Shown here: positions 1 to 64,000 of the stretch, one piece after another
Numbering within the stretch: position 1 is the stretch's first letter
Layout: every line of letters starts with the position of its first letter
DNA from: Tricharina praecox
Taxonomy: Eukaryota
NCBI RefSeq assembly: GCF_024521635.1
Contig: NW_026250403.1
Location: forward strand, 682,001 to 746,000
DNA: 64,000 nucleotides
Direction: 5' to 3'
Program-made: the position numbers and the translations under genes
The notes under the pieces: generated by a model
Told to the model about the DNA's origin: nothing
Databases searched by the model: none
What the model saw: only the letters and a program-made list of their open reading frames with translations

Positions 1-926
1 ATCAATATGGCGTTTAGGAAAATGTGGTATCCCGAGTGGGAGTATGGCCTGGCGCTATAGAATAAGGTATTCAAACGAGTTGCGAGATCATCCGACCGGA
101 TAGGGGCGAACTATACTCGGGTCCATTTATGCGTGTGTGTATGTGTTTAATGTAATTGCTTTCTGTACTTTTGCGGGTGGATTGGGTCGGTGGCTGTTGT
201 ACGTAATGAGTACCTATTGGCTGTCCATTCAGAGAAAGCGCTGTATGGGATAAAGAATGATTGGGGTCGTAACGTTTGATTTCCGAGCACATGTTTGGCC
301 GAAGACCCGGTCGGAGCAGTGCCGTAGAGTAGGTTTAGTCGTATTCAATTGTGCTTAACCAGATACCTATCAGCTCTTCAAACGGTACGTGATGGCATCT
401 ACCTATGCGGGATCCCAAACTGCGGATTGCACCTGTGAGATACCTCTCTCGGCCTCGGTGCACATGCCAACTTTCAACTACCTTTGGTTTATTTAACCGA
501 TTCGACTCATGGCTCTTCATGTCTCAGACAAGGCCGTGCTCTGCAGCTGTAATTCCCTCCATCCGAGGTTCGTATGTGGTCCGTCTAGCAAACTTGGCCA
601 ATATCCTGTAAGAAGCGAGTCGGTTGTCCGTTCTGGGCCGGACGAATGATGGAATATGATGGCCTGTTGAACCGAGGGGTCGACGGCAAAGGCCAACGGT
701 GGCGATTATTTTTTTGATAGCTCACAGCCGTATCAGATTTACTTTTTCGGCAAAAGGCTCTTTTTATTTCAAAGACTATGAGTAATGTTTTTTGTGTGAT
801 GGGGGGCGACTTCCGTCTTGTGTAACCTCCTTCGGGCATCGCATCACTGTGCATCCGTGAGGTCATCCGATGCCCAGATGTTCTATGTAACGACATCTCA
901 AGCTCCCACCACCAACTGCCTTCTCA

Positions 927-2764
927 ATGGCTGCTGCATCGCGCTTGCCATTCCCCACGCTTCGAAGCGCCCTGTCGCTTGCAACCCGGTACGTATATTG
1001 TCTTTCTGTCTCTCTGTCTCCGTGAATGAAAATCGTTAACGTAGAGTGGGGTGGGGCGAGCACAGATCAAGCTCACTCGTGGTGTCTCCGGCTACATATC
1101 GGTCGACGTCCGCAGCTTATTTCCGGAAAGTTCCCGCACGGTACATCAGCGTTAGTTCTGTCGCAAACCTGGAGTATTTCCATACAGATCGAACCCGTCC
1201 CGCTAACAGCACGCCGCAGGCAAAGGCTGCTGCCGTGCCCGATCCTGACCTACAAAGCCCAACGCGAACCTACAACGTTAACAAGGCAGATGCGCGACCG
1301 GTTCTCTCGGTACATCATGAGATCTCGTTTGATGACAGGAAGGTTCTAGTACCGTGGGAGGAGGGCAAAACTTCATACTTGTTGGACACCTGTCTTGCAC
1401 GAGGATGGGGGCATGCGTTGACCGAGGTTATTTAGTCAACACCTGTGGCTACGCGACCATTGCCAGTGTCCCGAATGTAGGCATCCCGAAACCATGCAGC
1501 GAATCGTCGATACATTCAGCGTGAGATGGTCTTGTCTTGAGTTCTCCAGTTTCCCGATCCTAACCGGTTGTAGATACCAAAGAATATCAAGCCGGCAGAG
1601 CTGAAGGCATCCGAGTCGGGTCTCGAGGTTAAATGTATGTGGGCCGTTGATTTCAAGGAGGATATTGCTAAGCATTGCTTCAGGGAGGGATGGCCATGTC
1701 AGCTCCTTCGAGTGGAAGTGGTTGCACTTGCACTCCTACAGCCCACGCCTGGAGAAATACCTTTCACCTCAGTGAGTCGCTGTTCTACTCTGGTTTGCCT
1801 ATGGGTCTCTAACTAGCCAGATTCCATTTCTGGGGATCCGAGATTGGGACAAATCCTCCCGAGATTAAGTACGATGATGTGATGGGATCGGACGAAGGTG
1901 CCGCACTGTGGGTGTCGAAGATTGTACGCATCCTACCACTGTGATGGCTCTTTGGTACTAACTGGGAAACGTTAGTTCAAATACGGCTTTTGTTACGTTG
2001 ATGGTGTGCCAGTTACTCCGGAGGCTACTAAAGCTCTCGTGGAACGAATAGCTTTCATCCGGGAGACACATTATGGTGGATTCTGGGACTTCACAGCGGA
2101 TTTGTCGAAAAAGGACACGGCATACACGAATCTGGGCCTCGGCGTTCATACCGATACTACTTACTTCAGTGATCCCGCTGGTCTCCAGCTCTTTCACCTT
2201 CTGGAGCATTCGGACGGCAATGGAGGACAGAGCCTTTTGGTGGACGGATTTCGAGCTGCCAAGTTGCTCCGGGACCAAGATCCTCAGGCTTACAAAACCC
2301 TCTCAAACGTCCGTGTACCCAGTCATGCATCTGGAAATGCCGACTCCAGCATCCAGCCATATGCACCTTTCCCTGTGTTGAACCACCATCCGGTGAACGG
2401 AGAGCTCATTCAGATACGATGGAACAACGACGACAGGGCTACTATGGATCGCTGGGGGGATCTGGGTGATGTGGACGCGTTTTACGATGCAGCTAGAGCA
2501 TGGAACAACATACTGAAAGATCAGGCCAACGAATATCGAGAGCAGCTGCAGCCTGGACGCGCATTAATATTCGACAACTGGAGAGTTTTGCACGGGAGAA
2601 CTGCGTTCACCGGAAAACGTAGGATGTGTGGAGGTATGTTCGCCTTCGGTTTTCCGCCAGTGTGGTCCTGACCTTTGGAACTAGCATACGTCAACATGGA
2701 CGATTACAAGTCTCGGTTCAGGGCGCTGTGTACTGGTCGGAAGGAACTGATGATGTCTCTTTGA
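927..2764 (+). CDS. TMLHE: Trimethyllysine dioxygenase (TMLD; TauD/GBBH-family 2OG-Fe(II) oxygenase, carnitine biosynthesis), 7 introns
   Basis: The spliced ORF starts MAAASRLPFPTLRSALSLATR, which resembles a mitochondrial presequence (intron 989-1065). It contains the N-terminal Zn motif LWLRDHCQC..C, the Fe ligands in GVHTDTTYF and FDNWRVLHGR, and ends ELMMSL at TGA 2762-2764. Confidence 0.93.
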
Positions 2765-3395
2765 GAAGCGGGACCTTTGTATAACTATAATCGGTACATA
2801 TCTGACAGTTACCAGAAGCTCCGATACCGACTCGTGCATCATCATTTTCAAATTTATGGCACAATTTGATTCTTCATTTCGCATTGTAAATACCTACTAA
2901 AGAACATTACTGTAAAGTATACGAATGCTATGAATGAGAGAAAACTTCCGGTCGAATGAATTGTATGTGTATTCGGCCATCTTCAGTCCTTGCCTTTCTT
3001 TGTTACATTGTATTTTACCTACCCGGGGCGCTTGGCGCGGTACATAGCCGCCATCATGCGGCTGAGTTGCCACACAGAAGAACATGTCAGAAAAAAAAGA
3101 CGCCAGAAAAGAGCCCCTCCTCTCACCCCAACGAGTCAGTCATCGCCGGCACCCCACCACCCGCTATCCTCAAGGTTTCAATCCTTTCATTTCGACACCA
3201 TCTTGTCTTGACTCCTACAAAAGGTAATCACTTTTAAGATCCTTCTCTGGCAACAGAGAATCAGTCTTCCCTCTTTATAGCAAACCTGACAAAGCTGACC
3301 CCACCACAGTCACACACCAGTAATCTCCTCGCAAACGCCCAACGACCAAACAACCCCACCGAAACAACTTAAGAACACAAAAACCTAATACAATC

Positions 3396-5119
3396 ATGGC
3401 GTCGAACGGTGAAATGGACAAGCTTGGCAACAACATCGCCGGCGAGGAGGGGGCAGTGGCGGCGACGGCGGCAGAGCACACCGACAAGTTCGGCAATGAC
3501 GTCTCGGACTCTGAGTCTGAGCCCGGTTCCCCAGACCTCGAGCCCCAATCCGACGACGACCTCGAGAACATCCCCAAAGAGCTGAAATCGTCGCTCAAGA
3601 AGCCGTCGATGCACGAGGCTGCGGCGCAGAAACCATTCCTCCCCGAGCAGCCCGATGCTGTTAGCCTCGATCTCACCGAGCTAAACCCTTTGACCCCCCA
3701 CATCATTGCGCGCCAGGCGACCATCAACATCGGTACCATCGGACATGTGGCCCACGGAAAGAGTACCGTGGTCAAGGCTATCTCGGGGGTCCAGACCGTC
3801 CGGTTCAAGACTGAGTTGGAGCGGAATATTACTATCAAGTTGGGATATGCGAACGCGAAGATCTACAAGTGCGACAACCCCGAGTGCCCCCGGCCTGGTA
3901 ACTACAGGAGTTACAAGAGTGACAAGGAGATCGACCCGGAGTGTGAGCGTGATGGATGCGGTGGACGTTACCAGCTGTTGCGACATGTTTCGTGAGTATA
4001 AAAATCCCGTGAAACTATGTCGCTTCGGCCACTGACTTTCTCAGTTTCGTCGACTGCCCTGGTCACGACATTCTCATGAGCACCATGTTGTCTGGCGCCG
4101 CCGTCATGGACGCTGCGCTTCTACTGATTGCCGGAAACGAAACTTGCCCTCAGCCCCAAACCTCGGAGCATCTTGCCGCCATCGAGATCATGAAGTTGAA
4201 CCACATCATCATTCTTCAGAACAAGGTCGACCTGATGCGTGAGGCCACCGCCGAGGAGCACTACCAGTCCATCTTGAAGTTCATCCGAGGAACTGTTGCC
4301 GACGGATCGCCCATTATCCCGATCTCCGCGCAGCTCAAGTACAACATCGACGCCATCAACGAGGCCCTCGTCAACAAGATCCCCGTTCCCTTGAGAGACT
4401 TCACTGCCACCCCTCACATGATCGTCATCCGATCTTTCGATGTCAACAAGCCTGGTGCCGAAATTGAGGACCTGAAGGGAGGTGTTGCTGGAGGTTCCAT
4501 CCTCACTGGTGTTCTGAAGCTGGGTGATGAGATTGAGATCCGGCCTGGTATTGTGACGAGGACTGAGGAGGGTAGAATCCGCTGCAAGCCCATCTTCAGC
4601 AGAATTGTGTCTCTGTTTGCCGAGACCAATGACCTGAAGTTCGCCGTCCCTGGTGGTCTTATTGGTTTGTTCCCTCCAAAGGCTCAATTCTATGAGTAGC
4701 TCTAATGTATCATGCTAGGTGTTGGTACCCGTGTCGACCCCACTCTCTGCCGTGCCGATCGTCTGGTCGGTCACGTCCTCGGACTCAAGGGCGAGCTTCC
4801 TAACATCTACACCGACCTGGAAGTCAACTTCTTCCTGCTCCGCCGTCTCCTCGGTGTCAAGACCGCCGACGGAAAGCAGGCCAAGGTCGCCAAGCTTTCC
4901 AAGAATGAGGTTCTCATGGTCAATATCGGATCGACTGCCACAGGTGCCAAGGTTGTTGCGGCCAAGGCCGATGTTGCTAAGCTCCAGTTGACCAGTCCCG
5001 CTTGTACCAAGGAGGGAGAGAAGATTGCTCTGTCCCGAAGAATCGAGAAGCACTGGCGGTTGATCGGTTGGGCCACTATTGTGCGGTCTGGAAGCGCTTT
5101 AGATCCAATGGAGAACTAG
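3396..5119 (+). CDS. GCD11: Translation initiation factor eIF2 gamma subunit (exons 3396-3991, 4045-4664, 4719-5119)
   Basis: Motifs [39 protein letters not shown] and [15 protein letters not shown]. The exons sum to 1617 nt in frame. Confidence 0.97.
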
Positions 5120-5592
5120 AATTGATTTTTTTTTTCTTCGTTTCTTTGCGGTTTTCTTTGGGGGAAAGGTCTTGGTTAAAGTACACGGCTTGTTTTGCGA
5201 ACGGGTTATGGTACAAGGGGAGGGTCGATTGGTTCTTTTCGTAAGTTGAGATCGGTTGATTTTTACAAAATGGTACACATGCTCAGATGTTGAATGCGAG
5301 ATATGAATACACTACGAGCGACGATCAAAAGGTATCTTCATACGCCGCAATATCAAATCGATTGAATGTGAGGATTGTCTTGGTCCACAAGAAACACTCT
5401 ACGGCTGCGCTCCATGTCACTGGCCATAAGAACACATTACTACGCCATTCGCGTTCGTTACCCACCTGTCTAAGTATGGAAGGGGATCATGGTTCGGTGG
5501 TCGTAGATTCGTCGGTTCGTTGAAAGAAGAAAAAGAAGTATGGTAACCACGACTCGCTCCCTCGCTCGCCGCTACATCCAAGAAAACACCCT

Positions 5593-6314
5593 TTATATCG
5601 GCTTGATCTATGCACCCACCAAGTGCGCAACGCCCGCGCAAACTACCGGTTAACTTTCTATTCCTTGAGCAACAGATTGATGTATCTCTTACCTTGAAGT
5701 GCAGCGCTATCAGCGAGAATACGAGCGCCTTAAGGTCCTGCACAAGGTAGTAGAACACGCGCAGGCCCTCCGGGTCATCACTCTCTTGAACGTCGACGAG
5801 AGATCCGATCTTAGCGGTCTCGAAGGAAATGTGTTCATTGCCCATTCGGATCTCGAGTTCTTGACGTCCGTCCTTGTTCTTCGGTGGCCATTTTCCGTCG
5901 TCTTCCCTATATTCCTCGGGTGTTTAGAATCGGTTTGGGAGGGGGGAGAGAGAGGGGATGGACTTCATGATCTCCGAATCTTTGATTACACGCTTGATTT
6001 CTTTGATCATCAGGCTGCTGACGCACACTAGGCCCTTTGAGTCAGTGAGGTTTCCGAGGGGGAGGAGGAGGTGGACTCACTCTCTTTGCGGATCAACGAG
6101 TCATTGCGGTAGTTCGAGTTGTTGGCGTAACGGGCCATTGCGCTGCGACCATCACCGAGGACACGGAAATCGAACTCTGCGTTGGATATGTGAGCTGTCT
6201 GCTACCTTCGAGATTGACAGGACGAGGAAATGGCGTACCGAGAAACTCGTGTCCGAAACGTCCATTGTGTCCCGAGTAGTACCGGAGGTAAAATTGCTCG
6301 TTTTCACCCGACAT
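5593..6314 (-). CDS. mago: Mago nashi, exon junction complex core subunit, 4 introns
   Basis: Spliced translation [30 protein letters not shown]...[16 protein letters not shown]...[24 protein letters not shown]...ALHFKIKPI*. Confidence 0.96.
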
Positions 6315-6912
6315 CGTAGTGGATTTTGGCGTTTGATGGTGGTTGGCGAAGCAGGAAGGTTGCGGTGGACGCGATGTGGTGGACAGTTCCACTGCAGGTG
6401 GGGCGCGAGGCTGGCTTGGCTGCTGTGGTTCGCTCTGCAACATTCACTGACGGACTTGAATCATGTGACCGTGTACTGTTTCAGCCACAAATCCGCCACA
6501 GCTGTGCCCTGAGCCACATATTCTCCGCCTACCGCCGGTCCGCTGCACGAAAAGCGGCATTCCCCTGTGTATCGGGCTTTGAATCGCTAATCGTTGCCAG
6601 TGGTGAAGCCACCCCCAAAACCCTGTTCACCCTACCAAAACACTTTCGACCTAGACGTCGCGCAATCACACCTCTAACACCTCCACCTCCACCACTACCA
6701 CCACCACCACAACAAAAAATTCAACAGGACTCATCTATTCTCCTCCTACGCATCGACACCTTCGCCCTAGGATCTAAGTAACGTTGCCACCATCGATTCC
6801 GACGCACTCTACTACCAGCCTTCCTCCCTCACCTCAGGCGAGGCGGAACACGCGGGTCTAGAGTAACCTAACACCATCCGACTACCCGCCCCTACGTCAC
6901 AAAAACCCGTGT

Positions 6913-8259
6913 ATGCCGGCCACCGACCTCCTCCCCTCTTCCGCCAGTGTCTCTACGACCTCCTCGACCCCCTCCTCGACCACGTTATCGTCATCACTTC
7001 CGGCAAAACCCCGATTAGGGATCTCGCAGCTACCGACACCGCCTCCAGCGCGCGGCGACAAGATGGGCGATGAGGTAACGCCTTCGGTGACCGAGTGGGA
7101 ATCGCAATGGCTCTTCGCGGAGGAGGAGCTCCTGCAGACTCCGTCGGTGCTGGACGGAATCTCTCCCGAGTCGGAACGCGAAATGCGATCAAAGGGCTGC
7201 AACTTCATCACGCAGCTCGGAATTCAGTTGAAGCTTCCACAGCTTACTCTGGCGACGGCGTCAACGTATCTACACCGCTTCTATATGCAGAACTCGTTGA
7301 AAAAACATCACTATTATGTACGTTCCTTAGTGGTTTGTTGGAGTGTGGGGTGCAGATTCTCCCCGGGAAAGGAGAGCATAGGCTGATTACCGGATCCGCA
7401 GGAGACGGCGGCAACTTCGCTATTTCTCGCGACAAAGGTTGAAGAGAACATGCGCAAATTCGGCGAGATCGTGGCGGCATGCGTGCGCGCTGCACAAAAG
7501 AACCTCAAGATGGAGGTACACCGCGACGACAAAGAATTCTGGCGCTGGAAAGACTGCATCCTCAGCAAGGAGGAGTACCTTTTAGAATCGATCTGCTTTG
7601 ACGTCACGGTCGAGGTTCCCTACAATCATCTTCTCGACTACACCCACCTGCTCGGCGTGCAGACACGGCAGCTAATACGGACCGCGTGGACGTTCCTTAA
7701 CGATGCAACGTTGACAATGCTGTGCATCCTATATCCGCCCAAGACTATTGCTGCAGCAGCCCTCTACTGCGCGGCGAAGCACTGCAATGTCGAGTTCCCG
7801 GACCAGGATGACAAGCCGTGGTGGGAGATCATTGGCGTCAAGATCAAAGATATCAAGAAGTGCTGCAACTACATGGCATTGGTTTATGAGTATGCTAATT
7901 CCAATGGTCTTTCCTTCTTCCATTCCTCGATTGCTCACGAGCAAAGCAGAAATAATCCTCTCAGGGGCGATGACCGGCCCAAGTACGTCACGACCCCTGA
8001 GGGCGGTCCAGAAACGACAAAGACAAGACAGAGAGCCTACGGCACTGCATCGCCTCTGCCGGAGAAGCGCTCGCGGGACCCCTCCGGCGACGCCCCGGAC
8101 TCCGAGAGCGATCGCAAACGACCCCGAGTGGAAGAGGTGCGGAACGGCGGAGATCCTCCATCCGCTAGTCGGCCGAAAGAGGAGCCTGCCGCTGCCACCA
8201 CCGAGAACCAGCCGGCCAATGACAACCCCGATCTTGAGGAGGGGGAGGTGGATGACTGA
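6913..8259 (+). CDS. Transcriptional cyclin (cyclin T/K; Pch1/Bur2-like), introns 7318-7401 and 7890-7949
   Basis: Cyclin-box motifs QWLFAEEELLQTPS, LKLPQLTLATASTYLHRFYM, LFLATKVEEN and EEYLLESICFD, followed by a charged C-terminal tail. Confidence 0.9.
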
Positions 8260-9117
8260 GGTCGTCCTATCAAGTCCAACGAGTGGGCAGCTTTTCTTAC
8301 TGGGATGTGTACATTGGAGGAGGACGAGTGTACGGGGCGTTCCTTGACTTGTATCATCAACTTTCCTTCCTTCTCCAGTTGTCTTCTTCTTTCATCAGTT
8401 GTTTCCGTCCCTCAGTTGTTTTCTTCAATTTCCGCCTTCTTTCATCTACCCCCCTGTTTTTTTGTCGCGCCCGAACCCACCAGGAGAGAGCTTCTCACAC
8501 AAGTGGCGAGCCTTTGTTCCTTTCTTCTTTTCTTTCTGTTTCCACTAGACTGTTTTCCTCACCAAGGGTGCTTTTTCTATCTATTTTACCATAGGGGCGG
8601 ACTGCGTTTTGGGTGCTTTTTACCGGACGGCGTTTTTTCCTTTGCATATTTCTTATCACCAAATCCATTTTTCCTTTTTGCCTGTTTGGACACATTTGCT
8701 TCTTCATTTTGAGGCTGAGCCTGGCCGCCGATCGCGTTCGGCGATCGAGTCGATGGCCACATGTGGATGGGCTGGTTGGATGGTTGGATGGTTGGATGCA
8801 CGCGATCAGACTTCCTCAAGGCGTGATTTTGTATATATCGCGAGGAGTAGAAAGAGAAGGTGAGCGATGAAATTGCGTGCATCTCCTTTTGAAGGGATGG
8901 TCTGGTTGTTCTGTTTACTTTAGGGGGCGTAATGGCTGCTGCTATGGCTCCGGGTGGGGAGGCCGTGGGACCAATGGAATTTTCAACGAGTGAGAATGTG
9001 AATGGCTGTCATCGGTGATCACTCCGTTCCACTGTGAAATCGGCTCAATATGAACAAAAGAAACGCCTCTCGACGCTCGATTCTACGACCTGTCTACTCT
9101 ATTCTAACATGTCTATC

Positions 9118-10344
9118 CTAACACTTCCCTACGTCCATCCCATGCAAGAAATCAAAGGCCACCACCAGCCCCTTCAGATGCGCCACCGCAGCCGCGACCA
9201 CAAAACAGTGAAAAACCTGATGGCTCGCGCCCACGAGATCAAACCGTCCCGGCGCCCACCTCTCGGGCACCCTGGCCGCATAGATCCCGGCGCCGAGGAT
9301 ATACATGGCGCCCTCGGTGAGCACCCAGCGCAAGCCGATCCTCGCATCCAGTGCCATGAAACCACCATACAGCTGCATTCCGTGCACCACGGGGATCACG
9401 CCGGAGACGCCGAGGAGCACGAACATCCCCGCGCGGAAGGGGCGGTAGGCGGGCGTGCGGAAGCGCGACATCAGTGTCACAGCCGTGCACGCCGCGCCCA
9501 GGAGCAGCATCATAATCGAGTAGCCACGCCCGAGGGACGGGTGGCATTGGTGGAAGCCGTAGTGCACCGTTGGGAGGTAGCTGCCCACTATGAGGATTAT
9601 TATGCCGAGGTAGTCGAGTTGGTTCCCGAACTTGGCGATGCGGTGAGAGTGGTTGGAGATGGTGTGGTAGGTTGCAGACAGCCCCAGGCAGGTGACGGCT
9701 GATAGCAGGAAGACGCTGGATGCGGTGATGTCGGATGATGTGGCGGTTGGATAGCGGTGCAGGAGCTGCGGGATCTGCGGGAGGAGAGCGAGGAAGAGAG
9801 CGGCACCGAGGAGGTGGGTGTAGATATTTACTGGTTGGCGTTAGTATTGTACCAAGAGTAGGAGGAGAGACGTACTGGATTCGTTGTGGAAATAGAATAG
9901 AGATCTGAAACATTTCATGAAGGATTCTGTAGCTGGTCTGGATTGGTTTTTTCAGCAATCCCTCTTCTTCTTTCCTCCTTCGTCCGGAGGGAGTAACTAT
10001 TACCGATATCCGGAGAGAATGAAATGGTTATCACTTTTGCTCTCGTCAACATCATTTCCATGCACCTGTAGCATCTGATATCACTAACCGTTGCCATTGC
10101 TCTACAAACCATTATCAGCCACAGTCCGGCGTGGATACCTATCGGACTCGGGGGTGACATACGTAAATCATCCCACATGCAGGTGAGGGCACGCTCGAAT
10201 TTCTTTTCGACTCTATGGATCGCCTGAGAGAGAGGGTCAGCACTCCGGTATGTTCCGTGGGGAAGAGACGATGCTCACATCAACAGCCTTCTTTCCCGCC
10301 GATGGATTTGGCTCCGGCTGTGGTTTCCTCTGTCTGGTCGCCAT
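9118..10344 (-). CDS. PAQR / hemolysin-III family membrane receptor (IZH/adiponectin-receptor-like), 5 introns including a 13-nt micro-exon (10089-10101)
   Basis: Spliced translation gives WDDLQQWQRDNHFILSGYR, HNESINIYTH, SATYH, LDYLGI and ARVPERWAPGRFDLVGASHQVFH, the PAQR motifs. Confidence 0.92.
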
Positions 10345-10690
10345 CTTTCTTTTTTCTTTTCTTCTCTGTATCTTCCTGAAGAATGTGTTGTGTACTTAGG
10401 TAGATCCAGACGAAAAGTCTCAAAAAACCCTGGCCTTATACACGCACACGTACGAGATCTATCTGGCCTGTGGTGAACGTTGGGACCGCGGTAAATCCCA
10501 GCAATCCTTGTCCATGGGGAGATCTTCTCAAAGTGTTGAGGTCGGTCGGAATAAGCGCGGTCCTCCTCCCGGCCCGATGCGCGTATATATACTCTAGCTA
10601 TCCAGGGTGCACGTGAAACGAAACGCCCAGCTTGTGTCACGACCATCACATCCTCCCCACTTCCCCACCGTCTACATACGATCACGAAGA

Positions 10691-11984
10691 ATGGGCGACA
10701 ACCAGCAACGCGGGCGAGGGAAGGGGAGCGGTGTGCGGCAGAGCAGCTTCAACTGGCGGTCCGATAGGAGTTCTACTTCCGACGCGAAGAAGCTCGAACG
10801 GCTCGAACGGTTTGGGTCCGAGGGGGGCGGGAATGTGCTGAGGACTTCGAGCTGGAGGAGGCAGGACAAGGGACAGGAGCCCAGTCACATCGAAGATGTG
10901 GCTGACTTTGGGTTCGTGAGCAAGGGTATTCTACTGCTCTACTCATTGAGGGGGACTACGATGGGTGCTAATGGGCTGGGAGGACAGGTGATGAAAGGTC
11001 CGTTGTTGTCGTCGCTTCGTTCGCCGACAGCTTCTTTGCTGCCGCCACTTACTGACTGAAGCAAAGACTGAAGGACCATCGCAATCAGGAGCTGTATTTT
11101 CCCCTGCAGTCGCCATTGCTCCCACTACTTCTGCTGACAATGGGGCTAGATACCACAAGCACATTACGAGAAAGTACCTCGAATTCTGCGGGACGAGCGG
11201 CAGCTCCGACCAGCTCGAGAGCGATTTTGCCGCCCTTGCGATCACCCCACTGAACAACCCACGGTCGACGGCGCGGCCGCCCGGCAGCAAGAACACCGTC
11301 TACAACGACACGCGCAATGCCGAGCTCTCCTCGATCCTGCTCGGGATGCGCAAGCTCCGCGAGGGTATCACGGCTGCGCGCCGCACCGACAAATTCGCCG
11401 TCGAGGTGTTCAAGCAGCACATCCGCGCGGCGATCCTGGTGCAGCAGATCGACAACTACCACGCGGCACTGCTCTACCTGCTCTACAACCTGCACACAGC
11501 AAATCCCCTACCGAACCTCGACGTGCAGGAGTTTGCATCGTACCACATGCTCCACCTCGCCGCACACCTCGAGGAATACGGCGCCGCGCTCGCCGTCAAG
11601 AATGAGTTCCGTGTCGTCGACAGACGGGCGCTGCAAGCTGTGCATGCCATCATCCACGGCAACTATTGGTCGTACCGCGCGGCCAGGAATAGAGTCGATC
11701 AGTACATGGGGAGACTGATCGACTACGCCGAGGACCGCATGCGCAAGCTCATGCTGAAATCTATCGGCGCAACGTACTTTACCGTCGATCTCCCGTATCT
11801 CGAGGTGGTTAGTGGGCTGCCGTGGAAGCGATTGAGGGAGGAGTATGGGGTGGGTTGGGAGCTTAATGGTGCTACCAAGACGGTGACGGTGAGGAGGCCA
11901 AAGATGAAGTCCAGCCCCGCACCGGTCGAACAGGTGGTGGTCGAGACCAAGCCCTTCGGTTGGCATGACGAGAGGATGGAGTGA
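10691..11984 (+). CDS. Conserved fungal PCI-like protein (CSN8/PSMD8/eIF3K- or SAC3-related), 3 introns including a 10-nt micro-exon (10988-10997)
   Basis: Spliced ORF ...GFVSKGDERLKDHRNQELYHKHITRKYLEFC...GMRKLREGITAARRTDKFA...HGNYWSY...IGATYFTVD, a helical-repeat plus winged-helix pattern. The family call is from recall of similar fungal proteins. Confidence 0.7.
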
Positions 11985-12825
11985 CGATGGGGATTAAAGG
12001 GTAGACGTGTTGTTGTTGCTTGCTTGCTGATGTCGCTGCTTCCGGGGGAACATCTCATTTTCATCGCGTGTTGTGGGGGTTTCTTTCATTACTTAGGGGG
12101 AGCATTGTCACGCGCCGGAATTTGTACTCTGCCGTACTTTACTATCAGTCTCTTGATAGACTGTATTCATTGCGTGTCAAGCAAGGTGTTCGTCCGTCAC
12201 TGTGAACGGAAGGGAGAAAAAAAGGCCGCAACACGCCGGCCAGTCCGTCAAAACATATTCGTCGTCAACTGCGGTAGAGTGCTCGTCCAATGGAATGGAG
12301 CACGGTGTCTCCACTCTCCCCTCTCCTCCCCCTCTCCCCCCGTCGGCCTCGCCTCCAAACAATCAAAAAATGGCGCAGATTTTGAACACGTCCGTCATCC
12401 GGCCCCGCAGTGACGATACCGGATGCCGATAAAGAAAGAAAAGAAAAGAGCCACAGAAACGGTTTTGATTAAGTCCAGCCCCTCTCTCTGTTATTTCCCC
12501 CTCGCAGTAGAGTGTGTAGTGTAGTATGCACAACACACACACACAGCAGTTCGAAAAGAAAAAAGAAAAGAAAAGAAAAACGTCGGTAAAGCAAAAAGAT
12601 AACACCCCGCTCGCAACGAAGGAGAGGTAATCGCTTGTTTGGTATTCGCCAGTTTCGCACCTTGATCTCCACTTCTCTCTCTCCTCTCTAACAAGAACAT
12701 GCAGCAGCAAAAAGGGTTGAGTGTATGTATGGACCTTTTTCATCCCATGCGCGAAAAAATTCTAATTCGACCCGCCGCCGCTCGCTCGCTCAAAGCATTC
12801 GGCTCGCGCCCGAGGATTAGCTGGC

Positions 12826-13360
12826 CTATTTCTTGCCCGACTTCTTGATTCCGCCACCGCCCTGTTCATCCAATCGTCAACGCCGAGCGCGAGGGAGAGA
12901 GGGGCAAGTGAGGGGAAGAGGTAAGTCGGGGGGTAAGTCGGAGGGGAGGGGGGAGGGGGGTAAATTACGAGAGGACCCTTCTTGGTAGCCTGTTCAGCGA
13001 GAGCCTTGCGCTCAGCAGCCTCTGCGTAGCGAAAAAAAAACAACCTCGCCATTAGCCTCCAGTCTCAAATCTTCGGACGAACGAACGACCACAAAGTGGA
13101 AGTTCAGCGAATGGTTATTATACCCTTCTTCTGCTTCTCCTTAAACTCCTTGTCCTCGTCGTCGAGCTCCTTCTTGTCCTTCTTGGGAGCCTTGAGGGGC
13201 TTGGCCTTTCCACCTGTATCATTTATCACCCCGCAGTGTTCGAGTCAGCCGACGCTTCTTCATCCTCTTCCTCCCGCCCCTCCTCCGCGCTCCTTCGCGC
13301 GCGCGCGGACGGACGGCGGTGGCGGACTGCGGACTCGGACTTGCCTTGACGTCCAGACAT
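12826..13360 (-). CDS. TMA7: Translation machinery-associated protein 7 (exons 13360-13345, 13213-13124, 13021-12969, 12861-12826)
   Basis: Absent from the ORF track. The spliced product is [64 protein letters not shown]. Intron 1 has a GC donor. Confidence 0.95.
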
Positions 13361-16300
13361 ATTTGCTGGCTAAGTTTATCTGCGAGGGATGTGGTGGCGG
13401 TTCGTTCGTGCGTTCGTGCGTTCGCGGTGCGTTCGTTGGTTCGTTGGTTCGTGCGTGTGCGTCGTGGGGGGTTTGGGGGGGGAGGGATGGGATGGGATGG
13501 ATGGGATAGTTATGTAGGTCGTCCGTTCGCTCGTTGGGTGGAAATCTTTTGTTCGGTCGGCCCGGACGGTGAGTGGCGTGGGGTAGGGTTGGTGGCTCGC
13601 GCTCGCGCGAAATGGTGGCGGCCGCGCTATAGGGCTGACAGATACCTGGGCGGGAGGGGGTCTGCGCTTGCTTCATGGAGTTTGTATACCGTACCGTGCC
13701 GATGGATGCACAGAATCGCACTCGCAACCCGTCATTCGCCACCCGTCACCCGTCTTGGTGGAATCGAGTTTACTACAAGGTAGGTATCCGTTGCATGTGT
13801 TATTACGATGCCGTGTATCGTGTATCGTGTATCGAGACTACTGGAGATGGGGAGACGATAGAGTTGGGTATGTGGGTATATACTTGGAGATGTCGTGGCC
13901 GCCACAGTGGGACGCTCGGATATGGTATGTATGTGCAGTATTATAGATTGTTTCGTTTCCAACTGAACGCTCTGCAGTCAATCGACTATCGCGCAAACAA
14001 AAAAAAGGTTGGCTACCTAAGCACCTACCTACTTCATTGATATCCATATCTCGCACCGAAAGCATCCCCCGGGCCCGATAGAGTGGCGTATAGTTAATGC
14101 TCGAGAGTCGAGAGCAGCGTCCCGGATCCAGCCTACTGTACGCCAGTAGTTAATCGAAACAATCTTCGACAACGTGTTTCTGTTTTGGCCAATGGAAAGT
14201 GCTCTCCTCTACTCTAGTGTAGGTCCATATAACTCCATCGTCAAAGTCGACATCCAATGGTAGACGACGGAACGGCAGTAGGGCTATGATACATGTGCTA
14301 TATATCGATACTATACGGTAACTAGTAGCATCATCATCCACGGCGGCCACTAACCACTATATCGCCCGCCCGCGGGAACTTGGTAGACACCTGGAAGATT
14401 GAAGATTGATTGCGGATAAATATCGATATCGATATCGATCTTCCATCTGATCCAGTGCCGGGCCGTTATCTGTAGAGAGTACGGTAGTGTCGCCTTATCG
14501 GAGGTACATACGATTGACACATGGGACGGACACTAGGTAGAGCGGGGCATGTATCTAGTATTTACCGTGCCGGTTGGGTGGGTCGGTCGGTCGCTATGTT
14601 TAGAGTGGGTAGTCAGGAGCTGTGAAGTGCAAAGTCGGCATCCGGCCTGGCCGAACTGCGAATCGTCGGAGTCGCATGGATGTGCCCGAGCAGCCCCCGA
14701 GAGGGCTCTGCGCTGGCAACCCGTCCTACCACCTACAAAGTTCCAACTTCAAACCCTTACTCTAGCGGACGCCGGATTTAGACATCGCCGGATGCGAGAT
14801 TTGCTCCAGACTCCAGAGTCCAGGACTCTCCGGCCGCGGCCACGTAAACATGTGGAACGATAGTGGTGTAAGTGGCAACTTCCGTCCCTGCGGATGGATC
14901 CGTTCGTCTCTCGAGTCTCCCGCGATGAGTATCCGAAAGCCCTTGCGGAAGGTTCTCGCCGAAGGAACTTGGCCGAAATAACTATGTAGGTAAGTAGTCA
15001 AGTACTTACCTCCTATGTACACAGGTACATGTATGTACCCACGCATCCTAAACTTCGCCGTTGACCACGCATCGTGAATCGTGATGATGCCCGTGATCGT
15101 GTCCGTGATCGTGGGTCAGCCGCATTGCGACGATCCTCCTGGTGGATCTCGCTTCTTTGCTTCCAGAAGAAAGACGGGCTGATCCACGATATCGTGGCTT
15201 CCGGATCCTCAGCTGGGTACCGGTACCATGCACAGGTGGATACTCAGGTACCGTACGCACCGGCGCATCTCCATCTCGGTAATACTTCGAGAACATCGAA
15301 TCCGCCGTGGCAACGTGTACTTTCACGTACGGCCGTTCCTGAATTCTACATTATGGATCAAAAGCCTCGGTGGACTTGCTACTTTCGGATGAACAGTGGG
15401 CCCCGACGATGTCATCAGTCATCAGTCACGCCCGACGCCCGACGCCCGTTTCCTGATTGCTGAGTTTTCCGTCCTGGCGTGCTGGTGTACGGCGCAAGTG
15501 CAGATACCGTATGTCCTTACATGTGAAGCGTTGGGAATGGACTCTGGAGACCGTTCCTTCCAATGAGCATTGGGCCAATGTCATTGGCCGCTCCTGGGTA
15601 GTTAGTTAGTGGCTTGTTGGCGGTGGAGTAAGGTACATATCATACCTCATCATACCGATCGATGCTCCCCTCTCTCCCCCCATCCGGCGAGAGACATGTG
15701 GTATGGTAGGTTCATACTGCCTGTCGATACCGATGAGTATCATTCGGCTCCAACGATGTCGAGTTTGGCGCTTGCGCTGCGCGCTTGAACATTGCCAGGT
15801 GGCTAACATGGAGACGACTACAGACCTGGCCGGGTGGGCCCCCCACGCCGACGCAGACGACGCCGGCACTCAGTCGAACTCGTTCCCCACGCTTCAACGC
15901 TCGGCGTATGGATGTCTGTGGGTACATACATGCTCTACTCGCGAGTCGCCAGGCCGATAAGTCGCATACCTAGGCGAGAGCTATCACAGCACCTACTTCG
16001 GTATCGTGTACATATCTAGCGTCCATCGTACTGCCAGCCCACAGCCAGAACTTTGCGGCAAATCACACCCGTGTTGATCTCAGTTCTGCCCAATTGGTTC
16101 ACTGGACAGCACTCGGGGCCCGGCCACAGTAGCGTACCTACCACCATCACACTGCAGCAGCCGGCGGGCTTCCGCGCCCATTGGCCGAACCGGGGTGGAG
16201 GGGGCGAGGGGGGGGGCGGCCATCTGAATTGCGGGATTCCAACCGACGTACATAGAGTACCGCACCGCACCGTACACGTCGGGTGCTCTGTGTGCTCTGT

Positions 16301-19300
16301 GTGCGCCCACAATGATGCGCGCGCAGCAGCAGCAGCATGGAGTAATGGGTTCGAACTTCGAAGCAGCCAGCGTGCATGTGATGGGGCTACAGTAGAATAG
16401 AGTACTGTACGTAGGTGGAGTAGAGTAGAGTACATACCGTACCCAAGTGGCATATGTATGGAGAGCAGAGCAGAGTATCAACACTCGAGAGTATCTTCAT
16501 AGCTGGCAACGCGGCGTGGCGGCCCTGCTTCAACTTGATCGATATTACCCCGCTCTTGCAGCGCACACCGAGTGTGTACTCAGATACATACAGACCGTAC
16601 AGACCGCACATGAGGTATGTACCTGCTGCTGCAAGCTGCGCATGACTGGCTGCCGTTGCGAGCACACACACACACGTACTCACGCACGCACTCTCACACC
16701 ACATACACCACAAATGTAAACCATCCCACATAAACCACAACCATCCTACGAAAGAAAGAAAAGGCCAAAAAGAAAAAGAAAGCAAAAAAACAGAAAACTC
16801 CCGGCTCGCACTGGCCAGGACTCAGCCCATGCATCCGCCGCCGGATGGGGCTACTACACTCGTTACATGCCGTGAACGGAAGAAAAGCCAAGCCCCCAAT
16901 GCCCGCAGTCCACCAATTATCACCGTGCAGATCGGATATACGGCGCACACACACACAGGCGGGCTTCGGAGGACCGTACTACGGTTCGAATCGTGGTTTG
17001 CATGCCTTGAACCTTCACGATACATACTCTAGGTAGGTACCTACTTCGTTGGCGAAGAGTACGGCGCAGCAGCAGATGATGATGAGCTCTACATACATAC
17101 GCACATACACAGGAGAAAGGTCCTCCGAGATCGGATCTCAAACCCAACGCAACCCAGGTCTGCTGGTGTCTCAAACGGCACGGCGTGGCGTGGCGTGGCG
17201 TGGAGGTTCTTTTTTCTTCTTTTCTTTCTTTTCTTGCTCGATCTTGAGATCGGTGGACACTGGACATTGGAAAGACATGGCCATGGCCCATCCACTTAGG
17301 TAAGTATGTGGGATGGCGTTGGTCGGTATATATAAAAAGCTCCTGGCCGCTTGTCCAGTGGCCGCCTGTCCGCCCGTCCGCATGTCCGCCCGTCCGCCGG
17401 CCGTCGGCAGATATATCCCCGCCTCGCCGTCCTTCCAGACCAAGATGGAAGGAGTGGGTGTGGGATTGGGGTGAGAACAACTCCAACTCGAACTCCCGTT
17501 TGCCGTTCGCAGTTCGAATTGGGAATTTGGGATGGGTTCCAATCCAATTGCCGATGTACTAGGAGCTGCCGATAAGTGGTGCCTCACCACCATTACGAGC
17601 TATAATCACTAGTCCATATTAGGAGCACACTAAGCCAGATACAATCAAATGGGTGAGTGGTTGTGACTAAGTTGTAAGGGCGAAAAACGCTAAGTCGTAT
17701 GGGGGCAAAACTGGTGAGGCAGCACTTACCCTTACACCCGTTATGTAAGTTTGTACCGTATGTACTCGTACATCTATATAGAATTTGTGTATCACAACCA
17801 CCAAGCGAGCGAAAGGTCATGAGCTCCCTCCCCCCATCCCGCATCCCGCATCAATCCCACACTAAACGGGGTTTGCCTCCAGCTTTGTTTTTTGTTTTTG
17901 TTTTATCCCAGGCACAATATCGAAGATGGAGGAAAACCAGTTCTGGCATCCATCCGCACCATTCTGCACCCTTTCGAGTCTGAAATTCTGAATCTAGAAA
18001 TCATCGCCGCCGAAACCCGACGAAACCCGCGTCCACCCACTGCCCAGTGCCCAGTGCCCAGTTCCCAGCGCTTGCATTGGCTCTTGGGGGCTTGTCTGGC
18101 ACACTGCAAAGCCGGAGAGGACTACTGCCATGCATGCAGTCTCGTTTGGATTCAGGAAGCGGGTTAAGGGTTTGCATCATCGGACGCTCCCTCCAGCGCT
18201 ATTCGACAGCGCTATTCCTCGTTAGAGCAGTAATTCTGCATTTTTTGTATTTTTTATTTTGCTTTCCAAGAAACTCGGTAATTCCACCGTTGGCCTACTG
18301 CAGCAGATTTAAAAAAAAAAAAAAAAAGTAAAAGTAAAAGAAAGTAATAAAAATAAAAAAGAGGCTGGCGCAAGCACAGTGCAGGATGCAGAGGCCTGAA
18401 GGAGGTTTTGCGGACCCCGTTGCGGCTCGCAGATTCAATGTGCCTGGAAGATCGGTGACGCCTATCCCGTGAACATTTTCTGGTGGTTCCTGCGCCGATA
18501 TCTACTTTCGAGTCTCCAGAGTCTAAACCGGCGACCTCAATTGGAAATATTAGCACAACGTCGACCTGCCTACTGCTACTGCTACCCAAGCAAGTAAGAA
18601 AAGTACGGGGAGAAATTGTATATAATTCCATTGAGGATATAATGGGGAGAATATAGTGCTCCGCTCTGCTCCGAATACTATACGATAGTACAGTGGAGAA
18701 GTACAGGTGGAGTAATATCGAAATGGAAGAACTTTCCTTTCGGATGGGACCGACCTCCTTCGCTCGATGCTGCTTCTGCCTTTGCTTCTGCTTCTGCTGC
18801 TGCTTCTGCATATTTCGAGAAGCTGTAGGTCGGGTGGGTAGAGTGCATACCGTATATACCACTTCTGCCATGTATGCCATGTATGTATGATAGAGGTACT
18901 CAATGTGTCTTCCCCACCACCACCAATCACCACCGTCACCATCGCCTCCCAGCTCCAACTTCCTAACTCCAACTTCCGCGTTCGATAAGTACCCAGCGCA
19001 GAGATCATACTCAGAGATAGAGAGAGGAGAGAGAATTAAAACCCAAACAGCTGAAAAACGCCCGCAGGCCGGCATCCCTTGCTCCCCTTCCCCCCCATCC
19101 ATGGCGGGCGTTGTCGACGTGTTCAACGAAAGCAGGCAGGGCCCCTTGTCCCATGTCCCTTCTCCCCTCCCTTGTCACATATAACTATGCGTTACACACG
19201 TAGTAAATACTCGTACCTGCGACAGCATCTCATTCTCGGGACGAACGAACAGAACGGGGAACGGAAAGGGCTGGTACTGTACTGTACTCTAGCTCTCTAG

Positions 19301-21507
19301 ATGTGAAACGAGATGTTTTGCGTCGCGCACCGCGCGCAGCGCAGAGGCGCTGACATGTGGGGGAGATGGGGGGAGATGGCCGGGAACGGACGAGCGCGAG
19401 GAGGAACAGCGTGTGCGAGGAGGGACAGCGTGTGCGAGGGAGGGAGATGGCGTTGTCTCTGAGCTCTCCAGCTCTACGTACAGCTTCCGGGGTCGGTATG
19501 TGAGTATGTGAGTGCTCACTCAGCCCAGCCTTGCCAGGCCATGCCATGCCATGCCATGCATCTACCCGTCCGTCCGTGTGTCCGTCCGTCTATCAGTCCG
19601 TCATCATATCGCCGTTTCATAACATCATGATGTACCACCATACCACCACCACTACTCTAGGTATACAGAGGGTGTGTCTATGTGTGTGTGTGTGTGTAGT
19701 GATGTACCGACCTCCCATGATGTACCGACCTCCTTCACTTCACTTCGATTCATGGAGGAGGGGGGGCGGAAGGGAAAGGAAACAGGTAACGAAAGCGGAT
19801 CGCCGGTGAGCAGGGGCCCTAAGGGAAGCCGTCCAGAGCAAATCGCTCATCACGACGACTGCGACGATCCTCCCTCCCCTCCTCGCCTTCGAAATCCCGC
19901 GATCCGATCAAGCGTGCGTAGGGAACATGGAGCCGCGCTGTAAGGCTCTGGCGGGTTCTCCCCAAACAGGGCAGAAGGTAGAAGCCTGCCGACTTGACGA
20001 AACTGGATTGGACGGGATTGGCTGCACTGGTCTGGTCACTGGACTGGATTGGCTGGACTGACTGCACTGGCTGCCGTTCCGAGCGCGGGACGGGATCGGC
20101 TCGATCGTCCATATGGCTCACACTACGACTCGGTCACGAAAGAAACATGGAAGGGATGGAAGAACAAGTGGAAGCTCCCCCCGAAAGTGGCAAACCCCGA
20201 TCCTTCCGACAAGGGCCCGGAGAAGCGGCGGATTTTTTTCTTCCCCGTCCCCTTTCCCCCCTTCCCTCCCTCATTGACGTCTGCCTGTCTGCCTGTCTGC
20301 CTGCCACGTTTTTCCTCGGGGGCCGGGTTTGGTTTGGTTGGGTTGGGTTGGGTTGTGGGGGGTACCTTAATTGCGGCAGCCCGATATGATATCCAATATC
20401 CGTCCGTCTCTGCTTTCCCTTCGCTTTCGAAAAGCTTCCTCGAAAAGTTCTCTGCGTCTCTGCGTTGATAGTGATAGTGATAGTGATAGAGAGGAAGTAA
20501 GCAGATAGCCACCTACATATCTGCATACATGCTCTACATGCTCCAGATGGAGCTCCAGCACACATGGTAGGTGCTCAATCCTACATACATATCATATACA
20601 TCGGAAGTCACCACTTCCCATCCGCCCTTCGCCTTCGCCACTAGAACCACTGGAACCACTGGAACCACTGCAACCAAACCAGCCAGCCAGTCTCCAGTCC
20701 AGTCCTGTGCTGTGCTGTGCTGTGCTGTGGCCGAGCAGAGCACCGAACGAAGGAAGCTGCGAAGCTGCGAAGGTGAGATGAACCACCGCACAGCACTGCA
20801 GCTAGAGGACGCATCTGGCCAGCAGCAGTAGCAGCAGGCGTCACGAGCTCGAGTTTCTCTTCACACACACACCACACTAACACACACACCACACTAACAC
20901 ACCACCATGAAGGAGCAGACTACGAAGGAGCAGCCGTTACACTACACTGGCTAGCCTAGCCACTGCCCGCGCAGGTTAGTTAGTTAGTCAGTTCAGTCAT
21001 CTGGTCTCTTCAGTTCGTTCAGTTCAGTCGATTTCGGATCATATCAGCAACGAAAAAGCAGCCCAGCCCAGCAGAGGCGAAAAGAAGGAAAAGAAGGAAT
21101 AATATAAAAAGAAGGAACGAAAAAAGGAAGAAGAAAAAAACAGGTCTGCGAAGGAAGTGCGAACGCGGCAGCAATCACGATCGTCCTACGTACCCGAGTA
21201 CGTATCTAGAGTACTTACTCTACGTATGTACCGGCCGGCTTCATCGTCCATCGTCCATCGCCCATCGTCCATCGTCCAAGCTTTCTTGAAGGGGGAGGGG
21301 GTGGTGGTGGTAGAGTGAAGACACGGGATAGGACAGGACAGTATGACAGGAGGACAGAGGACAGGATAGAGGACAAGATGAGGATGAGGATGACAGGACA
21401 AGATGACAGAGGACAGAGGATGGCTATGTATCGATACTCTGATACTCTGATACTCTTCGTACCACGTACGGGGCTGTGCCACCGCAACTGCCACAGGGCT
21501 GCTCCTC

Positions 21508-21568
21508 TCCCAAGCTCCCAGGCTCCCAGGCTCCCAGGCTCCCAGGCTCCCAGACTCCCAGGCTCAGG
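21508..21568. repeat. (CTCCCAGG)n octamer tandem repeat
   Basis: About 7 near-perfect copies, read directly. Confidence 0.85.
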
Positions 21569-22893
21569 TTCAGGCCCCAGCTGGAGTCCATCATAGGCAA
21601 GTATAGGTAAGCAGTAACACCACCAGTACACTGCCGCACAATGAAACACCGTCTACGATATGTACTCTTACCACCTCCGGGGGGTGGACGCAAACGTGGG
21701 TTGCGTGTTTACCTACCAATCCACAATCAATTCCTTCAGTGTGTATGTGTGTATGTAAACCAACCAACCAACCCCCAGCAAGGAAAGTCATAATCAGCTG
21801 GGGCGGGCGCCGGGCGCATTATGCCTCACGGTCGTTACACCGGCCGACAGCGGCGGCAGAAACCCAGATATCCCCCTTCCCCCCGAAAGAAAGGGAATGC
21901 GAAATAGATCCCCATCCACCCATCCATCTAACCCAGTGCGTGCAATAATACCCACCCACACCACACCACGCCCCATCTGTCCCGCGCTGGAGCGGAACCA
22001 GCGTTTATTCGTCTCCAAACATTTTCCATCAAGATTTCCAGATATATGCGAATTTCGATTGCTTGACACTGATTGATTGATTGAATCCCGCCCCCCCATG
22101 CCCCATGCCCGGCATCAGCTTTTTGCAATTCTTCGGGTCTGCCGTCCCATCATCTGCTAAAGACCAGCTGTGCTGTAGATACTCTCTAACCCTTTTCCCG
22201 ATCCCCAATTCCATCCATCCAATCCATCCCCCCCCCCCAACCGTCCTCCTACCCTGGCGGCCTTGCCTGAGAGCTGCCTGCCTGCCTGCCAAAATTCCAT
22301 CCCAATGCAACATACAAATGTCCGCTCGACAGGACCGAATCCACCAACCCATAACCAAATCAAGCCGATGTGCCCGCCAGTAGGCCACCGGTGCCCGTGT
22401 AGAGAGAAGAAAGGAAAATCCTCCATCTAACTCCCAGCAACTGGAAAAGAAGCTGGAATGGTACATCATCATCCAAGGGTATACATGCAGAAAAATGAAG
22501 AAATGAACATGGGAAGAAAGGGATACAAAGATGTAGGTATGCAACGCGCCGTCGCCGTCCAAGACTTGCAAGAACACAAAAACAAAAAAAAAATACAAAG
22601 TGCCGCCCAACCCAGATACAAAAGAAACCCATTTTAACATGTATGACTTGTCCCCAAAACCCCATAGATACAATTCCGTGCACCGGCAAACCCCAGAAAA
22701 AAAAACCAAAGGAGGAAAAAAAGAAAAAAAGAAGAAAAAACATCACAACCCAACTCCTTTAACCCACAACGCTCCAAAACGACAAAAAGGCAGGTAAACA
22801 AAAAGACCCCAAGAAAAGAAATAGAGCTCAAACTCCAATTAGCATTAAGAAAATTAATAAGAAAACTCCGTGTTTGGGTATCGGATATATCGC

Positions 22894-24223
22894 TTAGAAG
22901 ACCTGCACGCCATTGTGTTGGGCCAACTGAGCGTTCATGTTCTGGACCTCCTCTCGTCGGAACAATGGGAATTGTTGCCAGAAGCTACGAGCTGAGGGAA
23001 CGAAATCCAGAGATGATGGCAGGACGGCTGGGCTGGTCTCGGCATCGGGATAGTAGGAAGATGAAGGCGATGATACGTTCGAAGACTGTGACACGGCAGA
23101 TTTGTTGTACGCGTACGGGTGGAGAACCGGCTGGCCGTGAGCCTGGGAAGACTCCTGAGGAGTGACCGGGGCTTCGGTGTACTTGGGACCAGTGAGGTTG
23201 AACTCGGGCATCTCCTGAAGGTTCGAGAGGGATGCCTCCGAGAGCGGCGGGCTGTCCATTGCTCCGGGAGTGTTGGTGAATCTAGGGCAGGCCATGATAC
23301 GGGCTCGCAGCTCGGGAATGGAGATTCTCTTCATAGGGTTCGGCTCGAAGACCTTCTGGAGGATGACGTTCAGGCCGGGAGACAGGGGAAGGATTGATCG
23401 CAGGAACTGGCGATCCTTAAGGTAGGCACGGTAGGTGCTGTCGGATTGGGAGGCTCGCTTCCAAGGATTCCGGCCACAGGTGAGGTTGACCAGGATGACA
23501 CCGAGGGACCAAACATCGTTGGGTGCGGAAGCGTAACAATTCGCTGTTCGGGAAGAGGATTGCTGGCATTCTGGAGGGGTACCAAATTAGCTCATGTCAG
23601 ATGGGTAGCGAATCGGACGGGGGGGGAGGTAATTGCTTACCAGGAGACATGTAGAATGTGGAACCGCAGCCGAAATCATTGGTGTAGCTGTCAGTGGTGG
23701 CCAATCCGAAATCGGCGAGCTTGACTTCCATTCCACGGTTGCAAACCAACACGTTCTCCGGCTTGAGATCCCGGTGGTAGATGCCTAGTGAATGGCAGTA
23801 CTCGACGGCATCCAGAAGCTGGAGGAAAATCCGTCGGGCCAATTCGTCGTTTCCGACGTAGTGGCCTCGCTCGGTGATGTTGGTGAAGAGGTCACCTTCC
23901 GGGCAGTATTCCATGATGACGAATGTGCAATCCGAGGTCTCGACGATCTTCATCAACGAGACCACATTAGGGTGAGCGCTGGCCTTGAGGTGGAGGGCGA
24001 TCTCCCTCTGCTGGAAGCGCTTCTGTCGTGCGTCCAGTCCGTTCTTAGTCAAAGCCTTGACGGCATAGGGTGTGCAGGTGAAGATGTCGACAGCATTGTA
24101 AACAACTCCGTAAGCTCCAATTCCAAGGACACCAGTCAGCTCCAGGCGGCCGGCGAGCAGCTGGCCTATTCTGTCCTCGGGGCTTGTCGAGGAAACGCTG
24201 GAGGAAGAAGACGAAGAACTCAT
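22894..24223 (-). CDS. ran1: Ran1/Pat1-Sks1/Vhs1 family Ser/Thr protein kinase (exons 24223-23641, 23570-22894; 419 aa)
   Basis: Motifs LGIGAYGVV, YAVKAL, REIALH, EYCPEGDLF, YHRDLKPEN, KLADFGLAT, FGCGSTFYMSPE and NDVWSLGVILVNLTCGRNPW. Confidence 0.92.
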
Positions 24224-27200
24224 GATGGGCGTCTGTTGGTCGAGTAGTTGTGAGTGCGTGTTGTGAGGTAGCGGTCGAGGAGGAGGAGGGTGGGTGGGTA
24301 TCGAGCGGTCGAGGATGGAGGTCCGGTTCTCAAATGAATGGTGAAGTTGTGCGAGGTTGAATGGGTTATCGAGTGGGTGATCGGTCTATGGGAGGTTTTT
24401 CGGGGAGGGAGGGGTGGGGGTGTTAATGAAGATATAAGAACCGCGGATGGTAATACAATGATAGTGGGTTGAGTAGATGCTGTTGTTGAAGTTGAAGTTG
24501 AAGTAATGCCACGACAAAAAGGCCAGGGGGGGAGGGAAGGCAGCGTGTTTATGTATGTGAGAAGCTCAGCCGCGTCGCAAGCGGCATGTCAATGAGGGGT
24601 GGGGAGGTGGTAGCCGGGATAAACTTTCGTTATAAGGAAGCGGATGAGTGGTGGGTAGTAGTGGTTGGTAGTAGCAGTGGGCAGTAAGTGCAGGGCCGGG
24701 CAAGAAAGGCGATGCAGCCATGACCACCACCACCGTCGCCGTCGAGCCAGCCAGCCATCAGCCATCATCCAGCCAGCCAGGACAAGACCTTGGAGGACAA
24801 GCCACCAGCAGGCCATGTGTGTGTGTTGCTACTCTATCGATTATTTTTGGCTGCTAACCCATGCGGTAGTGCCGGAGCGTTAGCCCTGGGCAGAGAGCAA
24901 CGCTACGAGGTTGTGAATGACAAACATCGGGCAGGGACATGGGAGTCGCTTGCAACGACAGGGAGCAAGGAAGGGGGGGGGGGGCACTGTTTATTATTTT
25001 CTTTTTCCTTTATTTCATTGATTTACCTATTATTTTTTCTTTTTCTTTTTTTTTCTTTTTGGGTGGCCTCCTCTTACCCTCCCCCCTCTCTCGGTGCTGT
25101 GGGCAGAGGGTGGGTGGGAGGGGTGGGTGTGTGGGAGTGTGGGTATGTGTGATGTGTAGGTGTGGTGGCCGTGGTGGTGGAGCTCGAGGCGGCGGGGGGC
25201 CATGGCAGTTGAAAGAGCTCTGAGGGTGTGCGGGCGAAAACAGCAAGGCGCAGAACAGCAAAGAGGGTGACGCAGGTGTTAGGTGTGGTGAGTGTGGTGA
25301 GGTTGTGTGTGTATCACAAGGATCGGTTCTGACTGGTTGGACGGGCTGTCCTGCCTTTTGGCTGGCCGGCCGGCCGTCGATTTGGGTGACTGAGGACAAA
25401 GACCGAATGCACTGCATCTGCCCGCAGCCAGGCAGGAAGCCAACCAGCCAGCCCTCTCCTCGTTGGTTGTAGACTCGTAGGTGAAGCAGCAGCCACTACC
25501 ACTTCTCACCTCACTTCACCTCACCTCTCGTCCCCTCTGTCCATGGCCCACCACCACTACACTGACCGACACACCCCCCATCCCCCGGTTCTCTCTCTCC
25601 CTCCCTCTCGTGTTCGCCCAGTACCGACCCACGATTATGTGGCTCGCGGTGTTCGGGTACGCAAATCAGATGAGAAACCAAAGCATGCAACATCACTGGC
25701 TCGATAGTGAACGCACGCAGTCAATGCAAGTGCACAAGCTCATATCCCATATCCGAGTGCATTGCCTGTCCGTTCCCCACAAGTTTACGGCGAGTAGGAG
25801 GCGTGCGCGATATGAACAAGTCGGGACAAGCAAAGCACCGCTGCATGGAGTACGCGGAGCACGTATAGAGATGTATGTACGGGCACGAGTAGAGGCATGA
25901 TAGTCACTGCTCTACATACGGTACTCTACTCGACATACTCTACTTTCTCTCACTACATATGCCTGAACTCTCCCAGTACCGCTCCGTGGGCCGGCTGCGT
26001 GGAAGCAGTGGAGCGAGAGAGAGAGAGATAGTGAGTGAGAGTGAGAGTGATCGGACGTGCCTCTCCACACGAATGGCACGTCGTCCTCGTCCGTCCATCC
26101 TGCACAGTCTTTAGGTCCAGCGTGGCTTCTGGCCCACGGCCCATCGTCACTCTGCACGAAAAACAAAAACATCTGAGGTCGAGATCCTGGCAATTCGGTC
26201 AAGTGACGCGGATTGCTTTTTGGCTCCGTGGAATGGGTACGCTTCCCCGAGAAACGGAGTGGGTTGTCTGCAAAGCTCTCACGATGTTCGTTGTTGTTGT
26301 TGCTCCGGCGGTGTGGTGGTGCCTGGCCACACCTGCAAGTGCCCTGGAGCGAGTACAACAGTGGTTACCCCAAGCACCCTGGAGCTCTAGTTGTATGTGC
26401 TCTACATACATACTCCAGAGTACCGTAGAGTGCCCGAAGGTACCTGGCAAGGGCAAGTCTCCCCCTCGTAAGGGCAAGTCTCCCTCGCAACGGCCCAACT
26501 TCGACCGTCGTCGTCGACTCGTCCAAGGGATCTCACCCCAACTTGACAAAGCCCGAGCGTCCTGCCTCACTAACCCGAGGCGGCCAGTCCTCGCGTCTGG
26601 TCGTTGCAGCTCCCCACCGCGGAATTGGTGCTGTCGCCCAAAATTCCCCCCTTCGAAGCTGCTGCTGCTGCTTGCAGGCAGGCGGACTGCGGACAGGCTG
26701 TTGGTGGTTCACATCCATTCGAGTCCGAATCTGCACCTAGATAGCTAGTGCGGCGTGCCGGATGCCTGTCCATCGTCGACGTGGCTCCTGTCTGGAGCCC
26801 GGCCTCACAGACCAGAACAACACCATAGAACACACCTGCCTGGCCTCCGCTTGTACCGATGTATCCGCTCTAGCACGCCGCCCTTTGCGTATGTAGAAAA
26901 GCATGTAGAGTGCTCGACCCCACCACCCAGCACCACCGTCGCCGCCGCCGCCGCCGTCGAGGAGTCAAGTCGACTTCTGGTCCAAAACCGGGGGTTGGTC
27001 AGTCCGCCGTGCGGGTCGTGCCCGAAAGAAGGAAGTGTCGATCTTGTTTTGCGACTCCCCTAACTCTAGCGAATCAACCACTGCTCGTCTAGGGCTTATC
27101 GACTCGCTCGCTCGTCCGCCACCCACACACGCCACAGCTGTCTTAGCGCTCCTCGCGACAACCCATCCCATGTTTCCCAACTTGAACTACCACTCTAGTA

Positions 27201-30200
27201 ACTAACGATCAACTACGGTACTCCACCCCGTCGTCGACGTCAGAACGAAGGGGGAGGATGAAAGAAAAGAAGGAAAAAAAACTAAGAGCTCCACTAGTTG
27301 GTAACCTCCTAGCCTGGGCGTTGGAAACATGACATCGCAAGTGTTCATACATAGCCCCCCCCTTCAAAAAAACCAACACGACAGCTGGAAGCAACCACTC
27401 CGCCGGAGATTGTTGGAATCCGACGATCGGGCACAACCAGACCGTAGGAATTCCGAGAGGAAAACTGGGGAAATCAGCCCGGCGAATTCCAATGCCAGCA
27501 GGCCCAATCACTGGTTGGAACAAGTGGTCCCCAAAAACTTCACCGCGGGCCGCGCCAACCTCAACCTCTTGGATCGAACAACGGGCGGCGAACATCCTGT
27601 TGGGTAAGCGGAAAATAATCCGGTCAATCCGACGATGTCATCCATCCGGGCAACTGAGTACCGTGGCTGCTGCTGCTGCTGATGCTGGCCAAAAGAAAGA
27701 AAGAAAGAGAAAGAAAAAAACACTCTGCAAACCGCACGAGCTGTACTCTACTTACCGGCAGAATCGAGCCCCCGTATTCATTCATCCGGTGCTGCTCCTC
27801 GGTATTTTTCACGAACAACATTATTCAGTCCAGAAGGGCCAGAGCGGACTCATCGATATCATCGTGTCCTTTGCGATGCTACCCCACAAGTTACATCCCT
27901 CCCAACGCAGCTGTGCATAATACCTACCATCGTGAGGTATGTGTCTGTACAGTTCATACATACCCAGCAACCAATACACCGAATTCCGGGGCCGTCGGTT
28001 ATACCACCCGTCCCCGACGCTCGAAACGAAATGCTCGAACATTAACACCTCATACTCATCGAAATCTGCAGCTGTTTCCCGGCCACAGACCCCCTACCAC
28101 GGATAATACTTGTTATCTACCTCAATATACAACACTTCCATGGATACCTTTACCAGTACCTATTGTGGCTGATGAGGTCACCTGATGCGGCCGCAACGAC
28201 TCCACCTTCTCGCCCATCCGGCTGAGGCCGAAGAATACCAACAGTCGACCCATTTCCCTCCTTCGGCGGTAGTGTTGGTTTTTTCTCTCCATGGCCCAGT
28301 GTGCTGGTGCTCGGAAGCATGCCCAACGATGGAACTCGGATCCACTGGAGCCCGGGATGTATCCACCTAGGTTAGAAGCGGTACGGATCAGTTACCGTTC
28401 TGTCCCGTCTGTTATGCTACCAACTTACCGTACCTTACCTTACCTAACCTGCCTATGCATACCACCCGCCCGAGCTCCCTTGGACCGTCTATTCCTGGCT
28501 ATCTTGACTCCAGAGCATGTGCACATGTCAACATCACTTTTTTGTTTCTTCGCATGAGCGAGCGCCCGGCTCGACTAAATTCCAGCACAGCAAACTCGGT
28601 TGTTTATGCACGGCTTCGTTTGGTGATACCCGTAGCGCCGGTTCCCTAACAGTTATTCTCGTTAGACAACCAGAGAGCACCTAACTAGAATCCGAACTAA
28701 AAAGAGCATCAAAGACAAGACAAGAGAAGAGAGAAGCCACGAGTTGGCTCTTGCGTGCGCTGGGCTGGGATGGATGGATCCATGTCTCAGAGCACCACCA
28801 CCACCAAGAGCTCCCCAAGAGTCAAGAGTTGGAACGAAAGGGAATTCCGGAGGGGACCGAGCGGGGACCGAGCGTGCGTTCGTGCGAGGGTAACCGTCTA
28901 AGCCTCGTGAGGTCGCTGCTGCTCGTTTGGTTTGGTGCGGTGCGGTGATCGGCGCTCGAAACGAAGCACTGGAAACATACCCAAACGTTCCTTGCAGGCA
29001 GCAACAGCAAGCAGCAGCAGAAGCCAATCGCACTGCACTATATTTCGACGGCTTGGGACTTTAGGAATTGCACTCTGATAGGTAGGATGCCAGCCCTCCC
29101 CCCCTCCCCGAGCTCACCAACATCAACATCTCCCGATCGACCCCATCGTCATCTTACGCCTTAGAGTAGTTACCCCAGCTCGAAACAGACGCCTTTTGCC
29201 CCATCATGACTGCCCTTTTTTTGTGTTTTATCCTACAGCAGCAGCAGCAGCAGCAGCCGCAGCGGTCATCGCGGAAATTGTGTAGGGAGGGTGGATGGGC
29301 TGTCTAAGTCACACACACACTACAATTAGGTGAGCAAGTACTCCACTCTACTCTATGTACCGTTGTAGAGTACAGTACTACACTCTAACAGCCGTCAGTC
29401 AAATGAGATGCGAAATGATACTCTACGGTAGACGAACGCAGGAGGAGGAGGCAACAACTTCTTCCAAGCTCCAAGACAGATTGTTTCGATACCTAGATTT
29501 CCCGCCCAAAGTGCCTCTACCTACTCTACTCTACTGCACACGATGGGATGAGGAAGGGGATGATAGAGGGGATGAGGGTCAACTGAATTTTGTTTCCTCG
29601 CCTCCCCTCCTCCCCTCCACTCCACATACATCCGGTGCACGCGATGCTACGTACTATACACAAAGTGCACAACAAAATACTCGGAACGCCTCGCCAGGGC
29701 TTTGTTCCGCTAGCTTGTGCACTTTTCGTGCACTTTCAACTTTCGAGCACTTTTAGGCGGTTTCAAGCACCCGACCGCGAACTGGTGGTTGTGGTTGTGG
29801 TGGTGGTGGTGGTGGGAGCCTTGGTGACATGGGACATGGGACATGGCGATAACTGAGTATGATACTCTACTCTATCTAGGTACCCCGCCCGCCGCTGCTG
29901 CCGCACGCGAACGCTTGTTCCGTTCGTTGCCACTTGCGATCGGGACGTTGGGTATGATGGTATTGGGATCTATCGATCCAGGGGTAATCCCTTCGGAGGT
30001 TTCTCCGACGGGTGGAGGGAGAGAGAGAGAGGGGGAGGGGGTGTTGATTGACCATGACCATGGCCATGACGGTGCCGGGTGTGGTGCGGTGCGGTGGGGT
30101 GGGGCGTGTGTTGTGTTGTGTTGGGTGGATACCTCCCTCCCCCCGAGCCCCCGAGCCCCCCTCTACGAGTGATGTCTCGTGCCAGGAGCAGGTTGTTTTT

Positions 30201-32645
30201 TTATCCTCTTAGCTCCACTACTCTACCCAGTAGGTAGCTAGGCAGGCGGGTGGAGGTGGGATAGTTACGATAGTTCCTGGGGATATTTCTGTAGCTTGCA
30301 GCAGAGATCGTGATTTGCTCCCAGGTTCTTTGCGGTCGGCGGGGGATCGCGAAGTTGACCGAGTTCTGGCGGGGCACCTGGTTACCCACCTACCTACCAC
30401 TGGTATTATCGTGACGATCGGGGCTTCAATGATTCCCAGCCAGCCAGCCATACCACTCCCCGCTCGGGATAACTAGGCCTCGAAAACCACGGTAATCAGC
30501 GATGTGAGATGTTTCGATCTACCCCACCCACCACCCACCAAACGGGCTTCTCGTCGGAGCCGCCTGCATCGTGGGTTGAGTTTTGACCGGCTCTTCCACG
30601 TCGTGGAGGTGGAGGTGGGTGGGGACCCTGTGTATCTGGGCGTGTGTGCCAGTGTGCCAGTGTGCCTGGTAGGCCTGGGTGTCTGGGTGCCTGGGAGGAG
30701 GGGGCAGGTGGATACATAGCCTCGGTGAAACAACACAAAGCGGAGCATAAGCTCAAGCATACATAAGCATAAGCTCACGATCAAGATCAAGCTCGAGATC
30801 TCAAGCTCAAGTTCACGGGGACGCAGGCCGCAGGTGGCAGGAGAAACAATCCATGGCTTGGCTCGTTGGGGTTGGGACCAGTTCCTGACGAGGACGTTTG
30901 CACGTTGCGAACCGAACTTGTGATGTTGCGGACTTGCACTTTGCGGACTTGTGATGTTGCGATGTTTTGCGATGTTTTACGGAGACTTCCGCCACCCTGC
31001 CTGCACATGTAGGCTGAAGCGCCACCACCTCCTCCTCCTTCTCCAACTCCCCCTCACCCTCCTCATCCCGCGTTTCGGTAAACTCCTAATAACGTCACGA
31101 TAATGGTACGGTGGAGTAGAGTAGAGTACCGTAGAGTGGGTACTAGTACGCACTGTAGGTACTCTATGTACTCCGTTACTCCGCCCCGCGTGGGAGATGG
31201 GCAGAGTACTCTATGTAATCGTCTCGTGATGGCACTCCCCTCCACACACCATGTCTCGCACGCCGCGCCGCGGCGGATGTGTGTATGTGTGTATGTGTGT
31301 ACGTGTGTATGTGTGTATGTGCGGACGTGTGGATGTGTGTGTGGGTGGGTTGCAGAATTGCGGATCCGAACTTTTAAGAAACGTCGATTGAACCGATTGA
31401 ATCGAGCGAGCGTTTGCAGGTTTGCAGCAGCAACGTCCAGCTTCAACGACCAGTTTGCAGCAACGACCCGTTAACCAGACTAAGTACGGTAGCATGTACC
31501 GTGGATCGCGGGACGAGTATGAGCACGAGCACGAGCACGAGGGCTGAGGGGGAAACAAGAGTCTAGAGGTGTAGATACTCCGCATCGGCTGCCGATCGTG
31601 ACATGTTTTGTTTTGTCTGTCTGAAGGGTTTCCTTGAACTTCCCCCCATACTCATCGCTTCGAGCGAGTAGAGTACTCTACCGGTAGTCCGCCGCAACAA
31701 AGCGAGAAAGAACGAGAGAAAAAAAGAATTCCAAGCTGATGGGTCGGTCTCCTCTACTTCGCAATGCACATACTCTACATACATGCACGATGGTTTTCCT
31801 TTTCCTTTCCAGGCCTGGGTAGGCCTGGGTGGGTAAGTACAAAGCAGAAGTAGGTTCCGTGCAGAATGCAGATGCAGGCGACGCCAGTGATCTCGAATAG
31901 TTGCCGTGATCTTGCATAACCATCGAGGGCTATCGACGGAGGGAGGGAGGGACGCAGCTGCGGAGCTGTGGAGGTGCGGAGGGGCGGAATCGTTTTACCT
32001 GGGTCGGAGTCGGAGGGAGGGAGGGAGGGCTTTCAAAGGGTGGGGGAGCATCTACAGTACGGTAGAGCACTCTACTATGAGTACTCTATTCTATGGAGGC
32101 GCTTTCGGCTCCCCTTTCCGAACCGTGCGTGAGTGCGAGCTTGCGTGAGTGCGAGCGTGGGGAAGCCCTCCCCCTCGATCTCTCCTCAAAGCCAAACAAA
32201 CAAACAGAAACGAAAACGAAAACCGTAACCAAGGTTTTTTTGTTTTTGTTTCCCGGACTAAGCTCGCGATCGTGTTCCCTCGGTGCACACCGGGAGGGAG
32301 GGGAGGAGCGGGGGCACGGCAGCTGCCCGGAAAATAAGGAAAAACTCTCGCCTACATACTCTACATACACGAAGAATCCCCGCACTGGATGCACTGAATG
32401 AGCCGACGGTAGTATGTAGAAGTAGGATCGGAAGGCTCTGGACGTGCGCAATCGTCGATGCGACTACATAACGACATCATACCTCTGTATATACAGGCAA
32501 ATACTCTGCCGAAATACGGTACATACAAACATACATGTCGAGACTCGAGACTTGAGCCATCTCCCCCCACCGCCCCCGCCTTTGGCCTTGGCCTTTGTCG
32601 TTGCGATCAGCGAGCAGCGAGCAGCGAGCAAAACAAAACAAAGCT

Positions 32646-32745
32646 GAGCAAAACAAAGCCGAGCTGAGCAGCGGTGAGCAGAGCAAAACAAAGCAGAGCA
32701 AAACAAAGCCGAGCTGAGCAGCGGTGAGCAGAGCACAACAAAGCA
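32646..32745. repeat. 50-bp tandem duplication inside a GAGCA/AAACA-rich minisatellite
   Basis: Copies 32646-32695 and 32696-32745 differ at one position. Confidence 0.9.
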
Positions 32746-34958
32746 GAGCAGCGTAGAGCACTCTGGAGTAACTGCTCCCGCAGTGCGTTACTTCTCTTCT
32801 CTTCTCCTCGATATTGTTTGGGCTTGCTTTGGCGTAGGTGTATGTGTGGGGTACCGCAGCGCACCGCGTTGCGCCGTAACGTACTCTACCATAGAGTAGG
32901 TACATCATACGTGCGGCAAAAACCAGAGACAAATTATTCAGATGGCCCGTAAAGTGGAGCAACTGAGGTTCAGCCATCCATCGCATGCATGCGCGTGGCC
33001 GCTCCATCCATCCATCCACCACCACCGCGGTCTACGGCCTGCGGCCTGCGGGCGCGCGGACGCCATCGCAATTCGCATCGATAGTGCGCCCCGGGGAAAA
33101 GTATGTCGCCGCATAGTTTGTGGTTGCATAGCATAGCATACATAGCACAAGCCACAAATCTGCAAAACCCGGAGTCTGGAGTCTGGAGTACCTCTAGAGT
33201 ACCTTCTAGACGACGAAGTCTCGAAGACGACGACGACGACGACGACGGCGCCGCCGCCGCCGGCCATCTTTGGCCCTAACTAACAGTTACCCGAAATCTG
33301 GATCTAGATCTCCGTGCCGTGGGTACCGTACATGAGTACGGACGGACGACCGTCGCCGCCCGCCCGCCCCTGTTATGCTCTAGGTAGCGCAGCACTGGCG
33401 CCTTCCATGATCTGATGCACCAGCACAGCAACGGCGGCCTCGACTCGGGAATCGGGTGCTCCCGTTTTGCACCCGCATCACGTGGAGATCAACTAGCGAT
33501 GGGAGGTGGACGCGAATGGCCGCTGGATGGAGTGGCTAGTACCGGCTAACAAATACTAGGCATCTCGGCGATAACTATACCCACGGCTGTCCGTTGCGGA
33601 TCTATGGGCCGGCCGGCTATGTAGCTACACTACGGTGACTCTTTCCTTCTTCTCCTCGCTCGATCGCCTCTTTCTGCGCCACGATGGTTAGTTACCATGG
33701 AGAGCGCACCCCCAAGTGCTGTGAAGTGAAACCCCTTGCTCTTCCTCTTGCTCCTGCTCTTGGGCAAGGGCTGCGGAACAAATAGGAATCCTCGTCGAAT
33801 TCGTCGAATACTTACCACTATATACCAGTAGGCAGTTACCGTGATCGGGGTTCTCCCGACCGGGCAAACAAAATTCCAAAAGCATCGCATCGCATCAGAC
33901 AGACAGACAGACAGGCGGACATAATCATCCACAGCAGCAGCAGCAGCAGTAGGTAGGAGCGGAAACGTCATCGTTGTTGTTGGTTGCCTGGTGTATTGCA
34001 CCTATGTGGAATAGGCCTGTAGATAGAGTGCTCTACCGGCGGGGCTCCCGAGGTTGCACACACACCGGGCGTCACTCGCGCGCGATCCTCTGTTTCTCGC
34101 TTTATTTTGTTTCTCTCCCTCGAGTCTCCCCCCTCCCTCTCAGCCCGGCATATAGTACCTCCTACATACATCATACTTGCTATCGATAGTATCTCGCGCA
34201 GAATTTCCCTTGTCGCTCCACTATTTTCTCCGCTATGCCGTATGTACTGGAGCCACTATACTTGCTCCACTATGTACAATACAATACTCCTCAATGCGCA
34301 TCCCCCCATCCCCCCCCATCCATCCCCCCCCCATCCCTCCTCGTTTCCCGTGGAAGTGGTGGTCGTGGCTGGAGATGATGGTGGTGGAGGTAGTGGGGGG
34401 ATGGGCAAGCATGCAGTCAGGGTAGAGTACTGATCAGATGCGATGCAGATGGGGAGATGCGATTATATTATTACTACATGTGTTCTGGCGACACCGCGCG
34501 AAACAAAGTGCTCATGCTCATGCTCATGCTACATATGTGGGCAGAGTAATGCCCGGTCGACTTCGTGAAACCAACACTTCCCCGGGGAGCGAGGTCCGCT
34601 GGGTGAATACACACCTACATACATATGCCGGCGGGGGGCGTGTAGAGTACTATGTAGATGGATAGGGTACGTGGGGAGTGTGTAGGTATGTTGCGTATGC
34701 TGGGTTGGTTGGGTATGTATTGTGTGTAGGCAAGGGGCTGAGGCCTGGAGAGGGTGGGCTGGGCTGAAAAGGCTGACTCGTCACTCCGTTCGACTCCGTT
34801 CGACTGGCTCCAGAGTCTAGAGATATCGATTTCGATCCGTACCTCGCTGTGATTCTCCTCCCGTCCGACAAACATTTGTTTTGTTCCGCAAACGAGCACG
34901 GCGTTTGCACGTGTACCCGGCCGATGTCTGCTCATGGAGTCACAGACAGCTGAACACA

Positions 34959-35011
34959 GCCCAGTGCCCAGTACCCAGTGCCCAGTGCCCAGTGCCCAGT
35001 GCCCAGTGCCC
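34959..35011. repeat. (GCCCAGT)n heptamer tandem repeat; the same unit occurs at 18041-18068
   Basis: About 7 copies, read directly. Confidence 0.85.
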
Positions 35012-38000
35012 GTGGTTATGACGATAGCGATCATGATGGTGAAGGGATACCCCGACCAGATTCCCAAACCACAGCCTCGACCCCTCCGACCCCTCCGACC
35101 CCTCCGTCTCGGATCACGAAGAGATCCCTCGTCGCTATCATACCTACCTTCTATATGGTACAGCCTTACAGGGGCGCCTTCCAGCCCAGTCCATGGTCGT
35201 GCGGACGGTACGACGGTATGACGGTATGACTCGTGGACTGGACGACAAAGAACGCAATATACTCGTGTCGCTACCACCGATGCGCATGGAGATCTGGATC
35301 CCTCGTGGAGGTGGAGGGGGTTTGTGGTTTGTGGTTCATGGCAGGAGTCGAACTCGGCTGCTGGGATGATCCATGGCGCCGGAGAGGGGGGGCAGTGAAC
35401 TTTGAAGAAGTCGTCACGGCGGTTTCGTACCGTACCGCACTGTATCTCGGGTCCCCCTCTTCACACCTTCACATGGCCATCGTCGTCGGCGCCGTGTCGT
35501 TGGCGAAACGGTACCTGACTTGACTCACAACACGTCGACACGGCTGTTGCACAGCAATCCACAGGGGGTGGGAGGGGGCGTGATCGCGCTTCGTGGTGGT
35601 CACAGCGGGAGCTGGGCTCGCATGTGAAACGCACAGAGTCAACCAGAAGGCTACGAACGTGCTGGATGCGTTGGATGGCAGCGGCCAGATAATTGCACGC
35701 TTCGTTATCGCAGCAACAACCAGCACCACCACCGCCCACAAGCACAACCAGCACTCGCGTAGCCCCTCGGCGATAGCGAGCACAGTCATGCACATTACAC
35801 GGAAGCTCTCTCCTGAGTCCTGCCTGCTATGAATGCTGCACTTCCAAGTTCCAGCGAGCGACTGCCAACGTCTGCCAACGTCGTGGTCGTGCGTGACACA
35901 CGTGATATCACTCGTCTGCTTATCGCTCCACCTGGAGTAACGAGGCGCCACCAGCTCACTACTGCAAGGGCGAAAAGGGCATAAATGTGGATAAAGTTGA
36001 ACGGGCTGATCGGTGCATGTGTACACTACGGAAAGGTGGCCAGTCCAGCTAAAAGTGCAAATCCTTGAGGCGAACTAATGTTGCATCCACCGTGTTGATG
36101 GGTGGCCACTGGACACTGGCCAGTCAAGTTTTGACAAGACGACCTCTAGATGTAGGTTGGTGCCCGCGGTGGAGAATACACACTACACTGCGCACTGGCA
36201 TACTGCACGGAGGGACTAAATCGAGATTATACCCCCTTTATGTACGCCCAACGGCCTGACGTGGACAGTGGACACTCTAGTATCTACGTCTCCGGTGGTG
36301 GTGGTGCACACATGGAAGCTGTGTGTATATGTGTATAGGTACATAGTCACCGACAATACAATCCTTCGCATCGAGATTTCCCGTTTCCTCTCGCTCGAAG
36401 CAGCCGTTGGAGCCATGTAGGGCGAAACGGTTGGTAGAATCGTCGATAAGATAGTACTTAGGGCAATCAATGAAACCATCGGCCGCCCGGTATGTAGAGT
36501 AATCTGTTGGGACCAGCGGGGGCTGGGGGCGGCGAACGAGGCGGTGAATGAAACGAGGCGGCGTGTCGTCTCCGTGGTATGGCCGTCCGTTGAGATGTTC
36601 ATGCTGGAGGCTAGAGGTAGGAAGCTGGAGGCTGGAGCTCGCCCGGCGTCCACAGCGCCACGGCCGCGTCCGGAAATAGGTATGCTACCTACTAGTCACA
36701 GGCAGGGCTCCGAAGTTCCGACGTGAGAAGATATGATTCCCTCGGCGTTGGCGTTGGCGGTTCTCGCTCCGAGGATTATCTACATATTCGCCTTGGAGAC
36801 GCCTTGGAGACGCCCCTCTTGCTGCAATGGAGACAACACTGGATTCGCCTTAGAAATGTCCTCTCGCTACCGTGGATTTAGCTGCTGACAGCCCCATCTA
36901 CATAGTCTGCTAGATCATCCACCTCCTCGCTCAATATAATAGTGACGAAGACTCGGTACAGATGAGCACTCTTTTCCCACACTACATAGGTAGCACGCTG
37001 TCAATTGCTGATGATCTAATGGGCGACAATGAATCTAAACAAATACTCCCTAGTAGTAGCACACAGTGCGGGCCAGGGCTGAGGGTGGGCTGAGGGGCGG
37101 TGGACAGCGGGGGCAGGGTCGAAAAGCGGATTTCACGAAATGCAATGATCTGATCGATATGCGGTATGCGGTATTACAAATTCGATGTGGCCAAAGAATG
37201 GGTGCAACATTGCTGTGTAAGTAAGTATCCTCTGGTTTAATGAATATGGGGTCGATTCGAATCTCAAGCCTCAAGGAGCTCGGAAGCTGGGATTGATGCC
37301 AGGGCCAGGTGAACACTGTGTTGCGTAGCAAAACCAGCTTTAAAGAAGTACGAATTTTGTAGGCAGCTGTGTGGAAATGGTACCTATCCACTCAGCGTTC
37401 GGGGGGAGTACGAGGTCTCCGTGACTCCCTGTCAGTCTAGCTAGCTTTGACCGTGGCTTTAGGGGTAAATTTTCTTCATGAGACTGCACAGCTTCCAAGA
37501 ATCCAACTTGCATCAAATTTCAGATACTGCATCACACGAGGCAGATGCAGTGGAGTATCACCACCAGATCCCCCAAAAGACGTCTCTTAACGAGCATTCA
37601 ACGAATACCATATGAGCCCGGAGTTCGTAGCAACGCTTTCTGATTTTGTACTGGTATTGCGATGGAATATTTGCCTTCTAAAAATTATAATTCATTTGAC
37701 CTCCTTATTAATTCGGCCTTTCATAAATGCCGTATTTCAACACTTGGAATGCCACGACGAACGTCACACTGTGCCGTGTACAGTACACGGCAACATATCT
37801 GGTCACTCATCCCCCCCCCCCGCGGGATCGGGCATCAGTCCTGGCGACACTGCGCAGTTCTCCCGATTCCGTGTCTCAGCCTGCTGTACTTACTCGAGCC
37901 TTGTTTCCCCGACTGTGCTCCGGACGCCATCGGAACGATCCTGCGGCAGAAATGAATATTGTTCATCGTTCGTTGTTCAGCATTCATCGCCGCAGGCAGT

Positions 38001-39000
38001 GATAAACCTATACATATAAAATGGTTCTTCCACCACGGCCAGCAGCAGCGATAAAGTCCACTGTCCTATGCATTCGCCACGATGACTTTCCAAGCTGAGC
38101 CCGACGAGTCACGACCTTCGGCAGGCACGGCAATAGGTACCTGGTCCGTTTGCCCGATTGAGCCCCTACGTAGCCGACAGTCCTGTCACGGGTGAATCCC
38201 GATGGGTCGTTTATATACTATACCATAGTCTTCGGGCAAGTAAGCAGTAGATAGGGTTAATAGCATAGGACTGCGAGCGGGAGGGGCGGGTGTGGTCCCA
38301 GTTGCCAACGATCGGGTGATCTGCAGGATAGTGGAGAGGATCACAAGTACCCGAATGGGAAAGGACGGCTGTCCGGCACACAATGGAAGGGATCGAGAAT
38401 GGCCGAGATGTTGGGAAGGTGAATACCACTCCGGTCGGCCGCGCTTCCGGCGGCTAGCTGTTGCTCAATGGCGGTTACACTGCGTCCGAGTACACAACCT
38501 CGAAGCCCCTCCCGCTCCCCCCAATGCACGATTCCGCTGAGGCGTTGTGGCCCTCCCCCCACACTATGACCTCGCCCACGAGCTACGAGCGTCTCGCGGA
38601 AAGCGAGGGCACAGCCCTGCGTACCGGCACTCCGGTCCGGTACCTGGCATAGGGACACAACGTGGGTACGTAGGCGCTAAAAGGCCCTCGGCTCCCTCAG
38701 TGATGCTTGTCGTGTGTATCTATGCGCAGCGAGTCTGGACCCAATTTTGCAAGCGAGATCTTTCGAGCCCTTGCACCCTGGCCCGCGAGCTCATTGCTCA
38801 TTGGTGAAGGGGAGCGAGGAAATCGGTAGCGCTCACTACCGCTAACTCGATACATCTGGGTGCATGCCGACGGTCGGGGTGATCCACCTCCTGCCTGCGA
38901 AGGGGAGCCACTGCTGTGGGTGGCTATCGTCGTCGTGGACTCGTGGCGAATATTGTGGGCATGGGAAAGGGGCTGGTGTATGGTGCTATGATAGTGGAGG

Positions 39001-39009
39001 TATATAAAT
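39001..39009 (+). promoter_or_regulatory. TATA box of the secreted Thr-rich protein gene
   Basis: TATATAAAT lies 98 nt upstream of the ATG at 39099. Confidence 0.7.
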
Positions 39010-39098
39010 CCGGCTCGTCCGGCGGGCGTGGATGGAAGTGAGTCTACTGCCTCACCACCCATACACTCGTTAAACCTGCCCGCATACACTCTTTCAAC

Positions 39099-39824
39099 AT
39101 GAAGTTCACCGTCCTCGCCCTCCTCGCCGCCGCCTGCGCCGTCTCCGCCGCGCCCGGGCCCGATTACAACAACCACGCACACTACCAGCCGGCCAAAGTC
39201 TCCACGACGACGGTGCGTCGCTCCTCCGCCTTTCCCGCAGGCTCTGCATAAAACTGACATCCGGGGCAGAAATGGAGCGTCAAGTATGTGCCGACGACGG
39301 TGTTCCGATACAACGGCTACCGCACCGTTACTGAGACGAGGGTAAAGACGAAGACGCAGTACCGCACCGTCCAGGGCTACAAGAACGACGTCACCACGAC
39401 CGTCTCAAAGTGCACTGTGACCCGCACGCTGGGCTACCAGGTGTGTCCCTCGCACTCGACCAGCACCGTCACCATCCCGACCACCGTCAACATCCCGACC
39501 ACCGTCGACATTCCAACGACAGTCACGATCCCGACCACCGTCAACATCCCGACCACCGTCGACATCCCAACGACAGTCACGATCCCGACGACGGTCACGC
39601 TCCCCGGCGAAGGCGAGGTCGTCACCGTCACGATCCCTGGCGCGCCCACCCCAGTCGACGACGAGGTCATCACCGTTACCGTCCCGACCACTGTCAACGG
39701 CGAGATCACTACCGTCACCGTCCCCACGACCGTCACCGAGAAAACTACTATAACGTTGTACATAACGACGTTGACGATTCCGGGCGCGGGAGAGGTCACT
39801 ACCGTCACCGCGTGCACAGTATAG
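39099..39824 (+). CDS. Secreted Thr/Val-rich repeat protein, 222 aa (exons 39099-39212, 39270-39824)
   Basis: Signal peptide MKFTVLALLAAACAVSA; intron GTGCGT...ACTGAC...CAG; VxIPTT hexapeptide repeats; upstream TATA box; strong codon bias. Confidence 0.88.
39468..39593 (+). repeat. Coding 18-bp repeat (VxIPTT x7) with a higher-order 54-bp duplication
   Basis: VTIPTT VNIPTT VDIPTT occurs twice, followed by VTIPTT. Confidence 0.9.
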
Positions 39825-40225
39825 ACGAGTTTGGTGGGGAAAGGGGGGGAGGCGGTGGGAAGATGCGGTGGAATTGTAGATTTAATGTAATCGAGCGGGG
39901 ACTTAATGGCTACTATGTATATCGAGCAATGTAACTAAGTACATACCCATACTGTAATCATCATTCCGATAAGTACGGTAGGTACATAGAGCATTGATTC
40001 ATTTTTACCCAGTCCTTAGTTGTCGACTGCGAGCCCATCTAGAGTACACACGTCGAGTGATTCAAGAACATCCCGCCATAGCCCATGCGCCGTACGGCGT
40101 ACGCCACCTTCAACTTTGCAGCAAAACTCGAAACTCGATCTGTACCGCGATTAACGTGATGACACTTGTAATCACTCGATCACTCGGTCACGGCTGGCCC
40201 GCTCACAGTCGAAATCCATACATAA

Positions 40226-40491
40226 AAGTCTTGGAATCCACACAAGTCTTGCAATCGAGTGAGGGGAGTAGGAGGAGGAGGAGGAGGAAGAGTAGGAGGA
40301 AGAGTAGGAGGGTGCTGAGGTTGACAATGAATGAGGAAACGGAGTGTGTATTGCCATGGTCTAATAGATAGGCCCTAAGCCATTCATGATTAAACAAAAG
40401 TTAATAAGCCTTAGAATCCTCAGTAGATTGAATAGGGTACAGTATGATACGATAAACTAAAAACCAAACCAAAAAAATAAGTCTTGGAATC
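40226..40491 (+). mobile_element. 5'-truncated non-LTR retrotransposon (LINE-like) 3' end with 13-bp target-site duplication
   Basis: AAGTCTTGGAATC occurs at 40226-40238 and 40479-40491. The insert has a degenerate Glu-rich coding tail and ends in an A-rich tail (AAACTAAAAACCAAACCAAAAAAAT). Confidence 0.65.
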
Positions 40492-40910
40492 ATTAATGGT
40501 GTAGGAAGTATCTAAGCTTTAAAAGGCCATTCAAGTCGGTAAGGGTATCATCCATCGAAGAAAGCCTCACGGGCAATGTTTTGAAGAATACCAATTGTAC
40601 ACAATTTCCAAATCCCAATCGGTTTACATAGCATCAAACCAATGAACCATCCATACAGCATGCAGTACCAATTATAACAATGAACAAACACCATAACGCA
40701 GAGAAAGAGACATACACGCACAGACAGAGTAGAGATTATAGGACGGAGGTAAAGGTATGACAATGACCAAGTCTCAAGTCCTTCCAATAAATGAACAGCA
40801 GTCTGCAAGACAGATGACGTAAATCACAAATACAGAGAAAACTGAGATAGAAAGAAATTGGAGTGAAAATAGAATACTCAAATAGAATTCCCTCTAATAT
40901 CATCCGGCCA

Positions 40911-42674
40911 TCATCTAGTGTTAGCCCGGGGCACTCCGCCGGCACCTGTTGTGCTGCGCGTCCTCTTTGCCGCCTTGGTCTCGCTATAGTTCATCACGGA
41001 CCGACTACGAAACCGCTGAGCACGCTTGTATTTACAGTAAAGGGAGATGAAGTCCTGCAACAACAATCGAATATCTCATCAGCACTGCTTTGCATTACGG
41101 ACTGTGGGCAGTGCGACTGTCAGGTAAAGGGAATACGGGGGGGCAAGCTCGGACAAGCAGGATAACTGCAACGTAATACCCGCGGTGATCACCCGCACCG
41201 ATTCTTACTCAATCGCAGCATTTGGCATGACGGGCTAACTTCCAATCGTCGGGATTGCATTTTGGATGGCACATACCTTTAAAACAACAACCATCAAACC
41301 TCCTGCAACATTTCGTGCCAGCTGTGTGGGCAGCCACTTCCTTACTTTGTCTCCTCCCCAACCTGCAGGTAACCGGCTGAGCGACTGCCCGATGATCTTG
41401 GCCACGGAAGGCCAGAGAAGAGCCCCAAGAATCATCGAAGTGACGTTGCTGCCCTGGAGAATGATGTTGTGATTCTCCAATCTGACCTCGCCGTCCCACT
41501 GCTGTTGAGCGTCGATTTCTACTTCGACGATAGGAGGCGCAGGATCCTGGGCTCGGCGGTTGCCGCGTCGTCGGCCGCCCTGACCATTGCCCTGCCGCTC
41601 CCGCTGCTGCCGTTGCTGTTCTTGCGCTTCGGCGTTTTCGAGCTGGAATTTCGGAGTGGTCTCCTTGATCCATCGAGCCTCATGGACGGCGATGTAGCGC
41701 TGCCACAAGGTGTTATACGCACTACGTATATACGGCAGTAGGGCAAGGGTTATCTGGGGCGACGGCGGGAGGGTGAAGTGCAAAGGATCGGTGTGGCAAA
41801 AGAAAATGACCGGAAGAACCGGGAGGACGGAATCGAAGACTCGAGTTCGTGACGCAATAAGAACGAATGGTATCAGCGGAAGGCCAACACCAAGGCCTGT
41901 ATACATCCACAATTAGCACGGCGGCATTGCGTAAGGGGCGCATGGTTGTGGACACTTACGCCACGTCCACTGAAATTCAGAATCTCGGCCAAGCAATATC
42001 TCATTGGCGTATTCCGGCCCGCATATCGTGTAGATCGTGTTGACGCCTAACTGAATCAGAAACGGCAACTGCTAATCAATCGGAAGCCAGCTCACCGTAA
42101 ACGGTACATCCAACGAACAGCACCGATCCAACTCCTGTCAAGGGATAAGCCAACGTGACCAGCCAACAGCCTCGGACTGCGGGGTAGATTGATTTATCGT
42201 ACCGCCAAACGCGACAAATGCCCCCGCCTTGCCCGCAATCCTCCCAGCCTGGTCCACCATGTCCAACACGACGCTCTGCTCCTCCTTCAGCCGTATTGGC
42301 GTCTTGCACTGCGGGCACGCCGGTTTCTGATTGCTCCCATTCTCGATTCCAGTCTTCTGCATGTCTGCGATCCAGTCCAACAGACATGCTTCGTGCGCCA
42401 CCAGTGTGCACTTGCATGGAGCCTTCCACTCGCCACGCGGCCTATCTTCCTCTCCTTCTGACGCGAAGCAGATCCAGCAGCGTATCTCCTCCTCCTCTGG
42501 CACTGGCGATGCTCGGGCGGTCGACGACGTGCGCGGTGTTAAAGGGATTAGCGTGCTGTCGGAGTCTGATGCGAGGGCGTCGGCGGAGCTTGTCTGCGTA
42601 GGCGACTGGGTGGCGCGACCATTGGGGTTGTGCTGTCGCGTTGCCGCAGCGGGGGTTTGCGAGGAATTCGACAT
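40911..42674 (-). CDS. RING-CH (RINGv) membrane E3 ubiquitin ligase, MARCH5-like, 4 introns
   Basis: C4HC3 motif CWICF...WKAPCKCTLVAHEACLLDW...CPQC, transmembrane segments, LGVGLPLIP, and C-terminus LKDFISLYCKYKRAQRFRSRSVMNY. Confidence 0.85.
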
Positions 42675-43091
42675 AGCTGCCGAGTGCGGTGGTTGTTTGC
42701 TGTGGGGTAGGTGGGATAAAGGTTTGCGGGTCGAGGTACCTCCGGCGGAGCTGAGCTGGGGGAGGAGATGGGGCACAGACAAAGCGGGTACTCTGTTTAG
42801 AGTGGGATACAAGAGAGGTCAAGGCAAGCCGAGGACCAACAAGATCCCAGCACTTTGGATGCCGTAATTGGTCTGGTTGCTTCACGTGCGGGCCGTCGCG
42901 CTGTGCGACCTGAGAACTCCCGGTACACTGCTAGTCACTGATGAGGGCACGTATGAGCGTTGCATGGTTGAGTGCCTGTGAACTTACACGATTATCTCTC
43001 CACCTCCTAACAGATATACTTCACAACACTGACCAACCCACACAACAAACTTACAACAGTTCTGTAGCACCGCACCGTCCATCAACTTACC

Positions 43092-43883
43092 ATGCCGCCG
43101 CCTCTCACCCTGGAGATCTCCTCCTCCATCATCTTCCCACGCTCCAACTCCCTCGGCGATGGCAGCATAGTAATCGACGTCTCCCCGCCATCTCCCGCGG
43201 GCGGCAGCCGTCCCATGCAGCAGCCGCTCCGCAAGGATGTGCTCAAAACCGGACCCGAGCACCCTATCTACCGCCTGCCACAATCCATCTCCTCAGGCGG
43301 CCTCAAAGTCCACTTGAACCAGTACACGCCTCCCAACCCGCGCGGGATCGAGAAGATTCAGCGGCGCTCCTTGATCTCGGCGATTGACGAGGAACACATC
43401 ATCTTTGAGATTGCGAAGGCGTCGCTGGGCGATGCTGGCGCGGAGTATGCCATTCACAACTTCTTGCGCGAGGATGGTGAGGGGTCGTATGGACGCGGCT
43501 CGGTGAAGTTTACACCAGGATGGTTCTCGGGAGGCGTCTGGACAGTGGCTTATGTATATAAGTCTGCGGGACAGGTGCAGGAGTCGCGAGTGGACCTGAG
43601 GGTCGATGAGGGCGGGAAGGAGGATGGTATATGGAAGATGACGTTTCCCATGGAAGGCGTGATTGCGAGGGAACGGCCGCAGGAGGAGGGCGCGTTCGCG
43701 GAGAATGGAAGGTCCATCGATATTGTTGACGGCTCGCCAGGATTGGAGGGCTGGAGTGATGCCGAATGGAGGGACTTTTTGGCGGCGTGCTGGATCACGA
43801 AAGTGTGGAATATTTGCACGAGGACTCAGTGGTTTAGTGCGAGTATACGGAAGGGTGAGGCGAATGGTCTTAGGACATGGTAG
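43092..43883 (+). CDS. Hypothetical protein, 263 aa, intronless
   Basis: Long ORF with a good start context (accATG) and protein-like composition. The C-terminal DFLAACWITKVW helix is seen in fungal uncharacterised proteins. Confidence 0.7.
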   Translation: MPPPLTLEISSSIIFPRSNSLGDGSIVIDVSPPSPAGGSRPMQQPLRKDVLKTGPEHPIYRLPQSISSGGLKVHLNQYTPPNPRGIEKIQRRSLISAIDEEHIIFEIAKASLGDAGAEYAIHNFLREDGEGSYGRGSVKFTPGWFSGGVWTVAYVYKSAGQVQESRVDLRVDEGGKEDGIWKMTFPMEGVIARERPQEEGAFAENGRSIDIVDGSPGLEGWSDAEWRDFLAACWITKVWNICTRTQWFSASIRKGEANGLRTW

Positions 43884-44085
43884 TCATATGAATTCATTGA
43901 TTTTGTTGTTGAAATCGTCAAGATCTCAGGATTGTGTGCACTTATAATTATGAATGAACGAATGTGTTGGCCTATTTCTTCTATCTATTCGCTCAAGCTT
44001 CACCTGAAGATGTCTAATAGCTTTGCAAGTGAATATTCGCTGAAAGGTTTCTGATACCTATTCCACCCACCAGCGTCAGGAGCTC

Positions 44086-44153
44086 AGAGAGAGAGAAAGT
44101 TAATTTATTGTCGCGACAGCCTGTCTAGACTATGGAGATCGTCTAGGCTGGCT
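44086..44153 (-). mobile_element. Short retroelement 3'-end fragment (hairpin + AATAAA + (TC)n tail), copy A
   Basis: Shares AATTTATTGTCGC and CTAGACTA next to a (GA)n tract with copy B at 49381-49461. No clear TSD. Confidence 0.5.
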
Positions 44154-44302
44154 CATCCGGGGTCCGGCTCTCATCGAAGTCCCGGACCTAGTGATATCCC
44201 ATGAAACCACTTACCCTCCCCTCCCCACCGCTTCCCAGTAACTACTGGTTTCAGTTCCTACCGGGAATTGCCGCTCTCTACCATCCCACCTCGCCGCTCA
44301 CC

Positions 44303-44831
44303 ATGCTCGCAACACGGCTCCTCCAGTCGGCCGCACGCACGTACAAAGCGCGGCATCCATGGCCGCCAGACTTCTCGCTGCTCAGCCAGAAGGAGCAGTT
44401 CCGCCTCGAACGTCGATACCGCCGGCGCGCAAAGCTGAAGTGGGCACGTCCACGCCTGATGAAGGCGGTTACGTTTACGCAGTGGGGGAGCGTTGCTTGT
44501 TTGTTCCCCTACCGCCGGAAAGGAACGGAATGGAGTATGAAACGGTGGAGCTGATTCTGCGGGAAATGAAACAGTTGTGCTGGGCTATGGTGTTTTCTGG
44601 GCCGATTGGGGTAACGATGGGCATATTTTCCTCCCGGTACGTTTTTTTTTCCTTGCGGAGGGGTGTGTGTGGATGGACTCTTGGGAACTGACGATGGGCA
44701 TGGCATGGCACGCGCAGATACGCAATTGGGTCGCAGAGAAGAAGGCCAGCTTCTGGTCCGTGCAGGTTCCCGCGGCGCCACAGTCGGCTGCGGGGGGAAG
44801 AGCTACCCCTGCTACGGACGAACGGAAGTGA
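44303..44831 (+). CDS. Conserved small fungal protein, probably mitochondrial single-pass membrane, 2 introns
   Basis: MLATRLLQSAART presequence-like start; WPPDFSLLSQKEQFRLERRYRRRAKLKWARP; one hydrophobic segment; introns with branch points. Confidence 0.8.
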
Positions 44832-45344
44832 CACTGTACTGGGAGCTGGAAGATGAGCTGATGAGGTGAGCTAGCTGGTTGGTTTTGCTGGTGGAACTGT
44901 ACGATAGGTGTATACGATGGGTGGAAGGAATGGGTGATTGGTGGGCATGAGGGTGGGGGTATTGTCGAGATCTCTCTTTGCAATATCGAAGTCTACAAAT
45001 CGTACGATAGCTCCTCTCGACACTTCTAAGGCTCGGGATTTAATCTCTACCCCCATACGTAGTATTAGGCATACAGCTCTGACTACATGGTTGGAAATTT
45101 AAGCAATCACTCGTTCGTAGGAAAGTTGGTCAACGGGGGGATCTTTTGCCTTGCGCACCAAAAGGATGACTGCGCTTTCCACGATATTCCATACACAATC
45201 TGTACACCTCCACCGAATGATCCTCAACCCCATTTCCATTTCCATTACCTTTCCGCCAGCCAGCCAGCCAAAGGAAAAGCACGAAAACCCAAGCATCTAT
45301 TTCAAATTAGAGTACAATGCATCCCACCGCTTTTTGTATTGTCT

Positions 45345-45892
45345 CTAGTGGTGAGCAACGTTGTCGTTACCGAAAACAACGTCCTCCTCGAACCAGTCCT
45401 CCTCCTTTGCGGCGACCTCGCCATCAACGGCGGAACCCTGACCCTCAACCTCAACTGTCTGAGACTCGTAGGCAGCGAGCTCCTCGGCGATGCTGGCATT
45501 GGCGGACTCGGGGAGACCGGGCGCGGCGGGGGCCGACCACTTCTTGACAGCCTCTGCGGCCTCCGCGGCGGACTCAGGCTTGGGCTTGTAGTTGCGCAAT
45601 TCGCGGAGGTAGATGTCCTGGATCGGGTCCGTGGTCATGGCTGCTATCGGGATTACGTCAGGCTTTCTGTATCTCTCTGTCTGATGGTGATGTGGGGCGC
45701 ACCGGAGCGGACGGCCGTAGGAGCGATGAAAGTGCGGGTCATCGTGGATTGCCGGAAGGCAGCACGGGTGAGTGCGGAGCGCTGGCGATTGTGGTGGGGC
45801 TCATGTTAGTCGAGGTTCCGTGCATTGGGTGGGGGGTTGGCGGAGGTGTTGAGAGAAATCCTTACCGACGATCTTAGAGACTGGGCCAACAT
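45345..45892 (-). CDS. ATP14: Mitochondrial ATP synthase subunit h, 2 introns
   Basis: MLAQSLRSS...RTFIAPTAVRS...DPIQDIYLRELRNYKP...ELAAYESQTVEVEGQ...EEDWFEED...AHH*. Confidence 0.93.
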
Positions 45893-47043
45893 TGTGATTG
45901 CGACTGAGGTTGAAGAGTGGAGAAATTCGAATCGGCGGAACGACGGTGGGTGGATGGGCAGATATAACTTGCTGGCGTTGAATTGATCGGGATGGGGGGA
46001 GGTTCGAATTGCCGGGGGTTTGGTCTCGGAAGAAAGGATTGGAGCACTCGCATAGCGATTATTACCCGGCGTGTAACCGGCAACGCAACAGCAACGACAC
46101 CTATCGGACGATGGTCATGCCACTAATCTAAGTAATAGAGTGGGTGTAGAAGCAGAGAACACGCGGGCTCAGTAATCGGGATTGAGGGGGAGCGGATCAC
46201 GATTGCCGATTGACGCTCGTTCCGTTTGATGGAAGCCGTGCGGCAGCCAAGCACGTGGGCCTGATCATAGGCTGTCACCCGCTTTGCTGTAGTTAGCCTC
46301 CTTGCAATGTTTGCCCAATGATCCGGCCACTCTGCTAGATATAAGCCACTTATAGGCACACGAAGTCACTCGATTCCACATACACTACTGCTCGAGTTGT
46401 ATACCTCGCTGTTCAGTACATGTTCGCGTTTCCGCATCTCCTGCAGCATTCCGAAAATTGTTCGATTGACCCAAGTATCGTGCAGGCTCCCGAGTTGGAT
46501 TGACTCACAGTCATCAATAGCTGTGTAGCGATCACTTGGCGAGGCTCTGGTTCTGGACGTTACCTTGGAGGATACAAACTTACACCACCATCACTCGCTC
46601 ACTCGATGGTTTGGTTATTAGAAATGGGTGCTCAGCGTATCTCTAAATCTTGAACACGGCTACCTCACTTGCCTCCCTCACCCTGCAATGTTTCTCGCAT
46701 TTTGTTTGCCTTAAAGTTCAAGCACTTATGTGAGTTGCCCTACTACATCTTCTACCATCACCACCTCTCCTCACCACCTCTCCTCACCACGACGACGACA
46801 ACGACCCTCTGCCTTGCTCTCTCAACGACCCCACTCCCCACGTCACCACCTAGCCAAAACAACCTTCAAGACCTCCCTTACTTCTAACTCTTTCAGCTCA
46901 TCGATAAACCACTTACGACGACACATTTGTTGATCGCACAACATCAACACTTTCCACCTCTTCCCTACTACAATGTAAGTTGCTCTTGCTCCCGCATTGA
47001 TTATATTGAACTGCACGATCGAAGCCCGAAGCCCGTTGCTGTT

Positions 47044-47106
47044 GTTGCTGCGCCTACTGCTCCTGTTGCTGCGCCTACTGCCCCTGTTGCTGCGCCTGCT
47101 GCGCCT
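47044..47106 (+). repeat. 21-bp tandem repeat x3 (GTTGCTGCGCCTACTGCTCCT) within a 5'-leader intron
   Basis: Read directly; it translates as VAAPTAP. Confidence 0.85.
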
Positions 47107-47243
47107 GTTGCACCTGCTGCATATGCGTCATCTACTGCTGTTGCTGTTGCTGCTCCCGCCGCCGCTGAATTAGAAGTGGTCTATAAAAGAGGACGACAGC
47201 GAACCCACTGACCAACGCTTTCATAGACCAAACATTCCACAAA

Positions 47244-49026
47244 ATGAGCTGGAATCTCTTCGACAGTATCAAGGAATCCTACATCTGCCCCGAATGCAAA
47301 GAGGTCCCGCCCAAGTTCACCGAGGACTTCGGTTCCGGCGACGTAATCTGCACTAGCTGCGGACTGATCCTCGGTGAAATCGTCGATACCCGTTCGGAAT
47401 GGCGCACGTTCTCGGGCGATGGCGAGAGCAGCAAGGCCGATCCGAACCGTATAGGCAATGGATACAACCCCTTTCTGATCGGTGAGGAGCTGCACACCAG
47501 AATTGGGGACAGCAGGGGAGTTCATGCTTCTGTCAGAAACCTCAGGCAAGCGCAGGACAAAGTGACCGGTGAGACGAAGAATGTTCGTCTGCGCGAGGGG
47601 TTCGACAAGATAGACTCCTACTGTGTCGTGGGCAAGCTCAATAGAATGGTGGTCGAGAACGCCAAGGAGCTGTTTTCTACCGGCTTCCAGAAGGGAGTCA
47701 TCCGTAACGTCCAGGACGAGTGGATCTTTTCAGTGATCTACCATGCCTGCAAGCGTGCGAAGGCTCACGCCGGAATGAAGGAAATCGGCACCTTGCATGG
47801 TGGACCGACAAAGCCGTTTTCCAAGCAGTACCATAAGCTCCAGAAGTTCCTGCTGGACGAGAGCATGGCCATGGTTGCGGAAGCCGAGGTCAAGGGGGAG
47901 AATGTGAGCGCTGCTATCGACAGCTACGGTGGCTCGTTTGTTGTTGGTGCGAAGCAGTTGCTCCCCAAGTTCTGCGCTCAGTTCAAACTTCCGCATTGGT
48001 CGCTTTTCCTCGCCGGTGAGATCGCAGACGCTATCTCCGATTCTCTGCTCCTCACGTCCAGGGCCGGACCAAATGTTGCCACATCGATTGTCTACTTACT
48101 CTGCCACCTCATCGGCACCCCGAAGCCTTTGTCGGATATCTATCCCATTTCCAACCTCTCTCCAGGTTTGGCTCCCGATCTGCTTGCCTCGCACCGACTA
48201 ACAGATCCCAGGCACGATCCAGAAATCCATCAAGATTTTGTCCCAGGGCAAGGACGAGCTTATCGCCAACCGCTTCTGGCCCAAGGACTCCAAAATCAAC
48301 ATCGAAGCCTTCGATAACATACTGGAGCCAAAGTGGTGCACGGTCAGGCCGACTGGAAAGCGGGGAAGACAGAATGAAGAAGATCAGGAGAAGCCTCAAG
48401 AGAAAAAGGTCAAGACTGAGCTCTCTGGTTCGCAGTTGACCAGCAACTCGCTGCCCACCAGCAACTCGCAGTTCCCCAATAACTCGCAGTTCCCCAACAA
48501 CTCGCAGTTAACCAGCAACTCGCAGCCCATCAACAGCTCGCAGTTGACCAACAATTCGCAGGTAACCAACAACTCACGGCCCACCAGCAGCTCGGGAAGT
48601 AGCCAGGAGTCCAAGGGTGGTACTCCTTCTGCGTCCGCTTACGGCTCAGGCCGCGGAAAGGTTGCTGCTGCTACCACCGCCGCTACCATGCCGAAGAAGG
48701 AAATGCCAAAGAAAGAAATGCTCAAGAAGGAAATGCCGATGAAGGAAATGCCCAAGAAGAAAGTTCCCAAGAAGAAACTGCCCGAGAACTGTGGTATCGG
48801 CTTGCACAGATACAAGACCACGGGGCCATTCAATTGGCACGGTGTAAGTGCCATTTGTTCCCCGTTTTGATCAGGACAGGAGAAACTAACGTTCGCACAG
48901 CTCTTGCTCCCAGGACCCGTCTTGTACAAAGCCTCTTCGGGTCCCCCTCCCTTCAAGAATTATCTTCCTCTCAACAATCCTAGAGCTGCTACCTCCAAGA
49001 ACCTCAATGAATCTAGATACTACTAG
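47244..49026 (+). CDS. Transcription initiation factor IIB (SUA7-family)-like protein, divergent, ~559 aa (exons 47244-48165, 48212-48843, 48901-49026)
   Basis: Zn ribbon CPEC-x17-CTSC, B-reader VDTRSEWRTFS, DPNRIG..NPFL, two cyclin-like repeats ending LSPGTIQKSIK, and a long low-complexity C-terminal tail. Confidence 0.88.
48430..48591 (+). repeat. Coding 18-bp repeat x9 (SQLTSN/SQFPNN type)
   Basis: TCGCAG...AAC units read directly. Confidence 0.9.
48688..48777 (+). repeat. Coding 15-bp repeat x6 (MPKKE type)
   Basis: ATGCCNAAGAAGGAA units read directly. Confidence 0.9.
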
Positions 49027-49367
49027 AGAGTAGCAGAAGGATAGCAGGTGAGAACTGGCTGGCTGAACTAGTGCTACCTACCCATACCCTTTGTTTTCGA
49101 GTATTCGCACCTGAGTGTTCGAATGCGTTACGCTTTTTACCTTTCCTGTATACCTACTCTTTCCTGTATCACTTACCTACCTAGCCGGCTTCTTCTGTAC
49201 CTTCTTGAATACCCCGTTCCTGTTACTTTTCTTTTCCGCTTACTGTATTTCAGCATGTGACACTACCATCCGTGATTGTTAAACTTGGAGTACTGGAGTT
49301 TTGGAGTATTTTGTTTTGTTTTTGTCATTGATTGTACGGACCTACGGAGTAGACGGCGTTTCGGCGG

Positions 49368-49377
49368 GAGGGCTATT

Positions 49378-49409
<32 letters not shown>

Positions 49410-49474
49410 CATCAATTTATTGTCGCATGCGGCCTTACTAGACTAGGTATGGCGACCAGAAGAGGGTTATTCGA
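49368..49474 (-). mobile_element. Short retroelement 3'-end insertion with (TC)n tail and 13-bp target-site duplication, copy B
   Basis: GAGGGCTATTCGA (49368-49380) and GAGGGTTATTCGA (49462-49474) flank an 81-bp insert. On the minus strand it reads stem-loop, GCGACAATAAATT, then about 13 TC units. Confidence 0.65.
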
Positions 49475-49902
49475 AAAGAAGTAGAACGAGTGACACGGAA
49501 TGTAAATGTGTGCGAGTGCGAGTGCGATATGGATAGTATGGATGGATACCATCAAGTGAAGTCAAGTCAAAGAAAATCCTCCCTCGTCATAAAATCAACA
49601 ATTTACAGTCACTCACAAATAAAAGGCAAAATTACTTAATCACAGTCGCAAGCATCTCATCTCTACAATTCCCCTCTCCCACCCTCTCCCTGTCTCACTC
49701 CTCGTCTTTTCTCCCTCCTCAACCAACACCTCGCAAACCAACACAAGAAACGAAAGAAAAAAGAAAAAACGGCAGCAACCACACCTCACAAAACAGGCAA
49801 GCAAGCATTACTTCCTCACTTCCTCTCATCGCCCGCCACCGCAACCGCAGCGGTAACAGTACTGGTCAGCAACGATAGCCATTCCCTTCCGATACCGATC
49901 TC

Positions 49903-52900
49903 CTACTTCGGATCGAGAACGATGCCCTCAAAGTCGCGGGACGCAATATACTCCAGCGTGCGCTCGAAGTGTTTCCTCGGCAGGTCCGTGGACCCGCCGA
50001 CTTCTGCGCTAGCCAGGTTAGAGTGGATCAGCTCGATCAGCCCGTTGAGGTATTTGACCGTAACCTTTTGTCGTTCGTCAGCGAGAGGCGAGGAGTGGGG
50101 GAGGGGAAAAACTCACGGCTTCATTTTGTCTATCGAAATAGTAAACGTATCGATTCAAGATCTCGACAAACAGCTCCACGCTGACAGCGGTATCCATGCA
50201 GGCATCTGCGACGCGCAGAGCACGCTGGAGACACTCAAGCACGCGCTTGCCGTCTCTGTACAGCGGGGATTTCTCGTCCTCGTCTCTGGCAGGGACCTCG
50301 ACAGCCCACCACAGGTGCGAAGCGAGGTACACGGCTCTGCATTGGTCCGGTTTCTTGAGGAGTTTGCTACCGTGAAGGGCACATTTAGTGATGAGGTTAT
50401 CGTAGTTCTCTTTGCTAAAGTTTCTGGTGGCGTGCAGAGCGTTTGCGATTACGGTTACAGCTTGGAATTGCGCGCGTGAGTCGGAAATCGCCTCTTCGTA
50501 GACTGTGAAAGCTTGCGCGAAGAACTCGTAGGCAACCTCTTCGAACTCGCATTGGTCGGCGACTTGGCCGCAGAAGAGGAACAGGCGGAGCGAAAGGTCG
50601 GCGGAGACTATGCGCACGTACAAGCCGGATATGCTTTGGTGCATGAACTTGTATAGCGCGGCGGACATGGTCGACCATTCATTGTCGTAGTGCTCGCGAG
50701 CCTTGAAGCGGCGGGCCAGCTTGATCGACTGCGTGATGAGTGCCGGCGTCGTGTACCGGATCCTATCACCGCCCTCGTTGAAAGCCTTTTTGGCGGCTTG
50801 CAGGAGCTATCGGGAGTCGGTGAGTGGTGGAACATTGAACGAGTGATATCATGTGCAAATACCTTGAACTGGACTTCATTATTGTCACTGTGCAAAAGGT
50901 GGACCATCCTGGCGAGAAGACCCTGCTCCTCCATCGTCTCATCCGTCTCCAGGTCACGACCAGATCTCCGCGTCTGTGTAGCGGGATATCCGGCAGCTGC
51001 TTGTTGCTGGCCCTCCCGGATCAAAACGCGGATCAAGTTGAAAACGCCCTCTGCGTATTCCGGTGTCTGTATCTTTGTCTGATTCTTGAGAATATTATGC
51101 ACAACGACATTCGCAACGGAGCGGCGGGTTGGGTATGACTGAGCGTGGAGGAGGGGGAGATAGCTCGGAAGAGCAAGCACAGTGAAGAGGGACGCATAGG
51201 AGTTGACCGGCGCCAGCATCAGGTTGAGGATGTTCTGCTGGCAGGCTGGGGAGTGCAAATCGGCACTGTTGGCCATATCGGCGACCTTCTGATTCGTGTA
51301 TCTAGAACAATCAGTCCACAATGCCGCTAGTCGGGGTTTTGGCGACTCACTTCAAGATCTGGTCGACATATTCTTCAGTTTCATACCAACCGGTTAGCCA
51401 AAGCTTCTGTCAGGGGCGGGAAAATCAAGCCTCGTCTTACCCAGTCGGTCGGGATAGATCTTCAGGGCCAGGTTTGCAAGGGAAACGAGAAGAGCGATGA
51501 TGTCTTGAATCGGGAGATTTTGCGCCTTCGATGATACCCGGAAATCAGCCTGCGGTTCCGAACTGGAGTGACCAAACGCCCTCGTGTGTGCCCTTACATT
51601 CACCAGATTCAACACCTGCTCGTAGAAAATCTCGTAGAGCTTGACGTCGTCGGGAATTCCCTTAGCCGGTTTCTTCGGCTCCGAGTCCTCAGCCGTCTCG
51701 CTCTCGACTTTGGTTGACTCTGTTACTTCAGATGCCTCGGAGGCTGCCGTTCCTTTGTCTTCTCCATTGGCAGACGACGCCGAATCTGTCGACCGTGCGC
51801 CGTCCAGCTCATACGGCTCCGTTGTCGGTGGTGGCTCTTTGATAGACCCTGGAGGGGACTGTGAGCTAGCCTGCGACTCATCCGTCACATCGAGCCTCTC
51901 CATCAGCTTCTGCGCCGCTTCTTCCTCTTTCCGCAGCCGCTCCTCGGGTGTCTCGGACTGTGCTTCTCGGGTGGCGTATGCAGAAAGACGGTCCATGAGT
52001 CCGATGACAATAGCTTTCACATTGACATTGGGATTGAGCCTAGCAGTCGCTGACAGGAAAGCGTCTAACGTGTGCAGATGGAACTCATCGGGGAAAACCT
52101 GGGTGATGACTATGCAGCGTTAACACTGTATTTGATATACGGATACCGTATGATGCCTACCCTCAAGCAGATACTCCTGGGCGAGAACGTCACGGCACTG
52201 CACAACCTGCTCCAGCAATGGGGGAAGTATGACGTTCTTGTACGTCTCAAGGTCCACCAGCTGGCTCAACCTGACCAAATTGCTGCCCACGAGGAGCTGC
52301 AGTTCCTTCCGCTCCTGGGTTCTCTTCTCTCGTTCCCGGGAGTGGCCTTGGTGCTGCAGTCGGACCCAGAGCTTGTTCATCTCGATGAAGTTCGTGATGA
52401 TGAAGGAGATGGAGTCCTGGAAATTGCCTTCTGGCCTGGGGATACCGTCAGCGCACACGAATTCGGACCTTCGAGTTCATCTTTCCAGTGACTGACCCGT
52501 CGTTGGTGCCGGTAGGAAGTGAATCTCGAGCTTGCTGAGATAGGTAGTATCGTAAGAACAGCCCTCTGAGTCTCCCAGTCAGCGAAAAAGGCCCACGTGC
52601 CAAAGCGAGTCCGACGTACCTTATCGGATGCTGAACACCTCTGCACATCTCCATCATATCCTTCATGATTTCCTTGACTGGCGCATCGGGAATGGACATG
52701 TAGACCCTGATGGTTTGCGGGAACGCGTCAGAACCCTAGTACACCAGCTTCGACAATAGTTCGGGAGTGTCCAACTCACGTTCCAACCGTCACCATCAAG
52801 TACAATCGCGGCACGATGTTTCCTACAAGAAGTCAGCCCACTACCGGTAGACGGACAGTTGCAACTCCACTCCTCCTCTCGCCCGGGGACATCGTACCGG

Positions 52901-53270
52901 CATACTGAACGAGCTCGTACAGGTCGGCCAGGTGATTAACCGGGTGACTGTCACGGAGGAATACGGACAGATGCCGAAGGGCGTCGAACACGGCCATGTA
53001 GAGCTCATAGTACTTTTTGGGACTGAGTGAGCTCGTCCGAAGTTCCGAGACCAAGGTGGAGCTGTGAGGGGGGGTGGGGAGGATGGCATTAGCTGTGTGG
53101 CGGCGGCAGGCGTCGGAGGAGCAGTGTTGGACGCGCATTGGCGCTTTTTATGCTTACCTGCACTTTAAAGCATCCATCAGTTTACCTTGTGTCTCGAGAC
53201 ATTTCCGCATAAGCTGGGTCTGCTGGCGCACCACGGCCAGAGCATCGTGTAAAAGGACGGCCTCTTCCAT
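49903..53270 (-). CDS. VPS35: Retromer cargo-recognition subunit Vps35, multi-exon
   Basis: [85 protein letters not shown] and [18 protein letters not shown]. Confidence 0.96.
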
Positions 53271-54931
53271 GCTTAGCTTCCCCGCAAGGGACGGAATCGG
53301 CGGTTCGGGGTGCGTATAGGACAGAACGTCGGCAGTTTCGGGTGGAGCTGTGTGTGGGATTCGGGGGTTGTTTGGCGGCGAGGTAGCGAGGGCCGAATGT
53401 GTTGCGAAGTTCGGGGGTGGGGTGTTTCAGCGGGCACGAGGCGGTGGTGGTGGTGGTTGATGCGGGATAAGTATGGTGGGTTGAAGGGATGAGATTGACG
53501 TACGTTGCCAGAGACAACCGGACGAGACACACCAACTACCAAACCACCACCACCACCACTATCCCACCACGACACTACAACACCACACCGCCACACTCTA
53601 GCTAGCCATCTCCAATTCAATTCAATGAAAACGGCGAGAAACATAAAAGCGATAGGTATTTGATTGATGATCGTGGTAGTAGTAGTGGTGGTCGTGGAGG
53701 AGGAGGTGGTAGTGGAGATGATGATGATGATGATGGACATCCATAGCCGTAAAGCCGCATTCTCTCGTGTTGGATATCTCGTCGATTCTATGTCAGCTGT
53801 CAGCTCTCGATGAATAGATATATAAGCGTAAATAGTTGTTACTCTACTCTATGTAAACCCTCCGCCTACAACTGCTCACCAACGACTTCAGCATGGGATC
53901 ATCCGAAGTCACTCGGATTTGAGTACTTGATGCCATGCCTACTCGGATTTGTCCCCGATCGAGGAGTCCATTGGGATGAATCCAGAGCCGATGGTAAGCT
54001 ATGTCTTGCCGCTCAAGATCCGGCGTCGATAAGGCGATTCTTCCCATGTCTCGATCTGTCCCTCAAATCTCCCTTCTACCTACATGCAGATGGATCTCTG
54101 GGACCTTCCTGCGCCTGCGTAACTGCGCTCTGCCAAGCCCGCTGCCGGCAGGCAGTGCTAAGTTGAGCGCTCTCTCGTCTCTAGACTCTACAGCAGAATT
54201 GCTCTCCATGTGAACTGCTCCAGTGCTCCAGTGCTTGATTGCTTTGTGCTGGCCGGCCGCGTTGTTCGGTTGGTTGGATGGGTCCGTTGGGCTGGCTGCT
54301 TGCTGGCTGCAGCTGTTTTGGGGTTGAAAGAGCTGTTCGCCTTAATCTTCCTTTCTCTTTGCACTTTGGCTCTTCTTCGAGGACTCTTCTTCTGTCTTCT
54401 GTCTTCCGTCTTCTTTTGCTGTCCCTCTTTATCTTCAGCTGCTTTTTCCCCCGTCCCCATTCCCTCTCTTTTGAGGCGAACGAACACTGCCACCAAACTC
54501 TATCACTCACCCAGATTCCTCCTCCTCCTCTTCTTCTTCTTATTCTTCACCCTCCCAGTAATAAACCCCTCCCCTTCCCTTCCCAGCCCCCTCAAGCCGT
54601 CGCTGCCCCCAACAACAATCAGCAAGCATCCGTTGTTTGTTGTCGGCGTCACGAGGCATCCGGAGCGAGCGAACAAACGAAACCCTCTCTTCCGTCGCTT
54701 AGTGTTCCTTCGTCGCCGCGCCGCCCGCCTTGTCGCTTCGCTCTTGCTTTACGACCCCCATCCATTTCTCTTTCATCCTCCACCCAAACCCGCCACACTG
54801 CAACCGAACCCCAACTCCAACACCCCAACCACCACCACCACTACCACCACCACCACCACTGCACACTCCCCCATCTTACTACCATCCGCACACATCTTAT
54901 CACCGCCCAAGAGTCCTGCCATCTCTGAATC

Positions 54932-56847
54932 ATGGCTGCCGAATACTCGGGCACTCGCCTGTATCTAGGCAACCTCCCCAAAGACAGTAAGCCACCTCTC
55001 CTCCCATCGCGTTTGCTGTGCTTTTTTCGTTCTCGCGTTTCTTTGTCGTCTCGTCGCGCGTGTGCGCTCGTGCGCAAGAAACGCCCTGCTGACTCTCTCG
55101 CCCAACAACAGCTCGGAAACAGGAAGTTGAAGAGTTTTTCAGCGAATTCGGCCATGGCACCATCACTGAAGTCAAGCTCATGGATGGATTCGGCTTCATT
55201 CAATACGAAAGCCCCGATGACGCGAAGGACGTGGTACCAGGTCAGTGCACTCCCACACTCTCTACCCCATATCCCAACACAGTTACGCTGACGTCTGTGC
55301 GTTCGCCGCTGCAGCCTTCCACGGCAAAGAATTCAAAGGAAGCTCCCTTATCGTTCAGTTTGCTCGCGGCAATCGCCACCACGCCAGCCCTAGGGAATTT
55401 GCGCCCAGCGGACCAGGCGGTTTCCCTCCTCGTCCGAGGCGCACTCAATTCAGGATGAACATTACTGGCCTTCCTCCGGATACCAGCTGGCAGGTGGGCT
55501 CACCATTACTCCTCGTTTCTGCTGCACACTACATTTCTTTGATTCCGTGGGGCCTACGATGAATGTGCGTTCGCTATTTTGTATCGCCCCTACTACTGCT
55601 ACCACCTACCCTACCACCATGTGCTCCTTGGATAGGCTCTGGTGGTCCTGAACCTCTTGTCCCCGAGGGTTTGGCACGACCTCGTGGGACTTGCGCTCTC
55701 GTCTCCTCTCCAGTTGGCCGGATGAAACTCCTTCACAATGGGAAATTACTAGTCCGATTGGAGTCGGTGGGGTAGTGGGTAATACTGTCATCGATCAAGA
55801 CCTGAAGGGATGGACATATCTATTGGCCAGGAATTATCCGAATACCCGTTGCGCATCTGATTTACTGGAGGAACCATCTGGGGATTCGTTGAGGAACTCG
55901 AACTCATTGAGGCTTTGTGACTACCTAGGACCTGAAGGACTTCGCCCGCAAGTCTAACGACAGTGTCGTCTACTCCGATATGAGTCGTGACCGCGATGGC
56001 CGGGGGTACGTTCTTATCTCATCCTTTCGTTTTTCACTCTTGCTAATTGGCGACTCCAGTACCGTGGAATTCGAGACCTTGGAGGACCTCAAGAGAGCGT
56101 GTCAATTCCTCGACCAGTCCGAATATCGCGGTTACCGCGTGACTTGCATTGCTGACGTATGTACCTATTATTCCCCGTCGACTTTATCGGTTGCTAATCT
56201 CCGAGCAGGAGGGCGCTACTTTGGGAGGAAGTGGTGGAGGTCGCTACGGTGGAAGTGCCTACGGCGGAGGTGGTCCCCGTGGACGTTCGGTCTCTCCTCA
56301 CCGTGGAGGCTACTCGCGTCGCTACTCTCCGCCTCCTGCCCGTCACGCCTCTCCCACGAGGTACGGTGGTCGCAGCAGCCGCTACGATTCCCCTCCTGGA
56401 CACCGTGGCTATCGTGAGCGCTCCCCGCCTCGTGGTGGCAACGGCGGTCGTGATCCCTACTATGGTGGAGCTGGTGGTGGACGCGATAGGTCCCCGCCTC
56501 CTCGTAGGCCTCCTCCTCCTCCTGTGGATGACTATGCCCCGCCGCGCGGTGGAGCACCCGGATACGGAGGTGGTCGGGATGATTACCCTCCTGCCAGACG
56601 TGGATACGACGAGGATCCTGGACACTACGGAGGAGGAGGTGCTCACGGTGCCAACGGCTCAAGCAGAGGTGGTGGTGGTGGTGGTGGTGGTGGTGGAGGT
56701 CGTTATGATGATTCCAGGCGCTATCCTAGCCCACCTCCTCCGAGAGGAGGAGGAGGTGGTGGTGGCGGTGCAAGGTCCCCTCCTCCCCCGAGGGGCGCAC
56801 CTCCCCCTCGAGGTGGCTATGAGGAGTACGACCGCCGCCGGTATTAG
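54932..56847 (+). CDS. srp2: SR-family splicing factor with two RRMs (Srp2/SRSF4-5-6-like) and an RGG/RS/SP-rich tail; a possible alternative end at 57044
   Basis: RRM1 TRLYLGNLP...GFGFIQY; pseudo-RRM2 with SWQ|DLKDFAR split by intron 55494-55928; repeated RSPPPR/RGG segments. Confidence 0.88.
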
Positions 56848-57752
56848 GTCTGATCCAAGTGACCCGCTGGGTTGGAGAAGGAGCATTTCGGCTGACAATA
56901 TTGCTTAGCGAGCCAACCACGGCCGGTTTCGAGAACGTTCCAACGGGACCGAAATCTCATAGATCGAATGCGAATGTGAATGTGAATGTGAATGGAGGGG
57001 GAGGCGGTGGTGGTGGCAGTAGCTACCGCAGCAGACCGGAATGACGTAAAAAGCTGGAGAAAATTTTACAAATACCGAAAAGTTTCACAATGAGAGAAGA
57101 TGTGATGGGAAGGGAAATGAGTGAGAGGATTCTTGAAACCTCTTGCTAACGAAAATAATTCCCTTTTCTGTTACTGTCTGCTCATTGGCTTTTTACTTGT
57201 TTAACGATTTGTCTGTCTGTCTTGTCTCTATCCGTTTCTTTCACGATTGGTTTTGCCACTTGTTTCCTGTTTCTCTCTCTCTTTCTTTTGTTTTCTTTGT
57301 CGTGGAAACTACCTAGGGGGCGTGAGTGGGTGGGTGAGTGAGGGAGCGAGGGATGGATGGGGTACGATTATGGCTTCTGTTTTTTCTTTTTCTTCACGGG
57401 AATGAATGATTGTGTGCTATGATATGGCTACCATACCGTCACGATCACGATCGCGTGTCTCACTTTTTCTTTCTGTCGTCATTGTCTGTCCATCACATCA
57501 ACCAACCAACCAACCAACCGTCGACCAGACCTTATGCGAGTAATCATGCATCTACCTATCGACCAACCCAGGTATGCCACCGTATGTATACTATGCTAGG
57601 GATGGAAATTCCGCTTCAGCCCTACCTACCATTTACGCCACAACCAACCAATGCGGAAAGCAGAGTCGTCGTCGTCGTCGCATCGCAACTTGTATGTAAG
57701 TAAAAAAAACAGATTTCATTCTGCAAAAGTGTGAACCCATACTACCAGGTAG

Positions 57753-57799
57753 TAGGTAACTCAGGTAACTCAGGTAACTCAGGCAACTCAGGCAACTCA
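57753..57799. repeat. (AGGYAACTC)5 nonamer tandem repeat
   Basis: Read directly between convergent 3' ends. Confidence 0.85.
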
Positions 57800-58418
57800 C
57801 AACACCCCCCAAGTCAAAGGGGGTGAACATTGAACATTGACCATGAACATGAACATGAACACAAGGAAAAAAAATCCACTCCCGGCTCCCTTCCCAATAA
57901 TCCTCTTAAAGTAAAAAAAAAAAAAAAGTCAGTCGCCTTATCACCCACCTCCCTCCGAACCCCAAGTCCGAATCCTCAGCCCAGCCCAGCCCAGCCCGGG
58001 CAGCCCAGCCCAGACAGCCACTTTTGACCCCCCACCGCGCCCACCCGTCCCCCGCCCACGCCCAAAACGGAAAGAAAGAAAAGAAAAGAAAAAGAAACAA
58101 AAACTAATAGAAAAAAAGTGTAAAAGTGGTATTGTTACAAGTAGATTTGTTGCCGCGCGCGCTCATTTGGTTTGGTGGTGGTCGGTCGGTCGGTCGTGGA
58201 AGTAAGTGGTTTCGTCAAAGTCGATTAACTGATAATAGCGTACGTGCCGGTGCCGGTGCGGGCAGGCGGACGTACATCGTGCGTGCGTGGTTCCCATCCA
58301 TCCATCAAGAAATCCAATCCTCCTCCTCTCTCTCCCTCCCCTCCCCATCGCCGGAAAACACAAAACACAAAACACAAAACACAAAACACAAAACACAAAA
58401 CCCAAAAAAACCGCATGG

Positions 58419-59607
58419 TTATAGGATAACGCAGCATCCGGTATTCTTCTCCTTATCGAAAGTTGTCAGGGCAGCGCGGGTGGCAGCCTCAAATACGTCG
58501 TCGACGCCCTCGCCGGTGAGGGAACTACATTCCAGGTACTTCTTTGAGCCCACCTGCTTGGCGATTGTCTCCGCATAGCTCGCTTGTACGAAGTGCATCG
58601 ATTTCTTGCGCATCTCCTCGCGAGCGGCGGGGTCTTCGCGGAGGTCTTTTTTGAGGCCCACGAGGATGATGGGGACGCCGGGGCAGCGCTCTTGTGCTTC
58701 TTCTATCCACTAGAGGAGGTCAGCGGGGAAGGATGGGCAAGAGGACGGGGTAGGTACCTTGTTCTGGACGTTCTCGAGTGAGTCTGGACTGTCGATGGCG
58801 TAGCCGATCAAGATCACGTGCGCTTTGGCATATGCCAGTGGTCGTAGCCGCTACGTAAAGTCAGCACCGATGTACGTCGTGGGCCGAGAATGACAATGCT
58901 GAATGGTCGAACCTCATAATCTTCCTGACCAGCCGTATCCCATAATGCCAACTGCACCGACTTGCCGTCCACTCGGCAATCCGTCACATAGTTCTCGAAG
59001 ACAGTAGGGACCTGTATATACCGTCAATGGACTGGCGGGGCGGGGGGGGATGGTGTGTTGGTGGGGGAAACCGTAGATATCACTGACATAATGCTGCATG
59101 CGGATTAGCTTCGTTCAGATTGCGCGGCCCATTCAAAAACATCGGGAGAACTCACTGTTGGGAAATAACCCAGTGTGAAGACGCTCAAAAGACTGGTCTT
59201 TCCGCACGCACCATCGCCGATAATAACAAGCTTCCTACAGAGACGCCCCCAGGCATGTCAGCCATCTACAAACTCCGTACGTAACCACCAGGGCAAAAAA
59301 GCGCCAGGCTGAGGGAGTATTTCCGTCGCGGGCCGGGGAGCAGTGGGTTGGTTATTGAGGCTATATTTGGCAACAACCACCACCGTCATGAGCACCTTTT
59401 TCCCTCCCCGTTCCCACCCACGCTCCCAGTGCTTGTGGATTTTGATCCTTTGCAATTTTGCCGAAGCTTCGGGATCCCCTCCCTCCCTCACAATCGTCCC
59501 GGGGGAAGGGGTGTCCACTCCCACGCCCATGCCGCGCCCACGGAAAGTAGAGTGAAGGGGGGGGAAGTTTACCTCCGGATGACATTGACAGCTTGGTTCT
59601 GCGCCAT
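58419..59607 (-). CDS. RHO2: Rho2 small GTPase, 5 introns including a 6-nt micro-exon
   Basis: [63 protein letters not shown], and CAAX end CCVIL. Confidence 0.95.
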
Positions 59608-62600
59608 CGCTGATGTGGATTCGGGAGACGGTCGGCTGTGCAACGTGGTCGGTGGCGGTACAGTCAGGGTTCGCGGTCGGTGGTAGCAAGGTTCCAGCGG
59701 GAGACCGAAGCTGTGATGGAGGAGCGCGATGGATGACGAGCGAGGAGTCTGTCGGTCAGGTCGCGCTGGTGGGTCGCGGGGGGGTGTAGTGCAGTGTGGT
59801 TGCTTTCGCGGTTGATTGAAGGTTTGGAGCGACGACGGAGACGACGACGACTGCGGCGGCCAGGTAGTTGATAAGGAAGTGAGCTGAGGCGAGGCTTCTT
59901 CTTCTTCTTGTGCTTCTTGTTCTGCCGTGATCGGATCCGCGAGTCCCCAATTAAGGGAGAGAAAGGAGCTCGGAAGAGGCGGAGACGGAGATGGAGGATC
60001 AGGAAGAGGGAGGGAGTAGTAGGGAAGGTAAGAGAGAGGTTGCGAGCAGCAGCGGCGGCGGCTGTTTAGTTTTCTGGGGGGGTGCCCGGGGGTGGGTGGA
60101 GGGGGGTGGTTTATTTTGGGGGGTGGTGTTGGGTAGGTAAGTGGTTTTGGCGGTGGATTTGGTAACTGCAAGTGGTTTGTGGGAGGGTTCTGTTACAGCA
60201 CTCGCGAGCGTAATACGGTTGCAGGCGGAGTTTGGGGTTAGCGTGCGCGTGAGCGAGGGAAGAAGAGTGAGAAAAGAAGTGAGAAGCGTCAGAAGGGGAG
60301 CGGAGCGGAGAGGCGAGCGAAAGAGGGATGGTTTCTACGAGGACTTTTTTCTTCTTCTATCGAGCACGGCGCTGTGGGTACTGGAGGTGAGTAACTTCAT
60401 GTGAGGATATAGTGGTATGTACGCAATGCTACGAGGCACGATGCTTTTACGTTGAAGGGCGCGGCTGGGAGCAGAGAAGAGACGAGACGAGAATCTCTCG
60501 AGAACACGCGCAGGACGATGATGGTGATGATCATGGGTACATACTCTACATACTGGTAGGTATGCTGTCCATGTAGTTACCGTACTCCAGTGTACCGGAG
60601 TTACTACAGTAGTTACATAGCATATAGTTCCATGTAACTAACTGTGTGCTAGGCAGAGCAGTTCGGATCGATAGTTCGCCATGACGATCGCGAACAGCGC
60701 TCCCGCGTCTGGCTGGCTTCTTCAATCGCCTTCGAGTTGCATCCCGTTGCTACTACCTATCGGAGTTACATGGTAGCAGTAGCAGATTCTACAGGCTATA
60801 CATAGAACTGCCTGCCTGCCCGCCTGCCTGTCTGGGTTCCTGGAGTCGGTAGGGCGGTGTGGTCGAGCAGGGACGTGGAGAGCGAAGACACGGTACGGGG
60901 AGCAGTGAGTTCTTCGGTATGGCATAGTAGATGTGCGGTAGTCAGTTGGATAGATACAATGGAAAGCCCAGTCTACTCCGAGCAGCAGGGGAAGCTCTCT
61001 CGTCTTCAGCTCTCCCTTCTATGCGTTCTCGGGCTTCTCCGCAGTAGTACTGGTACTTGGGTAAGTACCGTACTTGCTCAAATACCGTAGAGCACTTCGA
61101 GGGCTGCTGCACATCATGGTACGTACCTACCGCTGCAAGTTTACGTAGATACTCACCTGTGGATGGTCCGCTTTACACGCCCCGTCGGCCGCGGTTCTTG
61201 CCGTCCCCTGGGAACGAGGGCCACCTAACTATCGCCCACCAAACGGATGGCATGGCAAGCCCCTAGCGGCGAGGAGTTCAGCTGAGATGGAACCGCAATT
61301 GCGAGCAGTGATCCTTATGCAGAGTGCAGACAGGGGATGATCGCCGTATCCGCATCCGAGAAGTCCACAGGAGGGCACACGACGGATGCTTGAGCAGGCA
61401 CCCAAGATGTAGATGCTCTAGAATAGTTAGAACACAATTAGGTTGCCTATGATGGCGATGCTCCGACGTGGTGGTGGGTACATAGCGTGCTTTCCCCATC
61501 GTCGGGTGCCCCGGTGTCCGGCCGTTTGCGTTGGTCCGGCAACGGCGGCGGCCTCTCCCTGGTCTGACGGTCAGTCATGTCAGCCTTGTTTCGGCCCCCT
61601 CAGGGTCACCATTCTCATCGCCCGTTCCCAATTCCTACCTTCCTCCTTTATGATGACTGTCATTCCTCCGCTTTGTCCTCGGACCCCACTCTGCGTGTCC
61701 CCGTCCTGCATCCAATTGACCGTGTGTCTGCCCGTTGTCAGCGAATACAGTTCAATTGCTACTATGTAGCAGTAGAAGTAGGGTACTTTACGTACGAATC
61801 CCCGAGCATACGGCCTTTCTCTCCGTTTGGAGAATCATGATTGGAGTAGAAGTACTCTACTCAGTGCACTGTGCACTTACTCGTCGAGCTTGAGCCTGTA
61901 AAGTACGTACTCGTGTGCACATCTCCAGCTTTCTGCAGGATTCAAATCTACTTCTCCCCCAAAGCCCGCTTTGTTGCGGCTCTATACTCTAGTGGAAGCA
62001 TTCCCACCCAAAGATTGAACCTTGCCTCGTCTTGCTACTTGTAGTGCTGTTTGCTACCTCATCGTCATCATCATCTCCACCACTACCACCACCACCATCA
62101 CCGCATCTCGTTTCGTTCCGGGATCGCCCACCTCCTTCTCTCCCTCTCTCCCTCTCCATCGCTCTTCCCATCCAATCCAATCCTCTCGGTCATTCCGAAT
62201 CCTCCCATCAGCCTCACTACCTAGTACGGTAGTACTCTTCCTCGCGCACTCGTCACCAACCACACAACTCACATCCCCGTCAATTGTCAACCTCATTTCT
62301 CGCATATCAGTTACCCGGCGAACATCATTCGTTGATTTCGACTGCTGCCGCTCGCTGTCCCGTGACCCTCGCATAAGCACTTCCACTACGCTGATAGGTA
62401 CTTCGAAGGGAGTACTGTAACGAGCAACAAACACATAATTGCTACTGTCAGAAAGGGGAGACAGAAGAGAGAGAGAGAAACAGAGAGAAAGGGAGAGAGA
62501 GAAAGTTGGTGCGTGTGTGCATAGAGCGTAAACGACCACTGTCAGATGTGCGTACTTTGACTTCGTTAGTCCCCTGGTTGCTTCGTCCACTGTCCACCAC

Positions 62601-62964
62601 CCAATTCAAACGACCACCCAACCAAATCTACCCACCAACTACTTTCACTACCACTACCACCACTACCAACTTCCTCCTCCTCCTCCCCACCACCACCACC
62701 TCCTCCTCCCCCCCACCACCACCACCACCTCCTCCGCTACTCTCAACCATCACCACCACTACCATATACACCCACCCACCGCATCATCGCTTTGTCAGCC
62801 GTCACTCAGCAGCATCGCCACTAACTTTAGGTGCTGAGTTTACCGCCCCGCAGCAGTAGGTGACAGGCTCAGGAACCCGTTAAACCTCGCAGCTTCGCCG
62901 TGCACATCTCGGACGTCATTCTCTTGGTGCTCCCCGACTCCCGGAATAAGGCAAGAATCTGGAC

Positions 62965-64000
62965 ATGCCTGCTGGTAACTCACAGCGCAATCCACAATCA
63001 GAAACTCAGGACCATCAATCCTTACCCGCGAACAGCAAAGCAACTCACATCCGCAACAAAGACGGTACTAAGTTGATTACTGTGCCCTCCCGCAAGGTGT
63101 CTAACCCCGAATCTGCTGCTGCTGCTGCCGCCGCTACCACTGCAACCACCACCACCACCGCCGCTACCGCCTCCTTCTCCTCCTACTCCTCCTCCTCCTC
63201 CCTCTCATCCTCCGCCGTCTTCGCTACCACCGCCGCCGTCACTCCATCACCTCATCCCCCCCCACCTCCTCCTCCTCCTCCACCACCACCGGCTACGGCT
63301 TTCGTCCCCACCATGGACTACTCTAACGGAGCAAATGCTAGCGCGGCGGGGAAGAAGAAGAAGAAGAACAAGAGGGGAAAGCAGGTTGCTCAGGCTCAGC
63401 ACCACCACCATCACACCCACCAGCACGATGAGTACGGTTCCATTTCGAACGGGCCCGCAGCCATCACTCCGCCACATTCGAACCACCCCCATCACTACCA
63501 GCAGGACATTCGGGACTCGATGGCTGACTTTGACGACAACGACCCCCCCGAACTCGTGGACCCTGACGACGAGGAGGAATACTACTCCGACCAGGACAAC
63601 GAGTATGACGACAATGAGCCCTACTCTCCACCGCCACCTTCTGCTCCGGCTCCGGCAGCCGGCAAGAGCAAAAAGGGAAAGAAGAAGAGCAAGAAAAAGG
63701 CCGCCGGCAGCGAGCTCCTCGGCGCCGGAGGTGGTGTTGGGGCTGGGCCGGTTCAGACCCGCAAGGGAAAGGACCGCATATGGAACACTTCGACCACGGA
63801 AGAACGTGAACGGATCAAGGATTTCTGGCTGTCACTTGGCGAGGAAGAGCGTCGATCTTTGGTCAAGGTGGAGAAAGAGGCTGTTCTGCGGAAGATGAAG
63901 GAACAGCAGAAGCATTCTTGCTCGTGTAGTGTCTGTGGACGAAAGAGGACTGCTATAGAGGAGGAATTGGAGGTCTTATATGATGCTTATTACGAGGAGC
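62965..64000 (+). CDS. NST1: Stress response protein Nst1 (5' part; runs off the window)
   Basis: Open frame from ATG 62965, just after the in-frame TAA at 62947. It contains [12 protein letters not shown] and the Nst1 signature [74 protein letters not shown]. Confidence 0.93.

Follow-up and report, generated by a model that had tools for sequence, protein, structure and literature searches.

The window, the stretch of 64,000 nucleotides of Tricharina praecox DNA analysed here, carries a strongly diverged gene for the general transcription factor TFIIB. Very probably, it is a lineage-specific paralogue, the product of a DNA-level duplication of a Pezizomycete TFIIB gene, and has been retained in the Pyronemataceae along with the canonical copy. 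Fungal TFIIB is usually regarded as a single, slow-evolving factor of RNA polymerase II (Pol II).

Gene structure and domain architecture

The locus 47244-49026 is a real gene, spliced in RNA-like contigs, and encodes a protein of 559 residues in three coding exons (Table 1). Contigs from the run X2 are spliced, at 100% identity, over the intron of the 5' untranslated region and over intron 2, and contigs of the DNA runs X1 and X3 read straight through both. The spliced joints occur in X2 only, with one contig per joint, the shorter side of the contig across the 5'UTR intron measuring 214 nt; X4 gave exon-only pieces and zero joints. The assignment of X2 and X4 to RNA is a guess of the tool, no listed run being recorded as RNA. 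The 231 nt of observed leader contain no upstream ATG. Inside the 5'UTR intron lies a 21-bp tandem repeat (47043-47111), and one X3 contig lacks 12 bp of this intron at 47076. No RNA contig spans the predicted intron 3 (48844-48900), which is based on comparison with the syntenic sister locus L002, where an intron occupies the same place and the flanking residues are conserved. Conservation of coding exon 2 is seen in the loci L001, L002 and L004.

Table 1. Features of the divergent TFIIB gene, in window coordinates
Feature	Position	Strand	Remarks
5'UTR exon, minimum extent	46761..46974	+	X2 contig over 46761-46974, joined to 47227
5'UTR intron	46975..47226	+	252 nt, GT..AG; spliced joint 46974>47227 in one X2 contig
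Coding sequence	47244..49026	+	segments 47244-48165, 48212-48843, 48901-49026; start ATG 47244, stop TAG 49024-49026
Coding exon 1	47244..48165	+	residues 1-307 plus base 1 of codon 308; Pfam matches inside
Zinc ribbon	47280..47381	+	residues 13-46; Cys15, Cys18, Cys36, Cys39; PF08271
B-reader	47382..47507	+	residues 47-88
B-linker	47508..47579	+	residues 89-112; model helix 95-108
Cyclin repeat 1	47580..47873	+	residues 113-210; Pfam TFIIB repeat 114-199
Cyclin repeat 2	47949..48273	+	residues 236-328; split by intron 48166-48211; second Pfam stretch
Intron 2	48166..48211	+	46 nt, GT..AG, phase 1 within the Gly308 codon; joint in one X2 contig
Coding exon 2	48212..48843	+	residues 308-518; last part of cyclin repeat 2 plus the greater part of the tail
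Putative NLS-like basic/acidic cluster	48358..48414	+	residues 357-375; similar clusters in L001, L002, L004 and Sphaerosporella
In-frame 18-bp (54-bp) tandem repeat	48430..48594	+	Ser/Asn/Gln-rich; L002 orthologue without it
In-frame 15-bp tandem repeat	48688..48788	+	Lys/Met/Pro/Glu-rich; L002 orthologue without it
Seven-residue near-C-terminal motif	48793..48813	+	residues 502-508; common to window, L002 and Sphaerosporella
Predicted intron 3	48844..48900	+	57 nt, GT..AG, phase 0; splice signals, branch-point-like sequence, L002 comparison
Coding exon 3	48901..49026	+	ends with the TAG stop
3'UTR, minimum extent	49027..49359	+	X2 contigs 48945-49095 and 49111-49359

The protein combines the N-terminal Cys4 zinc ribbon and the two cyclin-like repeats of the TFIIB family. 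The Pfam profile Zn_Ribbon_TF (PF08271) matches residues 13-56 with an E-value of 6e-11 and 42.2 bits (cut-off 29), and the TFIIB repeat (PF00382) matches in two stretches above its curated cut-off (7e-9). With phmmer, the best solved relative is yeast Sua7 (3.3e-33), in an alignment limited to residues 14-208. With a mean pLDDT of 67.9 and a pTM of 0.46, the AF2 model has moderate confidence; it shows 5 + 4 helices encoded by exon 1, the last helices, encoded by exon 2, lying outside it: cyclin repeat 1 forms five helices with pLDDT 75-89, and the helices of cyclin repeat 2 are spread across residues 236-303. In a Foldseek search with this model, the best 28 matches are TFIIB or TFB chains, aligned over about 295 columns, Brf1 and Brf2 appear from rank 29 down, and no Pol I factor is found among the matches listed. 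No Brf1 or Rrn7 Pfam family is detected in the core at E<=1.

A divergent clade beside the canonical TFIIB

Two named Pyronemataceae, Sphaerosporella brunnea and Wilcoxina mikolae, each possess a canonical TFIIB together with a member of the divergent clade. Between the two species, the canonical copies (KAA8909203.1 and KAF8246702.1, both in the 90% cluster of ORF L026:9947-10942) are 93.0% identical, as against 35.5% for the divergent copies (KAA8914297.1 and P0003). Canonical TFIIBs of Pyronemataceae are mutually 91-93% identical; the divergent copies have 35-68% identity within the same single family. The clade contains 14 distinct sequences with a support of 100/100, every named member belongs to the Pyronemataceae, and in 14/14 the reading frame is open and the splice sites are the same. 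Given this support and the separate canonical TFIIB of both species, the divergent gene is not the orthologue of SUA7/GTF2B, the single canonical gene. Public records call the proteins of the clade 'hypothetical protein' or give them a generic TFIIB name.

The sister locus L002 shares its metagenome assembly with L012, a contig carrying a canonical TFIIB whose protein is 97.8% identical to that of Tricharina praecox. The tetranucleotide signature of L012 matches that of the window (r 0.59) and also links it to L002, but composition is an unreliable link, because the same test failed for L004 and L026 (r -0.13) although both look Wilcoxina-like by protein identity. A named Pezizomycete canonical TFIIB was found neither among the best 120 of 2463 matches to a canonical query nor among the best 120 of 219 matches to the Wilcoxina paralogue, which reflects a limit of sampling and not absence. 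The ESM Atlas gave phylum-level taxa only, in mixed TFIIB-like clusters.

Under the LG+C20 model, the clade is nested inside the Pezizomycotina TFIIBs (96/91), its exact place among them not being fixed. FastTree and IQ-TREE with LG+G put it outside all canonical TFIIBs of Pezizomycotina, a placement that may be due to long-branch attraction, the stem measuring 0.9-1.8 substitutions per site. The grouping of divergent and Pyronemataceae canonical TFIIBs in one clade is not rejected (p-AU 0.119), which is no proof of it. The phase-1 intron 2 occurs in 5/5 divergent loci and in five Pezizomycete canonical loci, and its position and phase were matched in L001, L002 and L004 as well as in the canonical L011, L012, L026 and L029; over 80 loci, the site is split in 10, contiguous in 67 and ambiguous in 3. 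The canonical TFIIB gene of Pezizomycetes, with which the window gene has this intron position in common, is the probable source of the window gene.

The gene adjoins VPS35 in a conserved synteny, and both flanks match when the window is compared with L002 and L004. Among the 15 tblastx HSPs between the window and L002, some of which are possibly wrong-frame matches, the TFIIB paralogue has the lowest identity (58%), the others ranging from 65 to 97%. Within the clade, NG86 estimates of dN/dS are 0.44, 0.33 and 0.38 at dS of 0.46-0.84, values that would also fit relaxed constraint. The canonical pair B-C gives 0.023; dS is saturated for canonical pairs. The sequence-only reading of the locus had held that an untranscribed copy with dN/dS near 1 and no orthologues would speak against it; what we find are orthologues, dN/dS well below 1 and spliced RNA-like contigs. 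Its main proposal, that a canonical TFIIB exists next to this second one, is upheld through the relatives, namely the two named Pyronemataceae that have both copies and the assembly of L002.

Conservation of the N-terminus, core and tail

Conservation was counted over the positions shared by at least 90% of 22 canonical fungal TFIIBs. The window protein keeps 11/14 of these in the ribbon, 22/30 in the reader and 2/3 in the linker, the latter two being of the TFIIB type, and 10/30 and 11/23 in cyclin repeats 1 and 2. Such an uneven distribution had been announced by the sequence-only reading, whose three quoted peptides are all found in the protein, at residues 47-57, 154-181 and 270-284: its contrast between intact Pol II modules and a rewritten core agrees with totals of 33/44 positions kept in ribbon and reader and 21/53 in the two cyclin repeats. 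Canonical and divergent proteins have a mean identity of 0.56-0.59 over the ribbon and reader. Over the cyclin repeats it is 0.23-0.25, and canonical proteins compared with each other reach 0.60 (repeat 1) and 0.52 (repeat 2) there.

The four ribbon cysteines are invariant in 20/20 aligned sequences, and D48, E52, W53, R54, R69 and G71 of the B-reader are invariant over the divergent clade and the canonical sequences. The limits of the reader are presumed from the yeast and human structures, and the isolated model gives this segment low pLDDT values. From the 33/44 positions kept in ribbon and reader, we infer that docking on Pol II is retained. In the core, K141, I165, K170, P250, W252, H288 and P293 are invariant across the clade, and the net charge of cyclin repeat 1 is +6 in the window and +4 to +6 in 14/14 members, against a canonical mean of +7.5 for this repeat. 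Both features point to a core that is probably functional.

The residues that contact TBP, BREu and BREd were mapped onto the protein at positions that we take to be equivalent. The presumed TBP-contact Arg is a Lys (K170) in 14/14 members, and the neighbouring Thr, also presumed to be a contact, is Gly177 in the window and still Thr in basal members of the clade. Together with the 21/53 core positions, these partly presumed contacts suggest that the TBP/promoter interface is altered. [quoted passage not shown]

The protein also has an added tail of about 230 residues without a Pfam match; its 210 residues from exon 2 gave no Pfam family at E<=0.01, including the Brf1 homology domain. Residues 357-375 may act as a nuclear localisation signal. 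Between the window and strain X3, there are five nonsynonymous differences and one synonymous difference in the tail, and a single synonymous one in the core. The evolution of the tail looks nearly neutral.

Possible roles of a second TFIIB in cup fungi

The balance tips slightly towards an alternative initiation factor for Pol II whose TBP/promoter interface has changed. The zinc ribbon, B-reader and B-linker would dock on Pol II as they do in canonical TFIIB. Both cyclin repeats would keep their fold and basic charge under a new surface, which may contact TBP and promoter DNA in another way or else bind a different partner. The tail, with its NLS-like cluster and terminal motif, may recruit a lineage-specific partner, and the protein would serve initiation at some promoters only, or during one particular stage. 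By extension, though this is doubtful, the Pyronemataceae might start Pol II transcription by a second pathway as well, partly orthogonal to the first, with a TFIIB in which the docking half was kept, the TBP/promoter-facing surface replaced and an adaptor tail gained. It could be dedicated to a class of targets that changes fast; transposon-derived or non-coding transcription serving genome defence would be one example, and a programme for sexual reproduction or fruiting bodies another. The ciliate Emit3 offers one analogy, and the germline paralogues that animals have of general transcription factors offer a second.

Conserved Pol II modules next to a core that has lost canonical positions could also describe a dominant-negative or buffering regulator, whose ribbon and reader would bind Pol II with no productive TBP-promoter complex and compete with canonical TFIIB. 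The changes at the presumed TBP-contact Arg and Thr and at the presumed DNA-contact loop residues fit this idea, which we nonetheless consider unlikely: the core does not drift freely, having clade-invariant residues and a basic charge in 14/14 members, it forms two confident cyclin folds followed by a conserved tail motif, and the N-terminus alone would suffice for a decoy. That the protein was redeployed to Pol I or Pol III is very unlikely. Such a change has a precedent in plant and red-algal BRP1, according to passages of PMC7865254, and a long C-terminal extension is found in Brf1 too, but the reader and linker are of the TFIIB type, neither core nor tail has a Brf1 or Rrn7 match at the thresholds given above, Pol II TFIIB chains outrank Brf1 and Brf2 in Foldseek, and the clade lies inside the Pezizomycotina TFIIBs.

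Less probable still is a functionless duplicate in slow decay. The very fast evolution inside one family and the nearly neutral-looking tail with its repeat expansions could be read in this way; against it, frames and splice sites persist throughout the clade, synteny is conserved, dN/dS is well under 1 at unsaturated dS and spliced transcripts are present. The LG+G trees, in which the clade occupies the place expected of Pezizomycetes, might finally suggest an accelerated sole orthologue, the only TFIIB of the organism. This is scarcely credible, since two named relatives have both copies, the L002 assembly also has a compositionally matching canonical locus, and the canonical TFIIBs of Pyronemataceae are 91-93% identical to each other.

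The preferred reading, an alternative Pol II initiation factor, can be set beside several known systems. Canonical TFIIB (yeast Sua7, human GTF2B; PDB 4v1n, 7o4i, 5iy7) has the same order of ribbon, reader, linker and two cyclin repeats and is the best match of the window protein in sequence and fold. Unlike it, the window protein is a paralogue with 21/53 core positions, a long tail and a species-pair identity of 36% vs 93%. Brf1/Brf2 and Rrn7/TAF1B have the ribbon and cyclin folds in common with it, and Brf1 the long C-terminal extension; the window protein differs from them by the lack of Brf1/Rrn7 Pfam domains, by its TFIIB-type reader and by their lower fold matches (rank >=29). Archaeal TFB paralogues, for example Sulfolobus TFB2, reportedly provide several TFIIB-family initiation factors per cell with distinct promoter sets (bioRxiv 10.64898/2026.09.06.749720); their origin is independent of the fungal clade.

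In passages of PMC7865254, the plant proteins BRP1/pBrp, BRP2, BRP4 and BRP5 are described as extra TFIIB-family members with specialised, often reproductive roles; like the window protein, they have the ribbon, linker and cyclin folds. The fungal clade, nested among Pezizomycotina TFIIBs in trees that contained no plant BRP sequences, likely originated independently of them. The ciliate Emit3, as portrayed in extracts of PMC12082453, is a specialised second TFIIB whose zinc ribbon is needed for Pol II recruitment and which works together with the polymerase at non-standard loci. It is an analogue of the fungal paralogue within the same protein family.

According to the same passages of PMC7865254, a eukaryote other than a plant typically has no more than three or four TFIIB-related proteins, additional clades being restricted to plants and algae. 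A search of full-text literature for TFIIB with Pyronema or Pezizomycetes returned no paper, and on TFIIB paralogues there was no fungal case among 12 of 12 matches in one listing and 30 of 164 in another. Our results suggest a specialised transcription start in cup fungi, in a form undescribed in fungi. Throughout a family of fungi, a second TFIIB has been retained whose docking half is conserved and whose promoter-facing half evolves far faster than the canonical protein. Such a pair amounts to a natural experiment on which surfaces of TFIIB can be rewired, and makes the second TFIIB a candidate factor of promoter-class-specific initiation, in fungi that, like Pyronema and Sphaerosporella, can be cultured.

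Protein family, constraint and gene structure

By its domains and descent, the protein belongs to the TFIIB family, without being the orthologue of SUA7. Pfam recognizes the TFIIB zinc ribbon (6e-11) and, in two stretches, the TFIIB repeat (7e-9), both above cut-off, and the best solved relative by sequence is yeast Sua7 (3.3e-33, in an alignment limited to residues 14-208). An AlphaFold model of exon 1, computed from the alignment of the 14 divergent sequences, reached a mean pLDDT of 67.9, with two helical bundles at 65-89 and a reader segment of low confidence. Foldseek placed the TFIIB chains of yeast and human Pol II initiation complexes on top, with Brf1 and Brf2 from rank 29 on. For the 210 aa of the tail that exon 2 encodes, no Pfam family matched at E<=0.01.

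The sequence-only reading had described the Pol II-contacting ribbon and reader as intact and the cyclin core as rewritten. Scoring against positions conserved in at least 90% of 22 canonical fungal TFIIBs, with region boundaries after the yeast and human structures, proved this observation correct: the window keeps 11 of 14 positions in the ribbon, 22 of 30 in the reader and 2 of 3 in the linker, against 10/30 and 11/23 in cyclin repeats 1 and 2.

Judged by coding-sequence comparisons, the core is under purifying selection, but with much weaker or shifting constraint. Core dN/dS (NG86) is 0.44 between the window and L001, 0.33 between the window and L002 and 0.38 between these two divergent metagenome loci (dS 0.46-0.84), and 0.023 for a canonical pair whose dS is saturated. 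The TFIIB-like gene shows the lowest protein identity between window and L002 (58%; 65-97% for 14 other HSPs). Compared with the strain of run X3, the core carries one synonymous difference, and the tail five nonsynonymous and one synonymous. By the same kind of comparison the tail is largely free, except for a basic cluster and a seven-residue motif common to the window, L002 and Sphaerosporella; both of its in-frame tandem repeat arrays are missing from L002.

The interval originally singled out, 47244..49026, coincides with the coding region of a plus-strand gene, start codon at 47244 and stop codon at 49024-49026 included; three coding exons specify 559 residues. Contigs of run X2, 100% identical to the window, join 46974 to 47227, omitting 252 nt with GT..AG ends, and also splice across 48166-48211, with GT..AG ends after a 4-nt shift of the joint. 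These joints establish a 5'UTR exon and intron and confirm the first coding intron; they, and not the run label, which is a guess for X2 and X4, are the reason for treating X2 as RNA. X4 consists of exon pieces without joints, and the X1 and X3 contigs (soil metagenome DNA) continue through the introns, no spliced form being found among them. The observed 5' leader contains no upstream ATG.

Features of the TFIIB-like gene and its surroundings (window coordinates)
Feature	Position	Strand	Basis or remark
RING-variant / FANCL C-terminal domain ORF	42141-42818	-	4e-06; also syntenic with L002
5'UTR exon	at least 46761-46974	+	X2 contig
21-bp tandem repeat	47043-47111		within the 5'UTR intron
Coding exon 1	47244-48165	+	
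Coding exon 2	48212-48843	+	
Predicted third intron	48844-48900	+	the L002 orthologue has an intron here too, flanking residues conserved; RNA contigs do not reach it
Coding exon 3	48901-49026	+	
(GA)14 microsatellite	49379-49406		flanks 49359-49417
VPS35 (retromer), several exons	49860-53520	-	Pfam PF03635 down to 4.8e-90; synteny shared with L002 and L004

The 21-bp array varies between strains, one X3 contig having a 12-bp deletion at 47076. Downstream of the TFIIB-like gene, VPS35 is read from the opposite strand; the two genes seem to converge, leaving roughly 60 bp between their 3' ends. The (GA)14 tract falls in the gap from 49359, where the RNA-like contigs of the TFIIB-like gene end, to 49417, where a high-depth X2/X4 contig begins that heads towards VPS35.

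Relatives and origin of the duplicate

Nearest in sequence are two metagenome ORFs, at 68% and 59% identity, followed by a hypothetical protein of Wilcoxina mikolae (39%); canonical TFIIBs of fungi reach only 30-34%. With the Wilcoxina protein as query, the matches listed included at least four further sequences and one from Pyronema domesticum. An exhaustive representative search returned six 50%-identity clusters at E<=1e-50, one of them Sphaerosporella brunnea KAA8914297.1, then a gap before the canonical TFIIBs at 1e-40. In trees, the 14 distinct divergent sequences form one fully supported clade on a very long stem, and all named members are Pyronemataceae. Another long-branched TFIIB-like protein, P0040 (387 aa, Logan assembly; end branch ~1.4), joins this clade in FastTree and Lecanora in IQ-TREE, and may be an independent divergent TFIIB in another class.

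A metagenome scan recovered five divergent and many canonical loci. On either side of the gene, synteny ties the window to L002 and to the Wilcoxina-like L004, which makes the divergent copies orthologues of one another. A phase-1 intron within the Gly308 codon is identical in position and phase in divergent L001, L002 and L004 (the last two recur almost unchanged as L003 and L005), and also occurs in canonical L011, L012, L026 and L029. This site is split in 10 of 80 loci (five divergent, five canonical of Pyronemataceae and Terfezia types), contiguous in 67 and unclear in three. The shared intron suggests that a Pezizomycete TFIIB gene was duplicated at the DNA level. Under LG+G the clade falls outside every canonical TFIIB of Pezizomycotina, and under LG+C20 it falls within Pezizomycotina, with no firm placement there; its long stem makes the maximum-likelihood position unreliable, and the AU test does not reject a joint clade with the canonical TFIIBs of Pyronemataceae (p-AU 0.119).

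Matching of canonical metagenome ORFs to clusters by exact sequence placed L026 with the TFIIBs of S. brunnea (KAA8909203.1), W. mikolae CBS 423.85 (KAF8246702.1) and Trichophaea hybrida, L012 with that of Tricharina praecox, and a third cluster with those of Terfezia and Tirmania, all with an ordinary canonical core. Both copies are thus present in S. brunnea as in W. mikolae; between the two species the canonical proteins are 93.0% identical and the divergent ones 35.5%. For the window's own lineage, evidence for a canonical copy beside the divergent one is indirect: L002, the syntenic sister of the window (flanking DNA 75-85% identical), comes from one assembly with L012, whose canonical ORF matches that of Tricharina at 97.8% identity. 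In tetranucleotide signature L012 ranks second among 37 loci, after L002, with a mean r of 0.59 to the window (0.47-0.57 among the window's own segments), a method to be read with caution, since L004 and L026 are not linked by it (r -0.13).

The public W. mikolae models KAF8246702.1 and P0003, its divergent protein, end in apparent read-through of the shared phase-1 intron, which looks like an annotation error; if so, cyclin repeat 2 is missing its last helices in both, and P0003 also lacks the tail. An intron-less, Pezizomycete-like canonical type (L014, L018-L020, L022, L024, L025), which shares 78% identity with the canonical copy of Wilcoxina, occurs in six assemblies, where no divergent copy was present among the 80 loci kept; it may mark a Pezizomycete lineage without the paralogue.

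A candidate alternative initiation factor

The half facing Pol II is conserved, down to reader residues invariant across all 20 aligned sequences, so docking on Pol II through ribbon and reader is the most economical expectation. The fold retained in the exon 1 model, the clade-invariant residues and the basic cyclin repeat 1 (net charge +4 to +6 in 14/14 members; canonical mean +7.5) argue that the core still does something. K170, a lysine throughout the clade, occupies what we take to be the position of the TBP-contact arginine, and in the window Gly177 presumably occupies that of the TBP-contact threonine, which basal members keep; the loop and helix-turn-helix residue that we assume to contact BREd and BREu are replaced in the window. 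The core would thus meet TBP and promoter through a changed interface. In TFIIB/TFB, a conserved Arg and Thr are reported to contact two Glu of TBP, and TAF1B to be without them (PMC7221094).

A decoy, occupying Pol II unproductively, would need the retained ribbon and reader, and is unlikely beside a core apparently still in use. Redeployment to another polymerase we consider quite improbable; the hallmarks of Brf1 and Rrn7 are absent. A functionless duplicate would be in keeping with the loose tail and the fast evolution, and is very improbable given the purifying signal. That the gene is the sole orthologue, simply evolving fast, is hardly credible next to two named relatives that carry both copies.

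A full-text literature search found no paper on TFIIB with Pyronema or with Pezizomycetes, and the literature matches listed on TFIIB paralogues included no fungal case. The nearest functional precedents are the plant BRPs (PMC7865254) and Tetrahymena Emit3 (PMC12082453), both probably of independent origin. With the Pol II half kept, the core fold retained and the presumed TBP and promoter contacts changed, we somewhat favour the reading that this paralogue would serve in Pol II initiation as an alternative factor whose TBP/promoter interface has changed.
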